Origin: an uncultured Candidatus Saccharibacteria bacterium
GTDB lineage: Bacteria; Patescibacteriota; Minisyncoccia; JACPXH01
Length of the DNA: 64,000 nt
NCBI GenBank assembly: GCA_964409225.1
Contig: CAYPCM010000001.1
Coordinates: 32,173-96,172, forward strand
Direction of reading: 5' to 3'
Part shown: positions 1 through 64,000 of the stretch, piece by piece
How the letters are laid out: the number at the start of each line of letters is the position of its first letter
Numbering within the stretch: the stretch's first letter is position 1
The notes under the pieces: model-generated
Told to the model about the DNA's origin: nothing
The model's input: the letters and a program-made list of their open reading frames with translations, nothing else
Databases searched by the model: none
Position numbers and translations under genes: made by a program

Positions 1-495
1 AATCAAGCCGGAGTTATTCCGATAATTTTTGCGCTTTCCATTTTGCTGTTTCCGGGCATGATCGGCGCGTTTCTGGCGCGGGTGCCGGCGCTCTCCGGCA
101 TTGCCGGCGCCCTTACCGGTTTTACCAACAACCCTTGGGCCTACGGCATACTATATTTTGTTTTGGTTGTTTTGTTCACTTATTTTTATACTTTCGTAAC
201 CTTCGACCCGCAGGCGATTGCCTCGAATCTTCAAAAGCAGGGCGGGTTTGTGCCGGGCATAAGACCCGGTACTTCAACGGCCGAACATCTGTCGCGAATT
301 CTGACGCGTATCACTCTCGGCGGGGCGTTATTCCTGGGTGCCATTGCCGTTTTGCCACTTGTGGTTCAGGCGTTTCTGCGCACCAGCGCTCTTACTATCG
401 GTGGCACAGCGCTGCTCATCGTGGTGTCAGTGGTTCTTGAAACAGCCAAACAGGTTAAGGCGCAGCTGGTCATGCGCGAGTACGAAGCGTTTTGA
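1..495 (+). CDS. secY: Preprotein translocase SecY, C-terminal part (5' end outside window)
   Basis: Frame 1 is open from nt 1 (NQAGVIPIIFA...) and continues into the 43..495 ORF; TM-rich sequence typical of SecY C-terminus. Confidence 0.8.
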   Translation, partial: NQAGVIPIIFALSILLFPGMIGAFLARVPALSGIAGALTGFTNNPWAYGILYFVLVVLFTYFYTFVTFDPQAIASNLQKQGGFVPGIRPGTSTAEHLSRILTRITLGGALFLGAIAVLPLVVQAFLRTSALTIGGTALLIVVSVVLETAKQVKAQLVMREYEAF

Positions 496-526
496 TCGGC
501 GTCGCGTTCCGGTATCCTTACATGGG

Positions 527-643
527 TTGACCCCATTAGAAGTCCATAGTTTTACAATCTATTGCGGAGGTCTAAGGGCGAAGCCGCCTAACGGCTTGCG
601 TTCACTTTTTGGAAGACACGATTTAGACCTCTAACGGGGTTGA
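527..643. repeat. Palindromic MITE-like element, family B (CCCCGTTAGAA ends), copy 1
   Basis: Terminal inverted repeats TTGACCCCATTAGAAGTC / GACCTCTAACGGGGTTGA; ~85% identical over ~117 bp to 18208..18326; internal GAAGCCGCCTAACGGCTT hairpin; sits in secY–adk spacer. Confidence 0.7.
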
Positions 644-652
644 GAAAGGTGG

Positions 653-1339
653 TTGAGGATGGTATGCTTGAGGCACATGGCTGCTATTGACATTGTTCTT
701 CTCGGCCGTTCCGGCTGCGGCAAGGGCACACAGGCAGAGCGGTTGGCGAAGCATTTTGGGCTGGCGGTGGTGAGTCCGGGTGAGCGGTTTCGTAAACTTG
801 CCGCCACCTCTTCGTGGACTGGCGAGAAAATTAAAGCCATCATTGATTCAGGGGGGCTGCCGCCAGATTGGCTGGCGGCGCATTTGTGGCTGGCAGAACT
901 TATAGAAAAAATAGTGCCTGGTCGCGGGCTTATTTTTGACGGTACGCCCCGTCGCTTGCCCGAGGCCAAGCTCATTGATGAAATCCTGGCTTGGTACGAG
1001 CGGACCAATGTGCACGTATTTCTGCTCGACATCAGTCGGGAGGAGGCCCGTCGGCGTCTTACCGGACGGCGCATCTGCGTTGGCTGCAGCACCATCGCTC
1101 ACGCCATCTATGACGACACTGACGCGGCCAAGTGCCTTGAGTGCGGCGGCACGCTGGTAAGTCGCCCCGACGATACGGCGGAGGCGATCGGCAAGCGCCT
1201 CGATTGGTTTGATGCAGACGTTATGCCGATTATCCACTATTACGAAACCCAGGGGCGGCTTACGCGGATTAACGGCGAAAGGCCCATCGAAGTTGTCGCC
1301 GCTGAACTCCTTCAGGCCGTAGAGGCGCACCTGGCGTAA
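653..1339 (+). CDS. adk: Adenylate kinase (likely true start ~677, MAAIDIVLLG)
   Basis: P-loop GRSGCGKGTQ, LID domain with Cys4 zinc knuckle (CVGCS...CLECGG); conserved position downstream of secY. Confidence 0.85.
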   Translation: MRMVCLRHMAAIDIVLLGRSGCGKGTQAERLAKHFGLAVVSPGERFRKLAATSSWTGEKIKAIIDSGGLPPDWLAAHLWLAELIEKIVPGRGLIFDGTPRRLPEAKLIDEILAWYERTNVHVFLLDISREEARRRLTGRRICVGCSTIAHAIYDDTDAAKCLECGGTLVSRPDDTAEAIGKRLDWFDADVMPIIHYYETQGRLTRINGERPIEVVAAELLQAVEAHLA

Positions 1340-1368
1340 TTGTTCGCGCCGACGTTCCGCAATGCGCC

Positions 1369-2112
1369 ATGTTTCACTCGAAGACACCAGAGGAAATAGC
1401 ACTGATGCGCGAAGGAGGCAGAATACTTGCGCGTATTCTTCGGGCCGTTAGCGTCATCGTTGCCGCTGGCGTGACCACGGGGCAACTCAACGATTTGGCC
1501 GAGCAGCTTATTCGCGAGTCCGGGGTTATGTCCGCATTTAAGGGCTATCGCAATTTCCCGGCGGCATTATGCGTCTCGGTTAATGACGAGGTTGTGCATG
1601 GGGTGCCGAGTGATCGCTTGCTTATGGGCGGCGACGTAGTGGGGCTTGATTTGGGTATTAAGCATCGAGAATTATTTACAGACACGGCTCTCACAGTCGG
1701 GATTGAGCCATTGGCAGACGAAGCGCGGGAACTCATCAAAGTGGCGCGCGAAGCACTCGCTGTAGGAATTCGCGCAGCTCAGCCCGGAGCGACGACTGGG
1801 GACGTGGGTTGCGCGATTGAATCCTTTGTCCGCAGTCACGGTTTTGCGGTGGTGCGAGATCTGGTGGGGCATGGTATTGGTCGGGCGCCGCACGAAGAGC
1901 CGGCGGTGCCTAATTTTGGTAAAGCCCAAAGCGGTCCCACCCTCGAAGTTGGCATGACCTTAGCCATTGAGCCGATGGTGGTGGCGGGCGAAGCTGACGT
2001 GCTGCAGGCGCCGACTGGCGTATGGAAAACAAGAGATGGCTTTTTGTCCGCGCATTTCGAGCACACAGTGGCGATCGTGCGTGGGGGAGCCCGAACGCTA
2101 ACTTTGGCTTAG
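1369..2112 (+). CDS. map: Methionine aminopeptidase type I
   Basis: Pita-bread fold motifs (…VVHGVPS…, HGIGR, LAIEPM); follows adk as in the conserved secY-adk-map cluster. Confidence 0.85.
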   Translation: MFHSKTPEEIALMREGGRILARILRAVSVIVAAGVTTGQLNDLAEQLIRESGVMSAFKGYRNFPAALCVSVNDEVVHGVPSDRLLMGGDVVGLDLGIKHRELFTDTALTVGIEPLADEARELIKVAREALAVGIRAAQPGATTGDVGCAIESFVRSHGFAVVRDLVGHGIGRAPHEEPAVPNFGKAQSGPTLEVGMTLAIEPMVVAGEADVLQAPTGVWKTRDGFLSAHFEHTVAIVRGGARTLTLA

Positions 2113-2153
2113 GGCTTTGCGCGTAAGGCCCTGTTGCTGTTACACTGGACAGT

Positions 2154-2546
2154 ATGAAAATACTGGCGGTTGATTACGGCAGCGCGAGCGTGGGTTTGGC
2201 CATTTCCGACCCGGGCTGCTCTTTTGCTTTTCCGTTTCGCACTATTCAGGCGGGTTCGCGAATTATCCGCACGCTTAAGGAGATTTGTGACGCGGAGGGC
2301 GTGACTAAAATCATCGTGGGACATCCTCGTACGCTTACGGGTGGTGACGGGCAGCAGGTCACAGCTGCGCAACGGTTCGCTCAACGGTTGCGTCAAGCGG
2401 TTTCTGTGGCTGTGGAGTTTGAGGACGAACGATTCACAAGCGCTCTAGCCCGGCGCTGCCTGCGCGAGTCGGCAGCCAAAGGTGACGGCCACAGTGTTGC
2501 GGCCGCTTGCATTCTCGAAAGCCACCTTACTCACCTTCATCTATAG
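2154..2546 (+). CDS. ruvX: Holliday junction resolvase-like protein YqgF/RuvX
   Basis: N-terminal ILAVDYGSASVGLAISD (RNase H-like YqgF motif), ~130 aa. Confidence 0.75.
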   Translation: MKILAVDYGSASVGLAISDPGCSFAFPFRTIQAGSRIIRTLKEICDAEGVTKIIVGHPRTLTGGDGQQVTAAQRFAQRLRQAVSVAVEFEDERFTSALARRCLRESAAKGDGHSVAAACILESHLTHLHL

Positions 2547-2554
2547 CTTGTAGT

Positions 2555-3304
2555 ATGCCCAGTTCAGCTTTGCCGCGATTGTCTGTTGTGATTCCGGCCT
2601 ATAACGAGGCCAAACGCATTACGGCGACCCTCCTTGACGTCGATCATTACTTGAGCCGGCAGGGTTACGCTTACGAGATTTTGGTCATGAACGACGGGTC
2701 CACCGACAATACTGTGGAGGTGGTGCGCCGGTTTGAGGGCACAATTGCTCATCTGCGGCTCATTGACAATTCGGAAAATAATGGCAAAGGATACGTGGTG
2801 CGTCGGGGTATGCTTGAAAGTCGGGGCGCGGTACGGCTGTTCACTGATGCCGACAACTCAACTTCTATTGATCATATCGAGCAGTTTTGGCCATACTTCG
2901 ATGAGGGCTATGATATTGTTATTGGCTCGCGGGCTGTTCGTGGCGCCAAGATTGCGGTTCATCAGTCCCTGTTAAAGGAGCTTGCCGGGCGTCTCGGGAA
3001 CAAGTATATCCAAATCATGGCCGTGTGGGGCATTAAAGATACGCAGGCTGGATTTAAGGCCTTTACCGCGGAGGCGGCTCGTGATATTTTTTCGCGGCTC
3101 ACTATAAATCGTTGGGGTTTCGACGTGGAGACGCTGGCGGTGGCGCGACTGTTGAGCTATCGCATTCGGGAGATGCCGATTCGGTGGGTAAATGCCGTTG
3201 CTTCTCATGTGCGCGTTTCTGCCTATCTCGAAGTGCTTTGGGAGACGACGAAAATCCGGTTTAATATCTGGCGGGGGAAGTATACAAAAAGTTTAAAAGT
3301 TTAA
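2555..3304 (+). CDS. Glycosyltransferase family 2 (dolichyl-phosphate sugar synthase-like)
   Basis: LSVVIPAYNE…NDGSTD…TDADNS (GT2 DXD) motifs; start moved to ATG 2555 after ruvX stop. Confidence 0.75.
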   Translation: MPSSALPRLSVVIPAYNEAKRITATLLDVDHYLSRQGYAYEILVMNDGSTDNTVEVVRRFEGTIAHLRLIDNSENNGKGYVVRRGMLESRGAVRLFTDADNSTSIDHIEQFWPYFDEGYDIVIGSRAVRGAKIAVHQSLLKELAGRLGNKYIQIMAVWGIKDTQAGFKAFTAEAARDIFSRLTINRWGFDVETLAVARLLSYRIREMPIRWVNAVASHVRVSAYLEVLWETTKIRFNIWRGKYTKSLKV

Positions 3305-3429
3305 AGTGAAAAGTGCAAAGTTAGAGCCCCGCTCGCGGCGGACGATTGCTGACTGAGATTTCGGCATATCGACACATCGAAATGTCTTATGCGTCCGGTC
3401 ACTTTTAATTTTTAACTTTAAACTTTTAC

Positions 3430-4449
3430 ATGGAGCATACTTCTGAATTGCGTCGCGATCTTGTTTCTGGCGATTGGGTGGTCGTAGCCACTGGTCGTGC
3501 CAAGCGCCCGGGCGCTTTTAAGCATTTCGAACCGGAAAAGCCCGCCCCTAAAGAAGGGTGTCCTTTTGAAGATCCCAAGGGTGAGGTCCTATTGGCGTAC
3601 GACGTCGAGGGCAGGGTATTGGGTGAACACAACCGCAGCGATTGGTTTGTGCAGTCGGTGGCAAACAAGTTCCCGGCTTTCGGCACCGGACGCTGCGATG
3701 AAACCCACGAGGTGGGCCCCTACGTTGTTTTAGACGGCGTCGGCGCCCATGAGGTGGTGATTACGCGCGATCACGAGCGCCATTGGGGTCATTTCACCAA
3801 GCCCGAAGCAGGCGCGGTTATGAAGGCCTATCACGCGCGCTACGTGCATCTACTTGAAGCAGCGTGCGTGCGTTATGTTTCCATCTTCCATAATCACGGC
3901 AGTACTGCCGGCGCTTCGGTTTGGCATCCGCATTCTCAAATTATCGCCATCCCCGTGATTCCGCCCGACGTGGGGCGCAGCTTGGACGGTTCGCGCCGGT
4001 ATTGGTCTGAAAACAAGATTTGCGTTCATTGCGCCATGATGGCGTGGGAAGTCGAAGACAAACAAAGGATTGTTTTTGAAAACGAACACGCGATCGCCTT
4101 TTGTCCGTTTGTGTCCAGAACAGCCTTTGAGGTTAGGATTTTCCCGAAACGCCACGAACCATTCTTCGAGCGTTCTTCCGACGTTGAACTTGCCGATACG
4201 GCCGCGGCAGTCCTTGGGGCCCTAAGCCGCATTGCCGAAAAACTCAATGAACCGGCGTACAACTTTTTCGTGCATACAGCGCCCTCCACTGCCGCGGCCG
4301 ACTACGCGCACTATCACTGGCACATCGAAATTCTCCCGAAGACCCAAATTTGGGCCGGGTTTGAGCTGGGTACGGGGATAGAAATTTCTACGATTTCGCC
4401 AGAGGTTGCGGCGGCTTACCTGCGCGGCGAAGTTGCGGACGAGGCATGA
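3430..4449 (+). CDS. galT: Galactose-1-phosphate uridylyltransferase (HIT family)
   Basis: HIT-like HxHxQ motif (WHPHSQII), CPFC/zinc site (EGCPFE), duplicated half-barrel length ~340 aa. Confidence 0.7.
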   Translation: MEHTSELRRDLVSGDWVVVATGRAKRPGAFKHFEPEKPAPKEGCPFEDPKGEVLLAYDVEGRVLGEHNRSDWFVQSVANKFPAFGTGRCDETHEVGPYVVLDGVGAHEVVITRDHERHWGHFTKPEAGAVMKAYHARYVHLLEAACVRYVSIFHNHGSTAGASVWHPHSQIIAIPVIPPDVGRSLDGSRRYWSENKICVHCAMMAWEVEDKQRIVFENEHAIAFCPFVSRTAFEVRIFPKRHEPFFERSSDVELADTAAAVLGALSRIAEKLNEPAYNFFVHTAPSTAAADYAHYHWHIEILPKTQIWAGFELGTGIEISTISPEVAAAYLRGEVADEA

Positions 4450-5114
4450 CCTTTGCCGGCGCTTCCATAATCGGCGCAATCACGCTTGGCGTCGTGCGCT
4501 TGATTGAGCTTGGCGGCTATGGCGGCGTTCTCGTACTTATGACGCTTGAAAGCGCCGGCGCGCCCATTCCTTCGGAAATAATTATGCCTTTTGCGGGGTT
4601 TTTGGTGGCTCAAGGCAAGCTCAATTTTTGGCTGGTGGTGACGATGGGCACGCTTGGCAACCTGCTTGGATCGCTTTTGCTCTACTACATAGGCAATGTC
4701 GGCGGCAGGCCATTTCTGGAGAGATACGGCAAATATTTTCTTTTATCCAAGCGGGAACTCGAGCGTTCCGAGCGGTGGTTCAAACGGTACGGCGGCCCGA
4801 TTGTTTTCTTTGGCCGGCTGCTACCGGTCGTGCGAACGTATATTTCGCTGCCAGCCGGGCTTTCGCAGATGCCGCTTGGGCAGTTTGGTCTCTATACTTT
4901 TGTTGGTTCGGCGCCGTGGTCTGTTCTTTTTGCTTGGCTTGGAGTGAGATTGGGTGCGAATTGGACCGTGATTGAATCGTATTTCAGGCAGTTTGACATC
5001 GCGATTGTTGTAGCTATCGTGTTATTGATTGGGTGGTGGATTTGGCGCCAGCGAAAGGCGAAGATCCGCAGAGTCGTTGAAGAGACGATCGAGGAGATAC
5101 AAAAGCCCATCTGA
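4446..5114 (+). CDS. DedA/SNARE-associated (TVP38) family membrane protein
   Basis: Multiple TM helices and DedA-type motifs (GRLLPVVRTYISLPAG); ATGA overlap with galT stop. Confidence 0.7.
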   Translation: MTFAGASIIGAITLGVVRLIELGGYGGVLVLMTLESAGAPIPSEIIMPFAGFLVAQGKLNFWLVVTMGTLGNLLGSLLLYYIGNVGGRPFLERYGKYFLLSKRELERSERWFKRYGGPIVFFGRLLPVVRTYISLPAGLSQMPLGQFGLYTFVGSAPWSVLFAWLGVRLGANWTVIESYFRQFDIAIVVAIVLLIGWWIWRQRKAKIRRVVEETIEEIQKPI

Positions 5115-5186
5115 ACGATCAATGCCTAATTTCTAATTGGTCTAATCCGAAAGCAATTCGACCTTAGACATTTTTCGCCAGGCGCC

Positions 5187-5939
5187 ATGCCCAAACTTAT
5201 TGTCGCCAACTGGAAGATGAATCCTGCCACCTACGCGGAGGCAGAGGAGTTACTTGCATCTGTGCTCGAGGGGACGAGGGGGGCACGGGGGGTAGAGGTG
5301 ATCATCTGTCCGCCGTTCGTGTGGCTTACGGACTTTTCGCACAAAATGAAATCAATTTCTTTCGGCGCGCAAGATGTGTTCTGGGAAACGCAGGGCGCGT
5401 ACACGGGTGAAATTTCTCCCGCGATGCTTGTTTCGTCGCGCGTCACACACGTGATCGTCGGTCACTCGGAGCGCCGGCGCCATCTGGGCGAAACCGATGA
5501 GATGGTCAACCGCAAGGTGCGCGCAGCACTCACCGCCGGACTCGAGGTGATTTTGTGCGTGGGCGAACATTCAAGAGATGAGGACGATGTTGTGCGCGTG
5601 CTCGACGGGCAAGTTTCGGCAGCGCTTGCAGGTGTGCCCAAGCAGTATCTCGAGCGGCTTACCGTGGCGTATGAGCCGGTCTGGGCGATTGGGACCGGCA
5701 CGGCCGATACACCCAATGATGCGCTTTCCGCCGCAATCTCTATCCGGAAAACCATTCGGAATCTATACGACAAAAAAACCGCCTCCGGTGTGCGGGTGCT
5801 TTACGGCGGAAGCGTGAACACGGCGAATGCGGCTCCGTTCTTGCGGGAGGAGGGGATTGCCGGCGCGCTTGTGGGAGGGGCGTCGCTCCGGGCCGAAGAA
5901 TTTATTGAGATCGTCCGGCAGGCCGCTGCCGTTGGCTAG
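5187..5939 (+). CDS. tpiA: Triosephosphate isomerase
   Basis: ANWKMN…, VGHSERR, AYEPVWAIGTG, GGSV motifs. Confidence 0.9.
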   Translation: MPKLIVANWKMNPATYAEAEELLASVLEGTRGARGVEVIICPPFVWLTDFSHKMKSISFGAQDVFWETQGAYTGEISPAMLVSSRVTHVIVGHSERRRHLGETDEMVNRKVRAALTAGLEVILCVGEHSRDEDDVVRVLDGQVSAALAGVPKQYLERLTVAYEPVWAIGTGTADTPNDALSAAISIRKTIRNLYDKKTASGVRVLYGGSVNTANAAPFLREEGIAGALVGGASLRAEEFIEIVRQAAAVG

Positions 5940-5972
5940 GCGTGTGATCGTCAGAACTAGCAAGCTAAATCC

Positions 5973-7220
5973 TCAGTCGTTCTGGATGTAAATGGAGAGG
6001 CCCCGTAGCCAGATCATGACCGCGCGGGAGAAGGGGAGGATGGACGAGAGGTACACGAGTTCGATCGCCTGTTTGATGCACCAGCCGGCAAAGCCAGTAA
6101 GTCGAAATATCAGGAGGTCGGCGATCGCCCATTTGCCACCAATAGGGATGACATAAGGGTAGCGGCGAATGCGATAGGGAGTAGCCGATTTGCCCATAAG
6201 GCGGCGGACGATGTTGCGCGCTGCGTGCTTGCCCTGTTCAATCGCCACGCGGGCCGTCGCCGGCACGGGTTGTTTTGTTTCGGGGTCGATGAGGTGAGTG
6301 TTGTCGCCGATGGCCCAAATGCCGGAAGCGCATAGCAATGTTTCTGACACCGCCATATGGCCTGATCTGTCATGCTTCAGGGCCGCTGCTTGCGCTAGGC
6401 GGTTTGGCTGAATCCCGCCAGTCCAGATGGTGACTAATGTTTCGATTCTTTCTGTTATACCCGGCGCTGTTTCGACCATAAGTCCAGCTTGGTCTGCCGA
6501 AGTTACGCAAGTGCCGGTTTTGATGGTTACACCAATCGTTTCGAGGCGACGCGTCGCCGCTCGGATGACGTCTGGTCTGAAGCCCTTGAGAATCGTGGGG
6601 CAGGCCTCGATAAGAACGACCCCTGGTTTTTCCCAGCCAAGGGCGCGGCCGAAGCCCATCATCTCAGCCGCAACTTCTACGCCAGCTGACCCGCCGCCGC
6701 ACACCGCGATGGGCAGGCGTGTTTGAGCGGCGAGCCGTTCGGCAATGCGGTTACGCAGCCGAATTATTTCGCGGAACGACCTAAAGGAGAATACGTGTTC
6801 TTCAAGCCCGGCTATGCCAAAAAAATTCGGCTCTGCGCCTAAAGCGAGTATAAGGTGAGCAAATGGCAGGAGCGGTTCAGACGTCGTTTGAACCAAGCGC
6901 TCGGCGGAGTCAATTGCCGTCACTTCGGTCTGCAGGAACCGCACGCCGGTTCCAGCCAGAATTTCTTCGTAGGATACTACCGAAACCTTTTGCAGCTCGT
7001 ATGCAGAAGCGTCTGCTTGAGTAGTGCTTGCGATTTCATAGAGCGCCGGTTGGTAGAGTTGTCCGGCCTGGCGATCGATAAGGACGGGAATAAATTGACG
7101 CGCGAGGTCGTGTTGTTTTAGGAGTTTGGCAAGTTCCCGGGCGCAGGCGATGCCGCCAAACCCGCCGCCGAGAATGACTATGTTTTGCGGCAATCGAGTG
7201 TTTTTATCCATACCCCGCAT
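5973..7220 (-). CDS. ndh: Type II NADH dehydrogenase / FAD-dependent pyridine nucleotide-disulfide oxidoreductase
   Basis: N-terminal Rossmann GxGxxG (VILGGGFGGIACA), second NAD(P) site (AVCGGGSAGVE), C-terminal membrane anchor. Confidence 0.75.
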   Translation of the reverse strand: MRGMDKNTRLPQNIVILGGGFGGIACARELAKLLKQHDLARQFIPVLIDRQAGQLYQPALYEIASTTQADASAYELQKVSVVSYEEILAGTGVRFLQTEVTAIDSAERLVQTTSEPLLPFAHLILALGAEPNFFGIAGLEEHVFSFRSFREIIRLRNRIAERLAAQTRLPIAVCGGGSAGVEVAAEMMGFGRALGWEKPGVVLIEACPTILKGFRPDVIRAATRRLETIGVTIKTGTCVTSADQAGLMVETAPGITERIETLVTIWTGGIQPNRLAQAAALKHDRSGHMAVSETLLCASGIWAIGDNTHLIDPETKQPVPATARVAIEQGKHAARNIVRRLMGKSATPYRIRRYPYVIPIGGKWAIADLLIFRLTGFAGWCIKQAIELVYLSSILPFSRAVMIWLRGLSIYIQND

Positions 7221-7408
7221 TATACCAGATAACCGTGGAGGGCATGGCTGTGATAGAATGGAGTCGGAGTGAGAAATACGAAATCCTAAACTCTAAATCC
7301 GAAACAAAACCCAATACTTAAATTCCAAATCCAAAACGCTTGGGTTTTTGAGATTTGTTGACTGGATATTGTTTAGGATTTCGATATTCGAATTTAGGAT
7401 TTTGTGCC

Positions 7409-8584
7409 ATGTGGCGTACGCTTGATGACTTAGACGTGACCGGCAAACGCGTGCTGTGGCGCGTTGATTTTAACGTGTCGATCGGCGAAAGCGGCCGTAT
7501 TGATCAGCAAAATGATTGGCGAATGCGCGCGGCACTCCCAACGCTTGAAACGCTTCTCAAGCACAAGGCGCGAGTAATCGCCGTCAGCCATTTGGGCGAG
7601 CCGGCCGAGCGCGACGCCAGGTTATCTTTGGCGCCGGTGGCAAGCCATTTATCAAAGCTTGCCGGTCAGCGGATTAGGTTTGTGTCGAGTGTCGTGGGGC
7701 CGGAAGCAGTGGCAGCGGCAGATAAGCTTGAGCCCGGCGAAATTATGATGCTTGAGAATGTTCGCTTCGAGCCCGGGGAAATAGTGAACGATCCAAAGCT
7801 TGCCGATCAACTGGCCGCGGGTGCGGAAATGTTTGTATGCGATGCTTTTGGTGTCGCGCATCGGCCGCACGCTTCCCTCGTCGGTCTGCCAGCGCGTCTG
7901 CCGTCGGCGGCCGGAGAGCTGATGTGTCGTGAGGTGAAAACACTCGCTGATTTTATGACGAGTCCGCCCCGGCCGGCAGTGGTCATTCTCGGAGGCGCAA
8001 AGGTCGGCACTAAACTGGCGGTGCTGGCGAGGATTATGGCTGTGGCGGACTATGTGCTTTTGGGAGGCGTGCTGGCCAACACGGTCCTTGCGGCCAAGAA
8101 CTTCAATGTGGGCGCTTCACCCGTTGATAAGACGGTTATTCCTGCCTTGCAGAAGCTGGATCTGGCTTCGTCTAAAATTCTTCTGCCGCAGGATGCGACC
8201 GTGGGGTTAGCGACTGATTCGCAGCAAGGGGTGAGACAAGTGGACGTGGCGCGTGTGAGAGCCGATGAAGCGATGTATGACTTGGGCGAGCGCACAATTG
8301 CCCTGTACCAAGAGGCAATCACCGGCGCGGCCAGCGTTGTTTGGAACGGACCCATGGGACTCGCAGAAGTTGATCCGTTTGCTACAGGTACCGTCGCTTT
8401 GGCAGAGGCAATCGCCGGCAGACGCATTCCCGCGATTGTGGGTGGCGGCGACACCGTGGCGTTTTTGATGCGTCGGGGTTTGGCGTCCTCGTTCTCCCAT
8501 ATTTCAACCGGCGGCGGGGCCATGCTCGCGTTTCTGGCAGGTGAGCGCTTGCCGGCTCTGGAGGCGTTGGGGTACTATAGTTAA
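7409..8584 (+). CDS. pgk: Phosphoglycerate kinase (start set at MWRTLDDL, 7409)
   Basis: RVDFNV, MLENVRFEPGE, VILGGAKV, GGGDT motifs throughout. Confidence 0.9.
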   Translation: MWRTLDDLDVTGKRVLWRVDFNVSIGESGRIDQQNDWRMRAALPTLETLLKHKARVIAVSHLGEPAERDARLSLAPVASHLSKLAGQRIRFVSSVVGPEAVAAADKLEPGEIMMLENVRFEPGEIVNDPKLADQLAAGAEMFVCDAFGVAHRPHASLVGLPARLPSAAGELMCREVKTLADFMTSPPRPAVVILGGAKVGTKLAVLARIMAVADYVLLGGVLANTVLAAKNFNVGASPVDKTVIPALQKLDLASSKILLPQDATVGLATDSQQGVRQVDVARVRADEAMYDLGERTIALYQEAITGAASVVWNGPMGLAEVDPFATGTVALAEAIAGRRIPAIVGGGDTVAFLMRRGLASSFSHISTGGGAMLAFLAGERLPALEALGYYS

Positions 8585-8743
8585 ATCAAATATCAAATAG
8601 CTAATCGTAAAAATTATCAATGATCAATTATCAATCAAACTCCAAACTCCAATTTTCAGTTGACGACGTAGCGTATTTGAAAACTGAGAAATTGAAAATT
8701 GAAAATTGAGAATTTAAGTTGTCATTTTTCATTTTCAGATATT

Positions 8744-9313
8744 ATGCCGAAGATTCTTATTATCGACGACGACAATTTTGTCCGGAATGTCTACGCTGAC
8801 AAGTTTCGCACGCTTGGCTTTGAGGTGCTCACTGCTTCCGACGGTGTTGAGGGTTTGGAAGCCGTGCGTCAGGCCTCCCCAAAACCAGATGTTGTATTTA
8901 CCGGTATCCAGATGCCAAAGATGGACGGGTTTGCTTTGCTTATGGAGCTTAGGCGTGACCCAGCCACAAAAGGCATTCCGGTTGTGATTTCTTCCCACCG
9001 CGGCCGCAAAGAAGACGAATTACGGACGCGGCAGTTGGGTGCGGCCGATTTCATCTACGCCGGTTTTGTGACGCCGGATGAAACGGTGGAGCGTATTCGG
9101 GCGGTGTTGGGGGGGTTGCCCGTTTGGAAGGTTGCGCTTCAGAAAAGTTCACCCGACGCCGCGCGGCTGGCCGAGGAACTTTCTGCTGATTCGAGTTTGA
9201 CGTGCCGATCGTGCGGCGGCGAGTTGCTGCTCGAGATTACTTTCGTGCCGCAAGAAAAGTGTTATCGGCTGTTTTTCGTCTGCGGCGCGTGCGGCCAGCG
9301 CGCAACCCGTTGA
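8744..9313 (+). CDS. Response regulator receiver domain protein with C-terminal Cys4 zinc-ribbon
   Basis: CheY-like receiver (KILIIDDD…, DVVFTGIQMPKMDG, conserved K), then CRSCGG…CGACG zinc ribbon instead of a canonical output domain; start moved to 8744. Confidence 0.7.
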   Translation: MPKILIIDDDNFVRNVYADKFRTLGFEVLTASDGVEGLEAVRQASPKPDVVFTGIQMPKMDGFALLMELRRDPATKGIPVVISSHRGRKEDELRTRQLGAADFIYAGFVTPDETVERIRAVLGGLPVWKVALQKSSPDAARLAEELSADSSLTCRSCGGELLLEITFVPQEKCYRLFFVCGACGQRATR

Positions 9314-9331
9314 ACTCCGCAGGAGTTCAAC
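9309..9331 (+). terminator. 10-bp stem hairpin overlapping response-regulator stop
   Basis: GTTGAACTCC-gca-GGAGTTCAAC perfect stem; no strong T-tract, so weak terminator/attenuator. Confidence 0.3.
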
Positions 9332-9348
9332 GCACGCCTTTATGGCCA

Positions 9349-9468
9349 CAGACCGTCCGAAAACTCCAAAATTTAGTCTTCGAGCTTGTCGAGAAGCCTA
9401 AATTTTGCCTTAAAACCGACGTATTGTTCTCGACAAGCTCGAACAATAACGAGTTTTCGGACGGTCTG
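9349..9468. repeat. Nested-palindrome MITE-like element, family A, copy 1
   Basis: 16–18-bp terminal inverted repeats CAGACCGTCCGAAAACTC…GAGTTTTCGGACGGTCTG; internal inverted CTTCGAGCTTGTCGAGAAG / CTTCTCGACAAGCTCGAAC; near-identical copies at 20199..20318 and 39749..39898. Confidence 0.75.
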
Positions 9469-9481
9469 TATTGCGTTTCGT

Positions 9482-11236
9482 ATGTTTCTCCTCAAACCGT
9501 CTGCGCCTGTCGACTTCCATGCTCGCTTCCCCGAGTATCCGCGAGTTATTCGCGATCTCTTGTGGCAACGCGGCATTTTGAACGAGGGCGCGGTGGACGA
9601 ATTTTTTCATCCCGACTACGGCGAGGACCTGCACGATCCTTTTTTGCTGTCTGGTATGGCGAGGGCTATAGAGCGTATCTCTGACGCTATTGGGTGCGGC
9701 GAGAAAATTCTGGTTTACGGCGACTACGATGCTGACGGCGTGTGTGCGAGCGCCATACTGATTACGGTTTTGCGTAAATGCGGAGCAGACGTTGAGGTCT
9801 ACCTACCGAATCGAAACAGCGAGGGGTACGGGCTTACCCGCGAGCGGATTGAAGCGTGCGTGGCCGAAGGCGTGGGGCTCATCATAACCATTGACACCGG
9901 CATTACGTTCGGCGAGGAGGTGGCGTTGGCCGAAGCCGCGGGCGTGAACGTTGTCATCTGCGATCATCATTTGCCCCCGCCGGTTTTGCCGCGCGCGTAC
10001 GCCATTGTCGACCCGAAACTTCCCGGCGACGGCTATCCCTTCAAGCACCTGGCCGCTGCCGGCGTGGCGTTCAAGGTGGTCCAAGCCCTCATGGCCCGCG
10101 GCGGCTTCGGCCTTGCTAACGGCTCGGAAAAATTGTTGCTCGACCTTGTGGCGGTGGCGACAATTGCGGACGTGATGCCGCTACTCGGCGAAAACCGTAC
10201 GCTGGTTACGGCTGGGCTTTACATCCTGGCGCACACGACCCGGCCGGGACTCAAAGCGCTAATCGAGGTCTCCGGAATTACGCCAAAAGTTCTCGGCGGT
10301 GATTATGCTGCCGGCCAAATTCCTCGCACCAATCTCGACGCTGACGCGGTTGGATTTCAGCTTGCGCCGCGGCTCAATGCTGCGAGCCGCCTTGATCATG
10401 CGAATACCAGCCTTGAGCTTGTCATGACCGCCGATCCTAGCCGCGCCGCTGAGATTGCGCAAAAGCTCGACGAGAAAAACCGCGAGCGCCAAAGAATCGT
10501 AGACGACATTGCGGCGGAGATCGAAGTCACGCTCGATCCAGCGGCGTTGCCGAAAATTATCATCGCCGGCAACGCCGAGTGGCAACCTGGCATTTTGGGG
10601 TTGGTGGCTGGACGGCTCAAGGACAAGTTTTACCGCCCGGCTATTATTTACCAGCGCGGGCCGAAAGAATCACGCGGGTCATGCCGTAGTATCGAGGCGT
10701 TTAATATTGTAGAAGCCATGCGTCAGTGCGGCGACATCTTTACTCAAATGGGCGGCCATCCGCGCGCCGCTGGGTTTAGCATTGCCAGCGATAAATTAGA
10801 CGAACTAGAAGTATGTTTGGGCCGTACAGCCGAGGCGTGGCTTAAGCCGGAAGATTTGGCCAAGCCCACCGAGGCAGATGTTGAAATTTCAAGTTCTGAA
10901 TTTACGTGGGAGCTGGCCGATTGGGTCGAGCGTTTGGAACCCTTCGGCGAGGGCAATCCCGAGCCCAAGCTGGTGATGCGAAACCTCGACGTGGTCGAAG
11001 CGCGGGCAGTGGGCGCGAATGGCAAGCACCTCAAGCTGACGCTCCGGCCGGACAGCGACCCGCGGCGGTTCATCAAAGCCATCGCTTTTGGTCAAGGCAA
11101 CGGCAGCACCTCTGGTCAGCTGGCGCCGGGCGATCGAGTTGATGCGTGCTTTGCGGTATCTGTCAATGAGTGGAACGGTTCACGCGAGCTTGAGATGAAG
11201 GTGACCGCGCTGGCCGCGCCAGCGCGGTCATCCTGA
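9482..11236 (+). CDS. recJ: Single-stranded-DNA-specific exonuclease RecJ (start set at 9482, downstream of repeat)
   Basis: DHH family motifs (YGDYDADGV, ICDHH), DHHA1 region (GGHPRAAG), C-terminal OB-like domain. Confidence 0.85.
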   Translation: MFLLKPSAPVDFHARFPEYPRVIRDLLWQRGILNEGAVDEFFHPDYGEDLHDPFLLSGMARAIERISDAIGCGEKILVYGDYDADGVCASAILITVLRKCGADVEVYLPNRNSEGYGLTRERIEACVAEGVGLIITIDTGITFGEEVALAEAAGVNVVICDHHLPPPVLPRAYAIVDPKLPGDGYPFKHLAAAGVAFKVVQALMARGGFGLANGSEKLLLDLVAVATIADVMPLLGENRTLVTAGLYILAHTTRPGLKALIEVSGITPKVLGGDYAAGQIPRTNLDADAVGFQLAPRLNAASRLDHANTSLELVMTADPSRAAEIAQKLDEKNRERQRIVDDIAAEIEVTLDPAALPKIIIAGNAEWQPGILGLVAGRLKDKFYRPAIIYQRGPKESRGSCRSIEAFNIVEAMRQCGDIFTQMGGHPRAAGFSIASDKLDELEVCLGRTAEAWLKPEDLAKPTEADVEISSSEFTWELADWVERLEPFGEGNPEPKLVMRNLDVVEARAVGANGKHLKLTLRPDSDPRRFIKAIAFGQGNGSTSGQLAPGDRVDACFAVSVNEWNGSRELEMKVTALAAPARSS

Positions 11237-11349
11237 ACGCAGTGAAGGATCTCGTTTGCAGCGCAAACGCGGTCATCCTGAACCGAGCAGGGCGAGTCCT
11301 GAGCGAAGCTCCGTAGAGCGAGCGAAGGATCCCGTAATGATACGTTGCC

Positions 11350-11922
11350 ATGGTTCACCGCGCAGATTCGCACCACGACATTATCCTCGTTGACGAGCGC
11401 GATCGGCAGATCGGCACTGCCGGCAAGATGACGCCGCACCGAACCGGCGCCTTGCATCGCGCGTTTTCGGTGTTTGTGTTCAATTCGCGAGGCGAGCTCC
11501 TGCTCCAGAAGCGTGCGAAAAAGAAGTACCATTCAGCCGGGCTCTGGACGAACACGTGCTGCAGCCATCCGCGGCCGGGCGAAGCGACGCTGGCGGCGGC
11601 GCGGCGCCGTTTGAAAGAAGAGATGGGGTTTACGACGAAACTCCGCGAGGTGTTCAGTTTTATCTATCGGGTTAAGTTTGCAAACGGTCTTATGGAGCAT
11701 GAGTATGACCACGTGCTCGTGGGTCGCTTTGGCGGCGCGCCCCGTCCCGATCCAGTCGAAGCAGAAGATTGGGAATGGGTTTCGCTTCCGCAACTTCGAC
11801 ACGACATTCGGCGCCATCCGCGTCGGTACAGCTTTTGGCTCAAGAAAGTTTTGCCGCGGTTCACCGCGCATCTTACTTGCAACCGTCATCGAGCGGAGGG
11901 GCGCAGATGTACCATCTTTTGA
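11350..11922 (+). CDS. idi: Isopentenyl-diphosphate delta-isomerase, type 1 (NUDIX fold)
   Basis: HRAFSVFVFN…GELLLQKRA…WTNTCCSHP…GE…RRLKEEMG matches IDI-1 signature. Confidence 0.8.
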   Translation: MVHRADSHHDIILVDERDRQIGTAGKMTPHRTGALHRAFSVFVFNSRGELLLQKRAKKKYHSAGLWTNTCCSHPRPGEATLAAARRRLKEEMGFTTKLREVFSFIYRVKFANGLMEHEYDHVLVGRFGGAPRPDPVEAEDWEWVSLPQLRHDIRRHPRRYSFWLKKVLPRFTAHLTCNRHRAEGRRCTIF

Positions 11923-11995
11923 CGATCGCTAAAAGATGGTACAGGGTTGAAGCTCCCGAAATCATGGCGATCGTGGTGAGACGTGAGAATGATAA

Positions 11996-12026
11996 TAGGA
12001 AGACGCCCGCTCTCGGAAGAGCGGGC
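11996..12026. terminator. Bidirectional intrinsic terminator between convergent idi and lipase genes
   Basis: GACGCCCGCTCTCGGAAGAGCGGGCGTTTGG: 9-bp GC stem, followed by T-run. Confidence 0.5.
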
Positions 12027-12037
12027 GTTTGGACCGA

Positions 12038-13927
12038 TCAGTAGTTCGCGGCAGAGTACTCTCTGCCGGGCCATAGGAACAGGTTGTTCGTCGAAACGTT
12101 CTCGTTGCGGCTGGGGTCGTCGCTCGGCTCGATTGCGTCAATCTCGGCCGCGAACGCAACGATAACGTACCATTCGTCCCGGAAGAGGTTTGCCGGAAGC
12201 GTAAAGCTCGGCGTGGTTGAGGCCGGGCAATTGTATATTGCCCGGCGCGGCGCAAACCGCGTATAGACCCAACACCAGTATCGCGAAGCTCCCGGCACCG
12301 GCTCGAACCAGAAACGCGTCGGGGATACGCTGTCAATGTTGAGCCCTTGCGGGAGTGGGAGCTGGCGGGGTCGATCGAGCGAGTGCGACGCTCCCCGCAC
12401 CGTGCGGCCGTCGGTCGTCGTGACCGTGATGTCAAAGACCCCGGACTCGCCTCCGTAATCTTGTTCGAAGATGTAGCTGGCGTTGCTGTTCGGGAGACGC
12501 CAGTCGAGGTCGATTACGATTACTTCGCCGGTCCGGCGGCTCCGCGCTTCAACGCGCGAAACGTAGTCAGCGGCTGATCCGCGTTCATCTGAGACGATGA
12601 CCTCGATGTGGATTCGGTATCCCGATGTCCATGGCGATTCCCACCGGTAGGGGTTGTTGTAGGTCGAGACGAAGATGTTTTCAATCGCCGTGCGAGCGCT
12701 ATCCGGAGGGGCGATCTGAAAGGTTGTCTGGGCGAGGTTTGAGACGCGGGTGCCGTCGTAGGGACTCTGGGTGGGGCGCACGAGGAGCGCGTAGAAGGTA
12801 TACTCCCCATCGCTGCCGCGCCCGAGCGAATCGAAGCGGATGGGATACAGTTCCTCGCTGTCGAGGCGATGCGCCGCAGGCGTTGCTGTAATGGTCCATC
12901 CTGGCTCTCCAGATTCTATGGCGGTTTGGAATACGAACTGCCTGCTCGGGGTGAGGATGGCGGTGTAGAGGTCGGCAACGCGATTGCCCGAAGACGCCGA
13001 GAGTTTGATTCGAAGCGGTGAGCCGATGCGCGTCCTTGGTGTTTCTGTCTTGAGCACGAGCGCCACTGGCCGGCGAACCACCTCTGCGGTAATGGCGATT
13101 CGGACGTTATCGTCAGCCGTCTCGCACAGATGGTTGAATCGGTTGAGGGTGCACGCATTGAGTAGGTTGATGCGCACTTCCGCATGGAGCGGCACCCGCA
13201 GTTCGGCGCTCGCCAAGTTCTGGCTGCGTTCGTTCACCACGTCGTCGTTGCCCACGATGATGGAGCTGTAGGCAATCGGGGTGTCGCGGTAGCGGTAGAG
13301 GGCGTCGGTGTTGAGCTGGTTGAGTTCGAGGGAGTTCGGTTGCAGAATGCGTACGGCCGTGATTGCCCCCGAGAAACCAGCGACCGCGGCAATATTCGCA
13401 AAGTTAGACCCCAGGTGCGGGGTTCCCACCGTGATGATCTGGCTTACCTTGGGCGTGCGAGCGTAGCTTAAGTACGCCCGGCACGCGAGCCCGCCCATGC
13501 TGTGGCCGACGCAAATCGCCTTTGATTTGCCGGTAAGCTCGAGGATAAAGTTGATGACACCCTCGAGCTCTTCGCCTTGCTGCTGGTAGGTGAGATCTTT
13601 TCCGCTCGTGAACGAGACCGTGTAGATGTCGCCCGGTTTGATGCGGCCGCCAAAGCGGGCATCTGGGAAGTAGTAGATTTGCCCGTTGCGGTATCGAGCT
13701 TGGCCGCCGAAGGTCCAGCCTTGGCTCGTGACGGATGCGAGGAATTCGTCCCACGTGCTCGCGTCGCTGTTGAGTCCATGGACGAGGATAATCGGGTGCT
13801 CGGGCGGCGAAAGCGCCGCCGCCGCGCCAATCCAGCCGGCTACGAGCAGAGCTGCCAGAAAGCCGATACTGCGTTTCCAGCTGCGCGGTTGAGTTGTGAA
13901 AAGAGCTGCCCATTCCAGTCGTCTCAT
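12038..13927 (-). CDS. Secreted alpha/beta-hydrolase (lipase/esterase-like) with large C-terminal beta-rich extension
   Basis: N-terminal signal/TM (LAALLVAGWIGAAAA), nucleophile elbow GHSMGGL, ~630 aa. Confidence 0.6.
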   Translation of the reverse strand: MRRLEWAALFTTQPRSWKRSIGFLAALLVAGWIGAAAALSPPEHPIILVHGLNSDASTWDEFLASVTSQGWTFGGQARYRNGQIYYFPDARFGGRIKPGDIYTVSFTSGKDLTYQQQGEELEGVINFILELTGKSKAICVGHSMGGLACRAYLSYARTPKVSQIITVGTPHLGSNFANIAAVAGFSGAITAVRILQPNSLELNQLNTDALYRYRDTPIAYSSIIVGNDDVVNERSQNLASAELRVPLHAEVRINLLNACTLNRFNHLCETADDNVRIAITAEVVRRPVALVLKTETPRTRIGSPLRIKLSASSGNRVADLYTAILTPSRQFVFQTAIESGEPGWTITATPAAHRLDSEELYPIRFDSLGRGSDGEYTFYALLVRPTQSPYDGTRVSNLAQTTFQIAPPDSARTAIENIFVSTYNNPYRWESPWTSGYRIHIEVIVSDERGSAADYVSRVEARSRRTGEVIVIDLDWRLPNSNASYIFEQDYGGESGVFDITVTTTDGRTVRGASHSLDRPRQLPLPQGLNIDSVSPTRFWFEPVPGASRYWCWVYTRFAPRRAIYNCPASTTPSFTLPANLFRDEWYVIVAFAAEIDAIEPSDDPSRNENVSTNNLFLWPGREYSAANY

Positions 13928-14006
13928 CGCTCATCCTCCTTCTCTGTGCGGGCGATGCGGTTGCGGTTGGGTGCTGAGTTGATGTTCAATCAAATACTCG
14001 TTGGTG

Positions 14007-14111
14007 TCAACCCCGTTAGAAAACAGAACTTTGTCTCATCGAAAGTAAGAACTCTTTAGTAGACTGACAAGTCGAAGAAAGCATGACCAGCTAGTTTTCT
14101 AACGGGGTCAA
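14007..14111. repeat. Palindromic element related to family B (CCCCGTTAGAAAAC ends)
   Basis: CAACCCCGTTAGAAAAC …105 bp… GTTTTCTAACGGGGTCAA inverted termini; lies in lipase/membrane-protein divergent spacer. Confidence 0.55.
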
Positions 14112-14127
14112 TCACCTGCGATGCTGG

Positions 14128-14577
14128 ATGCGAGTGGTTTCCGGTGGTATATTGTGCGTAGAACGCTTTATGAGTAGTTCAAGGATACGATACGCGATCG
14201 TTGGGGTGGTGCTCCTTACGGTTGCATTGCTCATTGTCGTCGGTCCAATCCGGGACTACGTTTTTGCGGGTGAGGCAGGAGATCTTCTCTGGGGAGCGCT
14301 GGTCGTATTCGTTGCCGTTCCCTGCCTTATCGTTGGTATGCTTTTCCTCACCCGCGCCACCTTTGGGCAGGCGAGCGATGCCGTTGGTGCGAGTTCCCCG
14401 CCCGCAAGCGCCTTGCGCCGGCCCCTGAAGCCAACCGTGCCGATTGCGATCGGCGCAATCATCGTGGTGATTGCTGCTTTCTTCTTGCCAAAGGAATTTC
14501 GCGGACTTGAATATCTCGGGTATATTGCCGGGTTTATTCTGCTTGCGATCGGCGCGATCGAAGCGATTTGGCGGTAG
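14128..14577 (+). CDS. Small integral membrane protein (hypothetical)
   Basis: Four predicted TM segments; no recognisable motif. Confidence 0.35.
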   Translation: MRVVSGGILCVERFMSSSRIRYAIVGVVLLTVALLIVVGPIRDYVFAGEAGDLLWGALVVFVAVPCLIVGMLFLTRATFGQASDAVGASSPPASALRRPLKPTVPIAIGAIIVVIAAFFLPKEFRGLEYLGYIAGFILLAIGAIEAIWR

Positions 14578-14783
14578 CACGGCTCGGTAGTGTCATCGGT
14601 TTGCCAAACGCGGTACTTCTTTGCAGAGTACTTTCAGGAGGTACGGAAGCTGTTTTCGGTTGTGACGACGTGGGGAAGGAGGTGAAGGCAAGCACCTTGT
14701 CATTTTGCACAGCAGTAGGGGGGTGTTCCGTGGTCGCCGCGGATGCGGCGCTGCGGACGATTTTGTAAGAAAGGAGGGCGGCG

Positions 14784-15935
14784 ATGCGCATCGTGAAGGC
14801 GGCGGCGGTGTTCGCAGTGCTCGTGGCGGTACTCGTGAGCTGTACTCCCATGGCCCAAGAGTTTCAACGTTGGACTGCGCCGCAGGCCACGGTAACCGGC
14901 GGCTCGGCCCAGGCAGTGGCCCAGGCGCAGTTGGAGCCCTATAACGGCCCCAAGCCGCGGGTCGTGGTGGCGCGCTTCGCCAACAAGACCGGTACTCACT
15001 ACCAAGTGCGCTACACGCGCGGCACGATGACTGCCGGCGATCCGCTCGGTGAGGGGATGTCGGATCAGTTCGTCACGGTGCTCATGGAGACGGGTCGCTT
15101 CATTGTCCTCGGAAGTAAAGAGGACCTTGGAGACGCTATCTCTGAGCAGGACTATGACCCGACTCGCTTTAACCCCGGCACGTTAGCGGCCAAAGGCGGA
15201 CTCGAGGCGGCCGATCTGCTTATCATTGGTGCCGTAACCGGGTTCAAGCCCTCGCAGGCCTCGGTCGGCGGAGGCGCTGGCTACGTTACGAGCGGTTGGG
15301 GGTCTCTGATTGCCATGGCCGTAACAGCTGCGATGGCCCAAGACTACGTGGCCATTGATTTCCGGGCTATCGAGGCGCGGACGCGCCGTGTGGTCTGGGC
15401 GAGTCGCGTGGAAGGCACTGCCCGAGACTTCAGCGCCGGCATCGGGGGAATCTTTAGCCCGCTCCTTGCCGGTGTCGGTGGCAGCTACTCGACGCCGATT
15501 GACCAAGCCACCAGAGCAACGATGGTGAAGGCGACTGAACAGCTCTGGATGAGTTTGGATCGTGGCGGGTTCATCCGACAGTGGGCGGCACAACCGGCAC
15601 CGCAGCCAGCCGTTGCGACGGTCGCTGGTCCGGCCGCGCCGCCAGCGCCGAATTCCGCTCCGCCGCAGGCAGGCACGGTTCCGATTGCGCCTGCAGTTGC
15701 TCCGGCCGTGCCCCTAAAGGCGGTACCAGCGGTTGGCGCGCCGCTTGCTGGTATGGTCAAGGTGAAGGCCTCAAGCGCGATCTTGCGCGACAGCCTGAAC
15801 GGTCAGCGCGTCGCTTCGGTGGCGCAGGGTGCGGCTCTTAAGAAGGTCGCAGAACGCAAAGTCGCCGAACACACCTGGGTCCAAGTCGAGTACAACGAGC
15901 AGGAGGTTTGGATCCGCGCAGACCTCGTTGAATAG
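14784..15935 (+). CDS. CsgG-family lipoprotein with C-terminal SH3b-like domain
   Basis: Lipobox (LVSC), CsgG-like PRVVVARFANKTG…GEGMSDQFVTVLMETGRFIVL…AADLLIIGAVTGF, then Pro/Ala linker and SH3b-like tail. Confidence 0.6.
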   Translation: MRIVKAAAVFAVLVAVLVSCTPMAQEFQRWTAPQATVTGGSAQAVAQAQLEPYNGPKPRVVVARFANKTGTHYQVRYTRGTMTAGDPLGEGMSDQFVTVLMETGRFIVLGSKEDLGDAISEQDYDPTRFNPGTLAAKGGLEAADLLIIGAVTGFKPSQASVGGGAGYVTSGWGSLIAMAVTAAMAQDYVAIDFRAIEARTRRVVWASRVEGTARDFSAGIGGIFSPLLAGVGGSYSTPIDQATRATMVKATEQLWMSLDRGGFIRQWAAQPAPQPAVATVAGPAAPPAPNSAPPQAGTVPIAPAVAPAVPLKAVPAVGAPLAGMVKVKASSAILRDSLNGQRVASVAQGAALKKVAERKVAEHTWVQVEYNEQEVWIRADLVE

Positions 15936-15960
15936 CATCGTTCTTTCGCAGTCCGATGTT

Positions 15961-15999
15961 CCGCCCCGACGCCTTCGCGTCGGGGCGGTTTCCTTTTTC
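15961..15999 (+). terminator. Intrinsic terminator (copy 1 of duplicated hairpin)
   Basis: CCGCCCCGACG-ccttc-GCGTCGGGGCGG followed by TTTCCTTTTTC. Confidence 0.6.
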
Positions 16000-16060
16000 A
16001 AGACCTCGGCGCGTTGCGATCACGCTGCGTTTTCTACATCTGGCATATGCACCTGACATG

Positions 16061-16069
16061 TGGTATGAT
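16061..16069 (+). promoter_or_regulatory. Extended -10 promoter candidate (TGgTATGAT) for AbiE-like operon
   Basis: TGGTATGAT 9 nt upstream of GGGG SD and ATG 16078. Confidence 0.3.
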
Positions 16070-16077
16070 AAAGGGGT

Positions 16078-16332
16078 ATGCGCAAGCCCAAATCAACCCC
16101 AAAAATTCGTTTTCGGCAGTCGCTCTTCTGGGATGTGGATCCTAAAACCATTCATCCCAAACGCCACGCTCGCTACATCATCGAGCGCATTCTTGATTTT
16201 GGCAATGACCGCGAGGTGCGGTGGCTCTGGCAGACGTACCCTCGAACGCTCATCGCCGAGGTCGTCCAACACTCGCGGGTGCTTCATAATCAGTCGCGCG
16301 CTTTATGGACGCTGCTCAGTCGCGGGGCGTAA
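16078..16332 (+). CDS. Small partner protein of AbiEii-like nucleotidyltransferase (putative antitoxin)
   Basis: 84 aa, 28-nt overlap with downstream NTase gene; position equivalent to AbiEi. Confidence 0.4.
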   Translation: MRKPKSTPKIRFRQSLFWDVDPKTIHPKRHARYIIERILDFGNDREVRWLWQTYPRTLIAEVVQHSRVLHNQSRALWTLLSRGA

Positions 16333-16985
16333 CCTGGCATGTTGAGGTGTTGCCGCGGACGGTACGCCAGGCCCTTCGGCGTCTCGCCGGAGCGAGATGG
16401 CTTAAGCGTTCGAAATGGTATCTTGCGGGCGGCACAGCCCTCGCCCTTCAAGCGGGGCACCGCGCTTCGGTTGACCTTGATTTTTTTACGCCTCAAAAAA
16501 CGTTTTCCGCAGACCAGCTGCTCGCTCATTTTCCAAAGGAATCGTGGACAGCTGATGTGGTGCGCGAAGGCACCGTCTATGGTCGGTTGCTCGGAACACG
16601 GGTGAGTTTCATTGCTTACCCCTATTTCGTTGCCCGAGCGCCGTATCGATGGTACGGCTCAGTGCGGGTACTCGCGCCGGCTGATATCGCCGTGATGAAA
16701 ATTGTAGCTATTAGCCAACGCGGCCGAAAAAGAGATTTTGTTGACCTCTATTGGTACTGCCGCCACCGTGAACCGCTCGGCGACATTGTGGAGCGACTGC
16801 GAGACCAATATCCCACCGTGGCCCACAACTATCACCATATTATCAAAAGTCTTGCGTATTTTGCCGACGCTGAAGCCGAGCCCATGCCGAAACTTTTTTT
16901 TGACGTAACGTGGAAAGACATAAAAAAGTTTTTTGAGCGCGAAGTGTCGGCCGTCGCGCGCCGGAAGCTTCTGGGCTTGCGCTGA
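16305..16985 (+). CDS. Nucleotidyltransferase, AbiEii/AbiGii-like toxin family
   Basis: Pol-beta-type NTase motif YLAGGTALALQAGHRASVDLDFF (GG…S.DxD) and C-terminal helical domain. Confidence 0.6.
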   Translation: MDAAQSRGVTWHVEVLPRTVRQALRRLAGARWLKRSKWYLAGGTALALQAGHRASVDLDFFTPQKTFSADQLLAHFPKESWTADVVREGTVYGRLLGTRVSFIAYPYFVARAPYRWYGSVRVLAPADIAVMKIVAISQRGRKRDFVDLYWYCRHREPLGDIVERLRDQYPTVAHNYHHIIKSLAYFADAEAEPMPKLFFDVTWKDIKKFFEREVSAVARRKLLGLR

Positions 16986-17008
16986 AAAGGTGTGAGATAA
17001 CGACTCAG

Positions 17009-17045
17009 CCGCCCCGACGCCTTCGCGTCGGGGCGGTTTCTCTTA
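17009..17045 (+). terminator. Intrinsic terminator (copy 2, identical stem to 15961..15988)
   Basis: CCGCCCCGACGCCTTCGCGTCGGGGCGGTTTC identical over 32 nt to copy 1. Confidence 0.55.
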
Positions 17046-17160
17046 CGCGGCAATTTGACGCACGGTAAGGCAGTTTGTATAGTCAGAGCGGAGATGCACT
17101 TTCCCAATCGCTTTGTCGTTGGGCAGAAACCAAGGAAGGACAACCGGAGAGGAGGAGCCC

Positions 17161-18072
17161 ATGCGCAGCATGTTGGCGGCGGTAGTTCTAGTGGCGGCAA
17201 TCCTTGCTCAAGTCCAAGGGGCGTTCGGGGCGGATGAGCCCCCAACGGTTCGCACGATGGCCGGCAGGCACCAGCAGGTGGGCAACACCGAGGTGTCCGG
17301 GGCGTTCTCCGCAACGCTGTTTGCCGACGGGAGCTTCACGGTACGGTTTAATCTGGACTCCTTGGACTGCGACTTCATCAACTTTCGGGCGAACCACGAG
17401 GCGAGCTTTATCGAGTGGTCTCTCGGCCTCCCGCTCGTCATCACGACGTTTCGGACCGCGGGAGGATTCACCCTCGATGCAGCTACGCTCGTACTGGATG
17501 CGCCGTTGTGGATTCATCCCTCCACCGGCGCCCTCATAAACCGGGGATTGTTTCGTCGGTGTGGCGTTGACGATATGCTCGTCGCGTTCCGGCTTACCAT
17601 CCGTTCGGCGAACTTCGCCCCACTCGGTCGGTACGACGGCGACATCAGCGCAACACTGTTGAGCGGGGCGACCCTGCAGCGATCGTTTAGCGGCACCTTC
17701 TCTGCGGTCTCGCCCATGCCGTTTAGGCCGGTCATCGGTTTTCGGGTTGATCCGACGTATCGGGTGGCTGGAGAATGCCTTAACATCCAGTGGCAGTCGT
17801 TACCTGGTGCCGCGTACTACGCGCTCGAATACGTCGGGCCGTCTCGCAGATTCACTGGTCGCGTATTTTCCGCCACGCCGGAACTCGAGCGTAACCAAGG
17901 GTGGGGATCGGTTCTCCTGCCGTCAGCCACCGCCGCCACGGTCTGCACCTCACAAAACACGCCCGGGGGCAGGTATGAGTTGCGGGTGTTCGGATTGGAT
18001 GGTGCCCTCAATGTTGCTCCGGGCACTGGCTCTTCAGTTCCGGTAACGGTGAGTGTAAGTGCGCCGTATTGA
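17161..18072 (+). CDS. Secreted hypothetical protein
   Basis: Signal peptide MRSMLAAVVLVAAILAQVQGAFG; no recognisable motif. Confidence 0.45.
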   Translation: MRSMLAAVVLVAAILAQVQGAFGADEPPTVRTMAGRHQQVGNTEVSGAFSATLFADGSFTVRFNLDSLDCDFINFRANHEASFIEWSLGLPLVITTFRTAGGFTLDAATLVLDAPLWIHPSTGALINRGLFRRCGVDDMLVAFRLTIRSANFAPLGRYDGDISATLLSGATLQRSFSGTFSAVSPMPFRPVIGFRVDPTYRVAGECLNIQWQSLPGAAYYALEYVGPSRRFTGRVFSATPELERNQGWGSVLLPSATAATVCTSQNTPGGRYELRVFGLDGALNVAPGTGSSVPVTVSVSAPY

Positions 18073-18096
18073 CCTGCGGCGCGCCTGCGCCGCCAA

Positions 18097-18134
18097 CCCG
18101 CCCGACGGGAGTCCGTCGGGCGGGTTTCTTTTCT
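18097..18134 (+). terminator. Intrinsic terminator
   Basis: CCCGCCCGACGG-gagt-CCGTCGGGCGGG + TTTCTTTTCT. Confidence 0.6.
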
Positions 18135-18207
18135 CGGGCACCGGGAGACGGCACATAAAACCAATACTATGCCGTATCCGTTCGTGTGATGATTACGGCC
18201 CCGCAGC

Positions 18208-18326
18208 TTGACCCCGTTAGAAGTCCATAGTTCGGCAATCTATTGTGGGAGCCTAAAGGCGAAGCCGCCTAACGGCTTTCATTTATCTTCTTTGGGGGAC
18301 ACGATTTAGACTTCTAACGGGGTTGA
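18208..18326. repeat. Palindromic MITE-like element, family B, copy 2
   Basis: TTGACCCCGTTAGAAGTC…GACTTCTAACGGGGTTGA perfect 18-bp TIRs; homologous to 527..643. Confidence 0.75.
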
Positions 18327-18384
18327 CGCCGGCGGCGTGCGCGGCAATACTTACATTGATTAACCTTAATCAATAAGACCTTTT

Positions 18385-18678
18385 ATGGTTCAGCGACTCC
18401 CTCTCACCAAAGCCCGGATCAACCTCGGCGCCATCGTCAAGCGAGTCCACCTCAACAAAGAATATTTCATTCTCGAGAAAGACGGCATCCCCGTGGCTGG
18501 CCTCATGGACATTGACGAGTTTGAGGACTACTTGGAACTCCGTGATCCCAAGGTCCGTGAGCACATCCGCAAGAGCAACGCGGAGTACCTCGCGGGCAAG
18601 AGTCGGCCGTACCGAGCCCTCCTCGCGGAACTCAAACGCGAGGAGCAACGGGGGACAAAGCGGCGTCAGAAGGCATGA
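18385..18678 (+). CDS. Phd/YefM family antitoxin
   Basis: Small; PLTKARINLGAIVKRV…ILEKDGIPVAGLMDIDEFED typical Phd/YefM; 4-nt overlap with toxin. Confidence 0.75.
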   Translation: MVQRLPLTKARINLGAIVKRVHLNKEYFILEKDGIPVAGLMDIDEFEDYLELRDPKVREHIRKSNAEYLAGKSRPYRALLAELKREEQRGTKRRQKA

Positions 18679-18965
18679 CGGCGCTTTTTCTCGTTCGCTC
18701 CTCGGCGCGATTCGAGCGGCTCTTCCGTAAACTTTTTCGAAGGCACCCCGAGCTCCGTGCTCTCCGCGATCGCGTCGGCGACATCCTCGAGACCGACCCC
18801 ACCAACCGCACCCGGACCCACCACATCAAGAAGCTCGGAGCCGTCCCACTGGGTGAAGGCCAGTGGCGGTTCTTTCTCGGCCGTTTCCGATTCCGCTATG
18901 ACATCTACGGTCGTGAGGTCGTGCTTCAATACTGCGGTCTCCGGCGCGAAGATACGTACCGGTAG
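18675..18965 (+). CDS. RelE/ParE family toxin
   Basis: C-terminal RFRYDIYGREVVLQYCGLRRE RelE/ParE signature. Confidence 0.7.
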   Translation: MTALFLVRSSARFERLFRKLFRRHPELRALRDRVGDILETDPTNRTRTHHIKKLGAVPLGEGQWRFFLGRFRFRYDIYGREVVLQYCGLRREDTYR

Positions 18966-19117
18966 TACCGCGCCTGAGTTCGAGCATTTGCTTCTCCCGG
19001 GCGCGCAGGCGCTACATCTGTCGGAAACATTTCCAAACTTCGGCGGTAGACGGTGGCGTTAAAGAAAACATTGGCTCAGCGGCTGATGAAGATTCGGAAA
19101 AGCATATCATCGTTGTA

Positions 19118-20197
19118 TTGCGTTTTCCATGCCTTGTCGAGCGTGGGCATCGCGCGGAAAACCTGTGGACAAGATGGGGGAATGGCGTGCGAAGTTCGGA
19201 TGCGTGTGGGCCTCGTAGCGTAATGTTGGTGCTCTTGATGTTCCGCCCTGAAGCGCATAGGCGCTTCAGGGCGGTCTCTTTTACGCTGACCTTGCGTGTT
19301 ATGATGCGGCGTACCGTGGAACCAACACCGGACATCCAAATCCTCGCGGCCACGAGCGACCATCGCGAGAGCATCCGCGAGTTGTACCTTCTCGTCGGCG
19401 GGCCGCACGATCACATTCTCCCGTTCCTCCAGCAACCATTCCCTACCGAGGATTTCGTGCCGTTCGTAGCCGTGCACGATTACGCGGTAGTCGGCGTGGG
19501 GTGCGCATTCGTGCTGGAGCCGTACGTGTGGTTGATGGGTTTGCGTGTGCACCCCGACTGGCGCAACCACAAGATTGGTCAGCAATTGGTTGAGCGCAGG
19601 GTGCAGTTTGCCGCGGCGCGGTGCCAGCCGGTAAAAGCCGTCGTGCTCGCGGCCAACGCCCCGGTGGTGCGCGTGTTCACGAATGCGGGTTTTGCCAGCC
19701 AGCCGGGGTTTACGCTCATGGAGGCAACCATTGGCGCGGTGCGTCCGAGCCATTTCTGGGATCGGTCAGTCGTTCGTGCCGCGACCGCAGCCGAGCGCGC
19801 CGAGGTTGCATCGTTTCTCAACGTCAACTATCAGCTTGCGTCTGATCACGTCAACCTCTTTGGCGAAGATTTCGTCTGGCGGCCAATCAGCTCCGCTAAT
19901 GAGCTTGGCCGGCTCGTTGCGAGCCGGCGGCTGCTCGTAAGCCGCGGCGAGGCAGGCACGGTGAGAGGTGTTGCGGTCGTAAACCCAAAGCCAGATCGCA
20001 CTGTTGAAATCGGCAGAATCTGGGGCGAGCCCGCGCCATTCCTGTGGCACATCATCGAGACGGCCGCACCACCGCGCCTGTGGTGGTATCTCTCCGGAGA
20101 AACAGAAGAAGAGCGCGCGCGCCAATTCCGGTTCCAGATTTCCCGCACCGGGACGAGCGAGCGCCGGTATCTTATTTTTACGAAGGATTCTGCCTGA
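19118..20197 (+). CDS. GNAT family N-acetyltransferase (start uncertain)
   Basis: GNAT motif A region HPDWRNHKIGQQLVERRVQFAAARC…, two acetyltransferase-like halves. Confidence 0.5.
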   Translation: MRFPCLVERGHRAENLWTRWGNGVRSSDACGPRSVMLVLLMFRPEAHRRFRAVSFTLTLRVMMRRTVEPTPDIQILAATSDHRESIRELYLLVGGPHDHILPFLQQPFPTEDFVPFVAVHDYAVVGVGCAFVLEPYVWLMGLRVHPDWRNHKIGQQLVERRVQFAAARCQPVKAVVLAANAPVVRVFTNAGFASQPGFTLMEATIGAVRPSHFWDRSVVRAATAAERAEVASFLNVNYQLASDHVNLFGEDFVWRPISSANELGRLVASRRLLVSRGEAGTVRGVAVVNPKPDRTVEIGRIWGEPAPFLWHIIETAAPPRLWWYLSGETEEERARQFRFQISRTGTSERRYLIFTKDSA

Positions 20198-20198
20198 T

Positions 20199-20318
20199 CA
20201 GACCGTCCGAAAATGCCAAAATTTAGTCTTCGAGCTTGTCGAGAAGCCTAAATTTTGGCATAAATACGTCAGTGGTTCTCGACTTCGCTCGAACCATATC
20301 GAGTTTTCGGATGGTCTG
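20199..20318. repeat. Nested-palindrome MITE-like element, family A, copy 2
   Basis: CAGACCGTCCGAAAATGCC…GAGTTTTCGGATGGTCTG; begins 1 nt after GNAT stop and supplies last ~16 codons + stop of the convergent gene. Confidence 0.75.
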
Positions 20319-21360
20319 TGATGCCCAAGAGGAATATCGGGCACCACTCGGCACCTTCATAGTCGTTCGCGCGCTTCGTCTCAACCACGGTGAAGTATTT
20401 GGAAAACAGCGTAACAAGCTCGCGTTCTCCAGGCGGGGACCACGTGCGGAAAGCGGCCGGGTCCTCAAGAATGGCTTGGCGGATGCGCGCCAGGAGCGGA
20501 TGCGTCGTCCCTGTTGCGTCTGCCCAGGCCGCGAGTTTTTGGCTGGCGAGCGTTCGATTGAGCTGGCGAAGGGTTCGGTCGGCAAAACGCCACAAAAGCC
20601 GCGAGGCGATGAAGTATACTTTCTGCCAGTCCGTCAGCGGACGGCCGCGGAACCGCGCAACGATCGCGCCAATATCGTCGCCGAGAACGGTCTCGTCGAG
20701 TACTTGGCAGCGCGTGATGAAGACGCCTCCTGGCCGCAGGAGTGTCGCGACTTTCCCTAGGAGGCGCGGCTCCGCTTCAGGCGTAAGTTGCTGGAGCGTA
20801 AGGTCTCCGAGGATAGCCCCAAAGAATTCTTGAGGGAAAGGGAGCTCAAGCCAGTTGGCCCGCACCCAAATTTCTTCGCGCGGGTCAACATGTTTCGTGA
20901 ACCGAAGCATGGCGAGCGGCATCCGGTACGAAAAGTCAGCGAGGTGCACCCGGCCTGCGCCGGCGGTGGCGGCGAGATCTCGGAGTTCAGGGGTGGAACC
21001 CAAGATGAGCACCGGGCCGACGCCCCTGGTTTTCGTGAGGAATTCACGGTATACGGAAATATCTCCCGAGCTTGGACGGAACGGGCTTGTGACGTCCTCC
21101 CAGCGGTCAGCGAGGCGCTCCCAGTAGCCGCATTGATCTTGTTCGTGGGTCCGTTTTGTCGCCGTGATCAAGCGTTGATGAATAAGGCGATGAAGTACTG
21201 CAAGCTCATCCCGCTTGAGCAGCTGGCTAAGATATAACAGGAGTTTCTGGAGAGCGCGCGGCACGGAGTTGTGGATATGAGTTGTTGTGTGCAGGGAGGT
21301 CTTGGAGTATGATGTTGCTATATTAAGTGTACTGGACTGGCTACATATGCTCCAGACCAT
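20269..21360 (-). CDS. Class I SAM-methyltransferase-fold protein (degenerate motif I; N-terminus uncertain)
   Basis: VLILGSTPEL…LADFS…LELPFPQEFFGAILGD…LLRPGGVFI resemble MTase motifs I/II/post-II/III; ORF extends to 21504 through a low-complexity stretch. Confidence 0.4.
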   Translation of the reverse strand: MVWSICSQSSTLNIATSYSKTSLHTTTHIHNSVPRALQKLLLYLSQLLKRDELAVLHRLIHQRLITATKRTHEQDQCGYWERLADRWEDVTSPFRPSSGDISVYREFLTKTRGVGPVLILGSTPELRDLAATAGAGRVHLADFSYRMPLAMLRFTKHVDPREEIWVRANWLELPFPQEFFGAILGDLTLQQLTPEAEPRLLGKVATLLRPGGVFITRCQVLDETVLGDDIGAIVARFRGRPLTDWQKVYFIASRLLWRFADRTLRQLNRTLASQKLAAWADATGTTHPLLARIRQAILEDPAAFRTWSPPGERELVTLFSKYFTVVETKRANDYEGAEWCPIFLLGITDHPKTRYGSSEVENH

Positions 21361-21612
21361 CCGTGAATTCCTGCGAATAATTGTGGTGGGGTTGACGGTT
21401 TTCGTCGTCGGCCTCGTTGCGAAGTCGTCCGTCTCTAAACCGCATTCACCCGCGGACTCGTGCGGCGAGAGCGGCCTTTTGCCGGTCGCTTCAGCCCAGA
21501 TCAACGATCCGAGTTGCTGGGCGCCACCAGCAGAACCATGCCCTGGCTGCGGCGGAAACGCCGACGGCGGGTGCGGTAACGTCGGCGGCGAAGTCGGCGG
21601 CTGTTAAAGTCA

Positions 21613-23922
21613 GTGCGCCACTGGATCAGACCGAGTTTCATCATCGCCGGAGCCGTTGCGCTGGCAGCGGTTTTGTTTGTTTCAGCGCGCTCCCGGCCGC
21701 CGGAACAACCCTCGCTTTTCGAGAAGCCAGCGCTCATCGCGATTGACGAGGCGCGCGATCGTTTTTTTGTGTTCAACGACGCATCCGGTATTGTCGTGGG
21801 TTTACGGGCCAGCACGAGAGAGGTGATTGGTCGAGCCAAGGCGGCGCCGCGGGCGCAGGCCATGGTGCTCGATCCAGAGAGCGGGGCGCTCTACCTTACC
21901 GATGGGCAGACAAATTCCGTAGTCGAAATACGCCCAGATAATTGGGAGGTTCGGCGCATTCCCGTGGGCAAAGGGCCGGTTGCGCTAGCACTCGATCCAA
22001 CGAGCAGGCGCCTCTTCGCCGCAAACTTTAGCGAGAACTCCGTTTCCCTCATTGATACCAGCACGGCGCGCATGGTGGCCGAAACAGCGGTCGGGGCCGG
22101 ACCTATTCAGGTCGCTCTCAATCCGAAAACCGGCTCGGTCTACGTCGCGAATGAAACTAGCCGATCTATCACCGTCCTCGCGCCAGAACCTCTCTTGGCG
22201 GTTCGCACGGTACCGCTTCCATTCACTCCACGCTATCTCGTGGTGGACAGCGCGCGATCAGTGCTCTACGTCGCACCCGCTGTAGGCACTACTCTCGTGA
22301 AAATGGTAGAAGGGGAGTTCGCGCCTAAAGAAATTGTCGTTGGCCGCGACCCGCGGGGGTTTGCGCTCGATGCGGCTACGGGGACGCTATACGTTACGCT
22401 TTTTGTGAGTGGCGCCGTCGCGAAAATTTCACCAGTAGGGGTGGTCATAGCGAAACTGGAGCTCCCAGCTGGTTCATTTCCCGGCAAGCCGGCGCTCGAC
22501 CGCGAGGGGAGCGTGCTCTACGTGCCGCTCACCGGTTCGGCTCGCGTGGCAGTCGTGGATGCCGAACATATGCAGATAATTCGCCTGATCGAGAGTGGCA
22601 CGAACACCGACGAGGCCACCTTCAACGAGCGTCAGGGCGAGGTCTATTTTGTGAATCCCGAAAGCGATACCCTTACCGTTTTCAACGTCGCCACGCAGCA
22701 GACGATATTTCTGCCGAAAGGCGCAGACCCACGCCGGGTCGCACGGCGCGCCGGACCGGTGTTTGACTTTCCGATTGGGCTTGCTGTAAACGAATCCGAC
22801 GAACGCGTGTACGTCGTCAATAACGTTGGCGGGTTCCTTACCGTCATCGAGGGCCGCACGCAGGCGGCTGTCCGGACGATCCAGCTTGGTCGCAACCCCC
22901 GCGCCGCGCTCTACGTTTCTGAAGTCGGCAAACTCTACGTGGCGAGCGGCGACGAAAATGTGGTGATGGTGCTTGACCGTAAGGCCCGCCGCGTTAAGAA
23001 ACGGATCGCCGTGGGCCAGAAACCGCGCACCATGCGTTACGATGCCGTTACCCGGCGGCTATTTGTGGTGAATCAAGACAGTAACTCGGTGAGCGTCGTG
23101 GACACCGTAAAAGATGAAGTAGTTCAGACAATTTCGGTTGGCAAGGCCCCTTTGTTTATAGAAGTCCAGCCGTCAAGCGGTCGGGTCGCGGTCGTGAACG
23201 CCGCCGACAACTCCGTGAGCATCATTGATGCCGCAGCGCTGCGCGAGGTTGGGCGCGTTCAGCTGGATGCGCCAATCGTAGGGCTGGTCTTTCCGGAGCG
23301 CGGCGCGGGCGCGGTTGCGCTTACGCGTTCGCCGAGTATGGTCGCGCTCATTGATGCGGACCGCGCTAAGCTTGGACAAAAGGTTGCTCTCGTCGGAGAC
23401 GCCGTGGGCATTGCCGATACGCCAACCGGGGTGGTCATTGGCCAGAATCTTTCGGCTGGGGCTGAAATAATCATGGTGGATCCGGAGAGTTTGTCGGTGA
23501 TAAGCCGGACGCGTCTTGATCAGGCGCTCGCGTCTGCCGGCGTGGCGCCGCCGGTTCTTCAGTCAAGCGGCGAGGTGTTGTGGCGCGACCTCGCCTCGCA
23601 GCGCCAACTCCTTAGGTTTAACCCGGCTGATCAGACCGTCTCGGCGATCGCCACGCTCCTGTTCCCGGTTTCGTACGCGGCCTTCAACCAGCGCACCGGG
23701 GAACTGTACGCGCTGCATGCCAGCCAGCACGCCATGACCGTTGTTGACGTAGCCCGCGGTCAGGCCGTGCGGGTCGTGACCAACCACACCCCGGTTGAGA
23801 ATCCCTGGGAGCGCAGCGTCCTGGTCGGAGCGGCCGCACTCCTACTTACCGCGATTGTCGGTCTGGTTGGCATCCGTCGGTTTTTGCCAAACAACAAAAA
23901 CAGAAAGATTGACAAGGAGTAA
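21613..23922 (+). CDS. YVTN-family beta-propeller repeat protein with N- and C-terminal membrane anchors
   Basis: More than 12 repeats of the ~40-aa motif ending …LYVTD/VYVAN/LFVVN…; N-terminal TM and C-terminal TM + basic tail. Confidence 0.6.
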   Translation: MRHWIRPSFIIAGAVALAAVLFVSARSRPPEQPSLFEKPALIAIDEARDRFFVFNDASGIVVGLRASTREVIGRAKAAPRAQAMVLDPESGALYLTDGQTNSVVEIRPDNWEVRRIPVGKGPVALALDPTSRRLFAANFSENSVSLIDTSTARMVAETAVGAGPIQVALNPKTGSVYVANETSRSITVLAPEPLLAVRTVPLPFTPRYLVVDSARSVLYVAPAVGTTLVKMVEGEFAPKEIVVGRDPRGFALDAATGTLYVTLFVSGAVAKISPVGVVIAKLELPAGSFPGKPALDREGSVLYVPLTGSARVAVVDAEHMQIIRLIESGTNTDEATFNERQGEVYFVNPESDTLTVFNVATQQTIFLPKGADPRRVARRAGPVFDFPIGLAVNESDERVYVVNNVGGFLTVIEGRTQAAVRTIQLGRNPRAALYVSEVGKLYVASGDENVVMVLDRKARRVKKRIAVGQKPRTMRYDAVTRRLFVVNQDSNSVSVVDTVKDEVVQTISVGKAPLFIEVQPSSGRVAVVNAADNSVSIIDAAALREVGRVQLDAPIVGLVFPERGAGAVALTRSPSMVALIDADRAKLGQKVALVGDAVGIADTPTGVVIGQNLSAGAEIIMVDPESLSVISRTRLDQALASAGVAPPVLQSSGEVLWRDLASQRQLLRFNPADQTVSAIATLLFPVSYAAFNQRTGELYALHASQHAMTVVDVARGQAVRVVTNHTPVENPWERSVLVGAAALLLTAIVGLVGIRRFLPNNKNRKIDKE

Positions 23923-24066
23923 CACCAAGCCATACAATTCGGTCTAGGAGTGTAGTGGGGTTGGTGTTTGACAATTGAGGTGATGGCACAGGATAAGGCC
24001 CCAATCGCCTGACAGCTGACGGGCAAGGCCCCTAGCTAAAGCTACGGAGGCCAATGGAGGAAAGCC

Positions 24067-25161
24067 ATGACTGCGTTTCTGAAGCATAGCGCAGTCGGGT
24101 TCGCCTTGATTGCGCTTATCGCGGCAGTGCCGAGGGCAACGTCGGGGTTCGAGCGGCTGTGCAAGCCCATCGAGTTCTGTGTGTGGGATGCGGCAGACAT
24201 GCCCATTCCTTACACGATTGATTTGGTCAGCCTGGCGGCGTACCCAGTCGTGCGGCCAGGCCAGATCGTGCCAGGGTTCGACCCAATCGAGGTCATCCAC
24301 CGGGCGTTCCGGGCCTGGGAAGAGGTGCCGGGAACATACGTTCGGTTCCGGTACGAGCCCAACGTCAACTTTGACCCTGACAACCCGTGGCCCCTCATCC
24401 AGGTGTATTTCACGGATGACAGTGGTGCATGGGCCTATTTGTTGAAGCATCGGCCTCGCGGCACCATGGCCATGCTGTACGCTCGGGTGAGAGTGGGGAC
24501 GAACCACGGCGCGGTTGGCCGAAGTAAGGAGGTGTTTTACAAAGATGTGAAGCACGAGATCGGCCATGTCTTGGGCTTAGGGCATCCGTCTAACCCGGAC
24601 CAGTTCCGTGATCCGAACCAGTTTCCAGGCATTGGCGGACCGGTCATGGGCCATGGCGGGGTGCCAAGCGGAGTGGAATGGTTCCCATTTCACCCGGACG
24701 ACATCGCCGGGATCCGCTTCCTGTACCCGGCCCTGCGCGGAAGCGGCCAACAGTTGCGGATTTCCGGGCCGCCGGAAGTGGAGATTTGGCCAGCATTTGG
24801 TTCGGTCTCCTACCAAGGTCAGGACTTCCAGATCGCGATTTCAGACCCGGACGGTCGGGACGACACCGCGAGCGTGCAGGTTTTGGCGAACGGTCAGGAC
24901 GTAACCGCAGGCGTGGGCTGGCTATTCGGTATGTTCGGCCGGCTTACGCCTCACGGGTACGTGCTGTCGTTGTCCCCAAACTCGCAGTTCAACGCCGGCG
25001 CGCTCCTTCGAGCCGGGATGCGCTGCGGCACCCTGCTCGAGCCGGAGTGCAAACTTTTCCCGCCGCGTTCGCTCGGTCCCACCATCACCATCACAGTCAC
25101 CGCCCGCGATACATCCGGGAACGAAACCCGGGTGGAGCGGACGTACACCATTGTCCCGTGA
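24067..25161 (+). CDS. Secreted metzincin zinc metalloprotease
   Basis: Signal peptide; HEIGHVLGLGH (HExxHxxGxxH) zinc-binding consensus. Confidence 0.7.
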   Translation: MTAFLKHSAVGFALIALIAAVPRATSGFERLCKPIEFCVWDAADMPIPYTIDLVSLAAYPVVRPGQIVPGFDPIEVIHRAFRAWEEVPGTYVRFRYEPNVNFDPDNPWPLIQVYFTDDSGAWAYLLKHRPRGTMAMLYARVRVGTNHGAVGRSKEVFYKDVKHEIGHVLGLGHPSNPDQFRDPNQFPGIGGPVMGHGGVPSGVEWFPFHPDDIAGIRFLYPALRGSGQQLRISGPPEVEIWPAFGSVSYQGQDFQIAISDPDGRDDTASVQVLANGQDVTAGVGWLFGMFGRLTPHGYVLSLSPNSQFNAGALLRAGMRCGTLLEPECKLFPPRSLGPTITITVTARDTSGNETRVERTYTIVP

Positions 25162-25185
25162 GAGTACGCTTCTCTCACGGGACAA
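25151..25185 (+). terminator. Intrinsic terminator overlapping metalloprotease stop
   Basis: 14-bp stem TTGTCCCGTGAGAG…CTCTCACGGGACAA followed by TTTCTATTTGT. Confidence 0.5.
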
Positions 25186-25261
25186 TTTCTATTTGTGGAT
25201 AATGTGATTCTGGCATTTTCGTTTCCGTGGTAGAATTACCGCAGGAAATTTTGCAATACTA

Positions 25262-28200
25262 ATGAAATGGTCTTGGAGCAAATTGCGTCTGCCGCCGCGG
25301 CCGTGGCTGGTGGGGTTTGGGTTTTGGGTGGGTGTTCTCGTTATCCTCGCGTTCATGGCGGCTGCGCCGCCTTCTTTCCCAAAGCCCCAGCCAAGCATTG
25401 CGACTATCCCGCACTGCGGCGAAACAAACGAGTGGCTTGCGTTGGTTGACAAGTACTTGGGCACGCAGCTGGCCGAAGCCCAGTCCGGCGGACCGTGCGT
25501 GAAGATAAGCGCCCAGTGTCAGGGATCCGACGACGCCTATCCCGGATTCAAGCTGGAGTGGTTCGGCGTCGCCCATTTGCCCAGCTGGAAGTATCAGTTG
25601 GTGATTCCCGGGTTTGAGTTCATGCGGCCTGATGGCGGCATTCAAGCTGCGGGCGCCGGGTTCAGGCGTTGGGACATCGATCCGAGCGTGCCGACGTTGA
25701 GCGCCGGAAGTGGGTTGATAACACAGCTTGTGCGCACGGAAACAGCTACTGGCCTCGCCGTTGATGACGATACGTACTACCGCGCCGCGGTCTATTCGCA
25801 GAACACGACCGCGGTGCAGTGTGCGGGCACGGACGAGGCCTCCAATAACCGTGCGCCTGACTGTCTTAGGTTTCGTACCCGCGATCTGCCGCCTGATCCG
25901 CGCTACGGCGTGTTGGTGACTAGCGCGACCTGCCCTTGGCAGGCCGAAGAGACCACAGAGGTCTCTATTCCGTGTGGACAAACAACTCTGTATACTTCGC
26001 CTCTCAGCTCTAACCGCGGCGGCCAGACCGAATGGGAAATCAGCGGCGTAACGCCCGTTTCAGCCTCGCCAATACTTACTTCGAACACGAGCCAGCCACC
26101 TCGTGTATACAGTGGTACTTTTGACGACGGTTCTACGGTTTCGCTGTCAATGAGAGACAATCAAGTGGTGGCCTCAAGAACCTCGCCACCCGGCGGCGTG
26201 TGCGATCCGCCGCCGCCAACGATCACATGCGAATTGCGCATTAACGGATTAGCTGATGCTTCTTGGCAGAGCAGCAGCAGTCCTGCTCCAACCTTAACTT
26301 GGAGCACCGCAGATTTTAGAGACGGCGACACCATCGAAGCGAAAGAGTACACCGCGAGCAATGTTCCCACCGGGAAAGAAGCCTCGAGCAACCAGGCGGC
26401 CGGCTCAACCGGCCTCGGCTCTTTGCCGCGAGTGCGGCCAGGCGAATCGCCGGTGACGCGAAAGTACGTCGCGACTCCCTACGATACCGGCGCGCCCAAC
26501 GGCTCAGTGCGATCCGGCTCCGAGTCGTGTGAGGCCAACCTTACCATTACGGCGGAGTCGCCTCCTGTCTGTCCAGGTGGTCTTACCTGCGTCGGTGGCT
26601 GTACGCCCTTGCCTTCGTACAACTCGGCGGAACTCACGTGGTCGCCGGTGGCCAATGCGAGGGTCTACCGCGTGCGTACGTCCCGGAGCGACGGGACGAT
26701 TCTGCGCACCGACGACGTAACCCCCCCCACTACGCGAATCACGATCACCGGCTTGGCGCCCAGTACGTCGTATCTCTTCAGTGTTCAGACAATTGATCAG
26801 CTCGACAACAGCTCGGCGCTATGCCCGGGAGCTGGGCTGACTGCAACCACGTCCCCCGGTCCCGGTGGTCCGGGCGGCCCCCCCGGAACGCCCGCGCTCA
26901 CACTAACCGCCGGTCCCACCTGCACGCAGATGACTTTGAGCTGGCCTGATGTGGCGAATGAGACATCATACGAGGTGTACCGCGGCCCCACGAGTAGTGG
27001 CCCTTGGACGCTCATTACCAGTCCGGCGCTCGCGGCCAACACGACCTCATACACCGACAGCGGCCGCACGCAACTTACCTCGTATAGCTATTACGTTAAG
27101 GCGCTCAATGCCGTCGGCCCGGCCACCTCGAACATTGCAACCGCCACCACGGACGCTTGTGGCGGTCCTGGCGGCGCGGACTTTTCAGTGAGTGTGGCGC
27201 CGGCAAGCCGTACTGTCAGCCCAGGCCAGAGCACGACCTACACCGTTACCGTCACGAGCACAAGTTTACCGAACACGCCGATCACGCTCAGCGTTACGGC
27301 TGGCTTGCCCACGGGTGCTTCGGCCACGTTCGCACCCAACCCCGTTACCACCCCGTCGACAGATGGGAGCGTGACGAGTACGATGACGGTTTCGACGATT
27401 GCTTCGACTCCCCTCGGGACCTCGTCGCTTACCATCTCTGGCACCGGCGCTTCGCTTACACGTACGGCGCCAACGACGCTCGTCGTGGATACGAGCGGTT
27501 CTAACTTCACGCTCGACGCGACGCCAGCGAGCGTTACGGTCCAGCCGGGCGAGACCGCAAACTACCGCGTGGCTATAATTCCGACGAATCTTCCGAATAC
27601 CGATATTACTCTTGCGGTAACCGCCGGCTTGCCCGCAGGCGCCACTGCTTCCTTCGGCTCAAACCCGGTGCGAACGCCGGCCTCGGGGGATGTCCAGACA
27701 GATATGTTTATTGCAACCGCACCCGGTACGTCGGCCGGCACCTATCCGCTTACCGTACGCGGTTCAACCACCGGCGCGTCGCCCATCGTGCGCACCGACA
27801 CCGTGAATCTCGTCGTGAATACAAGCGGCGGCCCCAACACCCCGCCTGACCCGCCCGGCGGACCCGGTGGCGGCCCTACACCGCCTAGCCGCACGCTCAT
27901 GTGCGAAAGCCCGGCCCGGCTCACTTTTGAGTTCGTTTACACCGACCCTGACACCCCGCCTGACAATGCCGATCGTTTCACTTTCCAAGTGGCGCGGGAT
28001 GCGGGTTTTGCGAATCTTATCGTGAGCCGCTCTTACTCTTCGCCCGTTTCTTCGGGCACTACGTTGAATCAGCTTGTCACTATGCAAACCGGTGCAGATC
28101 CCGGAGGCGTGCGCGACGTGCTATATTACGGACAGTCCTATTATTGGCGGGTGAAAGCGTGGGACAGCCGCGGCGCAGAATCACGGTGGTCATGCGGCGA

Positions 28201-28606
28201 TTCCGGCACTCCCGCGTGCGCGGTCTTTTCTACGCCGAGTCATCCGTACCCGCAGCCGGATTTCACGCATAATCCTTCGACGCTTACGCCCGGCACGCCC
28301 ATCGCCTTTAGCGCCGATGCCTCAACCGCTGCTCCGGGCCGTCAGATAGTGCGCTGGTTCTGGAAATTCCTTGACGGGGTTGCCACCGCCCCTGACGACG
28401 CTGATTCAGATCCTGACGAAGTGCTCCATGTGAGGCCGCCTTCAACTCGTTCACGTCCCAGCGCTACTTACAGCACCGCCGGTGCGAAAACAGTTACCCT
28501 CACGGTTCAAGACGACGGCGGCCCGGAGTTCACTTGCAGCCGGTTGAAGGTGCTTTTCGGCGGCTCCGGCGCAAATCTGGACTGGCGGGAGGTGAAGCCG
28601 CGGTAA
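25262..28606 (+). CDS. Giant secreted/surface protein with fibronectin-III/Ig-like repeats
   Basis: N-terminal TM/signal, repeated …VTAGLPTGASATF… modules, Pro/Gly linkers (PGGPGGPPG), FN3-like WSPV…Y.VR segments; 1114 aa. Confidence 0.6.
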   Translation: MKWSWSKLRLPPRPWLVGFGFWVGVLVILAFMAAAPPSFPKPQPSIATIPHCGETNEWLALVDKYLGTQLAEAQSGGPCVKISAQCQGSDDAYPGFKLEWFGVAHLPSWKYQLVIPGFEFMRPDGGIQAAGAGFRRWDIDPSVPTLSAGSGLITQLVRTETATGLAVDDDTYYRAAVYSQNTTAVQCAGTDEASNNRAPDCLRFRTRDLPPDPRYGVLVTSATCPWQAEETTEVSIPCGQTTLYTSPLSSNRGGQTEWEISGVTPVSASPILTSNTSQPPRVYSGTFDDGSTVSLSMRDNQVVASRTSPPGGVCDPPPPTITCELRINGLADASWQSSSSPAPTLTWSTADFRDGDTIEAKEYTASNVPTGKEASSNQAAGSTGLGSLPRVRPGESPVTRKYVATPYDTGAPNGSVRSGSESCEANLTITAESPPVCPGGLTCVGGCTPLPSYNSAELTWSPVANARVYRVRTSRSDGTILRTDDVTPPTTRITITGLAPSTSYLFSVQTIDQLDNSSALCPGAGLTATTSPGPGGPGGPPGTPALTLTAGPTCTQMTLSWPDVANETSYEVYRGPTSSGPWTLITSPALAANTTSYTDSGRTQLTSYSYYVKALNAVGPATSNIATATTDACGGPGGADFSVSVAPASRTVSPGQSTTYTVTVTSTSLPNTPITLSVTAGLPTGASATFAPNPVTTPSTDGSVTSTMTVSTIASTPLGTSSLTISGTGASLTRTAPTTLVVDTSGSNFTLDATPASVTVQPGETANYRVAIIPTNLPNTDITLAVTAGLPAGATASFGSNPVRTPASGDVQTDMFIATAPGTSAGTYPLTVRGSTTGASPIVRTDTVNLVVNTSGGPNTPPDPPGGPGGGPTPPSRTLMCESPARLTFEFVYTDPDTPPDNADRFTFQVARDAGFANLIVSRSYSSPVSSGTTLNQLVTMQTGADPGGVRDVLYYGQSYYWRVKAWDSRGAESRWSCGDSGTPACAVFSTPSHPYPQPDFTHNPSTLTPGTPIAFSADASTAAPGRQIVRWFWKFLDGVATAPDDADSDPDEVLHVRPPSTRSRPSATYSTAGAKTVTLTVQDDGGPEFTCSRLKVLFGGSGANLDWREVKPR

Positions 28607-28692
28607 TAAAAAATCCAAAGCACAAAGCACAAAATCCAAGGCACAAATTCAAATGACAACGAAGTCATCTCAAAATTCTCAAAAAAGGCGTT

Positions 28693-28775
28693 ATTCTTCG
28701 AGCGAAGTCGAGAAGAGACCTTTATATAACCTTTATATAAGCAGTTATTGTTCTCGACAAGCTCGAACAATAATG
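28693..28775. repeat. Degenerate internal fragment of family A element (no outer TIRs)
   Basis: TTCTTCGAGCGAAGTCGAGAAG … TTATTGTTCTCGACAAGCTCGAACAATAA matches the inner inverted repeats of family A. Confidence 0.4.
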
Positions 28776-28848
28776 CGTGAGCTAGTTTCGAGATGACTTA
28801 AACATGTTTCGAGATTTGAGGTTTGGTTATTATTTTGGATTTTGAGCT

Positions 28849-29334
28849 TTGGATTTTGGATTTCGTTTTATGGATCAGAACAAAAAACATCTCTTCATTC
28901 TCCTTGGCCTCGGCGTCGCGGTCGTAATTTTTATCGTGATCGCATTCTACCAAAAGCCCACGCCCGGGCCGCAGCCCGGGCCGACCCCGCCGCCAGACAA
29001 CGGCGCTCCGGCAAACGATCTGCCGAAGGACTTGCGCGTGGTGTCGGGCAAGATTACGAACATTGCCGGCAGCAGCATGACGATCGAATGGACCGTGCCG
29101 CAGAAGCTTGATTTTAGCGAAATAAAGGTTTTCCCGAAGCATATTACGTGGACGAACAGCACGACCTTCAGCCGGGTACGGGCCGACGCGCCCGGCGCGA
29201 AACCCGAGGTGATCAAATCCTCGGATCTCAAAATCGGCCAGACCGTGGTGGTCAGCACTCTTGAAACGGTCCAGGATCATTTTGAGCTAACCGCGCTTAG
29301 TATTCAGGTGCAGGTGCCGCCAACACCAAAATGA
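28849..29334 (+). CDS. Small membrane-anchored secreted protein (hypothetical)
   Basis: N-terminal TM, Pro-rich linker; overlaps next gene by 4 nt. Confidence 0.4.
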   Translation: MDFGFRFMDQNKKHLFILLGLGVAVVIFIVIAFYQKPTPGPQPGPTPPPDNGAPANDLPKDLRVVSGKITNIAGSSMTIEWTVPQKLDFSEIKVFPKHITWTNSTTFSRVRADAPGAKPEVIKSSDLKIGQTVVVSTLETVQDHFELTALSIQVQVPPTPK

Positions 29335-30173
29335 CCATGACCATCAACCGCACTTTTGCCTTTGGCATCATTCTTCTCGGCGCGCTCGTCGTTACGGCAT
29401 TGAGTTTTGTGCTCGTTTCTTTTCAGGGCAGCACGCCATCGGCAACCAATGTCGCACCCATTCCTGAGCCGGAAAATCAGGCTTACCTTCCAAGCGTTCT
29501 CAACTCTTTGTCGGGAATGGTGGTAAAGCGCGATGCCGGATCAATCGTTATGCAGGTGCGCATACCCGAATCAGCTGACGCGTCTAAACTCCGCGCCGAG
29601 GAACGCGTTGTCAGATGGTTAAAAGACACCAAGTTTCTGATGTCCGATGACTACCCCACCGATAAAACTCCGGCGAAAGAGATAAAATCAGAGGACGTTA
29701 AAGTCGGTGACGCAGTTGTCGCAACTTCAGATGAAAATATTCGTTCGAGCCGGCAATTTGCGGCTAAATCAGTTACTGTATATGGGCGGGTGGGGGATAT
29801 TCCGATTGGACAGTTCTCACTTGAGTCCGGGCCGGTAATAGGACAGTTGATTAAGATTCAGGGATATACGCTGACTGTTAAATTTGAACCTCTAAAGCCG
29901 TTTGGCGATCTAAAAAATCCGGGGCCAGAACTTATACCGCCGGGGACTTGGGTTGTGCGGCTGGGAAGTTCGGCGAGTTTCAACAAAGTCGTCTGGCCAA
30001 GACCAAAATCTTCGCCTACCCCCCCAAGCTCATCGTCGCCAATAAGCATCACTCCAATCTCCATTGGCGATTTGGCCGCAGATACTGCGGTGGCGGTATA
30101 TTTTTCAGCAAAAGACGAGGCGAATAAGATATTAGAGTCCAACCATATTGACATAGTGGAAACGCAAAAATAA
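29331..30173 (+). CDS. Membrane-anchored hypothetical protein
   Basis: N-terminal TM; operon with flanking secreted-protein genes. Confidence 0.4.
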   Translation: MTMTINRTFAFGIILLGALVVTALSFVLVSFQGSTPSATNVAPIPEPENQAYLPSVLNSLSGMVVKRDAGSIVMQVRIPESADASKLRAEERVVRWLKDTKFLMSDDYPTDKTPAKEIKSEDVKVGDAVVATSDENIRSSRQFAAKSVTVYGRVGDIPIGQFSLESGPVIGQLIKIQGYTLTVKFEPLKPFGDLKNPGPELIPPGTWVVRLGSSASFNKVVWPRPKSSPTPPSSSSPISITPISIGDLAADTAVAVYFSAKDEANKILESNHIDIVETQK

Positions 30174-30178
30174 TTATT

Positions 30179-31885
30179 ATGTCAAACAGATTTAAATATC
30201 ATAGAGTAATCATTGCCGCCGCAGTGATTTTCAGCGGATTGTTTGCCGTGATCTTTTCAAATCCGGCGGAGGTCTACGCCGACAGGTGTATAGGCAATGA
30301 TTGGTATGTTTACGGGCCGAACGGATCAGCTTGCGGATATACGGAAACATGCAATCCACCCGATCCAACTTGGTACCATCTTGATGAACCGCCCACGTAT
30401 TTTGTAGCTTATCCTGGCGTGTACTTATATTGCACCTGGTTTGGCGCCGAGCAACTATCGGGGTGGACTTACGGCGCCCCTTATTGGTACCAAAAGCCGC
30501 AAAGGGTGCCACAATCCTGCGAATATCTTCAAACCAAAAACGATCCTCGATGCTTAGCTCCGTCGGGCGCCCCGGGCGCGCTTTCAACTTCATGCCCTAT
30601 CCCGGGAACGAGCGCGACTGTTTCCTGGGGTTCTGTGCCTGGAGCTACCTACTACGCGTTGCGGGTAAATAATACCGCTGACGGGTGGGATGGAAGTTGT
30701 TCGTCACCCCAAGGCGATCTTTGTTCAAATGTTTTCGGTACGGGGTACACCTTTACCTCGCGAGCAGGTAATACCTATGGTTGGTGGGTGCATGCCTGCA
30801 ATAGTAATGGGTGTAGTAGTCCAGCCAACGGACCAAACTTCACTTGCTCCTCGGCTCCTATTCGTCCTTCTATCCCCGGTACGCCTTCGGTTTCTCCCAA
30901 TCCCAGTAACGTAGGGGACACCCTTAGTTTTTTTTGGGGAGCCGCAAGCGGCGCGACCTCTTATGTAGTTGATACTCAAAGCGGGACGTGTATTTCTGAA
31001 GGATGTTTTCCCGGAGATAGGACTACTATGACTAGCAGTGGATATTCTGCCGGTGCTAATTGGGTAAGGGTTAAGGCCTGTAATTCCAGTGGTTGCAGTT
31101 CTTATTCCCCTCAAACCAATTTTACGGTGAATTCGCCTCCGCCGCCACCGCCGCAGAATTTGCGGATTACGCCGGCAGGCACCCAGAGGCACGGCGATGT
31201 TGCGACGATCCAGTGGGATCCGGTTAGCGGAGCGACGTCCTACCTTTTCTTTTCCTCTTGGCCGGTTTGCGTCAGCGGTTGTCAGCTTGCCGGAACGCAG
31301 GTTGGCCCAGGAGTAAACACATCGGTTGGTTCGGGCACCCATTCGTTCTGGGTCAAGGCCTGCAACGCCACCGGTTGCGGAGGTTCGACGATCCCGGTGT
31401 ACTTTGCGGTTCAATCGAACAACGCCGCGTTCGTGTCGCAGAAAATCAATAATCAGTCCAACCCCATCTCCTTTAACGTCCCGCCTGGTCAGACGACTTT
31501 CAGCGTGGAGCTGACGTTCCAGAATACCGGGGACGCAACATGGGACAATCCGGGGGGATACGTGCTTAGAAGCAAGAACCCGGACGGGAATACCACGTGG
31601 GGTAGTTCCGAGGTGCAGCTTGTTCCTTCGGCTGCAGATCGGACGACGGTTTTAAAGAATCAGCAGGTTAAGTTCTCTGGACCAGTTCCGGCGCCGACGA
31701 ACCCCGGCACCTACCAATTCCAGTGGCAGATGTATCGCAAGACGACAACCGCGGGCTTCCCGGACTACGGGTATTTCGGTACTGCCTCGACGAACGTGAC
31801 CATCACCGTGCCGGGTCCGGTATCAGCCCAGCCGATCAGGGTGCAACTCCAGATTCGCGCCAAACAGCATTTGCCGATTCAGTAA
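30179..31885 (+). CDS. Secreted Cys-rich protein with FN3-like repeats
   Basis: Signal/TM; repeated …GATSY…V.AC…GCS… modules; 568 aa. Confidence 0.45.
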   Translation: MSNRFKYHRVIIAAAVIFSGLFAVIFSNPAEVYADRCIGNDWYVYGPNGSACGYTETCNPPDPTWYHLDEPPTYFVAYPGVYLYCTWFGAEQLSGWTYGAPYWYQKPQRVPQSCEYLQTKNDPRCLAPSGAPGALSTSCPIPGTSATVSWGSVPGATYYALRVNNTADGWDGSCSSPQGDLCSNVFGTGYTFTSRAGNTYGWWVHACNSNGCSSPANGPNFTCSSAPIRPSIPGTPSVSPNPSNVGDTLSFFWGAASGATSYVVDTQSGTCISEGCFPGDRTTMTSSGYSAGANWVRVKACNSSGCSSYSPQTNFTVNSPPPPPPQNLRITPAGTQRHGDVATIQWDPVSGATSYLFFSSWPVCVSGCQLAGTQVGPGVNTSVGSGTHSFWVKACNATGCGGSTIPVYFAVQSNNAAFVSQKINNQSNPISFNVPPGQTTFSVELTFQNTGDATWDNPGGYVLRSKNPDGNTTWGSSEVQLVPSAADRTTVLKNQQVKFSGPVPAPTNPGTYQFQWQMYRKTTTAGFPDYGYFGTASTNVTITVPGPVSAQPIRVQLQIRAKQHLPIQ

Positions 31886-32043
31886 GCACATTCTCGGTTC
31901 AGTATTCGGAAGGTCTCTGCGCTAGCAGGCCTTTTCGACGTGTGCGAATGTCCACTTGACTGCCGCCGGTGGATGGCTATACTGGAGCTATAACAGTACT
32001 GTATCACCCCCGAAAAGGGAGGGCGAATATTGGGATACAATCT

Positions 32044-32361
32044 ATGCCCAAAGAGGTGAGCGCCCTCAAGATGCGCCACAATCTGGGAGAGATCTTGAAT
32101 CAGGTCGCCAACCAGCGGCTCCGCTTTGTGGTGAAGCGCGCCGGCATCCCCGCGGCAATCCTCATGAGCATCCAGGACTACGAGGACTTGGAGGACCTGG
32201 TCGAAACAGCCGTCGAGGAGGCGGGTCCCAAGTTCCAGCGGAGTTTGCTCGAGGGTCGTAAGGCCATTGACGCGGGCCGCTTCACGACCGCGGCGGATCT
32301 ACGGCGGGACTTGCGGCGGAAAGAGGCGAAGGTGCGCCGGACGGGGAAAAGGAGCCGCTAA
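32044..32361 (+). CDS. Phd/YefM family antitoxin (start at MPKEV, 32044)
   Basis: MPKEVSALKMRHNLGEILNQV…RFVVKRAGIPAAILMSIQDYEDLEDLVE Phd/YefM signature. Confidence 0.7.
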   Translation: MPKEVSALKMRHNLGEILNQVANQRLRFVVKRAGIPAAILMSIQDYEDLEDLVETAVEEAGPKFQRSLLEGRKAIDAGRFTTAADLRRDLRRKEAKVRRTGKRSR

Positions 32362-32375
32362 GTCCGCTCGAGCGC

Positions 32376-32627
32376 ATGGCCTTCACCCTCCGGTATGCGC
32401 CGCAGGCCCGCAAGGATTTCGGTCGCTTGGATGTCGAGACGCTCCGGCGTATTCTCGCCGCGCTGTAAGAGCTCTGTGCGAACCCGCACACAGGCGGGAT
32501 TCTGCGGGGCAAGAAGGTGGGCCGGCGTAAATTCAGGGTTGGCGACTACCGGATTCGTTATGACATCGTCGGCCAGTACGTGGACATCTATCGGGTGCGC
32601 CACCGACGGGAGGTATATCGGGATTGA
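32376..32627 (+). pseudogene. RelE/ParE-family toxin gene interrupted by in-frame TAA (codon 31)
   Basis: MAFTLRYAPQARKDFGRLDVETLRRILAAL*ELCANPHTGGILRGKKVGRRKFRVGDYRIRYDIVGQYVDIYRVRHRREVYRD in a single frame; TAA at 32466..32468. Confidence 0.6.
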
Positions 32628-32706
32628 GAAATGTCCGGTCCGCTGGCGAAAAACCATTAATAGGAGGGTCTGACCCTACTATTACAAGAGGAGATTTTTT
32701 GGAGTT

Positions 32707-33168
32707 ATGAAGCGTACGGACGCGCCCCAACTAATCATTCATGCCGATGGCGGCTCACGGGGCAACCCCGGGCCGGCGGCGTTGGGCGTGGTCATTGAGC
32801 CGGCGGCTGGTTCGGATCTTAAACCGGGTCGGAAAGAATACGCCGAATACTTAGGCGAGCTTACGAACAACGAAGCCGAATACCGCGCGCTTATTTTTGC
32901 CCTGAAAAAAGCCAAACAGCTTTATGGCAAAGACAAAATTGCCAAGGCGGCGGTGGAGGTGCGAATGGATTCTGAGCTGGTGGTCAAGCACCTCAACGCC
33001 GAATATAAAATTGAGGACGAAAAGCTCCAGCCGTTATTTCTTGAAGCGTGGAATCTGAGGCAGGATTTCGGTTCGGTGCGCCTTATCGCCGTCCCGCGTC
33101 AGAACAACCGCCGGGCGGATGCGTTGGTGAACCGCGTGCTCGACCAGCAGGGGAGTCGGCTGCTCTAG
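32707..33168 (+). CDS. rnhA: Ribonuclease HI
   Basis: IHADGGSRGNPGPAA…TNNEAEYRALI…DSELVV RNase H catalytic motifs. Confidence 0.85.
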   Translation: MKRTDAPQLIIHADGGSRGNPGPAALGVVIEPAAGSDLKPGRKEYAEYLGELTNNEAEYRALIFALKKAKQLYGKDKIAKAAVEVRMDSELVVKHLNAEYKIEDEKLQPLFLEAWNLRQDFGSVRLIAVPRQNNRRADALVNRVLDQQGSRLL

Positions 33169-33229
33169 TCCACTCTCATCTTGATTATTGATGGGTTTAA
33201 GTATATACTTTGTGTATACATACTTTGTT

Positions 33230-33472
33230 ATGAGCACCAAAGTTCAAAAATGGGGCAACAGTCTTGCCGTGCGGCTGCCGAAAGAAGTCGCCGTTAAGTT
33301 TGGTTTGAAAGAGGGGGCGGTAGTCCAAATCGTGCCGTCGGTGAAAAACATTATCTTGAAACCCGTTTCCAGGAAAAGGTTAACATTGCGGGATCTCGTG
33401 GGGGAAATTACCCCCAAGAATAGGCACGACGAGGTTTCGTGGGGTAAACCCCGCGGTAGAGAAGTATGGTAG
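33230..33472 (+). CDS. mazE: MazE/AbrB-type antitoxin
   Basis: KVQKWGNSLAVRLPKEV… SpoVT/AbrB swapped-hairpin motif; overlaps mazF. Confidence 0.7.
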   Translation: MSTKVQKWGNSLAVRLPKEVAVKFGLKEGAVVQIVPSVKNIILKPVSRKRLTLRDLVGEITPKNRHDEVSWGKPRGREVW

Positions 33473-33804
33473 CTAGAAATTATATCCCCGGCCGAGGCGA
33501 TGTAGTGTGGGCGGACTTTGATCCGGTTAGGGGCCACGAAGAGCAAGGCCGCCGACCCGCTTTCGCCGTTTCTTCGCTCGAATACAATTCGCGTTCCGGC
33601 CTCGTTCTGTTGTGTCCGATAACTTCCAAACCCAAAGGATATCCGTTTGAGGTGGCGATAAATCTGGCGAAGATTAAGGGAGTAATTCTGGCCGATCAGG
33701 TTCGCAGCGTTGACCGGAGTAAACGCAGAATCAAGTTCATAGCCAAGGCGGACTATTCGGTGCTTGAGAAAGTGCGGGAAAGGTTGGCGTTACTGATAAA
33801 TTAG
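33466..33804 (+). CDS. mazF: MazF/PemK family mRNA interferase toxin
   Basis: PGRGDVVWADFDPVRGHEQ.GRRPA…VLLCPITSK PemK/MazF signature. Confidence 0.75.
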   Translation: MVARNYIPGRGDVVWADFDPVRGHEEQGRRPAFAVSSLEYNSRSGLVLLCPITSKPKGYPFEVAINLAKIKGVILADQVRSVDRSKRRIKFIAKADYSVLEKVRERLALLIN

Positions 33805-34017
33805 ATATGGTTAAGGTTAGGGTTCATCAGCAAAGAGACGTTCCCGAACAGCACCTTCCGATCAGGAAAGAGGATAAACATTCTCGCATTGCCGCCTTGT
33901 TTCCTGCGGTGGGCGTGATGTTTTCTCCTCGCGATATCGAAGAAGTGGTATCAGAAATTCGGAGTAACGGACACGATGCAACCCTTGATCAGCGCGCGAG
34001 TAAACTTTTCTGAGCCA

Positions 34018-34046
34018 TTGACAAGCGAAAATAACCGCAGTATACT
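34018..34046 (+). promoter_or_regulatory. Sigma70-type promoter for rnpB (TTGACA-17-TATACT)
   Basis: TTGACA 34018..34023, 17-nt spacer, TATACT 34041..34046; predicted +1 ~34053 coincides with P1 5' strand. Confidence 0.55.
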
Positions 34047-34054
34047 TCCGATGC

Positions 34055-34963
34055 CAAGTGGATTGGATAGTCGCGCTCATTGAAATTTCAGTGGGTGAGG
34101 AAAGTCCGAACACCCCAGCCGATGCGCGGCATCGGAAATTCGAAGCTCGAATTTCGAATTTCGAAACAAATTCAAAATTCCAAATACAAATGTTCCAAAC
34201 GTTTGGAATTTGGGATATTGGGTATTGTGATTTGTTTCGAATTTCGAATTTCGGATTTCGTGCTTCCGCTGCTGCGCAGCGGCTGGAAGTAGGCAGTCGC
34301 TAACGGCGACCGGGAGCAGCTTGTTTCATCGGCGCGGTTCACGAATTGTTGCACGTAGCGCATTCGTGACTATGTGCGACATTGACTGCGTTTAAGGATA
34401 CGAGCGAAGCCCAGGGAAAGTGCCACAGAGACATATACCGCCTGCCGATGCTTCGCATCGGGAAACTCGAAATTCGAATTTCGAAACAAATTCAAAATTC
34501 CAAATACCAATGTTCCAAACGTTTGGAATTTGGGATATTGGGTATTGTGATTTGTTTCGGATTTCGTGCTTCGGATTTGGGATTTCCGCTGCGAAGCAGC
34601 GGTTGGTAAGGGTGAAAAGAGTGGGTTCGCCTTCGTTCCGCTTTCGCGGAACTTCGGCGGAATAAACCCGCCTTCATGCGCCAGCGCGCCGGAAGGTGTG
34701 GTGAACGTAAGAGCCCACAGTTCTCGCAGGTGACTGTGAGAAGAGGAAAACCCTGCCTGGTGCAAGGTCAGCGTTTCCTCGGCAGATTTCGTCTGCCGCG
34801 GGATTCGAAAAGTTAGACCGCTAGAGGCCGCGAGCAATCGCGGTCCCAGATAGATGGCTATCAGGGCGTGCGGCCTGTAAACCCCTCCCCAGTTTGCAAA
34901 ACAAACTGGGGAGGGGGAGGAAGGGCCGCACTCCTTACAGAATTCGGCTTATAGATCCACTTG
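34055..34963 (+). ncRNA. rnpB: RNase P RNA (bacterial type A core) carrying two ~165-nt inserted palindromic modules
   Basis: P1 pairing CAAGTGGAT/ATCCACTTG; P4 strands GAGGAAAGTCCGAAC and ACAGAATTCGGCTTATAG; conserved GGGAAAGTGCCACAGAGA, GGTAAGGGTGAAAAG, AACGTAAGAGCCCACAG, GGTGCAAGGTCAG, CCAGATAGATGGCTATCAGGG blocks matching E. coli M1 RNA; ~909 nt vs ~380 expected. Confidence 0.75.
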
Positions 34964-34975
34964 ACGCCAAAAATT

Positions 34976-34996
34976 CCGCCAGCCGGCGGTTTTTTT
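34976..34996 (+). terminator. Intrinsic terminator of rnpB
   Basis: CCGCC-agcc-GGCGG + TTTTTTT. Confidence 0.6.
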
Positions 34997-35047
34997 GGTT
35001 TGAGCGCGCATTGCGTTTTTAAAGAGAATCTGCTTAAAATACCAGCA

Positions 35048-36475
35048 ATGAAGCGCATTCAACTCTTGTTTACGGCGCTTTTGGTCCCGCTCGATTATGT
35101 GGCCTTGCTATTGGCCGGCATAGCGGTTTACTCCTTGCGCACCGGCGAAGTCGGTCGGGCTGTCATTGGGCCGGTTTTGTTTGCGGCGCGCGTGCCTTTT
35201 GAGCGGTATTTTGCGCTGGTGGCCGGTGTGGCGGCTATTTGGCTTGCGGCGTTTGCATTCATCGGTCTTTATCGGTTTGAGACAACCAAAAAGCCGGTCG
35301 AAGAATTCACCAAAATTGTCATTGGCTCGACCGCCGGCATAATGACCGTCATTTTCTATATGTTCTTTCGTCAGGAAATTTTTGATTCGCGGTTTCTGGT
35401 GCTGGCGGGTTGGGTGGCGGGGATTTTAGCGGTGACGCTGGGTCGTTTTCTCATGCGCGCGATATCGCGGTCTTTGCTTATTCGTTACCAAATCGGCGCG
35501 CATAAAGTTTTGGTGATTGGCCGGGACGAAGTGTCGCGGGCGGTGGTGGCGGCCATACGCAGCGATCCAGAATCCGGTTATGTCATCGTCAAGCACTTGT
35601 TTGAGCCGAACATCGTCGCGGTGGCGGCGTCAGTTGGCAATCCCGGCGCGGACGAGATTATTTTGACCGATCCGGACTGGCCGAGGGAACGCATCATAGA
35701 ACTCATCGATTATGCGACTGATAAGCGCCTTGCCTTCAAGTTCGTGCCGAATCTGTTTCAAACGCTCACAGCCAATGTCGCCTTTGAAACAGTGGGCGGG
35801 GTGCCGCTCGTTGAGTTCAAGCGGTCTCGGCTTGACGGCTGGGGGCGAATCGCCAAAAGAAGCATCGACATATTCGGCGCTTTTGGCGGCTTCGTCGTGT
35901 TGGCGCCGGTAGCGGCGGTTATTGCGCTCGCAATCAAATTGGAATCGCCCGGCCCGGTCATTTATCGCAACCGTCGCGTGGGGCCTCGGGGCGAATTTGA
36001 AACGTTTAAGTTTCGCACGATGAAGCTTGAGTATTGCACCGATGAGCGTTATCCCAACTGGCGCCGGGCGCGCGAGTTTGAGGCGAAGCTCGTAGCCGAA
36101 CGCAGCCGTAGGCGCGGGCCGGTGTTCAAAATTATGGACGATCCGCGCCGCACCCGAGTTGGCCGTTTCCTTGAGCGCACCAGCTTAGATGAGCTGCCGC
36201 AGTTTGTGAACGTGTGGCGCGGGCACATGTCGCTGGTGGGACCGAGACCCCACATGCCTCGGGAGGTTGAGCGTTACGCGAGGCATCATCAGTTGGTGTT
36301 TAATGTAAAGCCCGGCATAACGGGTTTGGCGCAAACCTCGGGCCGTTCAGACCTCGATTTTGAAGACGAAATAAAACTCGATCTCTACTACATGGAGCAC
36401 TGGTCGCTCAAATTAGATTTTGCCATTTTGCTTAAGACGCCGTTTGTGATGTTTTTTAGGCGCCACCGGAACTAA
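35048..36475 (+). CDS. Polyprenyl-phosphate sugar phosphotransferase (WbaP/bacterial sugar transferase family)
   Basis: N-terminal TM block, C-terminal sugar-transferase domain (…KFRTM…, …PRPHMPREV…GITGLAQ…); start moved to 35048 clear of rnpB. Confidence 0.8.
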   Translation: MKRIQLLFTALLVPLDYVALLLAGIAVYSLRTGEVGRAVIGPVLFAARVPFERYFALVAGVAAIWLAAFAFIGLYRFETTKKPVEEFTKIVIGSTAGIMTVIFYMFFRQEIFDSRFLVLAGWVAGILAVTLGRFLMRAISRSLLIRYQIGAHKVLVIGRDEVSRAVVAAIRSDPESGYVIVKHLFEPNIVAVAASVGNPGADEIILTDPDWPRERIIELIDYATDKRLAFKFVPNLFQTLTANVAFETVGGVPLVEFKRSRLDGWGRIAKRSIDIFGAFGGFVVLAPVAAVIALAIKLESPGPVIYRNRRVGPRGEFETFKFRTMKLEYCTDERYPNWRRAREFEAKLVAERSRRRGPVFKIMDDPRRTRVGRFLERTSLDELPQFVNVWRGHMSLVGPRPHMPREVERYARHHQLVFNVKPGITGLAQTSGRSDLDFEDEIKLDLYYMEHWSLKLDFAILLKTPFVMFFRRHRN

Positions 36476-36518
36476 TATCAAAAATCAAAAAGCAAAGAGC
36501 AAAAATACAGATCAAAAA
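36474..36518. repeat. AT-rich inverted repeat, left arm, flanking four-helix-bundle gene
   Basis: AATATCAAAAATCAAAAAGCAAAGAGCAAAAATACAGATCAAAAA ~80% identical to reverse complement of 36916..36961. Confidence 0.4.
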
Positions 36519-36534
36519 TTCTAAAATACACAAC

Positions 36535-36909
36535 GTGGATAAGAGCGAGCAACGGCGGGCATTCAAAGTGAGGATGTATCGTTACATCTTGTGGTTGGTG
36601 AAGTTTCTGAGCGCGTTGCCGAATGCAACAGTCGTTCGAGAGATAGTGGGTCAATTGATGCGGAGCGGGACGAGCGTTGGCGCGAACTACTTTGAAGCAC
36701 AGAGCGCCAGTTCGAAGAGAGAGTACCAGAATTTCTTTCGTTACTCCCTCAAATCTGCTAACGAGTCGCTCTTTTGGCTTGCGGTGCTGCGAGACGGCGG
36801 TTTTGTGGCGGAGCGTTTACAGGCTGAATGCGCGTGGCTCTTACGGGAAACCAAAGAGTTTGCGAATATCTTTGCCGCAAGCATTCTCACCTTGAAGGGG
36901 AAGCGATAA
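36535..36909 (+). CDS. Four-helix-bundle protein (23S rRNA intervening-sequence protein family)
   Basis: …SGTSVGANYFEAQSASSKREYQNFFRYSLKSANESLFWL… matches the 'four helix bundle protein' family. Confidence 0.65.
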   Translation: MDKSEQRRAFKVRMYRYILWLVKFLSALPNATVVREIVGQLMRSGTSVGANYFEAQSASSKREYQNFFRYSLKSANESLFWLAVLRDGGFVAERLQAECAWLLRETKEFANIFAASILTLKGKR

Positions 36910-36915
36910 TCTTTC

Positions 36916-36961
36916 ATTTTTACCTTGTATTTTTGCTATTTGATTTTTTATTTTTGATATT
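36916..36961. repeat. AT-rich inverted repeat, right arm
   Basis: TTTTTACCTTGTATTTTTGCTATTTGATTTTTTATTTTTGATATT, reverse-complement-similar to 36474..36518. Confidence 0.4.
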
Positions 36962-36967
36962 GTAATC

Positions 36968-38119
36968 ATGCGCGTTGCATTGGTTCACGACTACCTCACC
37001 CAATACGGCGGCTCTGAACGCGTACTCGGGGCGCTGTGCGAATTGTTTCCGGATGCGCCCATTTATACGCTTTTAAGCGATGATCGTCTTACCGGCGGGG
37101 CGTTTCGCCGCTGCGTTATCCGCACCAGTTTTCTGCAGCGTTGGCCTTTGGCACGCCGGCACCATCGGTTGTTTTTGCCGTTTATGCCGCTGGCAGCGGA
37201 ATCGTTCAACCTAGCCGAATACGATCTTGTTATTTCCGATTCAGCCAGTTTTGCCAAGGGGGTTATTACCAAGCCCAGTACGCTGCACATAAACTATTGT
37301 CACACTCCCACTCGCTACCTGTGGCTGGATTCGCACCGGCATGTCGCTGACTTTCCGGCGCCGCGCTTCGCCCGCCGGCTAATGCCAGCGGCTCTTACGT
37401 ATTTGCGGCTGTGGGACATTGAGGCCGCAGGGCGAGTGGATTATTTCGTGGCCAATTCCCGGTGCGTGGCCGAGCGAATAAGAAAGTTTTACCGCCGCGA
37501 GGCCGCAGTAATTTATCCGCCGGTTTTTACTGACCGCTTTCAGGTGGGCGGGCCGCCGCAGGGTGCATACCTCATGGTCGGGCGCCTTCTGCCGTATAAA
37601 AGTTTTGATATCGCCATTCACGCGTTTAATCTCCTGCGCTATCCGCTCATTATCGTGGGCGACGGTCCGGAGCGCCGGCGCCTAGAGCGGCTGGCCGGGC
37701 CCACCGTCAATTTTCTCGGGCTTGTGTCAGACGCCGCGCTCCGGCGCTACTATCAGCATGCGGCCGGGTTTGTATTTGCGGGCGAGGATGATTTTGGCAT
37801 TGCGCCGGTGGAAGCCATGGCGTGCGGACGGCCCGTGATTGCGTATGGCGCCGGCGGGGCGCTGGAAACAGTGGTGGATGGCGTGACCGGCGTTTTCTTC
37901 AGCGAGCAAACGCCAGCGGCGATTGCAGCCGCGGTCAAGCGCGCCGAGCGACTTACGTTTTACCCCGAGCGTATCCGCGAGCACGCGCTAAGGTTTGATG
38001 CGGAGATTTTCAAGCGTGAGTTTCGTGGTTTTGTCGAAATCGCTTGGCAGACGTGGCAGGGCGTGCGGCGGGCTCCAATGCCGGTGCAGGCATCGTTTCC
38101 GATAGGGGTGTCTGCCTGA
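36968..38119 (+). CDS. Glycosyltransferase family 4
   Basis: GT-B fold; …GEDDFGIAPVEAMACGRPVIAYGAGG… EX7E region. Confidence 0.75.
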   Translation: MRVALVHDYLTQYGGSERVLGALCELFPDAPIYTLLSDDRLTGGAFRRCVIRTSFLQRWPLARRHHRLFLPFMPLAAESFNLAEYDLVISDSASFAKGVITKPSTLHINYCHTPTRYLWLDSHRHVADFPAPRFARRLMPAALTYLRLWDIEAAGRVDYFVANSRCVAERIRKFYRREAAVIYPPVFTDRFQVGGPPQGAYLMVGRLLPYKSFDIAIHAFNLLRYPLIIVGDGPERRRLERLAGPTVNFLGLVSDAALRRYYQHAAGFVFAGEDDFGIAPVEAMACGRPVIAYGAGGALETVVDGVTGVFFSEQTPAAIAAAVKRAERLTFYPERIREHALRFDAEIFKREFRGFVEIAWQTWQGVRRAPMPVQASFPIGVSA

Positions 38120-38122
38120 CGC

Positions 38123-39283
38123 ATGAAAGATTTTGCCGTCGGCGTTGATTTGCGGGTGCTTGTGCGCGGCGTGCGCACCGGAATCGAACGGTACACGTGT
38201 GAATTGCTTGAAGAAATCCTCGGTCTAGCCGACAGTCCAAGGTTTGTTGGTTTTTACAACGGCTGGCGGCGTTTGCCGTTTCCGCCCGCGCTGGTTGCCT
38301 CACCGCGCCTTACGGTGCGCGAGCGGGGGATACCGAATCGGCTGCTTTCGTTCGGCATGACTGCTCTTGGCACGCCGCGGTTAGATCGTTTTTTAGGCGA
38401 GGTGGATTGTCTTTGGAATCCGCATTTTTTGGCTGCGGCTGTTTCGCCGCGGGTGCGGCGAGTGGTCACTTTTCACGATCTTTCTTTCGAGCATTACCCC
38501 GAGTTTTTTACGACGACGCAGCGGCTGTGGCATTGGTCGCAAAAGCCACGTTCACAGGCGCGTAAGGCCGATCGCCTCATCGCGGTTTCCCATTCCACGA
38601 AAGCCGACCTGATTAATCTTTACGGCATTGAGCCCGAGCGCATAACCGTGGTGCATTCAGGCGTGTCTCGACGGTTTTGCCCGATTGCGGCAGACGATGC
38701 GGCTTGCGAGCGCTTGAGCCAGCGCACCGGGTTGCGCGAGCCCTACGTGCTTTCACTCGGCACCCTTGAGCCGCGCAAGAACGTAAGGGGTATCATCCGG
38801 GCGTTCGGCGCGCTAGTGGGGAGCGCGCCCCAAACGTTTCGCCACCTGACTCTGGCGATCGCCGGCGCGCCCGGCTGGTTGGCCGGGGATCTTTTTGACG
38901 AGGCGCGCGCAAGTAGGGCGGCAGCGCAGATTAAATTTATCGGTTTTGTGCCGGATGAGTTTCTGCCGGTGCTATACGGTCGTGCTGCGGCTTTTGCCTA
39001 TCCTAGCTTTTTTGAGGGTTTCGGATTTCAGCCGCTCGAAGCCATGGCTTGCGGTGTGCCGGTGGTTGCGTCCAATAATTCGTCGCTCCCTGAAGTGGTT
39101 GGAGATGCAGCGATGATGGTGGATCCTTGGCGACCTGACGAAATTGCGTGGGCCTTGGCAGAGGTGCTTACTCAAAAGGGCCTTGCGGCCGACTTGCGAG
39201 CCCGGGGCCTTGAGCGGGCCCGGCTTTTTTCGTGGCAAAAGTCGGCTCGCCAGACACTCTCGGTTTTGCAGGATCAGGCGTAA
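38123..39283 (+). CDS. Glycosyltransferase family 4
   Basis: …[22 protein letters not shown]… EX7E motif. Confidence 0.75.
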
Positions 39284-39748
39284 GCGCAGAAATAGCTCAC
39301 GCGCGGACCAGACGTGCTATAATCAGTAGCAATGAGGAATATATTTCCTCAACTCTTCGATGTCCGTCCCAGAGGGCGAGATGGGGAGGTGGACTTCGAA
39401 AAAATCAAACGAGTTGAGGCGGTGTTGGATTTGACGAGTAAGGAAAACGATCTGGCAGAGCCGGTGCGTTTAAATCAGGCGCGGGCGTTGCCGGCGGACG
39501 CCGCGTCCGCCGAACTCACCGCCGAAAAGCTCCTGGCAGAGCTTACGGCGATTTACGAGCGCGACGACACCTTAGAGGCCGAGCTGGCGCGTGAGCGGTC
39601 TTACCCCGTTAGAACACCACCAACTTCTGTTGGTGGTGACTATACAATTGTTGATGAGACAGCGCCACCATGCTCTGAAAGCCACGCGCCACCGATTAAA
39701 GTCGCGTTAGTACCAGAGTCGGCAGAACCTCTTGCAGTCAATAACTTT

Positions 39749-39898
39749 CAGACCGTCCGAAAACGCCAAAATTTAGTCTTCGAGCCTGTCGATGGTTCGA
39801 CAAGCTCACCACAGGGAAGATACATTGGGGGTTTCCCTGCCCCGAGCCACGTCGAGGGGTCGACAAGCTCGAACAATAACGAGTTTTCGGACGGTCTG
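39749..39898. repeat. Nested-palindrome MITE-like element, family A, copy 3 (150 bp, +30 bp internal)
   Basis: CAGACCGTCCGAAAACGCC…GAGTTTTCGGACGGTCTG; same TIRs/internal repeats as 9349 and 20199 copies. Confidence 0.75.
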
Positions 39899-40021
39899 TT
39901 TATCACGCGGGAAACCGAGGTGCCGAGCATTCCAGAACCGACGTGGCTGCCTGCGCCGGTTACTTTGCCGGCTGTGCCAATGCCCAGAGCCACGGCGCGG
40001 CTCAGCAGTGAGGCGCAGCCG

Positions 40022-41947
40022 ATGGCGTGGCCCGCGCGTTCTGAGCGCCGGCGGGAACTTAAATATTTTGTTGCGGCGGTGTTGGGCTTGGCTGCTGTGC
40101 TTATTGGTTTGGGGTTTGCTGGCCGGGTTATGGCGGTTAAAGCCGTGGTTGAGGCGCGGGTTTTGGTTGGCTTTAAGCGTCTGGCGGCAGCGGAGGAGAG
40201 TGTTGAGAATCGCGACCTCGCCGCCGCGCGAGACGACTTCCAAAAAGCGAGTGCTGAATTTCAGGGGGCGCGCGCGGCGCTTGGCTGGTCCGGGCGCACC
40301 GCGCTATTCGCCGCCCGGATTTGGCCATTGCCTTCAGCTGCGAAGAACGCCTCCCGGGTGCTTGAGGTGGGGGGGTCTTTAGCCGCAGCCGGCGTTGATC
40401 TTGCGACAGTGGCTGAGCGTTTTGTCGCCGGTGGCGCGCTTAAGTCGCTTTTGGGCGAAAACCAAGAAGACATTTTGGTTGAGTCCCGTGAAGCGCTCGA
40501 GCGGGCCACGCGAGCGCTCGACACAGCGCTTGCCTCCAGCGAGCGTATTTCGCCGGAACATCTGCCGGCTGAGGCGCGCGAGCGTTTCGCGGACTTGCGC
40601 CGGGTTATGCCGGTTGTCACTGCCGGCGTGCGCGCTGCCAAACAGGAGTTTGATCTGTGGGCGCCGATGCTTGGGTCAGACATGCCTCGCCGGTACTTGC
40701 TGGTTTTTCAGAATTCGAGCGAATTGCGCCCCACTGGCGGCTTTATCGGCTCATACGCTACCGTGGCGATTGATCAGGGGCGACTTAAAGAGTTTTTAGT
40801 CAACGGCATCTTCGATCCGGACGGCCAACTGGCGGTGAAAGTGGTGCCGCCCCGGCCGCTGCAGCTAATTTCGACCGCTTGGGCCACGCGCGACGCCAAC
40901 TGGTTTTTTGATTATCCGACATCCGCCAAAAAAATCGCCTGGTTTTTTGGCAAAACAGGAGAGCCCTCGGTCGATGGCGTAATTGCTTTTACTCCCGAAG
41001 CGCTCGTGCGTCTTTTGTCTTTGACCGGCCCAATTGCCATGCCGGCGTACGACGAAGTGGTCAGCGCGGAAAATTTTATTGAAGTGGCCCAGCGCGAGGT
41101 GGAGCTCGAGTACGATCCGGTGGTCAACCGCCCGAAGCAGTTTCTGGCGGATTTGGTGATTGAGTTGCTCGAACGGCTCAGGGCGCTGGACCCGCATGAG
41201 CTTGGTAAGATTATTTCTGTCACGGCCGACAGCTTGGCTCAAAAGGACATTCTCATATACCTTGCTGATCCCGAGCGCCAAGCCGAGGTGGCGCGTCGAG
41301 GTTTTGCCGGTGCGGTCACGGACACCAGCGGCGACTATTTGGCGGTTGTGCACACCAATATCAACGGCTACAAATCGGACTACGTCACTGACGACGAACT
41401 TGCGCATGAAACCGCAATTTGGCCGGACGGATCAACAATAAACACCGTGACGGTGAAACGCACCCATCGCGGCGGAAAGACGCCGCACTCTTTTTGGAAT
41501 CAGGTAAATGCCGAATGGCTGCGGGTGTATGCGCCTTTGGGCAGCGAACTCATTTCGGTCTCCGGCGTTACGCGTTTGGAGTCGCGTGAATCCATTGACT
41601 ACAGCCGCGCCGGTTTCCAGAATGACGCGGATGTTGTGGCCGAGGAGGCCAAGCAGCGCAAGGATCCGTTTTCCGGCAGCACTATTGGCGAAGAAGCGGG
41701 CAAGACCGTTTTTGGCAACTGGGTTTTCGTGAAGCCCGGAGAGACGGTTACGGTTTCGTACCGCTACCGTTTGCCGTTTACGCTTCAAAACGGCAGCGTC
41801 CACACTTTGGTTTGGCAAAAGCAACCGGGCACGAAGGCCCGCTTCAGCCACCGCCTGCAGGCGTCTGGTTGGCGCGTGGAAGGTGAGGCAGATGCAGGCG
41901 GAGTTCTGGATCGGGATTTTTTTACCGAAGTTAAGTTGTTTAGGTAG
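40022..41947 (+). CDS. DUF4012-like membrane-anchored protein (start set downstream of repeats; ORF could extend to 39332)
   Basis: N-terminal TM (FVAAVLGLAAVLIGLGF) then large conserved domain (…LVFQNSSELRPTGGFIGSYA…) as in DUF4012 proteins. Confidence 0.5.
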   Translation: MAWPARSERRRELKYFVAAVLGLAAVLIGLGFAGRVMAVKAVVEARVLVGFKRLAAAEESVENRDLAAARDDFQKASAEFQGARAALGWSGRTALFAARIWPLPSAAKNASRVLEVGGSLAAAGVDLATVAERFVAGGALKSLLGENQEDILVESREALERATRALDTALASSERISPEHLPAEARERFADLRRVMPVVTAGVRAAKQEFDLWAPMLGSDMPRRYLLVFQNSSELRPTGGFIGSYATVAIDQGRLKEFLVNGIFDPDGQLAVKVVPPRPLQLISTAWATRDANWFFDYPTSAKKIAWFFGKTGEPSVDGVIAFTPEALVRLLSLTGPIAMPAYDEVVSAENFIEVAQREVELEYDPVVNRPKQFLADLVIELLERLRALDPHELGKIISVTADSLAQKDILIYLADPERQAEVARRGFAGAVTDTSGDYLAVVHTNINGYKSDYVTDDELAHETAIWPDGSTINTVTVKRTHRGGKTPHSFWNQVNAEWLRVYAPLGSELISVSGVTRLESRESIDYSRAGFQNDADVVAEEAKQRKDPFSGSTIGEEAGKTVFGNWVFVKPGETVTVSYRYRLPFTLQNGSVHTLVWQKQPGTKARFSHRLQASGWRVEGEADAGGVLDRDFFTEVKLFR

Positions 41948-42158
41948 GAGTGTGTAAAATTATCAATGGCCAATGTTCAATCAATTTTCAATTATTCAAG
42001 TATCAAACACGTAATTGAAAATTGGACAATTGGATCATTGATTGAAAATTGAGAATTGTAAATTTAGGTTGCCTTTCCCATTTTGATGGTTCGACTCGGT
42101 TCACCATATATATCCTAAGCGAAGTCGAAGGATGATTTTTACATTTTTCATTAGTTCT

Positions 42159-43868
42159 ATGCCGGTTTGGCGTAAATTCGTAAACGGTGAATATTTGAAG
42201 CGTCTCGTGACCAGCGAGGCCGAGACCATCATGGGCGCAGCGGCGCTCATTGCGCTGTTTGGGCTGGCGAGCCGGCTCTTGGGGCTTGTGCGCGATCGCA
42301 TTCTCGCCGGTTCCTTCGGCGCAGCCGGGCTTGACGTGTATTACGCCGCTTTTGAAGTGCCGGACTTGCTGTATTCTTTTCTCGTGGTCGGCGCCATTTC
42401 GACGGCTTTTATTCCGGTCTTTGCCGATTATTACCGGCGCGATCAAGCCGAGGCGTGGCGCGTGGCCGGCGGACTGTTTGCTCTGTTTTCCGTAGTGTTT
42501 GTGGGGCTCGCAGTCGGGGCCATTATTTTTGCGCCCCAACTCGTGCGGTTTGTTGTGCCCGGTTTTGATCCGGTTCGTCAGGCAGCTGCGACGGAACTGG
42601 CCCGGATTATGTTTCTCTCGCCGGTATTGTTCGGACTCGCTAATGTGCTAGCCAGCGTGCTGCAGTATTTCAGGCGGTTTTTTGTGGTGAGTGCTGCACC
42701 CATTCTCTATAATCTCGGCATCATCGTGGGCGCCCTTGTGTTTGTACCGCGTATGGGTACGGTAGGTCTGGCTTGGGGAGTGGTGCTCGGGGCGCTCATG
42801 TATTTCGTGCTGCATCTCACGGGTTATTTGGGTCTTGGCGGGCGGCTCATGGCATTCCAAGCATTGTGGCATGCGGGCGTGCGCCGCATCATCCTGCAAA
42901 CTATTCCTCGCGCCCTTGGCGTATCCATAAATCAATTGGCCGGACTGGTTGTAATTATGATTGCTTCAGGACTTGCCGCCGGCTCAATTGGCGCTTACAA
43001 CCTCGCTTTGAACTTGCAGGCGGTGCCGGTGGGGCTTTTTGGAGTGGCCATTGCGAGCGCGGCCTTTCCGAAATTGAGTCGCGCTTCGGCTGACCATGAC
43101 GAGCATACGTTCCGTCAGGTCTTGTCTGCCTCAATGCGTCAGACGCTGTTTTTAGTTTTGCCTGCCGCAGTGCTTTTGATTGTGTTGCGCGCGCACATCG
43201 TGCGCGTGGTGTATGGACTCGGCGCTTTCGGCTGGGGTGATACGCGACTTACCGCAGCTGCCCTCGGCATTTTCGCCCTGTCCATCGTCGCGCAGGCCTT
43301 AGTGCCAATCTTGGCGCGCGCATTTTATAGCCAGCACCGGACAGCTGTTCCGGTTGGCGCAAGCATCGGGGCGGTCGCGGCCATTATGGCAGCAGCGGCA
43401 ATGTTCGTGCCGGCCTTTCAAACTGATCGCGTCCTGCATGGGTCGCTCGGGCCTTTACTTAAAGTGGCTGATCTGGCAGACATTCGTATCCTGGGGCTTG
43501 TGCTCGCGTTTTCAGTCGCGGCGTTTTTGAACGCCGGCACCTTGGTTTTGTTTTTGGGCCGGCGCGCACGGGCCGGTTTTGAGAACATCGGGCGTTTAAG
43601 CGTCGCGGCAGCCGTCCTTGCGGCTGCGGCCTATGGCGCGTTATATCTTTTAGCGGGGTTTATTGATACGCGCACGACCTTCGGTGTGTTTTTGCAGGGC
43701 TTTGGCGCTGGGATTATTGGCCTTGTGATGTACGTGGCCTGCGCGCGTTTCCTCGGAGTGGCCGAGGGTGCGGTTATGACCGCGGCCATAGGTGCGGTCG
43801 CAAAGAGGTTTGCGTTTTGGCGCAAGCGCATTCCGCCGGCCATTCGAGAGGACGATAAGCTCGCCTAA
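42159..43868 (+). CDS. murJ: Lipid II flippase MurJ/MviN
   Basis: N-terminus LKRLVTS…LASRLLGLVRDRILAGSFGAAGLDVYYAAFEVPDLL matches MurJ; 14 TM. Confidence 0.75.
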   Translation: MPVWRKFVNGEYLKRLVTSEAETIMGAAALIALFGLASRLLGLVRDRILAGSFGAAGLDVYYAAFEVPDLLYSFLVVGAISTAFIPVFADYYRRDQAEAWRVAGGLFALFSVVFVGLAVGAIIFAPQLVRFVVPGFDPVRQAAATELARIMFLSPVLFGLANVLASVLQYFRRFFVVSAAPILYNLGIIVGALVFVPRMGTVGLAWGVVLGALMYFVLHLTGYLGLGGRLMAFQALWHAGVRRIILQTIPRALGVSINQLAGLVVIMIASGLAAGSIGAYNLALNLQAVPVGLFGVAIASAAFPKLSRASADHDEHTFRQVLSASMRQTLFLVLPAAVLLIVLRAHIVRVVYGLGAFGWGDTRLTAAALGIFALSIVAQALVPILARAFYSQHRTAVPVGASIGAVAAIMAAAAMFVPAFQTDRVLHGSLGPLLKVADLADIRILGLVLAFSVAAFLNAGTLVLFLGRRARAGFENIGRLSVAAAVLAAAAYGALYLLAGFIDTRTTFGVFLQGFGAGIIGLVMYVACARFLGVAEGAVMTAAIGAVAKRFAFWRKRIPPAIREDDKLA

Positions 43869-43886
43869 TTGGCTGCCACTTGGCAT

Positions 43887-45761
43887 ATGCAAAAGCAGGT
43901 CCGCAATTTTGTCATCATAAGCCACGTGGACCACGGCAAGTCCACGCTGGCTGACCGTTTGCTTGAACTCACTCAAACCGTGGACTCGCGTCGAATGCGC
44001 AGTCAGTTTTTAGACGCCATGCCCCTTGAGCGGGAGAGGGGGATTACGATTAAATTGCAGCCCGTGCGAATGATCTATCATTCGCAAAATCAAAAATCAA
44101 ATATCAAAAATTTTACCCCGAGCGCAGTCGAGGGGCAAAAAGACGGTACAAACATTTTGAATTTGATTGACACTCCCGGCCACACGGATTTTTCTTACGA
44201 AGTATCGCGGGCGCTGGCGGCGGTGGAGGGGGCGGTATTGCTTGTCGACGCCACTCAAGGCATTCAGGCGCAAACGATCGCCAACCTGCACTTGGCCGAG
44301 CGTCAGGGGCTTATGGTGGTGCCGGTGATAAATAAAATTGACTTGCCCGGCGCGATGGTTGCCGAAACCGAGGCCGAACTACTCGCACTCGGAGCCGGCT
44401 TTGAGGCCAACGACATTTTGCGTCTTTCGGCCAAAACCGGTCAGGGCGTGCCCGCGCTTTTAGCAGCGATTGTAAGTCGCGTGCCAGCGCCTCGGGGCGA
44501 GGCCCATGCGCCTTTGCGCGCGCTCGTATTCGATTCGCATTACGATGCCTATAAAGGCATCGTGGCTTACGTACGAGTGGTAGATGGAGCGGTGCGTGCA
44601 GGCGAAAAACTCATGTTTTTGGGCACCGGTTATGTTGTTGACGCACTGGAAGCGGGCGTATTTGCGCCGGAGCTGAAACCTACGGGCGTGCTTGAGGCCG
44701 GCGAAATAGGCTATGTGGCGACCGGTCTTAAAGAACCGCGGCTTGTGCGCGTCGGAGACACAATTACAAACTCAAAGCTCAAAGCCCAAAACTCAAAAGT
44801 AATCGAACCGCTGCCGGGCTATGCGGAGCCGCAGCCAATGGTGTACGCCAGTTTTTTTGCGAGCCGCGGAAACGAAGCAGATACGCTCGCGGCTTTGCGC
44901 GACGCCCTGGAGAAGCTGCAACTCAACGACGCCGCGCTGGTTTTTACGCCCGAAACCTCCACTGCCCTGGGCCGTGGTTTTCGCTGCGGGTTTCTGGGCA
45001 TTTTGCATCTTGAAATAGTCCGCGAACGGCTTTGGCGCGAGTACGCGCTGGATATTGTGGTGACTTCGCCTTCGGTCGCGTATGAAGTTAAGAACACCCA
45101 TACGGGTGAGGCGCGCATTGTGGCCGCGGCCGCGGATTTTCCGGATCAAACGGGTCATTTGGAGGTGCGTGAGCCGTGGGTGCGGCTCGAACTATTTTTG
45201 CCAGCAGGCGTTTTGGGGGAACTCACGAAGTTACTCCGCAGCCATCGCGCCTTTGTCGTGTCCACCGAAGGGTTTGGCTCCGCACGCTTGCGTGTGGTGG
45301 CTGAAGCGCCGCTCGCTGAAGTGATTGTTGATTTTCACGATCAGCTTAAAAGCGTTTCTTCCGGTTACGCCTCTTTAAGTTACGAATTGATTGATTGGCG
45401 GCCGGCTGATATTGTAAAGCTCGCCATTCTCGTGGCGGGTGCGCCGGTGGAGGCGCTCGCGCTTTTGGTGCCGCGCGAGCGGGCGCAAACAGTGGGTCGC
45501 AGCCGCGTGGAAAAACTCAAAGAAGTGCTGCCGCGCGAGAACTTTGCGGTAGCGCTGCAGGCGGTGATTGGCGGCAAAATAATTGCCCGCGAGACCATTC
45601 CGGCCAGGCGCAAGGACGTAACCGGCTATCTGTACGGCGGCGATTACAGCCGCAAAAAGAAACTGCTCGAAAAACAAAAACGCGGCAAGGCGCGGCTTAA
45701 GGCCTTCGGGCAAGTGACCATTCCGCCCGGGGCTTTTCTGGAGATGCTAAAATCCCGCTAG
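43887..45761 (+). CDS. lepA: Elongation factor 4 (LepA)
   Basis: NFVIISHVDHGKSTLADRLL, DTPGHTDF, NKIDL, C-terminal LepA domain. Confidence 0.9.
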   Translation: MQKQVRNFVIISHVDHGKSTLADRLLELTQTVDSRRMRSQFLDAMPLERERGITIKLQPVRMIYHSQNQKSNIKNFTPSAVEGQKDGTNILNLIDTPGHTDFSYEVSRALAAVEGAVLLVDATQGIQAQTIANLHLAERQGLMVVPVINKIDLPGAMVAETEAELLALGAGFEANDILRLSAKTGQGVPALLAAIVSRVPAPRGEAHAPLRALVFDSHYDAYKGIVAYVRVVDGAVRAGEKLMFLGTGYVVDALEAGVFAPELKPTGVLEAGEIGYVATGLKEPRLVRVGDTITNSKLKAQNSKVIEPLPGYAEPQPMVYASFFASRGNEADTLAALRDALEKLQLNDAALVFTPETSTALGRGFRCGFLGILHLEIVRERLWREYALDIVVTSPSVAYEVKNTHTGEARIVAAAADFPDQTGHLEVREPWVRLELFLPAGVLGELTKLLRSHRAFVVSTEGFGSARLRVVAEAPLAEVIVDFHDQLKSVSSGYASLSYELIDWRPADIVKLAILVAGAPVEALALLVPRERAQTVGRSRVEKLKEVLPRENFAVALQAVIGGKIIARETIPARRKDVTGYLYGGDYSRKKKLLEKQKRGKARLKAFGQVTIPPGAFLEMLKSR

Positions 45762-45937
45762 AGACCGATGAGCGGTATGAGCAGGTAGGCGATCATGGAG
45801 ACGGCCGTGAGCACCACTATGACCGCCCAGACGATTCGGACAGTTCGTTTGCGCGCAAACATTTCACTTTAACTTTAAACTTCGGTTATCGCGTATCGCG
45901 CGTTCGCTCAGGCCTTCAGTATAACACGTTTGCTTGT

Positions 45938-46372
45938 ATGGTTGGCGAGTCAGTACCAAAACATGGTTCTTGGCGGCGACTCGGCGCGTATGCGGCCGCG
46001 TTCGTTCTTTTGGTTGCGCTTGGTTGGCTTGGGGTGGCGGTATGGCGGGAGGCGCGCCGGAGTATGGTGGTTGAAGAGCGTGTGCGTGAGGTGCGCCGCG
46101 AAGTTGAGAAACTCACGGCGAATCGCGACGAGCTCGCGCGCATGCTTACTGCGTTGCAAGACCCGTCTGCGCTTGAGCGCGAAGCCAAGACCCAGCTCAA
46201 CCTGCGCCGGCCAGACGAACGCGTGGTCATTGTGGTGCCGGACGACGGCACGATCTCTGTGGTAGTGCCTACCACCTCTGAAATTACCGCAGCACCTGTC
46301 GCGCCAGAGGGCGCGACAGGCAATCTTCTTTCGTGGTGGGAATACTTTTTCGGCGCGCGCCGGCCTCGTTAG
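45938..46372 (+). CDS. ftsB: Septum formation initiator FtsB/DivIC-like
   Basis: N-terminal TM then coiled coil (…EVEKLTANRDELARMLTALQDPSALEREAK…). Confidence 0.55.
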   Translation: MVGESVPKHGSWRRLGAYAAAFVLLVALGWLGVAVWREARRSMVVEERVREVRREVEKLTANRDELARMLTALQDPSALEREAKTQLNLRRPDERVVIVVPDDGTISVVVPTTSEITAAPVAPEGATGNLLSWWEYFFGARRPR

Positions 46373-46442
46373 AAAACTCGTTGGTGCCCGTTTGTCTGTG
46401 TGTTTTCTAATGGTGTACGCTTAGACAATAGGAGCGAGTGTT

Positions 46443-46485
46443 GCGGGTGTAGTACAGTGGCAGTACCCCGTACCACAACAAGGAT
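46443..46485 (+). other. tRNA-Gly 5'-half-like fragment plus left arm of 20-bp inverted repeat enclosing tRNA-Gly
   Basis: GCGGGTGTAGTACAGTGGCAGTAC (19/24 match to tRNA-Gly 5' half) then CCCCGTACCACAACAAGGAT, reverse-complementary to 46592..46612. Confidence 0.4.
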
Positions 46486-46499
46486 AATAAATTGACTAT

Positions 46500-46571
46500 G
46501 CGGGCGTAGTTCAGTGGTAGAACGTCTGCTTCCCAAGCAGAAGATCGCCGGTTCGAGTCCGGTCGCCCGCT
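46500..46571 (+). tRNA. tRNA-Gly (anticodon CCC)
   Basis: Cloverleaf folded by hand: acceptor GCGGGCG/CGCCCGC, D-arm GTTC…GAAC, anticodon stem TCTGC/GCAGA loop TTCCCAA, T-arm GCCGG-TTCGAGT-CCGGT; no encoded CCA. Confidence 0.8.
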
Positions 46572-46655
46572 CACTAACGCCACCGCCACCAATCCTTGTT
46601 GTGGTCACGGGGCAAGCCAGATGCGGGAGTTCGATATCAGAAATTTTAACTATTT

Positions 46656-47396
46656 ATGGAACAAGAAAACGCACCCCAAGCAATGCAAACAAAAAATAAT
46701 CTCGCAATGTCAGCCGCAGTTGTTATCGCCGGCGCACTGATTGCGGGAGCCGTGTATTGGAGCGCGCGTGGAGACAGCCTTGCTGTCGCACCACAGCCAC
46801 GGGCCGGAGCAGGAAATGCCGCCGCGCTCGATATTATGAATCCGACCGAAAACGCCGACCACATTCGCGGCAATCCGAATGCTCCGGTAAAAATAGTTGA
46901 ATATTCGGATATGGAATGTCCGTTCTGCAAACGGTTTCACTCCACGATGCAACGAGTGATGGACGAGTACGGCAAAAACGGCAAAGTAGCGTGGGTGTAC
47001 CGTCACTTTCCGCTTGACTCTATCCACTCGAAAGCCAGAACGGAAGCGGTTGCAAGCGAGTGTGCGAACGAACTTGGCGGAAACGACGCATTTTGGAAAT
47101 ATGTTGACCGCTTCTTCGAACTCACTCCGTCAAACAATCAAACGGACATTGACGTTGTGTTGCCCCAAATCGCGCGCGAAATCGGACTTGACGAAGCAGC
47201 ATTTATCTTATGTCTCACGAGTAAGAAGTACGACGGACACATTCAGGACGATCTCGACAACGCAACCGCAACCGGAGGCAACGGCACGCCGTGGAGCATC
47301 GTTGTGGCTGCGAGCGGTAAAAAATACCCGCTCTCGGGCGCGCAACCATACGCGACGGTCGGGCAGCTTATTGAGCTTGCGCTTCAAGAAAAATAA
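46656..47396 (+). CDS. DsbA-like thioredoxin-fold thiol:disulfide oxidoreductase
   Basis: Signal/TM, CPFC active site, DsbA-like helical insertion. Confidence 0.7.
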   Translation: MEQENAPQAMQTKNNLAMSAAVVIAGALIAGAVYWSARGDSLAVAPQPRAGAGNAAALDIMNPTENADHIRGNPNAPVKIVEYSDMECPFCKRFHSTMQRVMDEYGKNGKVAWVYRHFPLDSIHSKARTEAVASECANELGGNDAFWKYVDRFFELTPSNNQTDIDVVLPQIAREIGLDEAAFILCLTSKKYDGHIQDDLDNATATGGNGTPWSIVVAASGKKYPLSGAQPYATVGQLIELALQEK

Positions 47397-47488
47397 TTAT
47401 GACCCTTCAACCCTTCAACAAGTTCAGGGTCGCCCCGAGCACGGTCGAGGATCGACAATTTCAGGGTCATAGTGAGTAAAATCGAACC

Positions 47489-48052
47489 ATGAAAGAAAAT
47501 CTAAAAAATCTGCAAGTGGCGTTTGGCGAAGTGTTTGGCAACACTTCGTACATAGTGTTCGCGAGTACGCTTGCGATTGCCGCCTTCCTCTTTGCCGTCT
47601 GGCTTCCTAATTTTGGCCTCATTGGTGAAGTGTTTAGCATTTCAAGCGCGCCGCTCGCGACGAAGCTCAAGGTTGTGATTACATTACTCGGCGGTATTGG
47701 CACGAATTTCAGTTTTCTTTCCGCCGGATATACCATCGCAATTGCCGCGCTCTTTGGAATTAACTTGGCAATGATTGTCTATTTTCTGAAACGCACACGC
47801 GCTGGTCTCGGCAGACAAAATCTGGCGGCGGGCGTAGGAGGCATCGCAAGCGGCGCGCTTGGCATCGGTTGCGCCGCTTGCGGGTCGTTTATTTTGAGCA
47901 CGATACTTGCTTCGTTGGGGGCCGCTGGTGCACTCGCAATCCTGCCCCTTCGCGGCGGAGAATTTGGGATATTGAGTATTGTACTCCTTGTTCTTTCTCT
48001 CATGCTTATCAGTAAGAAAATAGCGGCGCCGCTTATTTGCAAACCTTCTTAG
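47489..48052 (+). CDS. Integral membrane protein with CAAC motif (hypothetical; possible DsbA redox partner)
   Basis: Five TM segments; GIGCAACGSF; immediately downstream of dsbA-like gene. Confidence 0.35.
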   Translation: MKENLKNLQVAFGEVFGNTSYIVFASTLAIAAFLFAVWLPNFGLIGEVFSISSAPLATKLKVVITLLGGIGTNFSFLSAGYTIAIAALFGINLAMIVYFLKRTRAGLGRQNLAAGVGGIASGALGIGCAACGSFILSTILASLGAAGALAILPLRGGEFGILSIVLLVLSLMLISKKIAAPLICKPS

Positions 48053-48651
48053 CGACTATGAACAAACAAACTGCATTCGCACTTGTCATCGTTCTAGTCT
48101 TTGTCGGCGGAGCAATTTTTCTCGGCGGCCCGCAGAAACAAAGAGAACAAGCAAACATCGGCCATGTGAACGAAGCGCTGGCCGCGAAATTTGCCGACTT
48201 GTCCCAAAGCGGCAACTCGTCTTGCTCCGCCACATTCAAAGAATCAATACTTGCCATGGCGGATGATGCGCGGCTCAAGGGTTCGTGCTGCAGTCCGATG
48301 AGCATACATCGTTACAGCGAACAAGTTGAGGGTTTAGAGAATTTTAAATCCGTTCCCGATCAAAACATTGCAGAGATTCCCGACGATCCGTATGACATTG
48401 AAGCCGGGCTCGCAAAGCGACTTATTTCGTATTACGACACAGAGCTAACCCCGGAGGAACAAGCGGCGTACGATTACGCCGTACTTAATTCGAGCGAGAA
48501 AGGCCCATGTTGCTGTAAATGCTGGCGTTGGTATGTGTACGGCGGCTTGGCAAAGTTTCTTGTTCAAAATCACGGCTTCACTGGCGAGCAAGTAACCCAA
48601 GTGTGGGATCTCTCCGATGGATGCGGCGGTGACAGCGAGCATCACCACTAA
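48037..48651 (+). CDS. Secreted Cys-rich hypothetical protein
   Basis: N-terminal TM; multiple Cys pairs (CC, CCCKC). Confidence 0.35.
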   Translation: MQTFLATMNKQTAFALVIVLVFVGGAIFLGGPQKQREQANIGHVNEALAAKFADLSQSGNSSCSATFKESILAMADDARLKGSCCSPMSIHRYSEQVEGLENFKSVPDQNIAEIPDDPYDIEAGLAKRLISYYDTELTPEEQAAYDYAVLNSSEKGPCCCKCWRWYVYGGLAKFLVQNHGFTGEQVTQVWDLSDGCGGDSEHHH

Positions 48652-48656
48652 AGATT

Positions 48657-49187
48657 ATGGAAAACGAACCGCAAATTGAGTTGAGTAAAAAAGAGCGGAA
48701 AGAATTGCGCCGCGTTGAGCGTCTTGAAGAAGAACAAAAACTTGCAAAGCAGCGGGGCCTGAAGCGTATGACGAAAATCGCGCTCGCCGTGATTATCATT
48801 GGTGGAGGCATTGGCGCTTTTGTTTGGTATCTTGCGACTCGTCCGTCCATTCCCGAAGGGGAGATTATTTCCCGACGCGGTTTGCATTGGCACCCCGCGC
48901 TTACTATTTTCGTCCAAGGAGAAAAACAAGAAATACCCGCAAATATTGGCATTGGCGCGGTGCATAATCCCGTTCATACTCATGATGCCAGCGGCGTCAT
49001 CCACCTAGAGTTTCCAGGGCTGGTTCGCGGGGACGACGTGAAGCTTGGTCGTTTCTTTGAAGTTTGGGGCAAGAACGTTATGGAATTCGGATCATCGGTT
49101 CGCATGACGGTAAACGGCGAAGAGAACGCCGAGCTTCAAAACCATCAAATGAAAGACGGCGATAAAATCGAATTGCGATATGAATAG
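48657..49187 (+). CDS. Membrane-anchored hypothetical protein
   Basis: N-terminal coiled/TM (ALAVIIIGGGIGAFVWYL). Confidence 0.35.
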   Translation: MENEPQIELSKKERKELRRVERLEEEQKLAKQRGLKRMTKIALAVIIIGGGIGAFVWYLATRPSIPEGEIISRRGLHWHPALTIFVQGEKQEIPANIGIGAVHNPVHTHDASGVIHLEFPGLVRGDDVKLGRFFEVWGKNVMEFGSSVRMTVNGEENAELQNHQMKDGDKIELRYE

Positions 49188-49285
49188 AAACGTATGGTAA
49201 AAATGTTTCACCTGTTCGGGTTTTGGAATTTTTGGTAAAATGGTTTAGAGCGAAATCTAAATACGCTTATCATTCCGCTTTTATC

Positions 49286-50131
49286 ATGCCAAGGAGGATA
49301 GTTTTTTTGGCTTTTGCGGTGGGTCTCATAGTGGGGGTGGCGTGGGAAGCGCTTGGTCTTCAGGCGTTGCCGCGCCTTGAATATCGCGTCACTCCCGAAG
49401 TGGGGGAAGAAGTGGTGGTGTCGGTGGGGCCAGGCATTCACCGCGCGCAAGCCGAGCGCGCTTTTCGGCTCTCGCCGCCGGTCCGGGGGCAGACCGAGTG
49501 GGACGAGGCCGCGCGTGCGCTGCATTTTTTCCCGCTTGACGGGTTTAAACCGGGTCAGGTTTATACATTGATTTGGTCTGGCCCGGGGTCGCTTTTGGCG
49601 CGGATAGTGCCGGAGGTGGGGGCTTCGTTTCGGGCCGAGCCGCAGCGTTTGGCCAGCTCGGTTGAGCCAGAACCAGTGTCTGCGCCAACGCCACTTCCGC
49701 CGTCTGGAGACCAGGTGCTCACCAAGCATAGCGGCGAGCGCGTGATGCTTGACCCGCCGCGGGTAAGGCGGGGCAAGTCCATAGAAATCAATCTTTCGCT
49801 GATGACTTTACAGATGTTCGAGAACGGCCAGCGCGTGGCCGCCTTTGAGACGGCGGGCAAAGGCAACCCCAAAACAACTCCCACGCCCACCGGCCGCTTC
49901 AAGATTTTGCGCAAGCGCGGGCTTATGCTTTCGAACCTTTCGTATGTCTGGATGCCGTACAGTATGCAATTTTCAGGGCCGTATTATCTGCACGGCCTGC
50001 CCTACTATCAAAACGGCCGCATGCTGACCACTCAGTATTCCGGAGGGTGTGTGCGCATGCCTAAGGGCGTGGATCAAACCGTGTATAACTGGGCTCAAGT
50101 GGGCACGGCAGTGGTAATTTCCGGAGCATGA
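49286..50131 (+). CDS. L,D-transpeptidase (YkuD family)
   Basis: Catalytic HG…S.GC.RM (HGLPYYQNGRMLTTQYSGGCVRM); N-terminal TM. Confidence 0.65.
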   Translation: MPRRIVFLAFAVGLIVGVAWEALGLQALPRLEYRVTPEVGEEVVVSVGPGIHRAQAERAFRLSPPVRGQTEWDEAARALHFFPLDGFKPGQVYTLIWSGPGSLLARIVPEVGASFRAEPQRLASSVEPEPVSAPTPLPPSGDQVLTKHSGERVMLDPPRVRRGKSIEINLSLMTLQMFENGQRVAAFETAGKGNPKTTPTPTGRFKILRKRGLMLSNLSYVWMPYSMQFSGPYYLHGLPYYQNGRMLTTQYSGGCVRMPKGVDQTVYNWAQVGTAVVISGA

Positions 50132-50529
50132 TTGTCCCCGGATTTTTGCGCTTGGCGTTCCGCCTTCACGCTGTATACTTTTTTGTGTGGGCGACTGTTT
50201 TTGATTTTTTTGTTGAGCCGTTTGGGCGCATTTTCGGACTTGAAGCGCCGCGCACCATTATCGGCTGGGTGGGAACTGGCGTGGCTTCGGGCGGTCTACT
50301 TACGGCGGGTGTGCTTTTTCTTTTGGCTTCGTTTCAGCGTAAGCTGCCGCGGTTTGTGATTGCGGTGGCGCTGGTGCAGACAACGTTCAATCTTTATCAC
50401 GACGTGGTGTGGTTTAGGGTGGGTGCGCCGATGGAGCTCGTCTTGCTCGATGCCGCCGTGATCGGTATGCTGTTCATCGCGTATCTGGCTGCGTGGCGGA
50501 TGTCGCGCGCCGCGCAAACATCGATCTAG
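50128..50529 (+). CDS. Small integral membrane protein (hypothetical)
   Basis: Four TM helices; ATGA overlap with upstream gene. Confidence 0.3.
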   Translation: MIVPGFLRLAFRLHAVYFFVWATVFDFFVEPFGRIFGLEAPRTIIGWVGTGVASGGLLTAGVLFLLASFQRKLPRFVIAVALVQTTFNLYHDVVWFRVGAPMELVLLDAAVIGMLFIAYLAAWRMSRAAQTSI

Positions 50530-50547
50530 GGCTCATTACCTATCGTT

Positions 50548-50619
50548 GCCGGAGTAGCTCAGTGGCAGAGCAGGGCTTTCGTAAAGCCAAGGTCGCGAGT
50601 TCGACTCTCGCCTCCGGCT
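50548..50619 (+). tRNA. tRNA-Thr (anticodon CGT)
   Basis: Acceptor GCCGGAG/CTCCGGC, D-arm GCTC…GAGC, anticodon loop TTCGTAA, T-arm GCGAG-TTCGACT-CTCGC; one G·A mismatch at 27:43. Confidence 0.75.
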
Positions 50620-50680
50620 CAAGGTTTGGACAACGGGGCGGCTTCCATGATTGGCCGCGGCATGCTACGATGTGTCAGCC

Positions 50681-51854
50681 ATGGAAGCCCCAATCGAAAA
50701 ACTCGCTCGTTTAGAAGCTGAAATCCGCCGCACGGCGGACCGTCTTTGACTTAGCGCAACTTAAAAAACAGATTCTAGAACTTGAGCGCGAGGCCGGCCG
50801 GCCCGACTTTTGGGGGCAGGTGGATCGAGCCCAAAAAACTCAGCAGCGCTTGGGCGAGCTTAGGGGAGAAGTGGCGTTGTGGGAGGAACTCCGGAGGGCA
50901 GCGGAGAGCTTGCGCCAAGATCACGCCGCGCTTGTGGAGCTTGATCGGGCCGACGGCAACTTGGACGAACCGGAATTCGCCGTCTTGAAATCCGATTGGG
51001 AGGCGCGACTTCATGACTTAGAGCGTCGTTTCCGCAAAGCCGAGCTGCGCGCTTTTTTGTCGGGACCGTACGATAAAAATTCAGCTCTTCTTTCTATTAA
51101 CGCCGGAGCCGGCGGCATTGATGCGCAGGATTGGGCCGAGATGCTGGCGCGGATGTATGTGCGCTACTCAGAAGGTCGGGGCTGGAAAATAACTAAGCTC
51201 GACGAATCGCGCGGCGAGGAACAGGGGATTAAGTCGGTTGCGTTTCAGGTGGAGGGCGGGTTTGCGTACGGGTACTTGAAGGGCGAAAACGGCGTGCACC
51301 GTTTGGTGCGGCAATCGCCGTTTTCAGCCAACAAGCTCCGGCACACCTCGTTTGCTCTGGTGGAAGTATTGCCGGTTTTTGCCGAAGGCGAGGCAGATAT
51401 CGAAATTAGACCCGAAGATGTTCAGGTTGATATGTTCCGTTCATCCGGGCCGGGCGGGCAAAACGTGAACAAGCGCGAAACCGCAGTTCGCATAACGCAC
51501 CTTCCCACCGGTCTGGTCGTGGCTTCGCAAGAAGAGCGTCAGCAGTCGGCCAACCGGGAATTAGCGATGGCCATGCTGCGCGCCAAACTCTTTCAACTGA
51601 TGGAGCAGGAAAAAACCAAAGAACTGGCCAAACTGAAGGGTAAACGTGTTACAATTGAATGGGGCCACCAGATTCGCTCTTACGTGCTCCATCCTTATAA
51701 AATGGTCAAGGATTTGCGAACTAACGTTGAAACGTCTCAAGCAGAGGCGGTGCTCGACGGGGTGCTGGACGAATTCATCGAAGCCGAGCTGCGGGAGGCG
51801 TCAGCTGCGCACTACGACGTGGAGAAGCGTACAAAAAAGCCCAGCCATGATTAA
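50681..51854 (+). CDS. prfB: Peptide chain release factor 2, with programmed +1 frameshift at CTT TGA C (50744..50750)
   Basis: ORF1 MEAPIEKLARLEAEIRRTADRL stops at TGA 50747; +1 frame continues through SPF and GGQ motifs. Confidence 0.85.
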
Positions 51855-52527
51855 ATTCGACAACGTCTCGAAGATTTACAACGAACACGCCGTGGCGCTG
51901 GAAGGGGTTACGCTTGAGATTCAGCCGGGCGAGTTTGTGTCAATTGTGGGGCAATCCGGCGCTGGCAAGTCCACGTTTTTGAAGCTGCTCATCGCCGAAG
52001 AAGAGCCCTCGTCTGGCCGCGTGTTTTTGGACGCAATCGACGTTCACCAGATTCCGCCGGCCAAGCTGCCAATTTTGCGCCGTAGAATCGGCAACGTGTT
52101 TCAGGATTTTAAACTGCTCACGGACCGGACCGCTTTCGAGAACGTGGCTTTTGCCATGGAGGTGGCCGGCGTGGCCGAACACGACATTCATCGTGACGTG
52201 CCCAAAGTGCTTGAGCTAGTGGGTCTTGCGGATAAAGGCGGCAATTTCCCCCGAGAACTTTCCGGCGGCGAGAAACAGCGCGTGGCGATCGCTCGCGCCT
52301 TGGCCCATCGGCCGGATATCATCATGGCTGACGAACCCACCGGCAACTTGGATCCGCTTAACACTTGGGATATCATACGGCTGCTCATGAAAATCAACGA
52401 TCTTGGCACGACCGTCATCCTCGCCACTCACGACCGCGAAATCATCAACACCATCGAGCGCAGGGTTGTAAGTTTGGACCGAGGGCGCATTGTGCGCGAT
52501 GAAGCGCGAGGAAGATATATCCTATGA
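51847..52527 (+). CDS. ftsE: Cell division ATP-binding protein FtsE
   Basis: Walker A GQSGAGKST, ABC signature LSGGEKQR, Walker B IIMADEPTGNLD. Confidence 0.85.
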   Translation: MIKFDNVSKIYNEHAVALEGVTLEIQPGEFVSIVGQSGAGKSTFLKLLIAEEEPSSGRVFLDAIDVHQIPPAKLPILRRRIGNVFQDFKLLTDRTAFENVAFAMEVAGVAEHDIHRDVPKVLELVGLADKGGNFPRELSGGEKQRVAIARALAHRPDIIMADEPTGNLDPLNTWDIIRLLMKINDLGTTVILATHDREIINTIERRVVSLDRGRIVRDEARGRYIL

Positions 52528-52567
52528 AATCCAAAATCCAAAATCCAACCCCCAAAAATTTCGGCGT

Positions 52568-53485
52568 ATGCCGATTGTAGAAACATTAAAACGCGTTGCC
52601 CGTTCGGGGCTGCAGTCGTTTCTGCGCAACGGCTGGCTTTCGACCGCGACCATAAGCGTCATGGCCCTCGCCATTTTCGTGATGACGAGTTTGGTGCTGC
52701 TCAACGTCATCACCCAATCGCTCGTCGCCAACCTTCAGGATCGCATTGATATCAGCGTGTATTTCAAGCAGGAAGCGCCTGACGGCGAAATAGCCAAGGT
52801 TCAGCGCGATCTTGAGCAGCTGACCGAAGTTAAATCGGTTGAATTCGTAACTGCCGACGAGGCCCTCGTGCGTTTCCGAGAGCGCCATCAGGACAACCCT
52901 CTGCTTCTTGAATCGCTGGAAGAATTGGGCACCAATCCTCTGCAAGCAACGCTCAACATCAAAGCGCGCGAAGCGAACCAATTCGCTTCGATTGCGAGTT
53001 TTCTTCAAGCCGAAAGGTTTCAGCCCGTCATTGATAAGGTCAACTACACCCAGAATGCCGAGGTGATAAGCCGGCTCGCCAGCATTGTTTCGGGCGTGCG
53101 GCGGGGCGGAGCCGCGCTTACGCTGGTGCTGGCCACGATTGCCATTTTGGTTTCGTTCAATACCATTCGACTCGCTATCTATACTGCGCGCGAAGAGGTT
53201 GGTGTGATGCGGCTGGTGGGCGCTTCCAACTGGTTCATCCGCGGTCCCTTTCTGGTGGCTGGCTTTGTGTATGGCGTGGCGGCAGCGGCGATCTCCATGG
53301 CCGTGTTTTTTCCGCTTGTGGGAGCTATCTCGCCGAAAGTATCCGGCTTTCTTCTCACCGGCACCAACTTGTTCGCTTACGTGCAACAGAACTTCTGGCC
53401 GCTTTTGGGCTTGGGGCTCGCGGTCGGCGTGGCGCTCGGCGTGCTTTCGAGCTACATCGCGATCCGGAGGTATTTGAAGGTGTAG
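52568..53485 (+). CDS. ftsX: Cell division permease-like protein FtsX
   Basis: TM1, large periplasmic loop, three C-terminal TM; adjacent to ftsE. Confidence 0.8.
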   Translation: MPIVETLKRVARSGLQSFLRNGWLSTATISVMALAIFVMTSLVLLNVITQSLVANLQDRIDISVYFKQEAPDGEIAKVQRDLEQLTEVKSVEFVTADEALVRFRERHQDNPLLLESLEELGTNPLQATLNIKAREANQFASIASFLQAERFQPVIDKVNYTQNAEVISRLASIVSGVRRGGAALTLVLATIAILVSFNTIRLAIYTAREEVGVMRLVGASNWFIRGPFLVAGFVYGVAAAAISMAVFFPLVGAISPKVSGFLLTGTNLFAYVQQNFWPLLGLGLAVGVALGVLSSYIAIRRYLKV

Positions 53486-53504
53486 GTTGTATATCCTGAG
53501 TTTA

Positions 53505-53545
53505 TCGCGGGCCGCGCCCGCCGTCCGGCGGGCGCGGCCCGCACT
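53505..53545 (+). terminator. GC-rich hairpin downstream of ftsX (no T-tract)
   Basis: GGGCCGCGCCCGCC-gtcc-GGCGGGCGCGGCCC. Confidence 0.35.
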
Positions 53546-53598
53546 ATTCGTCGTGGTGGTGCGGTGTGGATAATCCTCGTTGAACAATTGTACAGTGA

Positions 53599-54513
53599 GT
53601 GTATGATGGAAGTATGGCGAATAATGTGCAGTGTAAGGTATGCGGGCAATCGTTCGGCGCCGTTACGAACACTCACTTGGCGACGCACGACATCTCAGTT
53701 TCCGACTATCGGCGTCGCTACCCCGGTACGGCCGTCGGGTTTGCCTTGGTGCCGGCGCAGCTTGCGAAAGGCGATCTACGGTATCGCCGATGGCGCCGTT
53801 CGTTGCTGAAGCGGCCGCCACCTTGGAACAGAGGTCAGACAAAAGCGACGCACCCGGGTGTTGCAAGAATATCGGCTACGTTTCGGGAACGAGGCATTGA
53901 TAACTTTGTTCATTGGCGACAAAAGATGGAGGCACGGGGGCGGTTTCATCATAGCTATCCAGATTTTCCACATACAGGAGATTTGGCCGAACTGATCGGT
54001 CTTGTTCTCGGCGACGGGCACATCTGTCGATTCGCGCGCACGGAGAGTCTCGGCATAACGCTTAATAATAAGTATCAAGCCCTGATCGAACGAACCGCAA
54101 AGCTGATACAGCGCGTTTTCCATAAAAAGCCGGCTCGACTAGTGCGCCGCGATGCAAACTGTACGAGGCTGGTGCTGTATCAGAAAGACATCAGCCGCCG
54201 TTTGGGCATTCCGAATGGTAATCGAAGCCAGGCCGATAATGGTATACCGCAGTGGGTATGGCGCCACAAGCCGTTTTTGATTCGCTGCTTGCGGGGACTC
54301 TACGAAGCCGAGGGGTTTTTCTCGCAACATCTACCGACCTATACATATAAATTTTCTTTCACCAACTCAAACCCGCGCTTGCTCAACGACGTTTTCCGCG
54401 GTATAAGTACACTTGGCTTTGCGCCGCATCGGGAAGCCAGGCGCATCACAATTTCGAAGCGGGCACAGGCGTTTGCGTGTCGTACCCTCCTTCGTTTTCG
54501 CGAATACAACTAA
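53599..54513 (+). CDS. Free-standing LAGLIDADG homing-endonuclease-like protein with N-terminal C2H2 zinc finger
   Basis: CKVCGQSFGAVTNTHLATH (C-x2-C-x12-H-x3-H); LAGLIDADG motif 1 LAELIGLVLGDGH and motif 2 LRGLYEAEGFF. Confidence 0.65.
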   Translation: MYDGSMANNVQCKVCGQSFGAVTNTHLATHDISVSDYRRRYPGTAVGFALVPAQLAKGDLRYRRWRRSLLKRPPPWNRGQTKATHPGVARISATFRERGIDNFVHWRQKMEARGRFHHSYPDFPHTGDLAELIGLVLGDGHICRFARTESLGITLNNKYQALIERTAKLIQRVFHKKPARLVRRDANCTRLVLYQKDISRRLGIPNGNRSQADNGIPQWVWRHKPFLIRCLRGLYEAEGFFSQHLPTYTYKFSFTNSNPRLLNDVFRGISTLGFAPHREARRITISKRAQAFACRTLLRFREYN

Positions 54514-54518
54514 TCAAT

Positions 54519-54592
54519 TGGGAGGTCTGCTAATGGTAGGCATCATGGCTCTGAACCATGCAATGGAGGTTCGACTCCTCCCCTCCCAGCCA
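54519..54592 (+). tRNA. tRNA-Gln (anticodon CTG), CCA encoded
   Basis: Acceptor TGGGAGG/CCTCCCA (U1:A72 typical of tRNA-Gln), D-arm TGCT…GGCA, anticodon stem CATGG/CCATG loop CTCTGAA, T-arm GGAGG-TTCGACT-CCTCC, GCCA tail. Confidence 0.8.
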
Positions 54593-54657
54593 ATTTGTAA
54601 AGTTTGCGTTTTCCGCCTCGCTCGGGGCTTCGCTTGATGATTTAATGAAATAAAATT

Positions 54658-55662
54658 ATGGGAACAAAGCAATCATTATATAAAGCACACAAGATTAAGG
54701 ACGATGAGTTCTTTACTCTTTACGAGGATGTTGCTAACGAAGTTTCGCTTTATAAGAAACAACTGAAAAGGAAAAGAATTATATGTCCCTGCGATTGGGA
54801 TGAAAGTTATAACGAAGAGATTGTTTTCAAGGAAGAAGGATTTATTGGTCCGTCCAATTTATTGGACAAAGGCGGAACAATTAAAAAAATAGATATAAAA
54901 GCGTCTAAGAAAAAAATTGAAAAACCGCTAGCTTTGATTAAGTGTAATTTTGTTAAATTTTTAGTTGCTCATGCTGATGCTTATGGCATAAAGTCAATTT
55001 CTGTGAGCGGATATAATCCTGCAAACGGTAAAGGTGTTAAATTCCAAGATGTTGATTATTCAAAATATGATCTAGTTATTACGAATCCGCCGTTTAGTCA
55101 GTTTCGGGATTTCATTGAAACAATGTTTAAAAATAAGACGGATTTTTTGGTCGTCGGACCAATTACTGCCATAACATACAAGGAAATTTTCAGTCACATA
55201 AAAGACAATAAAATGTGGCTTGGTTACGCAAAACAATTATCCGGATTTCGATTGACTGATGGTACTCTTGTTCTTTCAAAAAATCCCGAAGGATCAGTGC
55301 CTCGTGCTTGTAAATGGTACACGAATTTGGATGTTGCCTATCGGCACGACAGGATGATTTTGACAGAAAACTATAGCCCCGAAAAATACCCAAAATATTA
55401 CAACTATAACGGCGTGGATGTAGAAAAAACAAATAAAATACCTTTTGATTTCGATGGTATTATGGGTGTTCCAGTTACTTTTTTAACAAAGTATAATCCA
55501 CAGCAGTTTAAGATTGTAGGAAAAGGGGTTCAGGTTGAAAAAACAGTAAGGTTCAAGGGTGATAAGGCTACGCTCTGGATTGAAAAGGACGGAAAACCTT
55601 TCAGGGCACCTTTTGAAAGAATTTTAATAAAAAATAGAGAGGTAATTAAAAATGAAAAATAA
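54658..55662 (+). CDS. Adenine-specific DNA methyltransferase, M.EcoRI-like family
   Basis: DDEFFTLYEDV…CPCDWDES, DLVITNPPF, ITYKEIFSHIKDNKMWLGY, CKWYTNLDV, YPKYYNYNGVDVEKTNKIPFDFDGIMGVPVTFLTKYNPQQF — collinear with my recollection of M.EcoRI; ~33% GC. Confidence 0.6.
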   Translation: MGTKQSLYKAHKIKDDEFFTLYEDVANEVSLYKKQLKRKRIICPCDWDESYNEEIVFKEEGFIGPSNLLDKGGTIKKIDIKASKKKIEKPLALIKCNFVKFLVAHADAYGIKSISVSGYNPANGKGVKFQDVDYSKYDLVITNPPFSQFRDFIETMFKNKTDFLVVGPITAITYKEIFSHIKDNKMWLGYAKQLSGFRLTDGTLVLSKNPEGSVPRACKWYTNLDVAYRHDRMILTENYSPEKYPKYYNYNGVDVEKTNKIPFDFDGIMGVPVTFLTKYNPQQFKIVGKGVQVEKTVRFKGDKATLWIEKDGKPFRAPFERILIKNREVIKNEK

Positions 55663-56737
55663 TATGAATATCAAAACTTTATACGAACAACTTAGGGATG
55701 GGAAAATTATCAGCGACATAGAACTCCAAAGAGAGATAGTTTATGATACCGAAAAACAAATGCTAGTTATAGACAGTATCGTTAATGGGATTCCGTTGCC
55801 TGCTTTTTATTTTTGGAAAAATGACGAAGGAATTTTGGAAGTATTGGACGGCAAACAAAGAATAGAAGCCATTAAAAAATTTATTGAAAACGACATCCAA
55901 TATCAGGATAAGTTATGGAAACAAACGGACAAAAAAATTCAAGACATAATCAATAATGCCGAGCTTTCAATCATTGTTTGTGGAGGTAAAGAACAATTAA
56001 AAAGGGAGATATTTAGAAGAATTAATACTCTGGGTGTTCCACTTTCTCCTTATGAAGTTTTGAACGGCCTTTTTCATGGCGAGTATTTAAGGGGTTTAAC
56101 TGTTTATGTCGGGCAAGATAGGGATGCACTGAAAGTTCTAAACGCCAACAGCCGAGGTAAAAATCAATATAGAATTTTGCAATTATTGATGGAATTGAAA
56201 AATTTGCCGAAAGATGCGCAGAGTATAAACGACCATGTGAATTCAAATCAGAAAAAATCTTTTGCTGATGACCAAAGGGAGGTTGGTAAATATATCAAAT
56301 TCGTCAGAGACATATTTGATGATTACGGCCAATTAGACATTTATTTTAACTTGGCGAGAAAATATTTTAAGGACGCGGTTATATGGAAACAAAACAAGGA
56401 CGAAATCAATTCTCGCGTCAAAAGATATTTAAAAAGCGATGACGCTAAATTGACGGATAAAGCAAAAGAAATAGAAGATATTATTCAAGCCATTGTAAAT
56501 AATATCAGTGTTGATGATAAAAGGTTATTTTCAAGCGATGACAAAAAGGAATTTTTGAGGAAAAAGAAGCCGAATAAAGAGAAAAAATATCAATGTGCGG
56601 ACTGCAAAAAGTATTTTTATGCCGAGGAATTAACAATGGATCATGTAGACCCGTGGAGTAAAGGCGGCAGAACCGAACTTTCAAACGCTGAACTACGATG
56701 CCGTCCTTGCAATATTAAAAAGGGCAATAGAAGTTAG
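55652..56737 (+). CDS. DUF262 (ParB/Srx-like, DGQQR-type) domain fused to C-terminal HNH nuclease
   Basis: N-terminal …LEVLDGKQRIEAI… (DUF262 DGQQR motif variant); C-terminal CADCKKY…MDHVDPWSKGG…N…CRPCNIKKGN HNH Cys4/His-Me finger; 11-nt overlap with upstream MTase gene. Confidence 0.6.
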   Translation: MKNNMNIKTLYEQLRDGKIISDIELQREIVYDTEKQMLVIDSIVNGIPLPAFYFWKNDEGILEVLDGKQRIEAIKKFIENDIQYQDKLWKQTDKKIQDIINNAELSIIVCGGKEQLKREIFRRINTLGVPLSPYEVLNGLFHGEYLRGLTVYVGQDRDALKVLNANSRGKNQYRILQLLMELKNLPKDAQSINDHVNSNQKKSFADDQREVGKYIKFVRDIFDDYGQLDIYFNLARKYFKDAVIWKQNKDEINSRVKRYLKSDDAKLTDKAKEIEDIIQAIVNNISVDDKRLFSSDDKKEFLRKKKPNKEKKYQCADCKKYFYAEELTMDHVDPWSKGGRTELSNAELRCRPCNIKKGNRS

Positions 56738-56740
56738 ATT

Positions 56741-57877
56741 ATGAATTCTAAAATTATTATCAAGGCCAATTTACCTTTTTGTTTATATAGATTAGATGAA
56801 AGATATTTTCAAATTGACCCTCAAACACGCATCCGTTTTTTAAAAGAAAAAATAGAGCCAAGCAGAAGGACAAGCTCATCAAAAAATGTTGAGTTTTTAA
56901 ATGATAGATGGGGCTGGGATGGTTTTTCTAAAGTAGAAATTGAAACAGAAAAAGAAATTGATTTAGAAAATTCAACATCGGAAAAAGCACAAAAATTTGC
57001 TATAAAAATCATTAACGAGTTCATCAATCTTTATAGATATTTTGATGAAAATGCTGTCCACTTTGTTAAACTTATAGAATCTGATTTATTAGAATTTTCT
57101 GTGGAGAAAAATGGTCATGGGATGTTTGCGATGCCGTTGCACATGACAGTTTTAGACCCTAAGAAAATTTCAGCAGTAAGTAGTAGCATAGAGAGGGCGT
57201 TAAGTGATGAATACAAAATCCCCTTATGGAGAGAACTTATACTTAATGCCGAACATTACTGTTATATCGGAGATTTTAGAATGGCAATTTTGGAAAGCGT
57301 GACTGCATTGGAATTAGTAATTTCTAGATTTATAAGTGGTGAGTTATCAGCGGCCGGTGTTCAAGAAAAAGAAATTAAAGAGTTTATTAAGGAAACTGGC
57401 GTAGCAAAGGGGCTTAATGTTGTGATTCGGCTTTTAGTAGGAAAAAGTGGAATACCGAATGAATTATTTGAAAAATGCAAAGGTACTATAACTAAACGAA
57501 ACAAGATAGTTCATGAGGGAAGAAAAGAAATAGATTATCAAAGCACTAAAGATTCCATTATCGCCATATATCAGCTTATTCAGCTTTTATTGGAAAAGGG
57601 TCGAGATATGGATGAATTAAGAGATAATTATAGACAAATTATGAAATTTGAAGAATACTTAAAAACTGTTGTACCGAAGATTGGTCCAAATGCCGCTTTT
57701 GACCTTTCAAGAGATGCACGCACAACGGCAATCGAAAACATCTTGGTGGATAAAAAAGTAGCAACAAAAGAAGAAATTGAAACTGCAGTTGAAAACGAGT
57801 TATCAAAAAGCGCCGAGAATATTTTGCGTATGCCACCCTTGCCAAAGGATGAACCTAAGGAAGCTCCGCAAAAATGA
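56741..57877 (+). CDS. Alpha-helical protein with HEPN-like Rx4H motif (putative abortive-infection/RNase component)
   Basis: …TITKRNKIVHEGRKE… (R-x4-H) in predicted helical context; 3 nt after upstream stop; AT-rich like the other two genes. Confidence 0.3.
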   Translation: MNSKIIIKANLPFCLYRLDERYFQIDPQTRIRFLKEKIEPSRRTSSSKNVEFLNDRWGWDGFSKVEIETEKEIDLENSTSEKAQKFAIKIINEFINLYRYFDENAVHFVKLIESDLLEFSVEKNGHGMFAMPLHMTVLDPKKISAVSSSIERALSDEYKIPLWRELILNAEHYCYIGDFRMAILESVTALELVISRFISGELSAAGVQEKEIKEFIKETGVAKGLNVVIRLLVGKSGIPNELFEKCKGTITKRNKIVHEGRKEIDYQSTKDSIIAIYQLIQLLLEKGRDMDELRDNYRQIMKFEEYLKTVVPKIGPNAAFDLSRDARTTAIENILVDKKVATKEEIETAVENELSKSAENILRMPPLPKDEPKEAPQK

Positions 57878-57977
57878 CCTAATGCGGCGCGCCAGCTTCG
57901 CTGGCACGAAATTCGGCGGCGGCGGAAAAAATTGTAATCGGAAAGCGAGGGCGGGCAAAAATTCCTTCCCCCCAACC

Positions 57978-58071
57978 CCCTTCCTTTTTGCCCGCCCGAG
58001 CGAAAATTATCAGAAATCAGCGTCCGGATTTTCTCGGAAAAAAGTTCGGATTTTGTCCAAGACAGACAGCA
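57978..58071 (+). repeat. 93-bp direct repeat, family C, copy 1
   Basis: CCTTCCTTTTTGCCCGCCCGAGCGAAAATTATCAGAAATCAGCGTCCGGATTTTCTCGG…GACAGACAGCA ~80% identical to 61068..61160. Confidence 0.55.
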
Positions 58072-58265
58072 TAATTGGTTTCCGCCAAAGGCGGAAAAGA
58101 AAAAGTCGGCTCGAACCCCCTGCTCGCGGAGCGAGCGGTTTCGGTTTCGTTCAAAAAGGGCAGACAGCCAGCGAGGACAAGAGCCGAGGTGCCCTCGATT
58201 GACACGCGATGCCGAGATCTGTATCATCCAAATATATGAAAACACAATTCCATGGAGGGAGCGCC

Positions 58266-58556
58266 ATGCCGGCGGTCAAGATCGGGGTGAGCCGACAGGT
58301 GGTCATCCCCAAGAAGCTCCACGACGAACTCGGGCTCACGCCCGGGGACTACCTCGAAGTCGAGCTCGAGCGCGGCAAGCTCGTGCTCACGCCGAAAACC
58401 CTCGTTGATAAAGCGATTGAGCAGCGGCTCGCCGAGAGCTTCGAGGATTTCCGGCGGGGCCGCACCCACGGGCCGTTCCCTTCAGCCAAGGAGGCGATCC
58501 GCTTCTTGCATACTGAGGTGAAGCGAAGAAGGGGAAAGAAGTCTAAAGCGGCGTAA
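58266..58556 (+). CDS. AbrB/MazE/SpoVT-family antitoxin
   Basis: MPAVKIGVSRQVVIPKKLHDELGLTPGDYLEVELERGKLVLTP swapped-hairpin motif. Confidence 0.65.
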   Translation: MPAVKIGVSRQVVIPKKLHDELGLTPGDYLEVELERGKLVLTPKTLVDKAIEQRLAESFEDFRRGRTHGPFPSAKEAIRFLHTEVKRRRGKKSKAA

Positions 58557-58801
58557 TGCGCCCCCACTTTTCCGAAGGTTTCGTCCGCAGCTACGCGAAC
58601 GCTCCCGCGCACGTGCAGCGAGCTTTCGATCGGAAACTGACCTTCCTGCTTCAGAATCTCCATCATCCCTCGCTTCGCGCGAAGAAGTACGATGAAACCC
58701 GCGGCATTTGGCAGGCGCGGGTGAGTCGCAACTGGCGGTTCTATTTCACGATCGAGGGCGACGCTTGCCACCTCCATGAGATCATGGCGCACCCGAAGTA
58801 G
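58556..58801 (+). CDS. RelE/ParE-superfamily toxin
   Basis: TAATG overlap with antitoxin; C-terminal …GIWQARVSRNWRFYFTIEGDACHLHEIMAHPK. Confidence 0.5.
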   Translation: MRPHFSEGFVRSYANAPAHVQRAFDRKLTFLLQNLHHPSLRAKKYDETRGIWQARVSRNWRFYFTIEGDACHLHEIMAHPK

Positions 58802-58827
58802 GGCCCGACGACTTCAAGGGACAACAA

Positions 58828-59232
58828 ATGTTTCAAATCAAAACAATAGAAGACATCCCAATTGCGTATGTGGCGAAACAAGGCCACCCTGCTGTTGTTG
58901 CGGGCAGGGCATTTTGGGAATTGGAGCAACGCGTACCGCTCAAGGGAAATAAGTTTTACGGAGTTTTTGACGAGCGCACGAACGAATACCGGGCCTGCGT
59001 GGCGCTAAGCGAAGCGAATCAGGATTCAGCCCAAGGTCTAAATCGCGGAGTTATCCAAGGCGGAGCGTATGCGTATACCACTATCGTGGGGGATTATCGG
59101 GACATCGTTCGTCAGGTTGGCCCCGCGTTCGACGAGCTTGCCCGAAGTTACCGGCGAGATCCCGCGAGGCCGTGTGTTGAGTTTTATAAACGCCACACGG
59201 AAGTTCTTGTGATGCTTCCGGTACAACAATAG
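58828..59232 (+). CDS. GyrI-like small-molecule-binding domain protein
   Basis: ~134 aa, pattern of SbmC/GyrI-like effector-binding fold (…GAYAYTTIVGDYRDI…). Confidence 0.45.
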   Translation: MFQIKTIEDIPIAYVAKQGHPAVVAGRAFWELEQRVPLKGNKFYGVFDERTNEYRACVALSEANQDSAQGLNRGVIQGGAYAYTTIVGDYRDIVRQVGPAFDELARSYRRDPARPCVEFYKRHTEVLVMLPVQQ

Positions 59233-59245
59233 TTGATTTTACCCA

Positions 59246-59719
59246 ATGGCCAAAGACAGAAATAAAGCCGTGCCGGCGGTCTACCTGCTTCTGAGAAAAG
59301 GGGAGGATATTTTGCTTATGCGGCGACAGGGTTCTGGCTATTATGACGGTTGGTACTCGGTGCCCGCAGGACATGTTGAAGCCGGAGAGTTGCCACTTGG
59401 TGGGTTGATACGAGAAGCTGGCGAGGAACTCGGCATAGCCGTTGATCCCAAAGACGCCAAACTGGTGCATACGATGTACCGAACCAAGCACGACGAGACC
59501 GGCGATAGGGTGGATATGTTTTTTGTCGTGAGCAAATGGTCGGGAGAAATTACGAACGTGGAACCGCACAAATGCGGCGATATCCGTTGGTTTCCCGTCA
59601 AGGAACTGCCGGAAAATGTGATGCATCATGTTCGAGACGCAATTAAAGATGTTGAGCTTAGCATTCAATATTCGGAGCTGGATTTGCCCCACATCACCTT
59701 GAACCCACCAAAACCGTGA
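59246..59719 (+). CDS. NUDIX hydrolase
   Basis: Nudix box GHVEAGELPLGGLIREAGEELGI. Confidence 0.75.
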   Translation: MAKDRNKAVPAVYLLLRKGEDILLMRRQGSGYYDGWYSVPAGHVEAGELPLGGLIREAGEELGIAVDPKDAKLVHTMYRTKHDETGDRVDMFFVVSKWSGEITNVEPHKCGDIRWFPVKELPENVMHHVRDAIKDVELSIQYSELDLPHITLNPPKP

Positions 59720-59773
59720 TCTGGTCGAGGTGCCTTGGTTTGATTTAATCGATCGACACCAGTTTTCTACGTC

Positions 59774-60973
59774 ATGAAACAACAAACACAACAGCCCACC
59801 TCAGGTTTTTATGGCCTTGGCATTGCGCCGGGGCTGCTTGAGATTTTGGAGAAACTTCGCTATGCAACCCCGACCCCGATTCAGCGCCAGGCGATTCCGA
59901 TTGCGATTCAGGGCAAAGACGTGGTGGGCGTGGCGCAAACCGGAACCGGGAAAACCCTCGCATTTGGCATCCCCATGATTCAAATTCTCGCTCGAACCAA
60001 AGGGCGGGGCCTGGTATTGGTGCCCACACGAGAACTCGCGCTCCAGGTTGATGAGATGTTGCACGCGGTCGGCCGCTCTCTGGGGCTGCGGACCGCGGTC
60101 CTCATCGGCGGCGCTTCGATGAGGCCGCAGATCCAAGCGATCGAAAAGAACCCGCACATCATCGTCGCCACTCCCGGCCGGCTGATCGACCATTTGCATC
60201 AGAAGACGGTTGCGCTTGGGGGTGTGCGCATACTGGTGCTTGACGAGGCGGATCGCATGCTTGACATGGGGTTTTTGCCGCAGGTTCAGAAGATTCTCCA
60301 CGCCGTTCCCAAAGATCGCCAAACCATGTTGTTTTCGGCCACGCTTTCGTCCGAGATCATGCAGGTCGCAACGGCCAACATGAAGCTCCCGATCCGCATT
60401 GAAATCGCGCCTTCCGGCACCACGGTTGAGCGCGTAACCCAAGAGCTTTTTGTGGTCAAGCGTGACGCGAAGAATCGGTTGCTTGAGATTGTGTTGGCCG
60501 AGCACGCGGGGTCGGCGCTTGTGTTCACCCGCACAAAATACGGCGCCAAACGCATTACCAAGGCAGTGCGCGCCATGGGGCATAGCGCTGCCGAAATCCA
60601 CTCAAATCGCTCGCTCGGGCAGCGCCGCGATGCACTGGATGGGTTCAAGTCCGGCAAATATCGGGTGCTGGTTGCCACCGACATCGCGGCTCGCGGGATT
60701 GACGTCGTCGGGATCGAGCTCGTGTTGAATTACGATCTGCCGGCGCATTCCGAAGATTACGTGCACCGGATCGGCCGCACGGCCCGAGCAGGAGCCGAGG
60801 GGCATGCGATATCATTCGTGCTGCCCGAAGAGCAGCGCGAGGTGCGCAACATCGAGCGGCTCATCAGGAAGAGTCTGCGCGTCTCGCCCCTCCCGAAGCT
60901 GCCGCCGGAGCGAATGCCGGAACAGACACCGCGTCATCGACCTGGAACGCGGCCGTTTCATCGGCGGCGTTGA
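59774..60973 (+). CDS. DEAD-box ATP-dependent RNA helicase
   Basis: Q-motif, AQTGTGKT, PTRELA, DEAD, SAT, HRIGRTARAG motifs. Confidence 0.9.
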   Translation: MKQQTQQPTSGFYGLGIAPGLLEILEKLRYATPTPIQRQAIPIAIQGKDVVGVAQTGTGKTLAFGIPMIQILARTKGRGLVLVPTRELALQVDEMLHAVGRSLGLRTAVLIGGASMRPQIQAIEKNPHIIVATPGRLIDHLHQKTVALGGVRILVLDEADRMLDMGFLPQVQKILHAVPKDRQTMLFSATLSSEIMQVATANMKLPIRIEIAPSGTTVERVTQELFVVKRDAKNRLLEIVLAEHAGSALVFTRTKYGAKRITKAVRAMGHSAAEIHSNRSLGQRRDALDGFKSGKYRVLVATDIAARGIDVVGIELVLNYDLPAHSEDYVHRIGRTARAGAEGHAISFVLPEEQREVRNIERLIRKSLRVSPLPKLPPERMPEQTPRHRPGTRPFHRRR

Positions 60974-61067
60974 GCTGCGTGGACGTATCTTCGCCGCACA
61001 GATCCATCATGAAAGCCTTCCTTGAGCACATCCCATTGAATGTATCGGATCCGAAAATCTCTTTCCC

Positions 61068-61160
61068 CTTCCCTTTTGCCCGCACGAGTGTAGTTTTTCA
61101 GAAATCAGCATCAGGATTTTCTCGGGGAAAAAGTTAGGATTTTGTTCAGGACAGACAGCA
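61068..61160 (+). repeat. 93-bp direct repeat, family C, copy 2
   Basis: CCTTCCCTTTTGCCCGCACGAGTGTAGTTTTTCAGAAATCAGCATCAGGATTTTCTCGG…GACAGACAGCA. Confidence 0.55.
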
Positions 61161-61537
61161 GGGATATGAGCATTTACGAAAAGCTATCGGATAGCGAGAT
61201 CATTCGAGCCGCCTATAATCCACCTGGTTCGCCAGCGGTCGCGGCGAATGTTGAGATGATGCGCCGACTAAAGGATTCGCTCATCGCACAGCAAAACTCG
61301 GCGAATGAACTCACCGAACGGATTCGGAAGCTGAATGCCTGACTCTTGTGGTTCACGATCGCGATTCTCGCCCTGACAGTGGTACAGGTACTCGTCGTCT
61401 TGAAGGTTATCGCACTTCCTTGACCCGATCCTGGTGCGGCAGCTCGTGCTCCGGGGTCTATTCTGGTTGACCCACAGACGAGCCAGGCACGCGGGGGTTT
61501 TCTGTTTGGGCGGGTTCAGTATAGGCTGTGTCTGGAT

Positions 61538-61882
61538 ATGTTGCTTCGCATGACACCGCAGCCTTTTGCGGGTACCGGCGAGCGCCGGTACCTTTGGACT
61601 CGCCATGCGCGCGAGAAGATGCGGCAGTATCGTCTGTCGGAATCGCGCGTGCGGCGCATCATCCGCCATCCCGAACGAATTGAAGAGGGGATTGCGCCGA
61701 ACACGGTTGCGGCAATGCAGCAGGCGTCTTCGCGGCGCCGGCAGGAACTCTGGACGATGTACCGGCTGGTGCCTGGACGCAAGCTGATCAAAATTATCAC
61801 CGCCTGGCGCTATCCGGGCGAGAGCCCGAAGCGAAATCCCATACCGCCTGCGATTCTCCGTGAAATCCGTTCGTTGCTTTGA
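61538..61882 (+). CDS. DUF4258-like (putative orphan toxin) protein
   Basis: …WTRHAREKMRQYRLSESRVRRII… resembles DUF4258 N-terminal signature. Confidence 0.4.
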   Translation: MLLRMTPQPFAGTGERRYLWTRHAREKMRQYRLSESRVRRIIRHPERIEEGIAPNTVAAMQQASSRRRQELWTMYRLVPGRKLIKIITAWRYPGESPKRNPIPPAILREIRSLL

Positions 61883-61968
61883 ATTGTTCTCGCGGTAGCC
61901 GGCAGATCGCGCGCACTATTGCTATAAATAAGAGGCGCCGTCCACGCTTGAGCGTGGACGGCGTTTCG

Positions 61969-62580
61969 CTATGGATACGCGTACGATATGGAACGATCAA
62001 GCTCGTATCGAGCGATCTGGCTGCAGGAAAGAAGCGTGCCGCTCAATCCGGCCCAGCCACCTTCGAGCGTCACCACGCCGTTGGCAGAAACGATGCCGCT
62101 CGCTATGGTAAAGCCAATTCCTGTGCCAGCGGCGTTGAACGCGTTAAACGTGAATCCGATGCTTTTGAGCTGTCCGGTTCGGTTACGCACTCGTAGCTGT
62201 AATAGGCAGCCCGAGAAGTAACCTGGCGTAAGCGATTCGGCTTCGATGACGACCCCGTTGAGCTCTACACCTACGTGTCCGCCGGTCGAGCCGCCGCCAC
62301 CGCCGACGGGCGTCGCCGAGATCGGCATCAGCACGTTCGCGAGCGGGTTCCATTCGAAGCGTACGGCGTAGGTGCCTGGCGGGTAGCCCGGCACATTCGG
62401 GCTCAGGATCGTGACGGGACTGATCGTGATTCGGAGGCCGTATAGCGTGTTCCACGGCTCGACCTGGATCGTGGCGCCTGCGCTCATCTCGATGTTGATC
62501 GCGAACGCCGGCGCCGCTGCTGCGCCCACGAGGCACGCGAGCACGGTTCCAAGCAGTAGATTTCTCCTGGCCATTGCCAT
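61969..62580 (-). CDS. Secreted hypothetical protein
   Basis: Signal peptide MAMARRNLLLGTVLACLVGAAAAPAFA; Gly/Thr-rich beta-type sequence. Confidence 0.4.
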   Translation of the reverse strand: MAMARRNLLLGTVLACLVGAAAAPAFAINIEMSAGATIQVEPWNTLYGLRITISPVTILSPNVPGYPPGTYAVRFEWNPLANVLMPISATPVGGGGGSTGGHVGVELNGVVIEAESLTPGYFSGCLLQLRVRNRTGQLKSIGFTFNAFNAAGTGIGFTIASGIVSANGVVTLEGGWAGLSGTLLSCSQIARYELDRSISYAYP

Positions 62581-62696
62581 CCCTCCTCTGTGTTGGTTTC
62601 CTCCTGTTTCGATCAAAAGGACTCCATTCCGCTATATACTCTGCTGGAGAGGTGCGGTCAAGCGGGGTTGCAAAGCAGGGGAGCCCAACGTACGGT

Positions 62697-63530
62697 ATGT
62701 TCATGGCGCAGTTTTCGATTTTGACGCTCAACCTCCGGCACGGTCAGGGGCCACGGGTCGCTGCTGGCGAGGCGCCGTGGTCCTTTGGCCAGCGTCGCGC
62801 AACCATGCGCGCCCATGCGGCGGCGATCGGTTCGTTCATCGGGCAGATGACGCCGCAGCCGGATATCGTGTGTCTGCAGGAGACGAATGCTGCCGCGTTT
62901 TTTTGGCCGGATATTCTTAGTATTATTCGCGAAAGGTCTGGCTATCAATACGTAGCGGCTTCTCCCCAAAAAGTTTTGCCGCATAATAATGGAATTTTAA
63001 GTCGGTTTCCATTCAATCGCGTGGTCTCGCGCCAGTTTCGCAAACTGCCGATGGTTATGGCGGGGTGGCGCGCGATATGCTATTCAATCAACCGTGGGTT
63101 TGTCGCAGCAGAAATCGAGGGGGTCGGGACTGTCGTTTCGACGCACCTCGATCCATATGTTCCCGCGCTGCGGTTTGGCCAAGCGCGCGAGCTGCGGCAA
63201 GCGCTGCCGGCGCGCAATATCATCATCACCGGAGATTTCAATCCGTTGACGTGGGATGAAGAGTCGCTCAAGGTGGCGGGGGAAGGGCTTACGACGGCGC
63301 CGCCGATTGATGCAGAACACTTCGCGTCGTTCGCAACTTGGCCAGCCCCGTTAGAAACCCAGTTTCTAACGGGGCCAGCTGGCGTAATGTCCACCGAAGT
63401 AGTACCAGAATGCCGGCTCGATTACGTGCTCGTTTCGCCGGGCTTGCGCTTCGTCTCTGCCGAGCGCGTGTTCACCGGCCACACGGATCATTACGGTGTC
63501 GTAGTTACCGTTGAAAGGCGCTCGCCATGA
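62697..63530 (+). CDS. Endonuclease/exonuclease/phosphatase (EEP) family protein
   Basis: N-terminal …ILTLNL…, CLQETN, GDFN, C-terminal TDHYGVVV (SDHxPV-like). Confidence 0.6.
   Translation: MFMAQFSILTLNLRHGQGPRVAAGEAPWSFGQRRATMRAHAAAIGSFIGQMTPQPDIVCLQETNAAAFFWPDILSIIRERSGYQYVAASPQKVLPHNNGILSRFPFNRVVSRQFRKLPMVMAGWRAICYSINRGFVAAEIEGVGTVVSTHLDPYVPALRFGQARELRQALPARNIIITGDFNPLTWDEESLKVAGEGLTTAPPIDAEHFASFATWPAPLETQFLTGPAGVMSTEVVPECRLDYVLVSPGLRFVSAERVFTGHTDHYGVVVTVERRSP
63345..63375. repeat. 13-bp-stem CCCCGTTAGAAA hairpin (family B-type end motif) embedded in EEP coding sequence
   Basis: GCCCCGTTAGAAA-cccag-TTTCTAACGGGGC perfect inverted repeat inside ORF. Confidence 0.5.
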
Positions 63531-64000
63531 CGGACGAACTCGTCACACTCCTCGGGTTGTTCCAATCGTCCCACTACGACCGCGCGGTGTTCCGGTCGTG
63601 GTTAGCGCGGCATCCGACCCCGGCCGACTGGGCGCTGTTCCGGGATCGCGTCAAGCTCGTCTGGACCCGCAAGGCCCGGATGCTGTCGTGGGTGGCGCGG
63701 ATTGTTTCGCTCGGCCGTACCAGTCGTCTCCCGCAGGCGGTTCTTCTTGCCCAGCAGCTCCTGCGCCCCGTTGAAGCGGCGGCGACATGGTGGCTTGCTC
63801 AACTCGCACGTCGCACCCTTCGTCGGGCCCGGCCGGTCGTGATCGGCATTGTGGGGAGCTACGGGAAGACGACGACGAAAGAGATTCTCGCTCACGTGCT
63901 CTCGGGGCATTTTCGGGTGCACCGGACGCCGGAGAACGTGAATACGCTGTTGGGTATTGCGGCTTGGCTGCGGCGTCTCGCCATCGAGCCCGAGGGCGTA
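63526..64000 (+). CDS. Mur ligase (MurF/MurE-like), 5' part; continues beyond window
   Basis: ATGA overlap with EEP stop; Mur ligase P-loop GIVGSYGKTTTKE. Confidence 0.65.

What the first reader, a model, noticed from the sequence alone, without database searches (positions are those of the whole stretch)
63345..63375. Perfect 13-bp-stem CCCCGTTAGAAA hairpin lying in-frame inside the EEP-family gene
The palindrome GCCCCGTTAGAAA-cccag-TTTCTAACGGGGC is translated as …WPAPLETQFLTGPAG… between conserved EEP blocks; the C-terminal TDHYGVVV motif follows it. Either a family-B element inserted in-frame (REP-in-CDS style) and is tolerated as a loop, or the gene is disrupted and annotated through by chance.
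Basis: seen in the sequence. Interest (0 to 1): 0.5.

Follow-up and report, generated by a model that had tools for sequence, protein, structure and literature searches.

The report
Tiny transposon remnant inside enzyme gene
The hairpin is a 29-base remnant of a small mobile DNA element that landed in frame inside a hydrolase gene and adds an 11-residue surface loop; the same element family sits in frame in essential genes of many uncultivated bacterial phyla.

Summary
Window 63345-63375 is a perfect 14-bp stem with a 3-nt loop, inside an intact EEP-family ORF (62703-63530).

Codon-level comparison with orthologues shows exactly 33 extra bases. They are a 29-nt element, CCCCGTTAGAAAC-CCA-GTTTCTAACGGGG (63346-63374), plus a duplicated 4-bp target CCAG. 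Four of five full-length orthologues and eight remoter homologues lack the 11 residues APLETQFLTGP. In the AlphaFold model the core is confident and the insert lies in a low-confidence loop between the conserved T212-W213 and R238-L-D240.

The same CCCCGTTAGAA inverted ends bound 97-111-nt intergenic copies in this window. At least 270 further copies occur in Patescibacteria, Omnitrophota, Desulfobacterota, Planctomycetota, Nitrospirota and others. Of these, 62% carry perfect 4-bp direct repeats, and every one of those repeats fits YNNR.

Copies read through by long ORFs are almost all frame-preserving: 29/125 where (length+4) is a multiple of 3, against 1/151 otherwise. Hosts include DnaE, IF-2, MurB and a Cdc48-like ATPase.

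I read it as a MITE-like non-autonomous transposon that behaves like the Rickettsia palindromic elements. No transposase was found. It is unresolved whether the 29-nt form moved as such or is a deletion product.

The parts
63346..63374 (.). 29-nt mini element: left end CCCCGTTAGAAAC (63346-63358), centre CCA (63359-63361), right end GTTTCTAACGGGG (63362-63374)
   Evidence: Sequence. Perfect inverted repeat (I16). Absent from orthologous genes. The same termini occur on other copies.
63342..63345 (.). Left copy of the 4-bp target-site duplication, CCAG
   Evidence: Orthologues read TGG CCA GCG/GCT once; the window reads CCAG-element-CCAG. It fits the family-wide G|YNNR|C target consensus.
63375..63378 (.). 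Right copy of the 4-bp target-site duplication, CCAG
   Evidence: Family-wide, the direct repeat is exactly 4 bp: 170/273 perfect at k=4 and 1/273 at k=5.
62703..63530 (+). Host gene: endonuclease/exonuclease/phosphatase (EEP) family protein, 275 aa; the insert is residues 215-225 (APLETQFLTGP)
   Evidence: PF03372, E = 2.6e-16. 100% identical to P0001, named 'Candidatus Parcubacteria bacterium' by its source. EEP fold by Foldseek: 4ruw, TDP2, nSMase, L1-EN. AlphaFold pLDDT 81.7, with low confidence only at 123-127 and 218-235.
63527..64000 (+). Start of the downstream Mur-ligase gene; its ATG overlaps the EEP stop codon (ATGA)
   Evidence: Sequence. Called gene with PF08245/PF02875 in the identical locus L007.
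14011..14107 (.). Full-length family copy, 97 nt, 14-bp ends CCCCGTTAGAAAAC, flanked by TCAA|..|TCAA; intergenic
18212..18322 (.). Full-length family copy, 111 nt, ends CCCCGTTAGAAGTC, flanked by TTGA|..|TTGA; intergenic
531..639 (.). Full-length family copy, 109 nt, same subfamily as 18212, one mismatch in each end, flanked by TTGA|..|TTGA; intergenic
46364..46415 (.). Degenerate 52-nt copy (CCTCGTTAGAAAAC...GTTTTCTAATGGTG), no flanking repeat, upstream of a tRNA gene
39604..39614 (+). Solitary left end CCCCGTTAGAA inside the DUF4012 gene (translated YPVR...), with no recognisable right end
   Evidence: It lies in a segment missing from orthologues, but that region is rich in indels.

Best explanation
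The hairpin is a 29-nt, ends-only member of a family of small non-autonomous DNA transposons (MITE-like). The family has 11-13-bp terminal inverted repeats CCCCGTTAGAAR and a 4-bp target-site duplication. An element inserted at the site G|CCAG|C in codons 214-215 of the EEP gene. Element plus duplication is 29 + 4 = 33 bases, so the frame is kept. In this phase the element has no stop codon (CC CCG TTA GAA ... CTA ACG GGG reads PLE...LTG). The result is an 11-residue addition to the variable loop between the conserved T212-W213 and R238-L-D240, and the gene stays open.

Shown here:
- the insertion relative to orthologues;
- the duplicated target;
- membership of a dispersed family with defined ends and a defined target;
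- the family-wide rule that copies inside genes preserve the frame.

Inferred:
- the family is moved in trans by a DDE-type transposase that makes 4-bp staggered cuts (about 0.6; no such enzyme was found);
- the enzyme still works;
- the hairpin has no function of its own.

Unresolved: whether the 29-nt form transposed as such, or is an internal-deletion or excision product of a copy of about 100 nt.
For: 1. The insert is absent from 4 of 5 full-length orthologues (53-75% identity) and from 8 remoter EEP homologues.

2. The orthologous empty site TGGCCAGCG becomes TGG-CCAG-[29 nt]-CCAG-C.

3. Three further copies in the window (531, 14011, 18212), and one next to the orthologue in L005, have the same ends and perfect 4-bp flanking repeats.

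By my own estimate, chance would give about one match to the 22 fixed bases in 596 Gb.

5. Of 273 non-redundant copies, 170 have a perfect direct repeat of exactly 4 bp, against a permutation mean of 26.9. Only 1 matches at 5 bp and 1-5 at shifted registers.

6. All 171 perfect repeats fit YNNR, with G enriched at position -5 and C at +5. The EEP site G-CCAG-C fits this consensus.

7. Copies read through by ORFs with at least 40 codons on each side number 29/125 where (length+4) mod 3 = 0, against 1/151 otherwise. Fisher p = 2.7e-10.

8. The host ORFs are real genes: a Cdc48-like ATPase, DnaE, IF-2, MurB, MetE, a complex-I subunit and others.

9. In the AlphaFold model (pLDDT 81.7, pTM 0.85) the only long low-confidence stretch is 218-235. 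The PDB relative 4ruw has its own 14-residue extra loop at the same point.

10. The palindrome is perfect although the orthologues differ by 25-45% in protein sequence, so the insertion is recent.
Against: No transposase, and no full-length element bounded by these ends, was found in about 1.6 Mb of flanking sequence. The movement mechanism is therefore inferred only from the ends and the duplication.

A 29-bp duplex is too short to bend so that one transposase complex holds both ends. Direct transposition of the mini form is therefore mechanistically awkward.

Only 11 of the 28 elements of 26-31 nt in the metagenome scan have perfect flanking repeats, against about two thirds of longer copies.

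CCAG is a rare target; 86% of duplications are T..A.

No empty-site allele of the same species was seen. All 7 contigs are identical, so there is no evidence of selection acting after the insertion and no proof that the enzyme is active.

P0003 has a different insert at the same codon. That shows the loop varies in length for reasons that may not involve this element.
Confidence: 0.85

Rival explanations
1. The gene is a pseudogene. The insertion destroyed the enzyme, and the ORF stays open only because the event is recent and happens to be a multiple of three.
For: All seven contigs are identical, so nothing shows purifying selection since the insertion. The insert sits in the loop next to the active-site face of EEP enzymes; that placement is my inference from the fold matches. 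The palindrome is perfect, so it is young.
Against: The frame, all invariant catalytic positions (N10, E60, D178/N180, D240, D262-H263) and the overlapping stop/start with the Mur-ligase gene are intact. Across the family, copies inside genes are almost exclusively frame-preserving and sit in essential genes such as DnaE, IF-2 and MurB, which cannot be pseudogenes. EEP relatives tolerate extra residues at this point.
Confidence: 0.06
2. The hairpin is a functional nucleic-acid signal, such as an internal terminator or attenuator, an RNase III site, or a protein-binding palindrome. It would be kept for that role, for example to tune expression of the downstream Mur-ligase gene.
For: It is a very stable RNA hairpin: -29.5 kcal/mol, z = -5.2. 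It lies 150 nt upstream of a translationally coupled gene.
Against: No U-tract follows it, and no terminator-like site is predicted in 62500-63700. No Rfam family matches any copy. Orthologous operons lack it. Copies occur in unrelated contexts and on both strands, with only the ends conserved.
Confidence: 0.05
3. It is a REP/REPIN-type palindrome moved as single-stranded DNA by a RAYT (HUH tyrosine) transposase, not a MITE moved by a DDE enzyme.
For: It is a very short palindromic unit. Its size suits a hairpin substrate better than a bent duplex. REPs inside genes are documented (PMC3733652). A single domesticated enzyme per genome would explain why no transposase lies near the copies.
Against: There is no GTAG or CGTC tag at either end. 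A sharp 4-bp target duplication is present in 62% of copies, and IS200/IS605-type transposition does not produce one (my own knowledge). Long copies have non-palindromic interiors bounded by two separate ends.
Confidence: 0.07
4. The segment is an ancestral, native part of the protein that most orthologues lost, and its palindromic coding is coincidental.
For: P0003 also has about 10 extra residues at the same codon.
Against: The P0003 insert shares no clear sequence with it, is not palindromic (z = -0.09) and is not repeated. P0003 is closer to the insert-free P0005 and P0002 than to P0001. A perfect 13-bp inverted repeat identical to a dispersed repeat family, with a 4-bp flanking duplication, cannot be coincidence.
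Confidence: 0.01

Closest known systems
Rickettsia palindromic elements (RPEs; Ogata et al. 2000 and 2002, as summarised in PMC10969869 and PMC3733652)
   Same: Both are palindromic repeat families whose copies are often inserted in frame in unrelated housekeeping genes. Both add a peptide that is compatible with the fold, and both also occur between genes.
   Different: RPEs are about 100-150 bp and confined to Rickettsia. This family has different ends (CCCCGTTAGAA), a defined 4-bp YNNR duplication and forms as short as 26-35 nt. It occurs across many phyla of uncultivated bacteria. No sequence relationship to RPEs was tested.
Bacterial MITEs in general (Correia/NEMIS, ERIC, RUP, Coxiella QMITE1, Nezha)
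   Same: Short terminal inverted repeats, target-site duplication, no coding capacity, many dispersed copies, occasional in-frame fusions with host ORFs (PMC10969869; PMC5896051 listed).
   Different: Known families are tied to one genus or family and often to an identified parent IS. Here no parent IS was found, the identical 11-nt end is shared across phyla, and the ends-only 29-nt form is far below the usual MITE size.
REP / REPIN elements with RAYT transposases (PMC3733652)
   Same: Short palindromes, sometimes inside genes, where they are tolerated in loops. A possible dependence on one enzyme per genome rather than on linked transposase genes.
   Different: REPs carry a GTAG or CGTC tag, and IS200/IS605-type transposition does not duplicate the target (my own knowledge). 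This family has CCCC/GGGG termini and a 4-bp duplication.
IS701 family (De Palmenaer et al. 2008, PMC2266710) and, from my own recollection of the ISfinder family table, IS1380
   Same: IS701 members give a target duplication of exactly 4 bp. IS1380 is remembered as having ends that start with CC and duplications of 4-5 bp. That is a recollection and was not checked here.
   Different: The published IS701 end consensus (---YACT-Y--YR) does not fit CCCCGTTAGAA. No transposase of either family was found next to any copy.

Membership tests
MITE (non-autonomous DNA transposon) | Terminal inverted repeats | tested here: met
   The 11-nt core CCCCGTTAGAA was fixed by the search pattern. Position 12 is A in 72% and G in 21% of copies. 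The perfect inverted repeat is most often 13 bp. The window copy has 13-bp arms.
MITE (non-autonomous DNA transposon) | Target-site duplication of fixed length | tested here: met
   170/273 copies are perfect at exactly 4 bp, against a permutation mean of 26.9. Only 1 matches at 5 bp. All perfect repeats fit YNNR. The window copy has CCAG|..|CCAG.
MITE (non-autonomous DNA transposon) | Many dispersed copies, small size, no ORF of its own | tested here: met
   4 intact and 2 partial copies in 64 kb. At least 270 copies in other genomes and metagenomes, 26-141 nt long.
MITE (non-autonomous DNA transposon) | Occupied versus empty sites among related genomes | tested here: met
   The orthologous EEP genes in L002, L003, L004 and L005 have the uninterrupted site. 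No empty allele was found within the same species.
MITE (non-autonomous DNA transposon) | A cognate autonomous IS with the same ends that encodes the transposase | tested here: inconclusive
   No end pairs 0.2-5 kb apart enclose a transposase-like ORF. No transposase cluster recurs in about 1.6 Mb of flanks. Whole genomes could not be scanned.
Rickettsia palindromic elements | Palindromic repeat inserted in frame in functional ORFs | tested here: met
   This row concerns how the element behaves, not whether it is a member of the family.
Rickettsia palindromic elements | Sequence membership in RPE-1 to RPE-10 and occurrence in Rickettsia | not tested
   The hosts here are Patescibacteria and other phyla. 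No RPE consensus sequences were available for comparison. The 29-nt length differs from the RPE length of about 150 bp.
REP/REPIN-RAYT | GTAG or CGTC tetranucleotide tag at one end of the palindrome | tested here: not met
   The ends are CCCC.../...GGGG, and neither tag is at either end. Definition from PMC3733652.
REP/REPIN-RAYT | No target duplication; a RAYT gene flanked by the repeats | tested here: not met
   A 4-bp duplication is present. RAYT genes were not specifically searched for. No protein cluster recurs next to the copies.
IS701-derived element | Exactly 4-bp duplication and the family end signature ---YACT-Y--YR | tested here: not met
   The duplication length fits, but the end signature does not. 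The authors state that the published consensus does not cover the whole family.
Intrinsic transcription terminator | GC-rich hairpin followed by a U-tract | tested here: not met
   The hairpin is followed by CCAGCUGGCG. No terminator-like sites were found in 62500-63700.
Integron attC site | RYYYAAC ... GTTRRRY core sites in that order, arranged in arrays between cassettes | tested here: not met
   Here the order is GTTAGAA...TTCTAAC on either strand, and the copies are scattered rather than arrayed. The definition is from my own knowledge.
EEP superfamily (host gene, PF03372) | Profile match, conserved catalytic residues, four-layer alpha/beta sandwich fold | tested here: met
   PF03372, 60.4 bits against a cutoff of 24.5. 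N10, E60, D178, N180, D240, D262 and H263 are invariant or nearly so. Foldseek E = 7e-14 to 4ruw, with TDP2, nSMase and L1-EN also matching.

The most novel reading that the evidence does not exclude
The CCCCGTTAGAA elements are an undescribed family of mobile DNA spanning many phyla. In this reading, the ends-only forms (26-35 nt, most often 29) are either themselves mobile or are stereotyped scars left by excision. Because 29 + 4 = 33, and two of the three reading phases on either strand are free of stop codons, each such event adds a ready-made 11-residue loop (xPLE..LTGx or xPVRN..SNGx). That would make the family a general and recurrent source of loop insertions in essential proteins (DnaE, IF-2, MurB, Cdc48-like ATPases) of Patescibacteria, Omnitrophota, Desulfobacterota and others. 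It may be driven by a single, possibly domesticated, enzyme per genome that has not been identified.
Probability: 0.3. Interest if true: 0.7.

Novelty: new member of a known kind. Interest (0 to 1): 0.55.

Why it matters
For this gene, the result settles the annotation. The ORF is real and the odd 11 residues are a recent mobile-element insertion in a variable loop. It is neither a frameshift nor a native motif.

More broadly, the family has three unusual properties:
- The same 11-nt ends occur in bacteria from many phyla, most of them uncultivated groundwater and sediment lineages with small genomes that are thought to carry few mobile elements.
- It has a sharply defined 4-bp YNNR target.
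- Its shortest forms, together with the duplication, make an exact number of codons.

Together these give a simple and testable route by which selfish DNA lengthens protein loops. They also give a recognisable peptide signature (PLE..LTG or PVRN..SNG) that annotators and structure predictors can flag. Identifying the enzyme that recognises CCCCGTTAGAA would be a clear next target.

Tried and rejected
Searches for the mobilising enzyme. I looked for solitary ends, for end pairs 0.16-5 kb apart with matching 4-bp flanks, and for protein clusters recurring next to copies. Only housekeeping genes turned up. In L017, two inverted copies 2.7 kb apart enclose a secreted protein, not a transposase.

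Known RNA families. Rfam matched nothing but tRNAs, either at gathering threshold over the whole window or at E up to 10 on two copies.

Literature. No relevant paper contains either end sequence. None of the top-ranked papers in a search combining miniature inverted-repeat elements with CPR/Patescibacteria terms contained the MITE term.

Annotated collections. A 95-nt copy has no match in 72,556 plasmids. Viral contigs hold no long copies and 5 short ones, so phages are not an obvious carrier.

Multi-copy short forms as proof that short forms move. This was rejected. The 40-nt subfamily is explained by deletion between two 13-nt direct repeats (CAGCGGGGCATTA) inside the 95-nt parent, and that deletion can recur independently.

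The P0003 insert as an old copy of the same element. It starts with CC, ends with GGG and follows the same CCAG. However, it is not palindromic and not repeated, and P0003 is not sister to P0001. I left this as unproven.

First structure model. With only 7 sequences it was too poor around the site (pLDDT 67.9). The 14-sequence model was used instead.

More orthologues. A profile search found only one extra fragment.

Variable-gap search pattern.

Full report
**The observation.** Window 63345-63375 reads GCCCCGTTAGAAACCCAGTTTCTAACGGGGC. As RNA it folds at -29.5 kcal/mol, and none of 200 dinucleotide shuffles folds as well (z = -5.2). It lies in ORF 62703-63530 on the plus strand. That ORF is a PF03372 endonuclease/exonuclease/phosphatase (EEP) protein (E = 2.6e-16). 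It is 100% identical to a protein that NCBI names as from 'Candidatus Parcubacteria bacterium'. The same DNA occurs, without a single difference over the roughly 2.2 kb compared, in seven contigs assembled independently from six sequencing runs and one MAG. It is therefore not an assembly artefact.

**It is an insertion.** The protein database holds only seven relatives at E up to 1e-3. A profile search added one fragment. In the alignment, P0002, P0004, P0005 (264 aa each) and P0006 (259 aa) lack exactly the 11 residues APLETQFLTGP between ATWP and AG. A search of 1.84 billion representatives gave 68 remoter EEP proteins. Eight of these were aligned, down to 27% identity, and none has extra residues there. 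At the DNA level the orthologues read ACT TGG CCA GCG/GCT GGT. The window reads TGG CCAG-CCCCGTTAGAAAC-CCA-GTTTCTAACGGGG-CCAG-CTGGC. The extra 33 bases are thus a 29-nt palindromic element (63346-63374) plus a second copy of the tetranucleotide CCAG.

**It belongs to a repeat family with defined ends.** The core CCCCGTTAGAA and its complement also bound three longer copies in the window. These are 531-639 (109 nt), 14011-14107 (97 nt) and 18212-18322 (111 nt). A fourth copy lies just downstream of the EEP orthologue in another Parcubacteria genome (L005 10798-10887). These copies are flanked by TTGA, TCAA, TTGA and TTTA direct repeats. The three window copies are intergenic. Copies 531 and 18212 share their interior; the others do not. 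A degenerate 52-nt copy lies at 46364, and a solitary left end at 39604. The 13-mer with up to 2 mismatches occurs 9 times against 1.97 expected.

**The family is very widespread.** By my own estimate, chance would give about one match. The named hosts include Patescibacteria of many classes, Omnitrophota, Planctomycetota, Desulfobacterota and 'delta proteobacteria'. They also include Nitrospirota, Cloacimonadota, Clostridia and a complete 3.3-Mb Thermodesulfobacteriota chromosome. A metagenome scan for separations of 0-30 nt also hit the limit. Viral contigs hold almost none.

**Only the ends are conserved.** Position 12 is A or G, and the perfect repeat is most often 13 bp. Interior GC content runs from 0.15 to 0.77. 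Interiors fold only slightly better than shuffled sequence (mean z = -1.1). No Rfam family matches. No paper in the library contains either end sequence in a relevant context.

**Target duplication.** Among 273 non-redundant copies, 170 have identical tetranucleotides on both sides. Permuting the flanks gives 26.9 on average and at most 39. At 5 bp only one copy matches, and at shifted registers only 1-5 do. All 171 perfect duplications fit YNNR. TTTA/TAAA is the most common, followed by TCAA/TTGA and TGAA/TTCA. Position -5 is enriched for G and position +5 for C. The EEP site G-CCAG-C fits this consensus, although C..G targets are the minority. In 17 of the 171, the two bases next to the element are not complementary. 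That favours a 4-bp duplication over a longer inverted repeat with a 2-bp duplication. A fixed-length duplication with a symmetric target preference and short inverted ends is the signature of DDE-type transposition. That link is my inference.

**Copies inside genes keep the frame.** I asked which of 276 copies are read through by a stop-free frame with at least 40 codons on each side. Where element length plus 4 is a multiple of three, the answer is 29 of 125. For the other two length classes together it is 1 of 151 (Fisher p = 2.7e-10). Frame-preserving lengths are also over-represented overall: 125 against 65 and 86 (p = 4e-5). The encoded peptides are xPLE...(F)LTGx or xPVRN...SNGx. The third phase contains TAG and TAA. 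Nine host ORFs were scanned against Pfam. They are a Cdc48/VAT-like ATPase, DnaE, a pyruvate:ferredoxin-oxidoreductase-like protein, a radical-SAM protein, MetE, a Memo-like protein, IF-2, a complex-I antiporter-like subunit and MurB. The ATPase aligns end to end with solved VAT structures at E = 2e-221. The EEP case is therefore one instance of a general pattern. The closest precedent is the Rickettsia palindromic elements, which insert in frame in many housekeeping genes (PMC10969869). REPs inside genes are also documented (PMC3733652).

**Where the insert sits in the protein.** With 14 aligned sequences, AlphaFold gives pLDDT 81.7 and pTM 0.85. The only low-confidence stretches are 123-127 and 218-235. 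The insert is residues 215-225. An earlier 7-sequence model was poorer, but it has the EEP fold by Foldseek: 4ruw at E = 7e-14, then TDP2, neutral sphingomyelinase and the LINE-1 endonuclease. The insert lies between the invariant T212 and the invariant R238/D240. The PDB relative 4ruw carries its own 14-residue extra loop at exactly this point. From my own knowledge of the superfamily, this is the variable beta-hairpin loop on the substrate-binding face. It is the one exchanged in the LINE-1 endonuclease variant 2v0r, listed. An insertion there should be tolerated by the fold but could change substrate contacts. This last step is inference.

**Alternatives considered.**
- *Pseudogene.* The frame, the catalytic residues and the ATGA overlap with the downstream Mur-ligase gene are all intact. 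However, all available copies are identical, so selection since the insertion cannot be shown.
- *Terminator or regulatory hairpin.* No U-tract follows the hairpin, no terminator-like site is predicted, and orthologous operons lack it.
- *REP/RAYT element.* There is no GTAG or CGTC tag, and a target duplication is present.
- *Native ancestral segment.* This is excluded by the empty sites.

**The P0003 insert.** P0003 has a different 10-residue insert, AGRLERASPG, at the same codon. Its DNA folds no better than shuffled sequence (z = -0.09). It is not repeated elsewhere. P0003 is closer to the insert-free P0005 and P0002 than to P0001. It may be an old, decayed hit at the same good target, or an unrelated loop expansion. 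I could not decide between these.

**What remains open.**
- *No transposase was found.* No end pairs enclose an ORF, and no protein cluster recurs in about 1.6 Mb of flanks. IS701 shares the exact 4-bp duplication, but its published end signature does not fit (PMC2266710). IS1380 is only a recollection.
- *The origin of the 29-nt form is unresolved.* Lengths of 29 nt are the largest class among short forms apart from one subfamily (20 of 124). They recur with the same 13-bp arms and different central triplets in unrelated contigs. This hints at a stereotyped process. On the other hand, the multi-copy 40-nt forms are explained by deletion between two 13-nt direct repeats in a 95-nt parent. In addition, only 11 of the 28 elements of 26-31 nt keep perfect duplications. 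A 29-bp duplex is also hard to fit into a conventional two-ended transposase complex.

**Verdict.** It is a new family of a known kind: a MITE-like element that behaves like the Rickettsia palindromic elements. Interest is moderate, and is raised by the breadth of the family and by the 29 + 4 = 33 arithmetic.

Noticed in passing
window 39749-39898 (also 9349-9468 and 20199-20318): A second MITE-like family with 16-bp ends CAGACCGTCCGAAAAC (copies of 120, 120 and 150 nt). The 150-nt copy lies in frame inside the DUF4012 gene (ORF 39332-41947), flanked by TTT|..|TTT, so 150+3 = 51 codons. Orthologues P0075-P0077 lack the roughly 50 residues QTVRKRQNLVFEP...NNNEFSDGL. Its ends resemble the CCCCGTTAGAAAAC ends at 10 of 14 positions (CCGTnnGAAAAC). 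Flanking repeats are inconsistent among the three copies: none, TGAT and TTT.
   Followed up: partly
window 39604-39640: A solitary left end CCCCGTTAGAA is followed by a perfect 10-bp-stem hairpin, CACCACCAAC-TTCT-GTTGGTGGTG. Both lie inside the DUF4012 gene and are translated YPVRTPPTSVGG. About 17 residues here are missing from orthologues, but the region is rich in indels, so an insertion is likely but not proven.
   Followed up: partly
L001 8137-8166 (orthologue P0003): A different 30-nt, 10-residue insert (AGRLERASPG) lies at exactly the same codon of the EEP orthologue. It is not palindromic and not repeated. It starts with CC and ends with GGG after the same CCAG, so it could be a decayed older hit at the same target.
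   Followed up: partly
L024, L031, L079, L102 and others versus L135, L153, L157 and others: A 95-nt subfamily, whose named hosts are mostly Desulfobacterota or 'delta proteobacteria', contains two 13-nt direct repeats, CAGCGGGGCATTA. The abundant 40-nt forms are exactly the product of deletion between them.
   Followed up: yes
L175 11-118; L115 6124-6231: Two 52-nt copies sit head to tail, separated only by the shared 4-bp flank (CTTG or TGAA). This suggests insertion right next to an existing copy, or tandem duplication.
   Followed up: no
L105 1338-1441; L048, L070, L103: In four genomes whose loci carry S10/L3 ribosomal-protein genes, a copy lies in or near that operon; in L105 it sits between the genes for L3 and L4. 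Positions differ between genomes, so this is probably chance in small genomes.
   Followed up: no
L017 2166-2259 and 4941-5034: Two copies in inverted orientation, with inverted 8-bp flanks, bracket a 2.7-kb segment that encodes a 686-aa secreted protein. The arrangement looks like a composite element or an inversion, and it holds no transposase.
   Followed up: partly
window 34115-34286: An 87-nt-arm imperfect palindrome (72% complementary), with AT-rich ATTCAAAATTCCAAA repeats nearby at 34170 and 34490. It is unrelated to the finding and was not examined (I1, I18, I19).
   Followed up: no
window versus contig JACPLK010000008.1 (L007): That public contig ends 7.5 kb upstream of the EEP gene, whereas the window extends 62.7 kb upstream. 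The window therefore comes from a longer assembly of the same organism. The DUF4012 protein is on record on a 109.8-kb contig.
   Followed up: no
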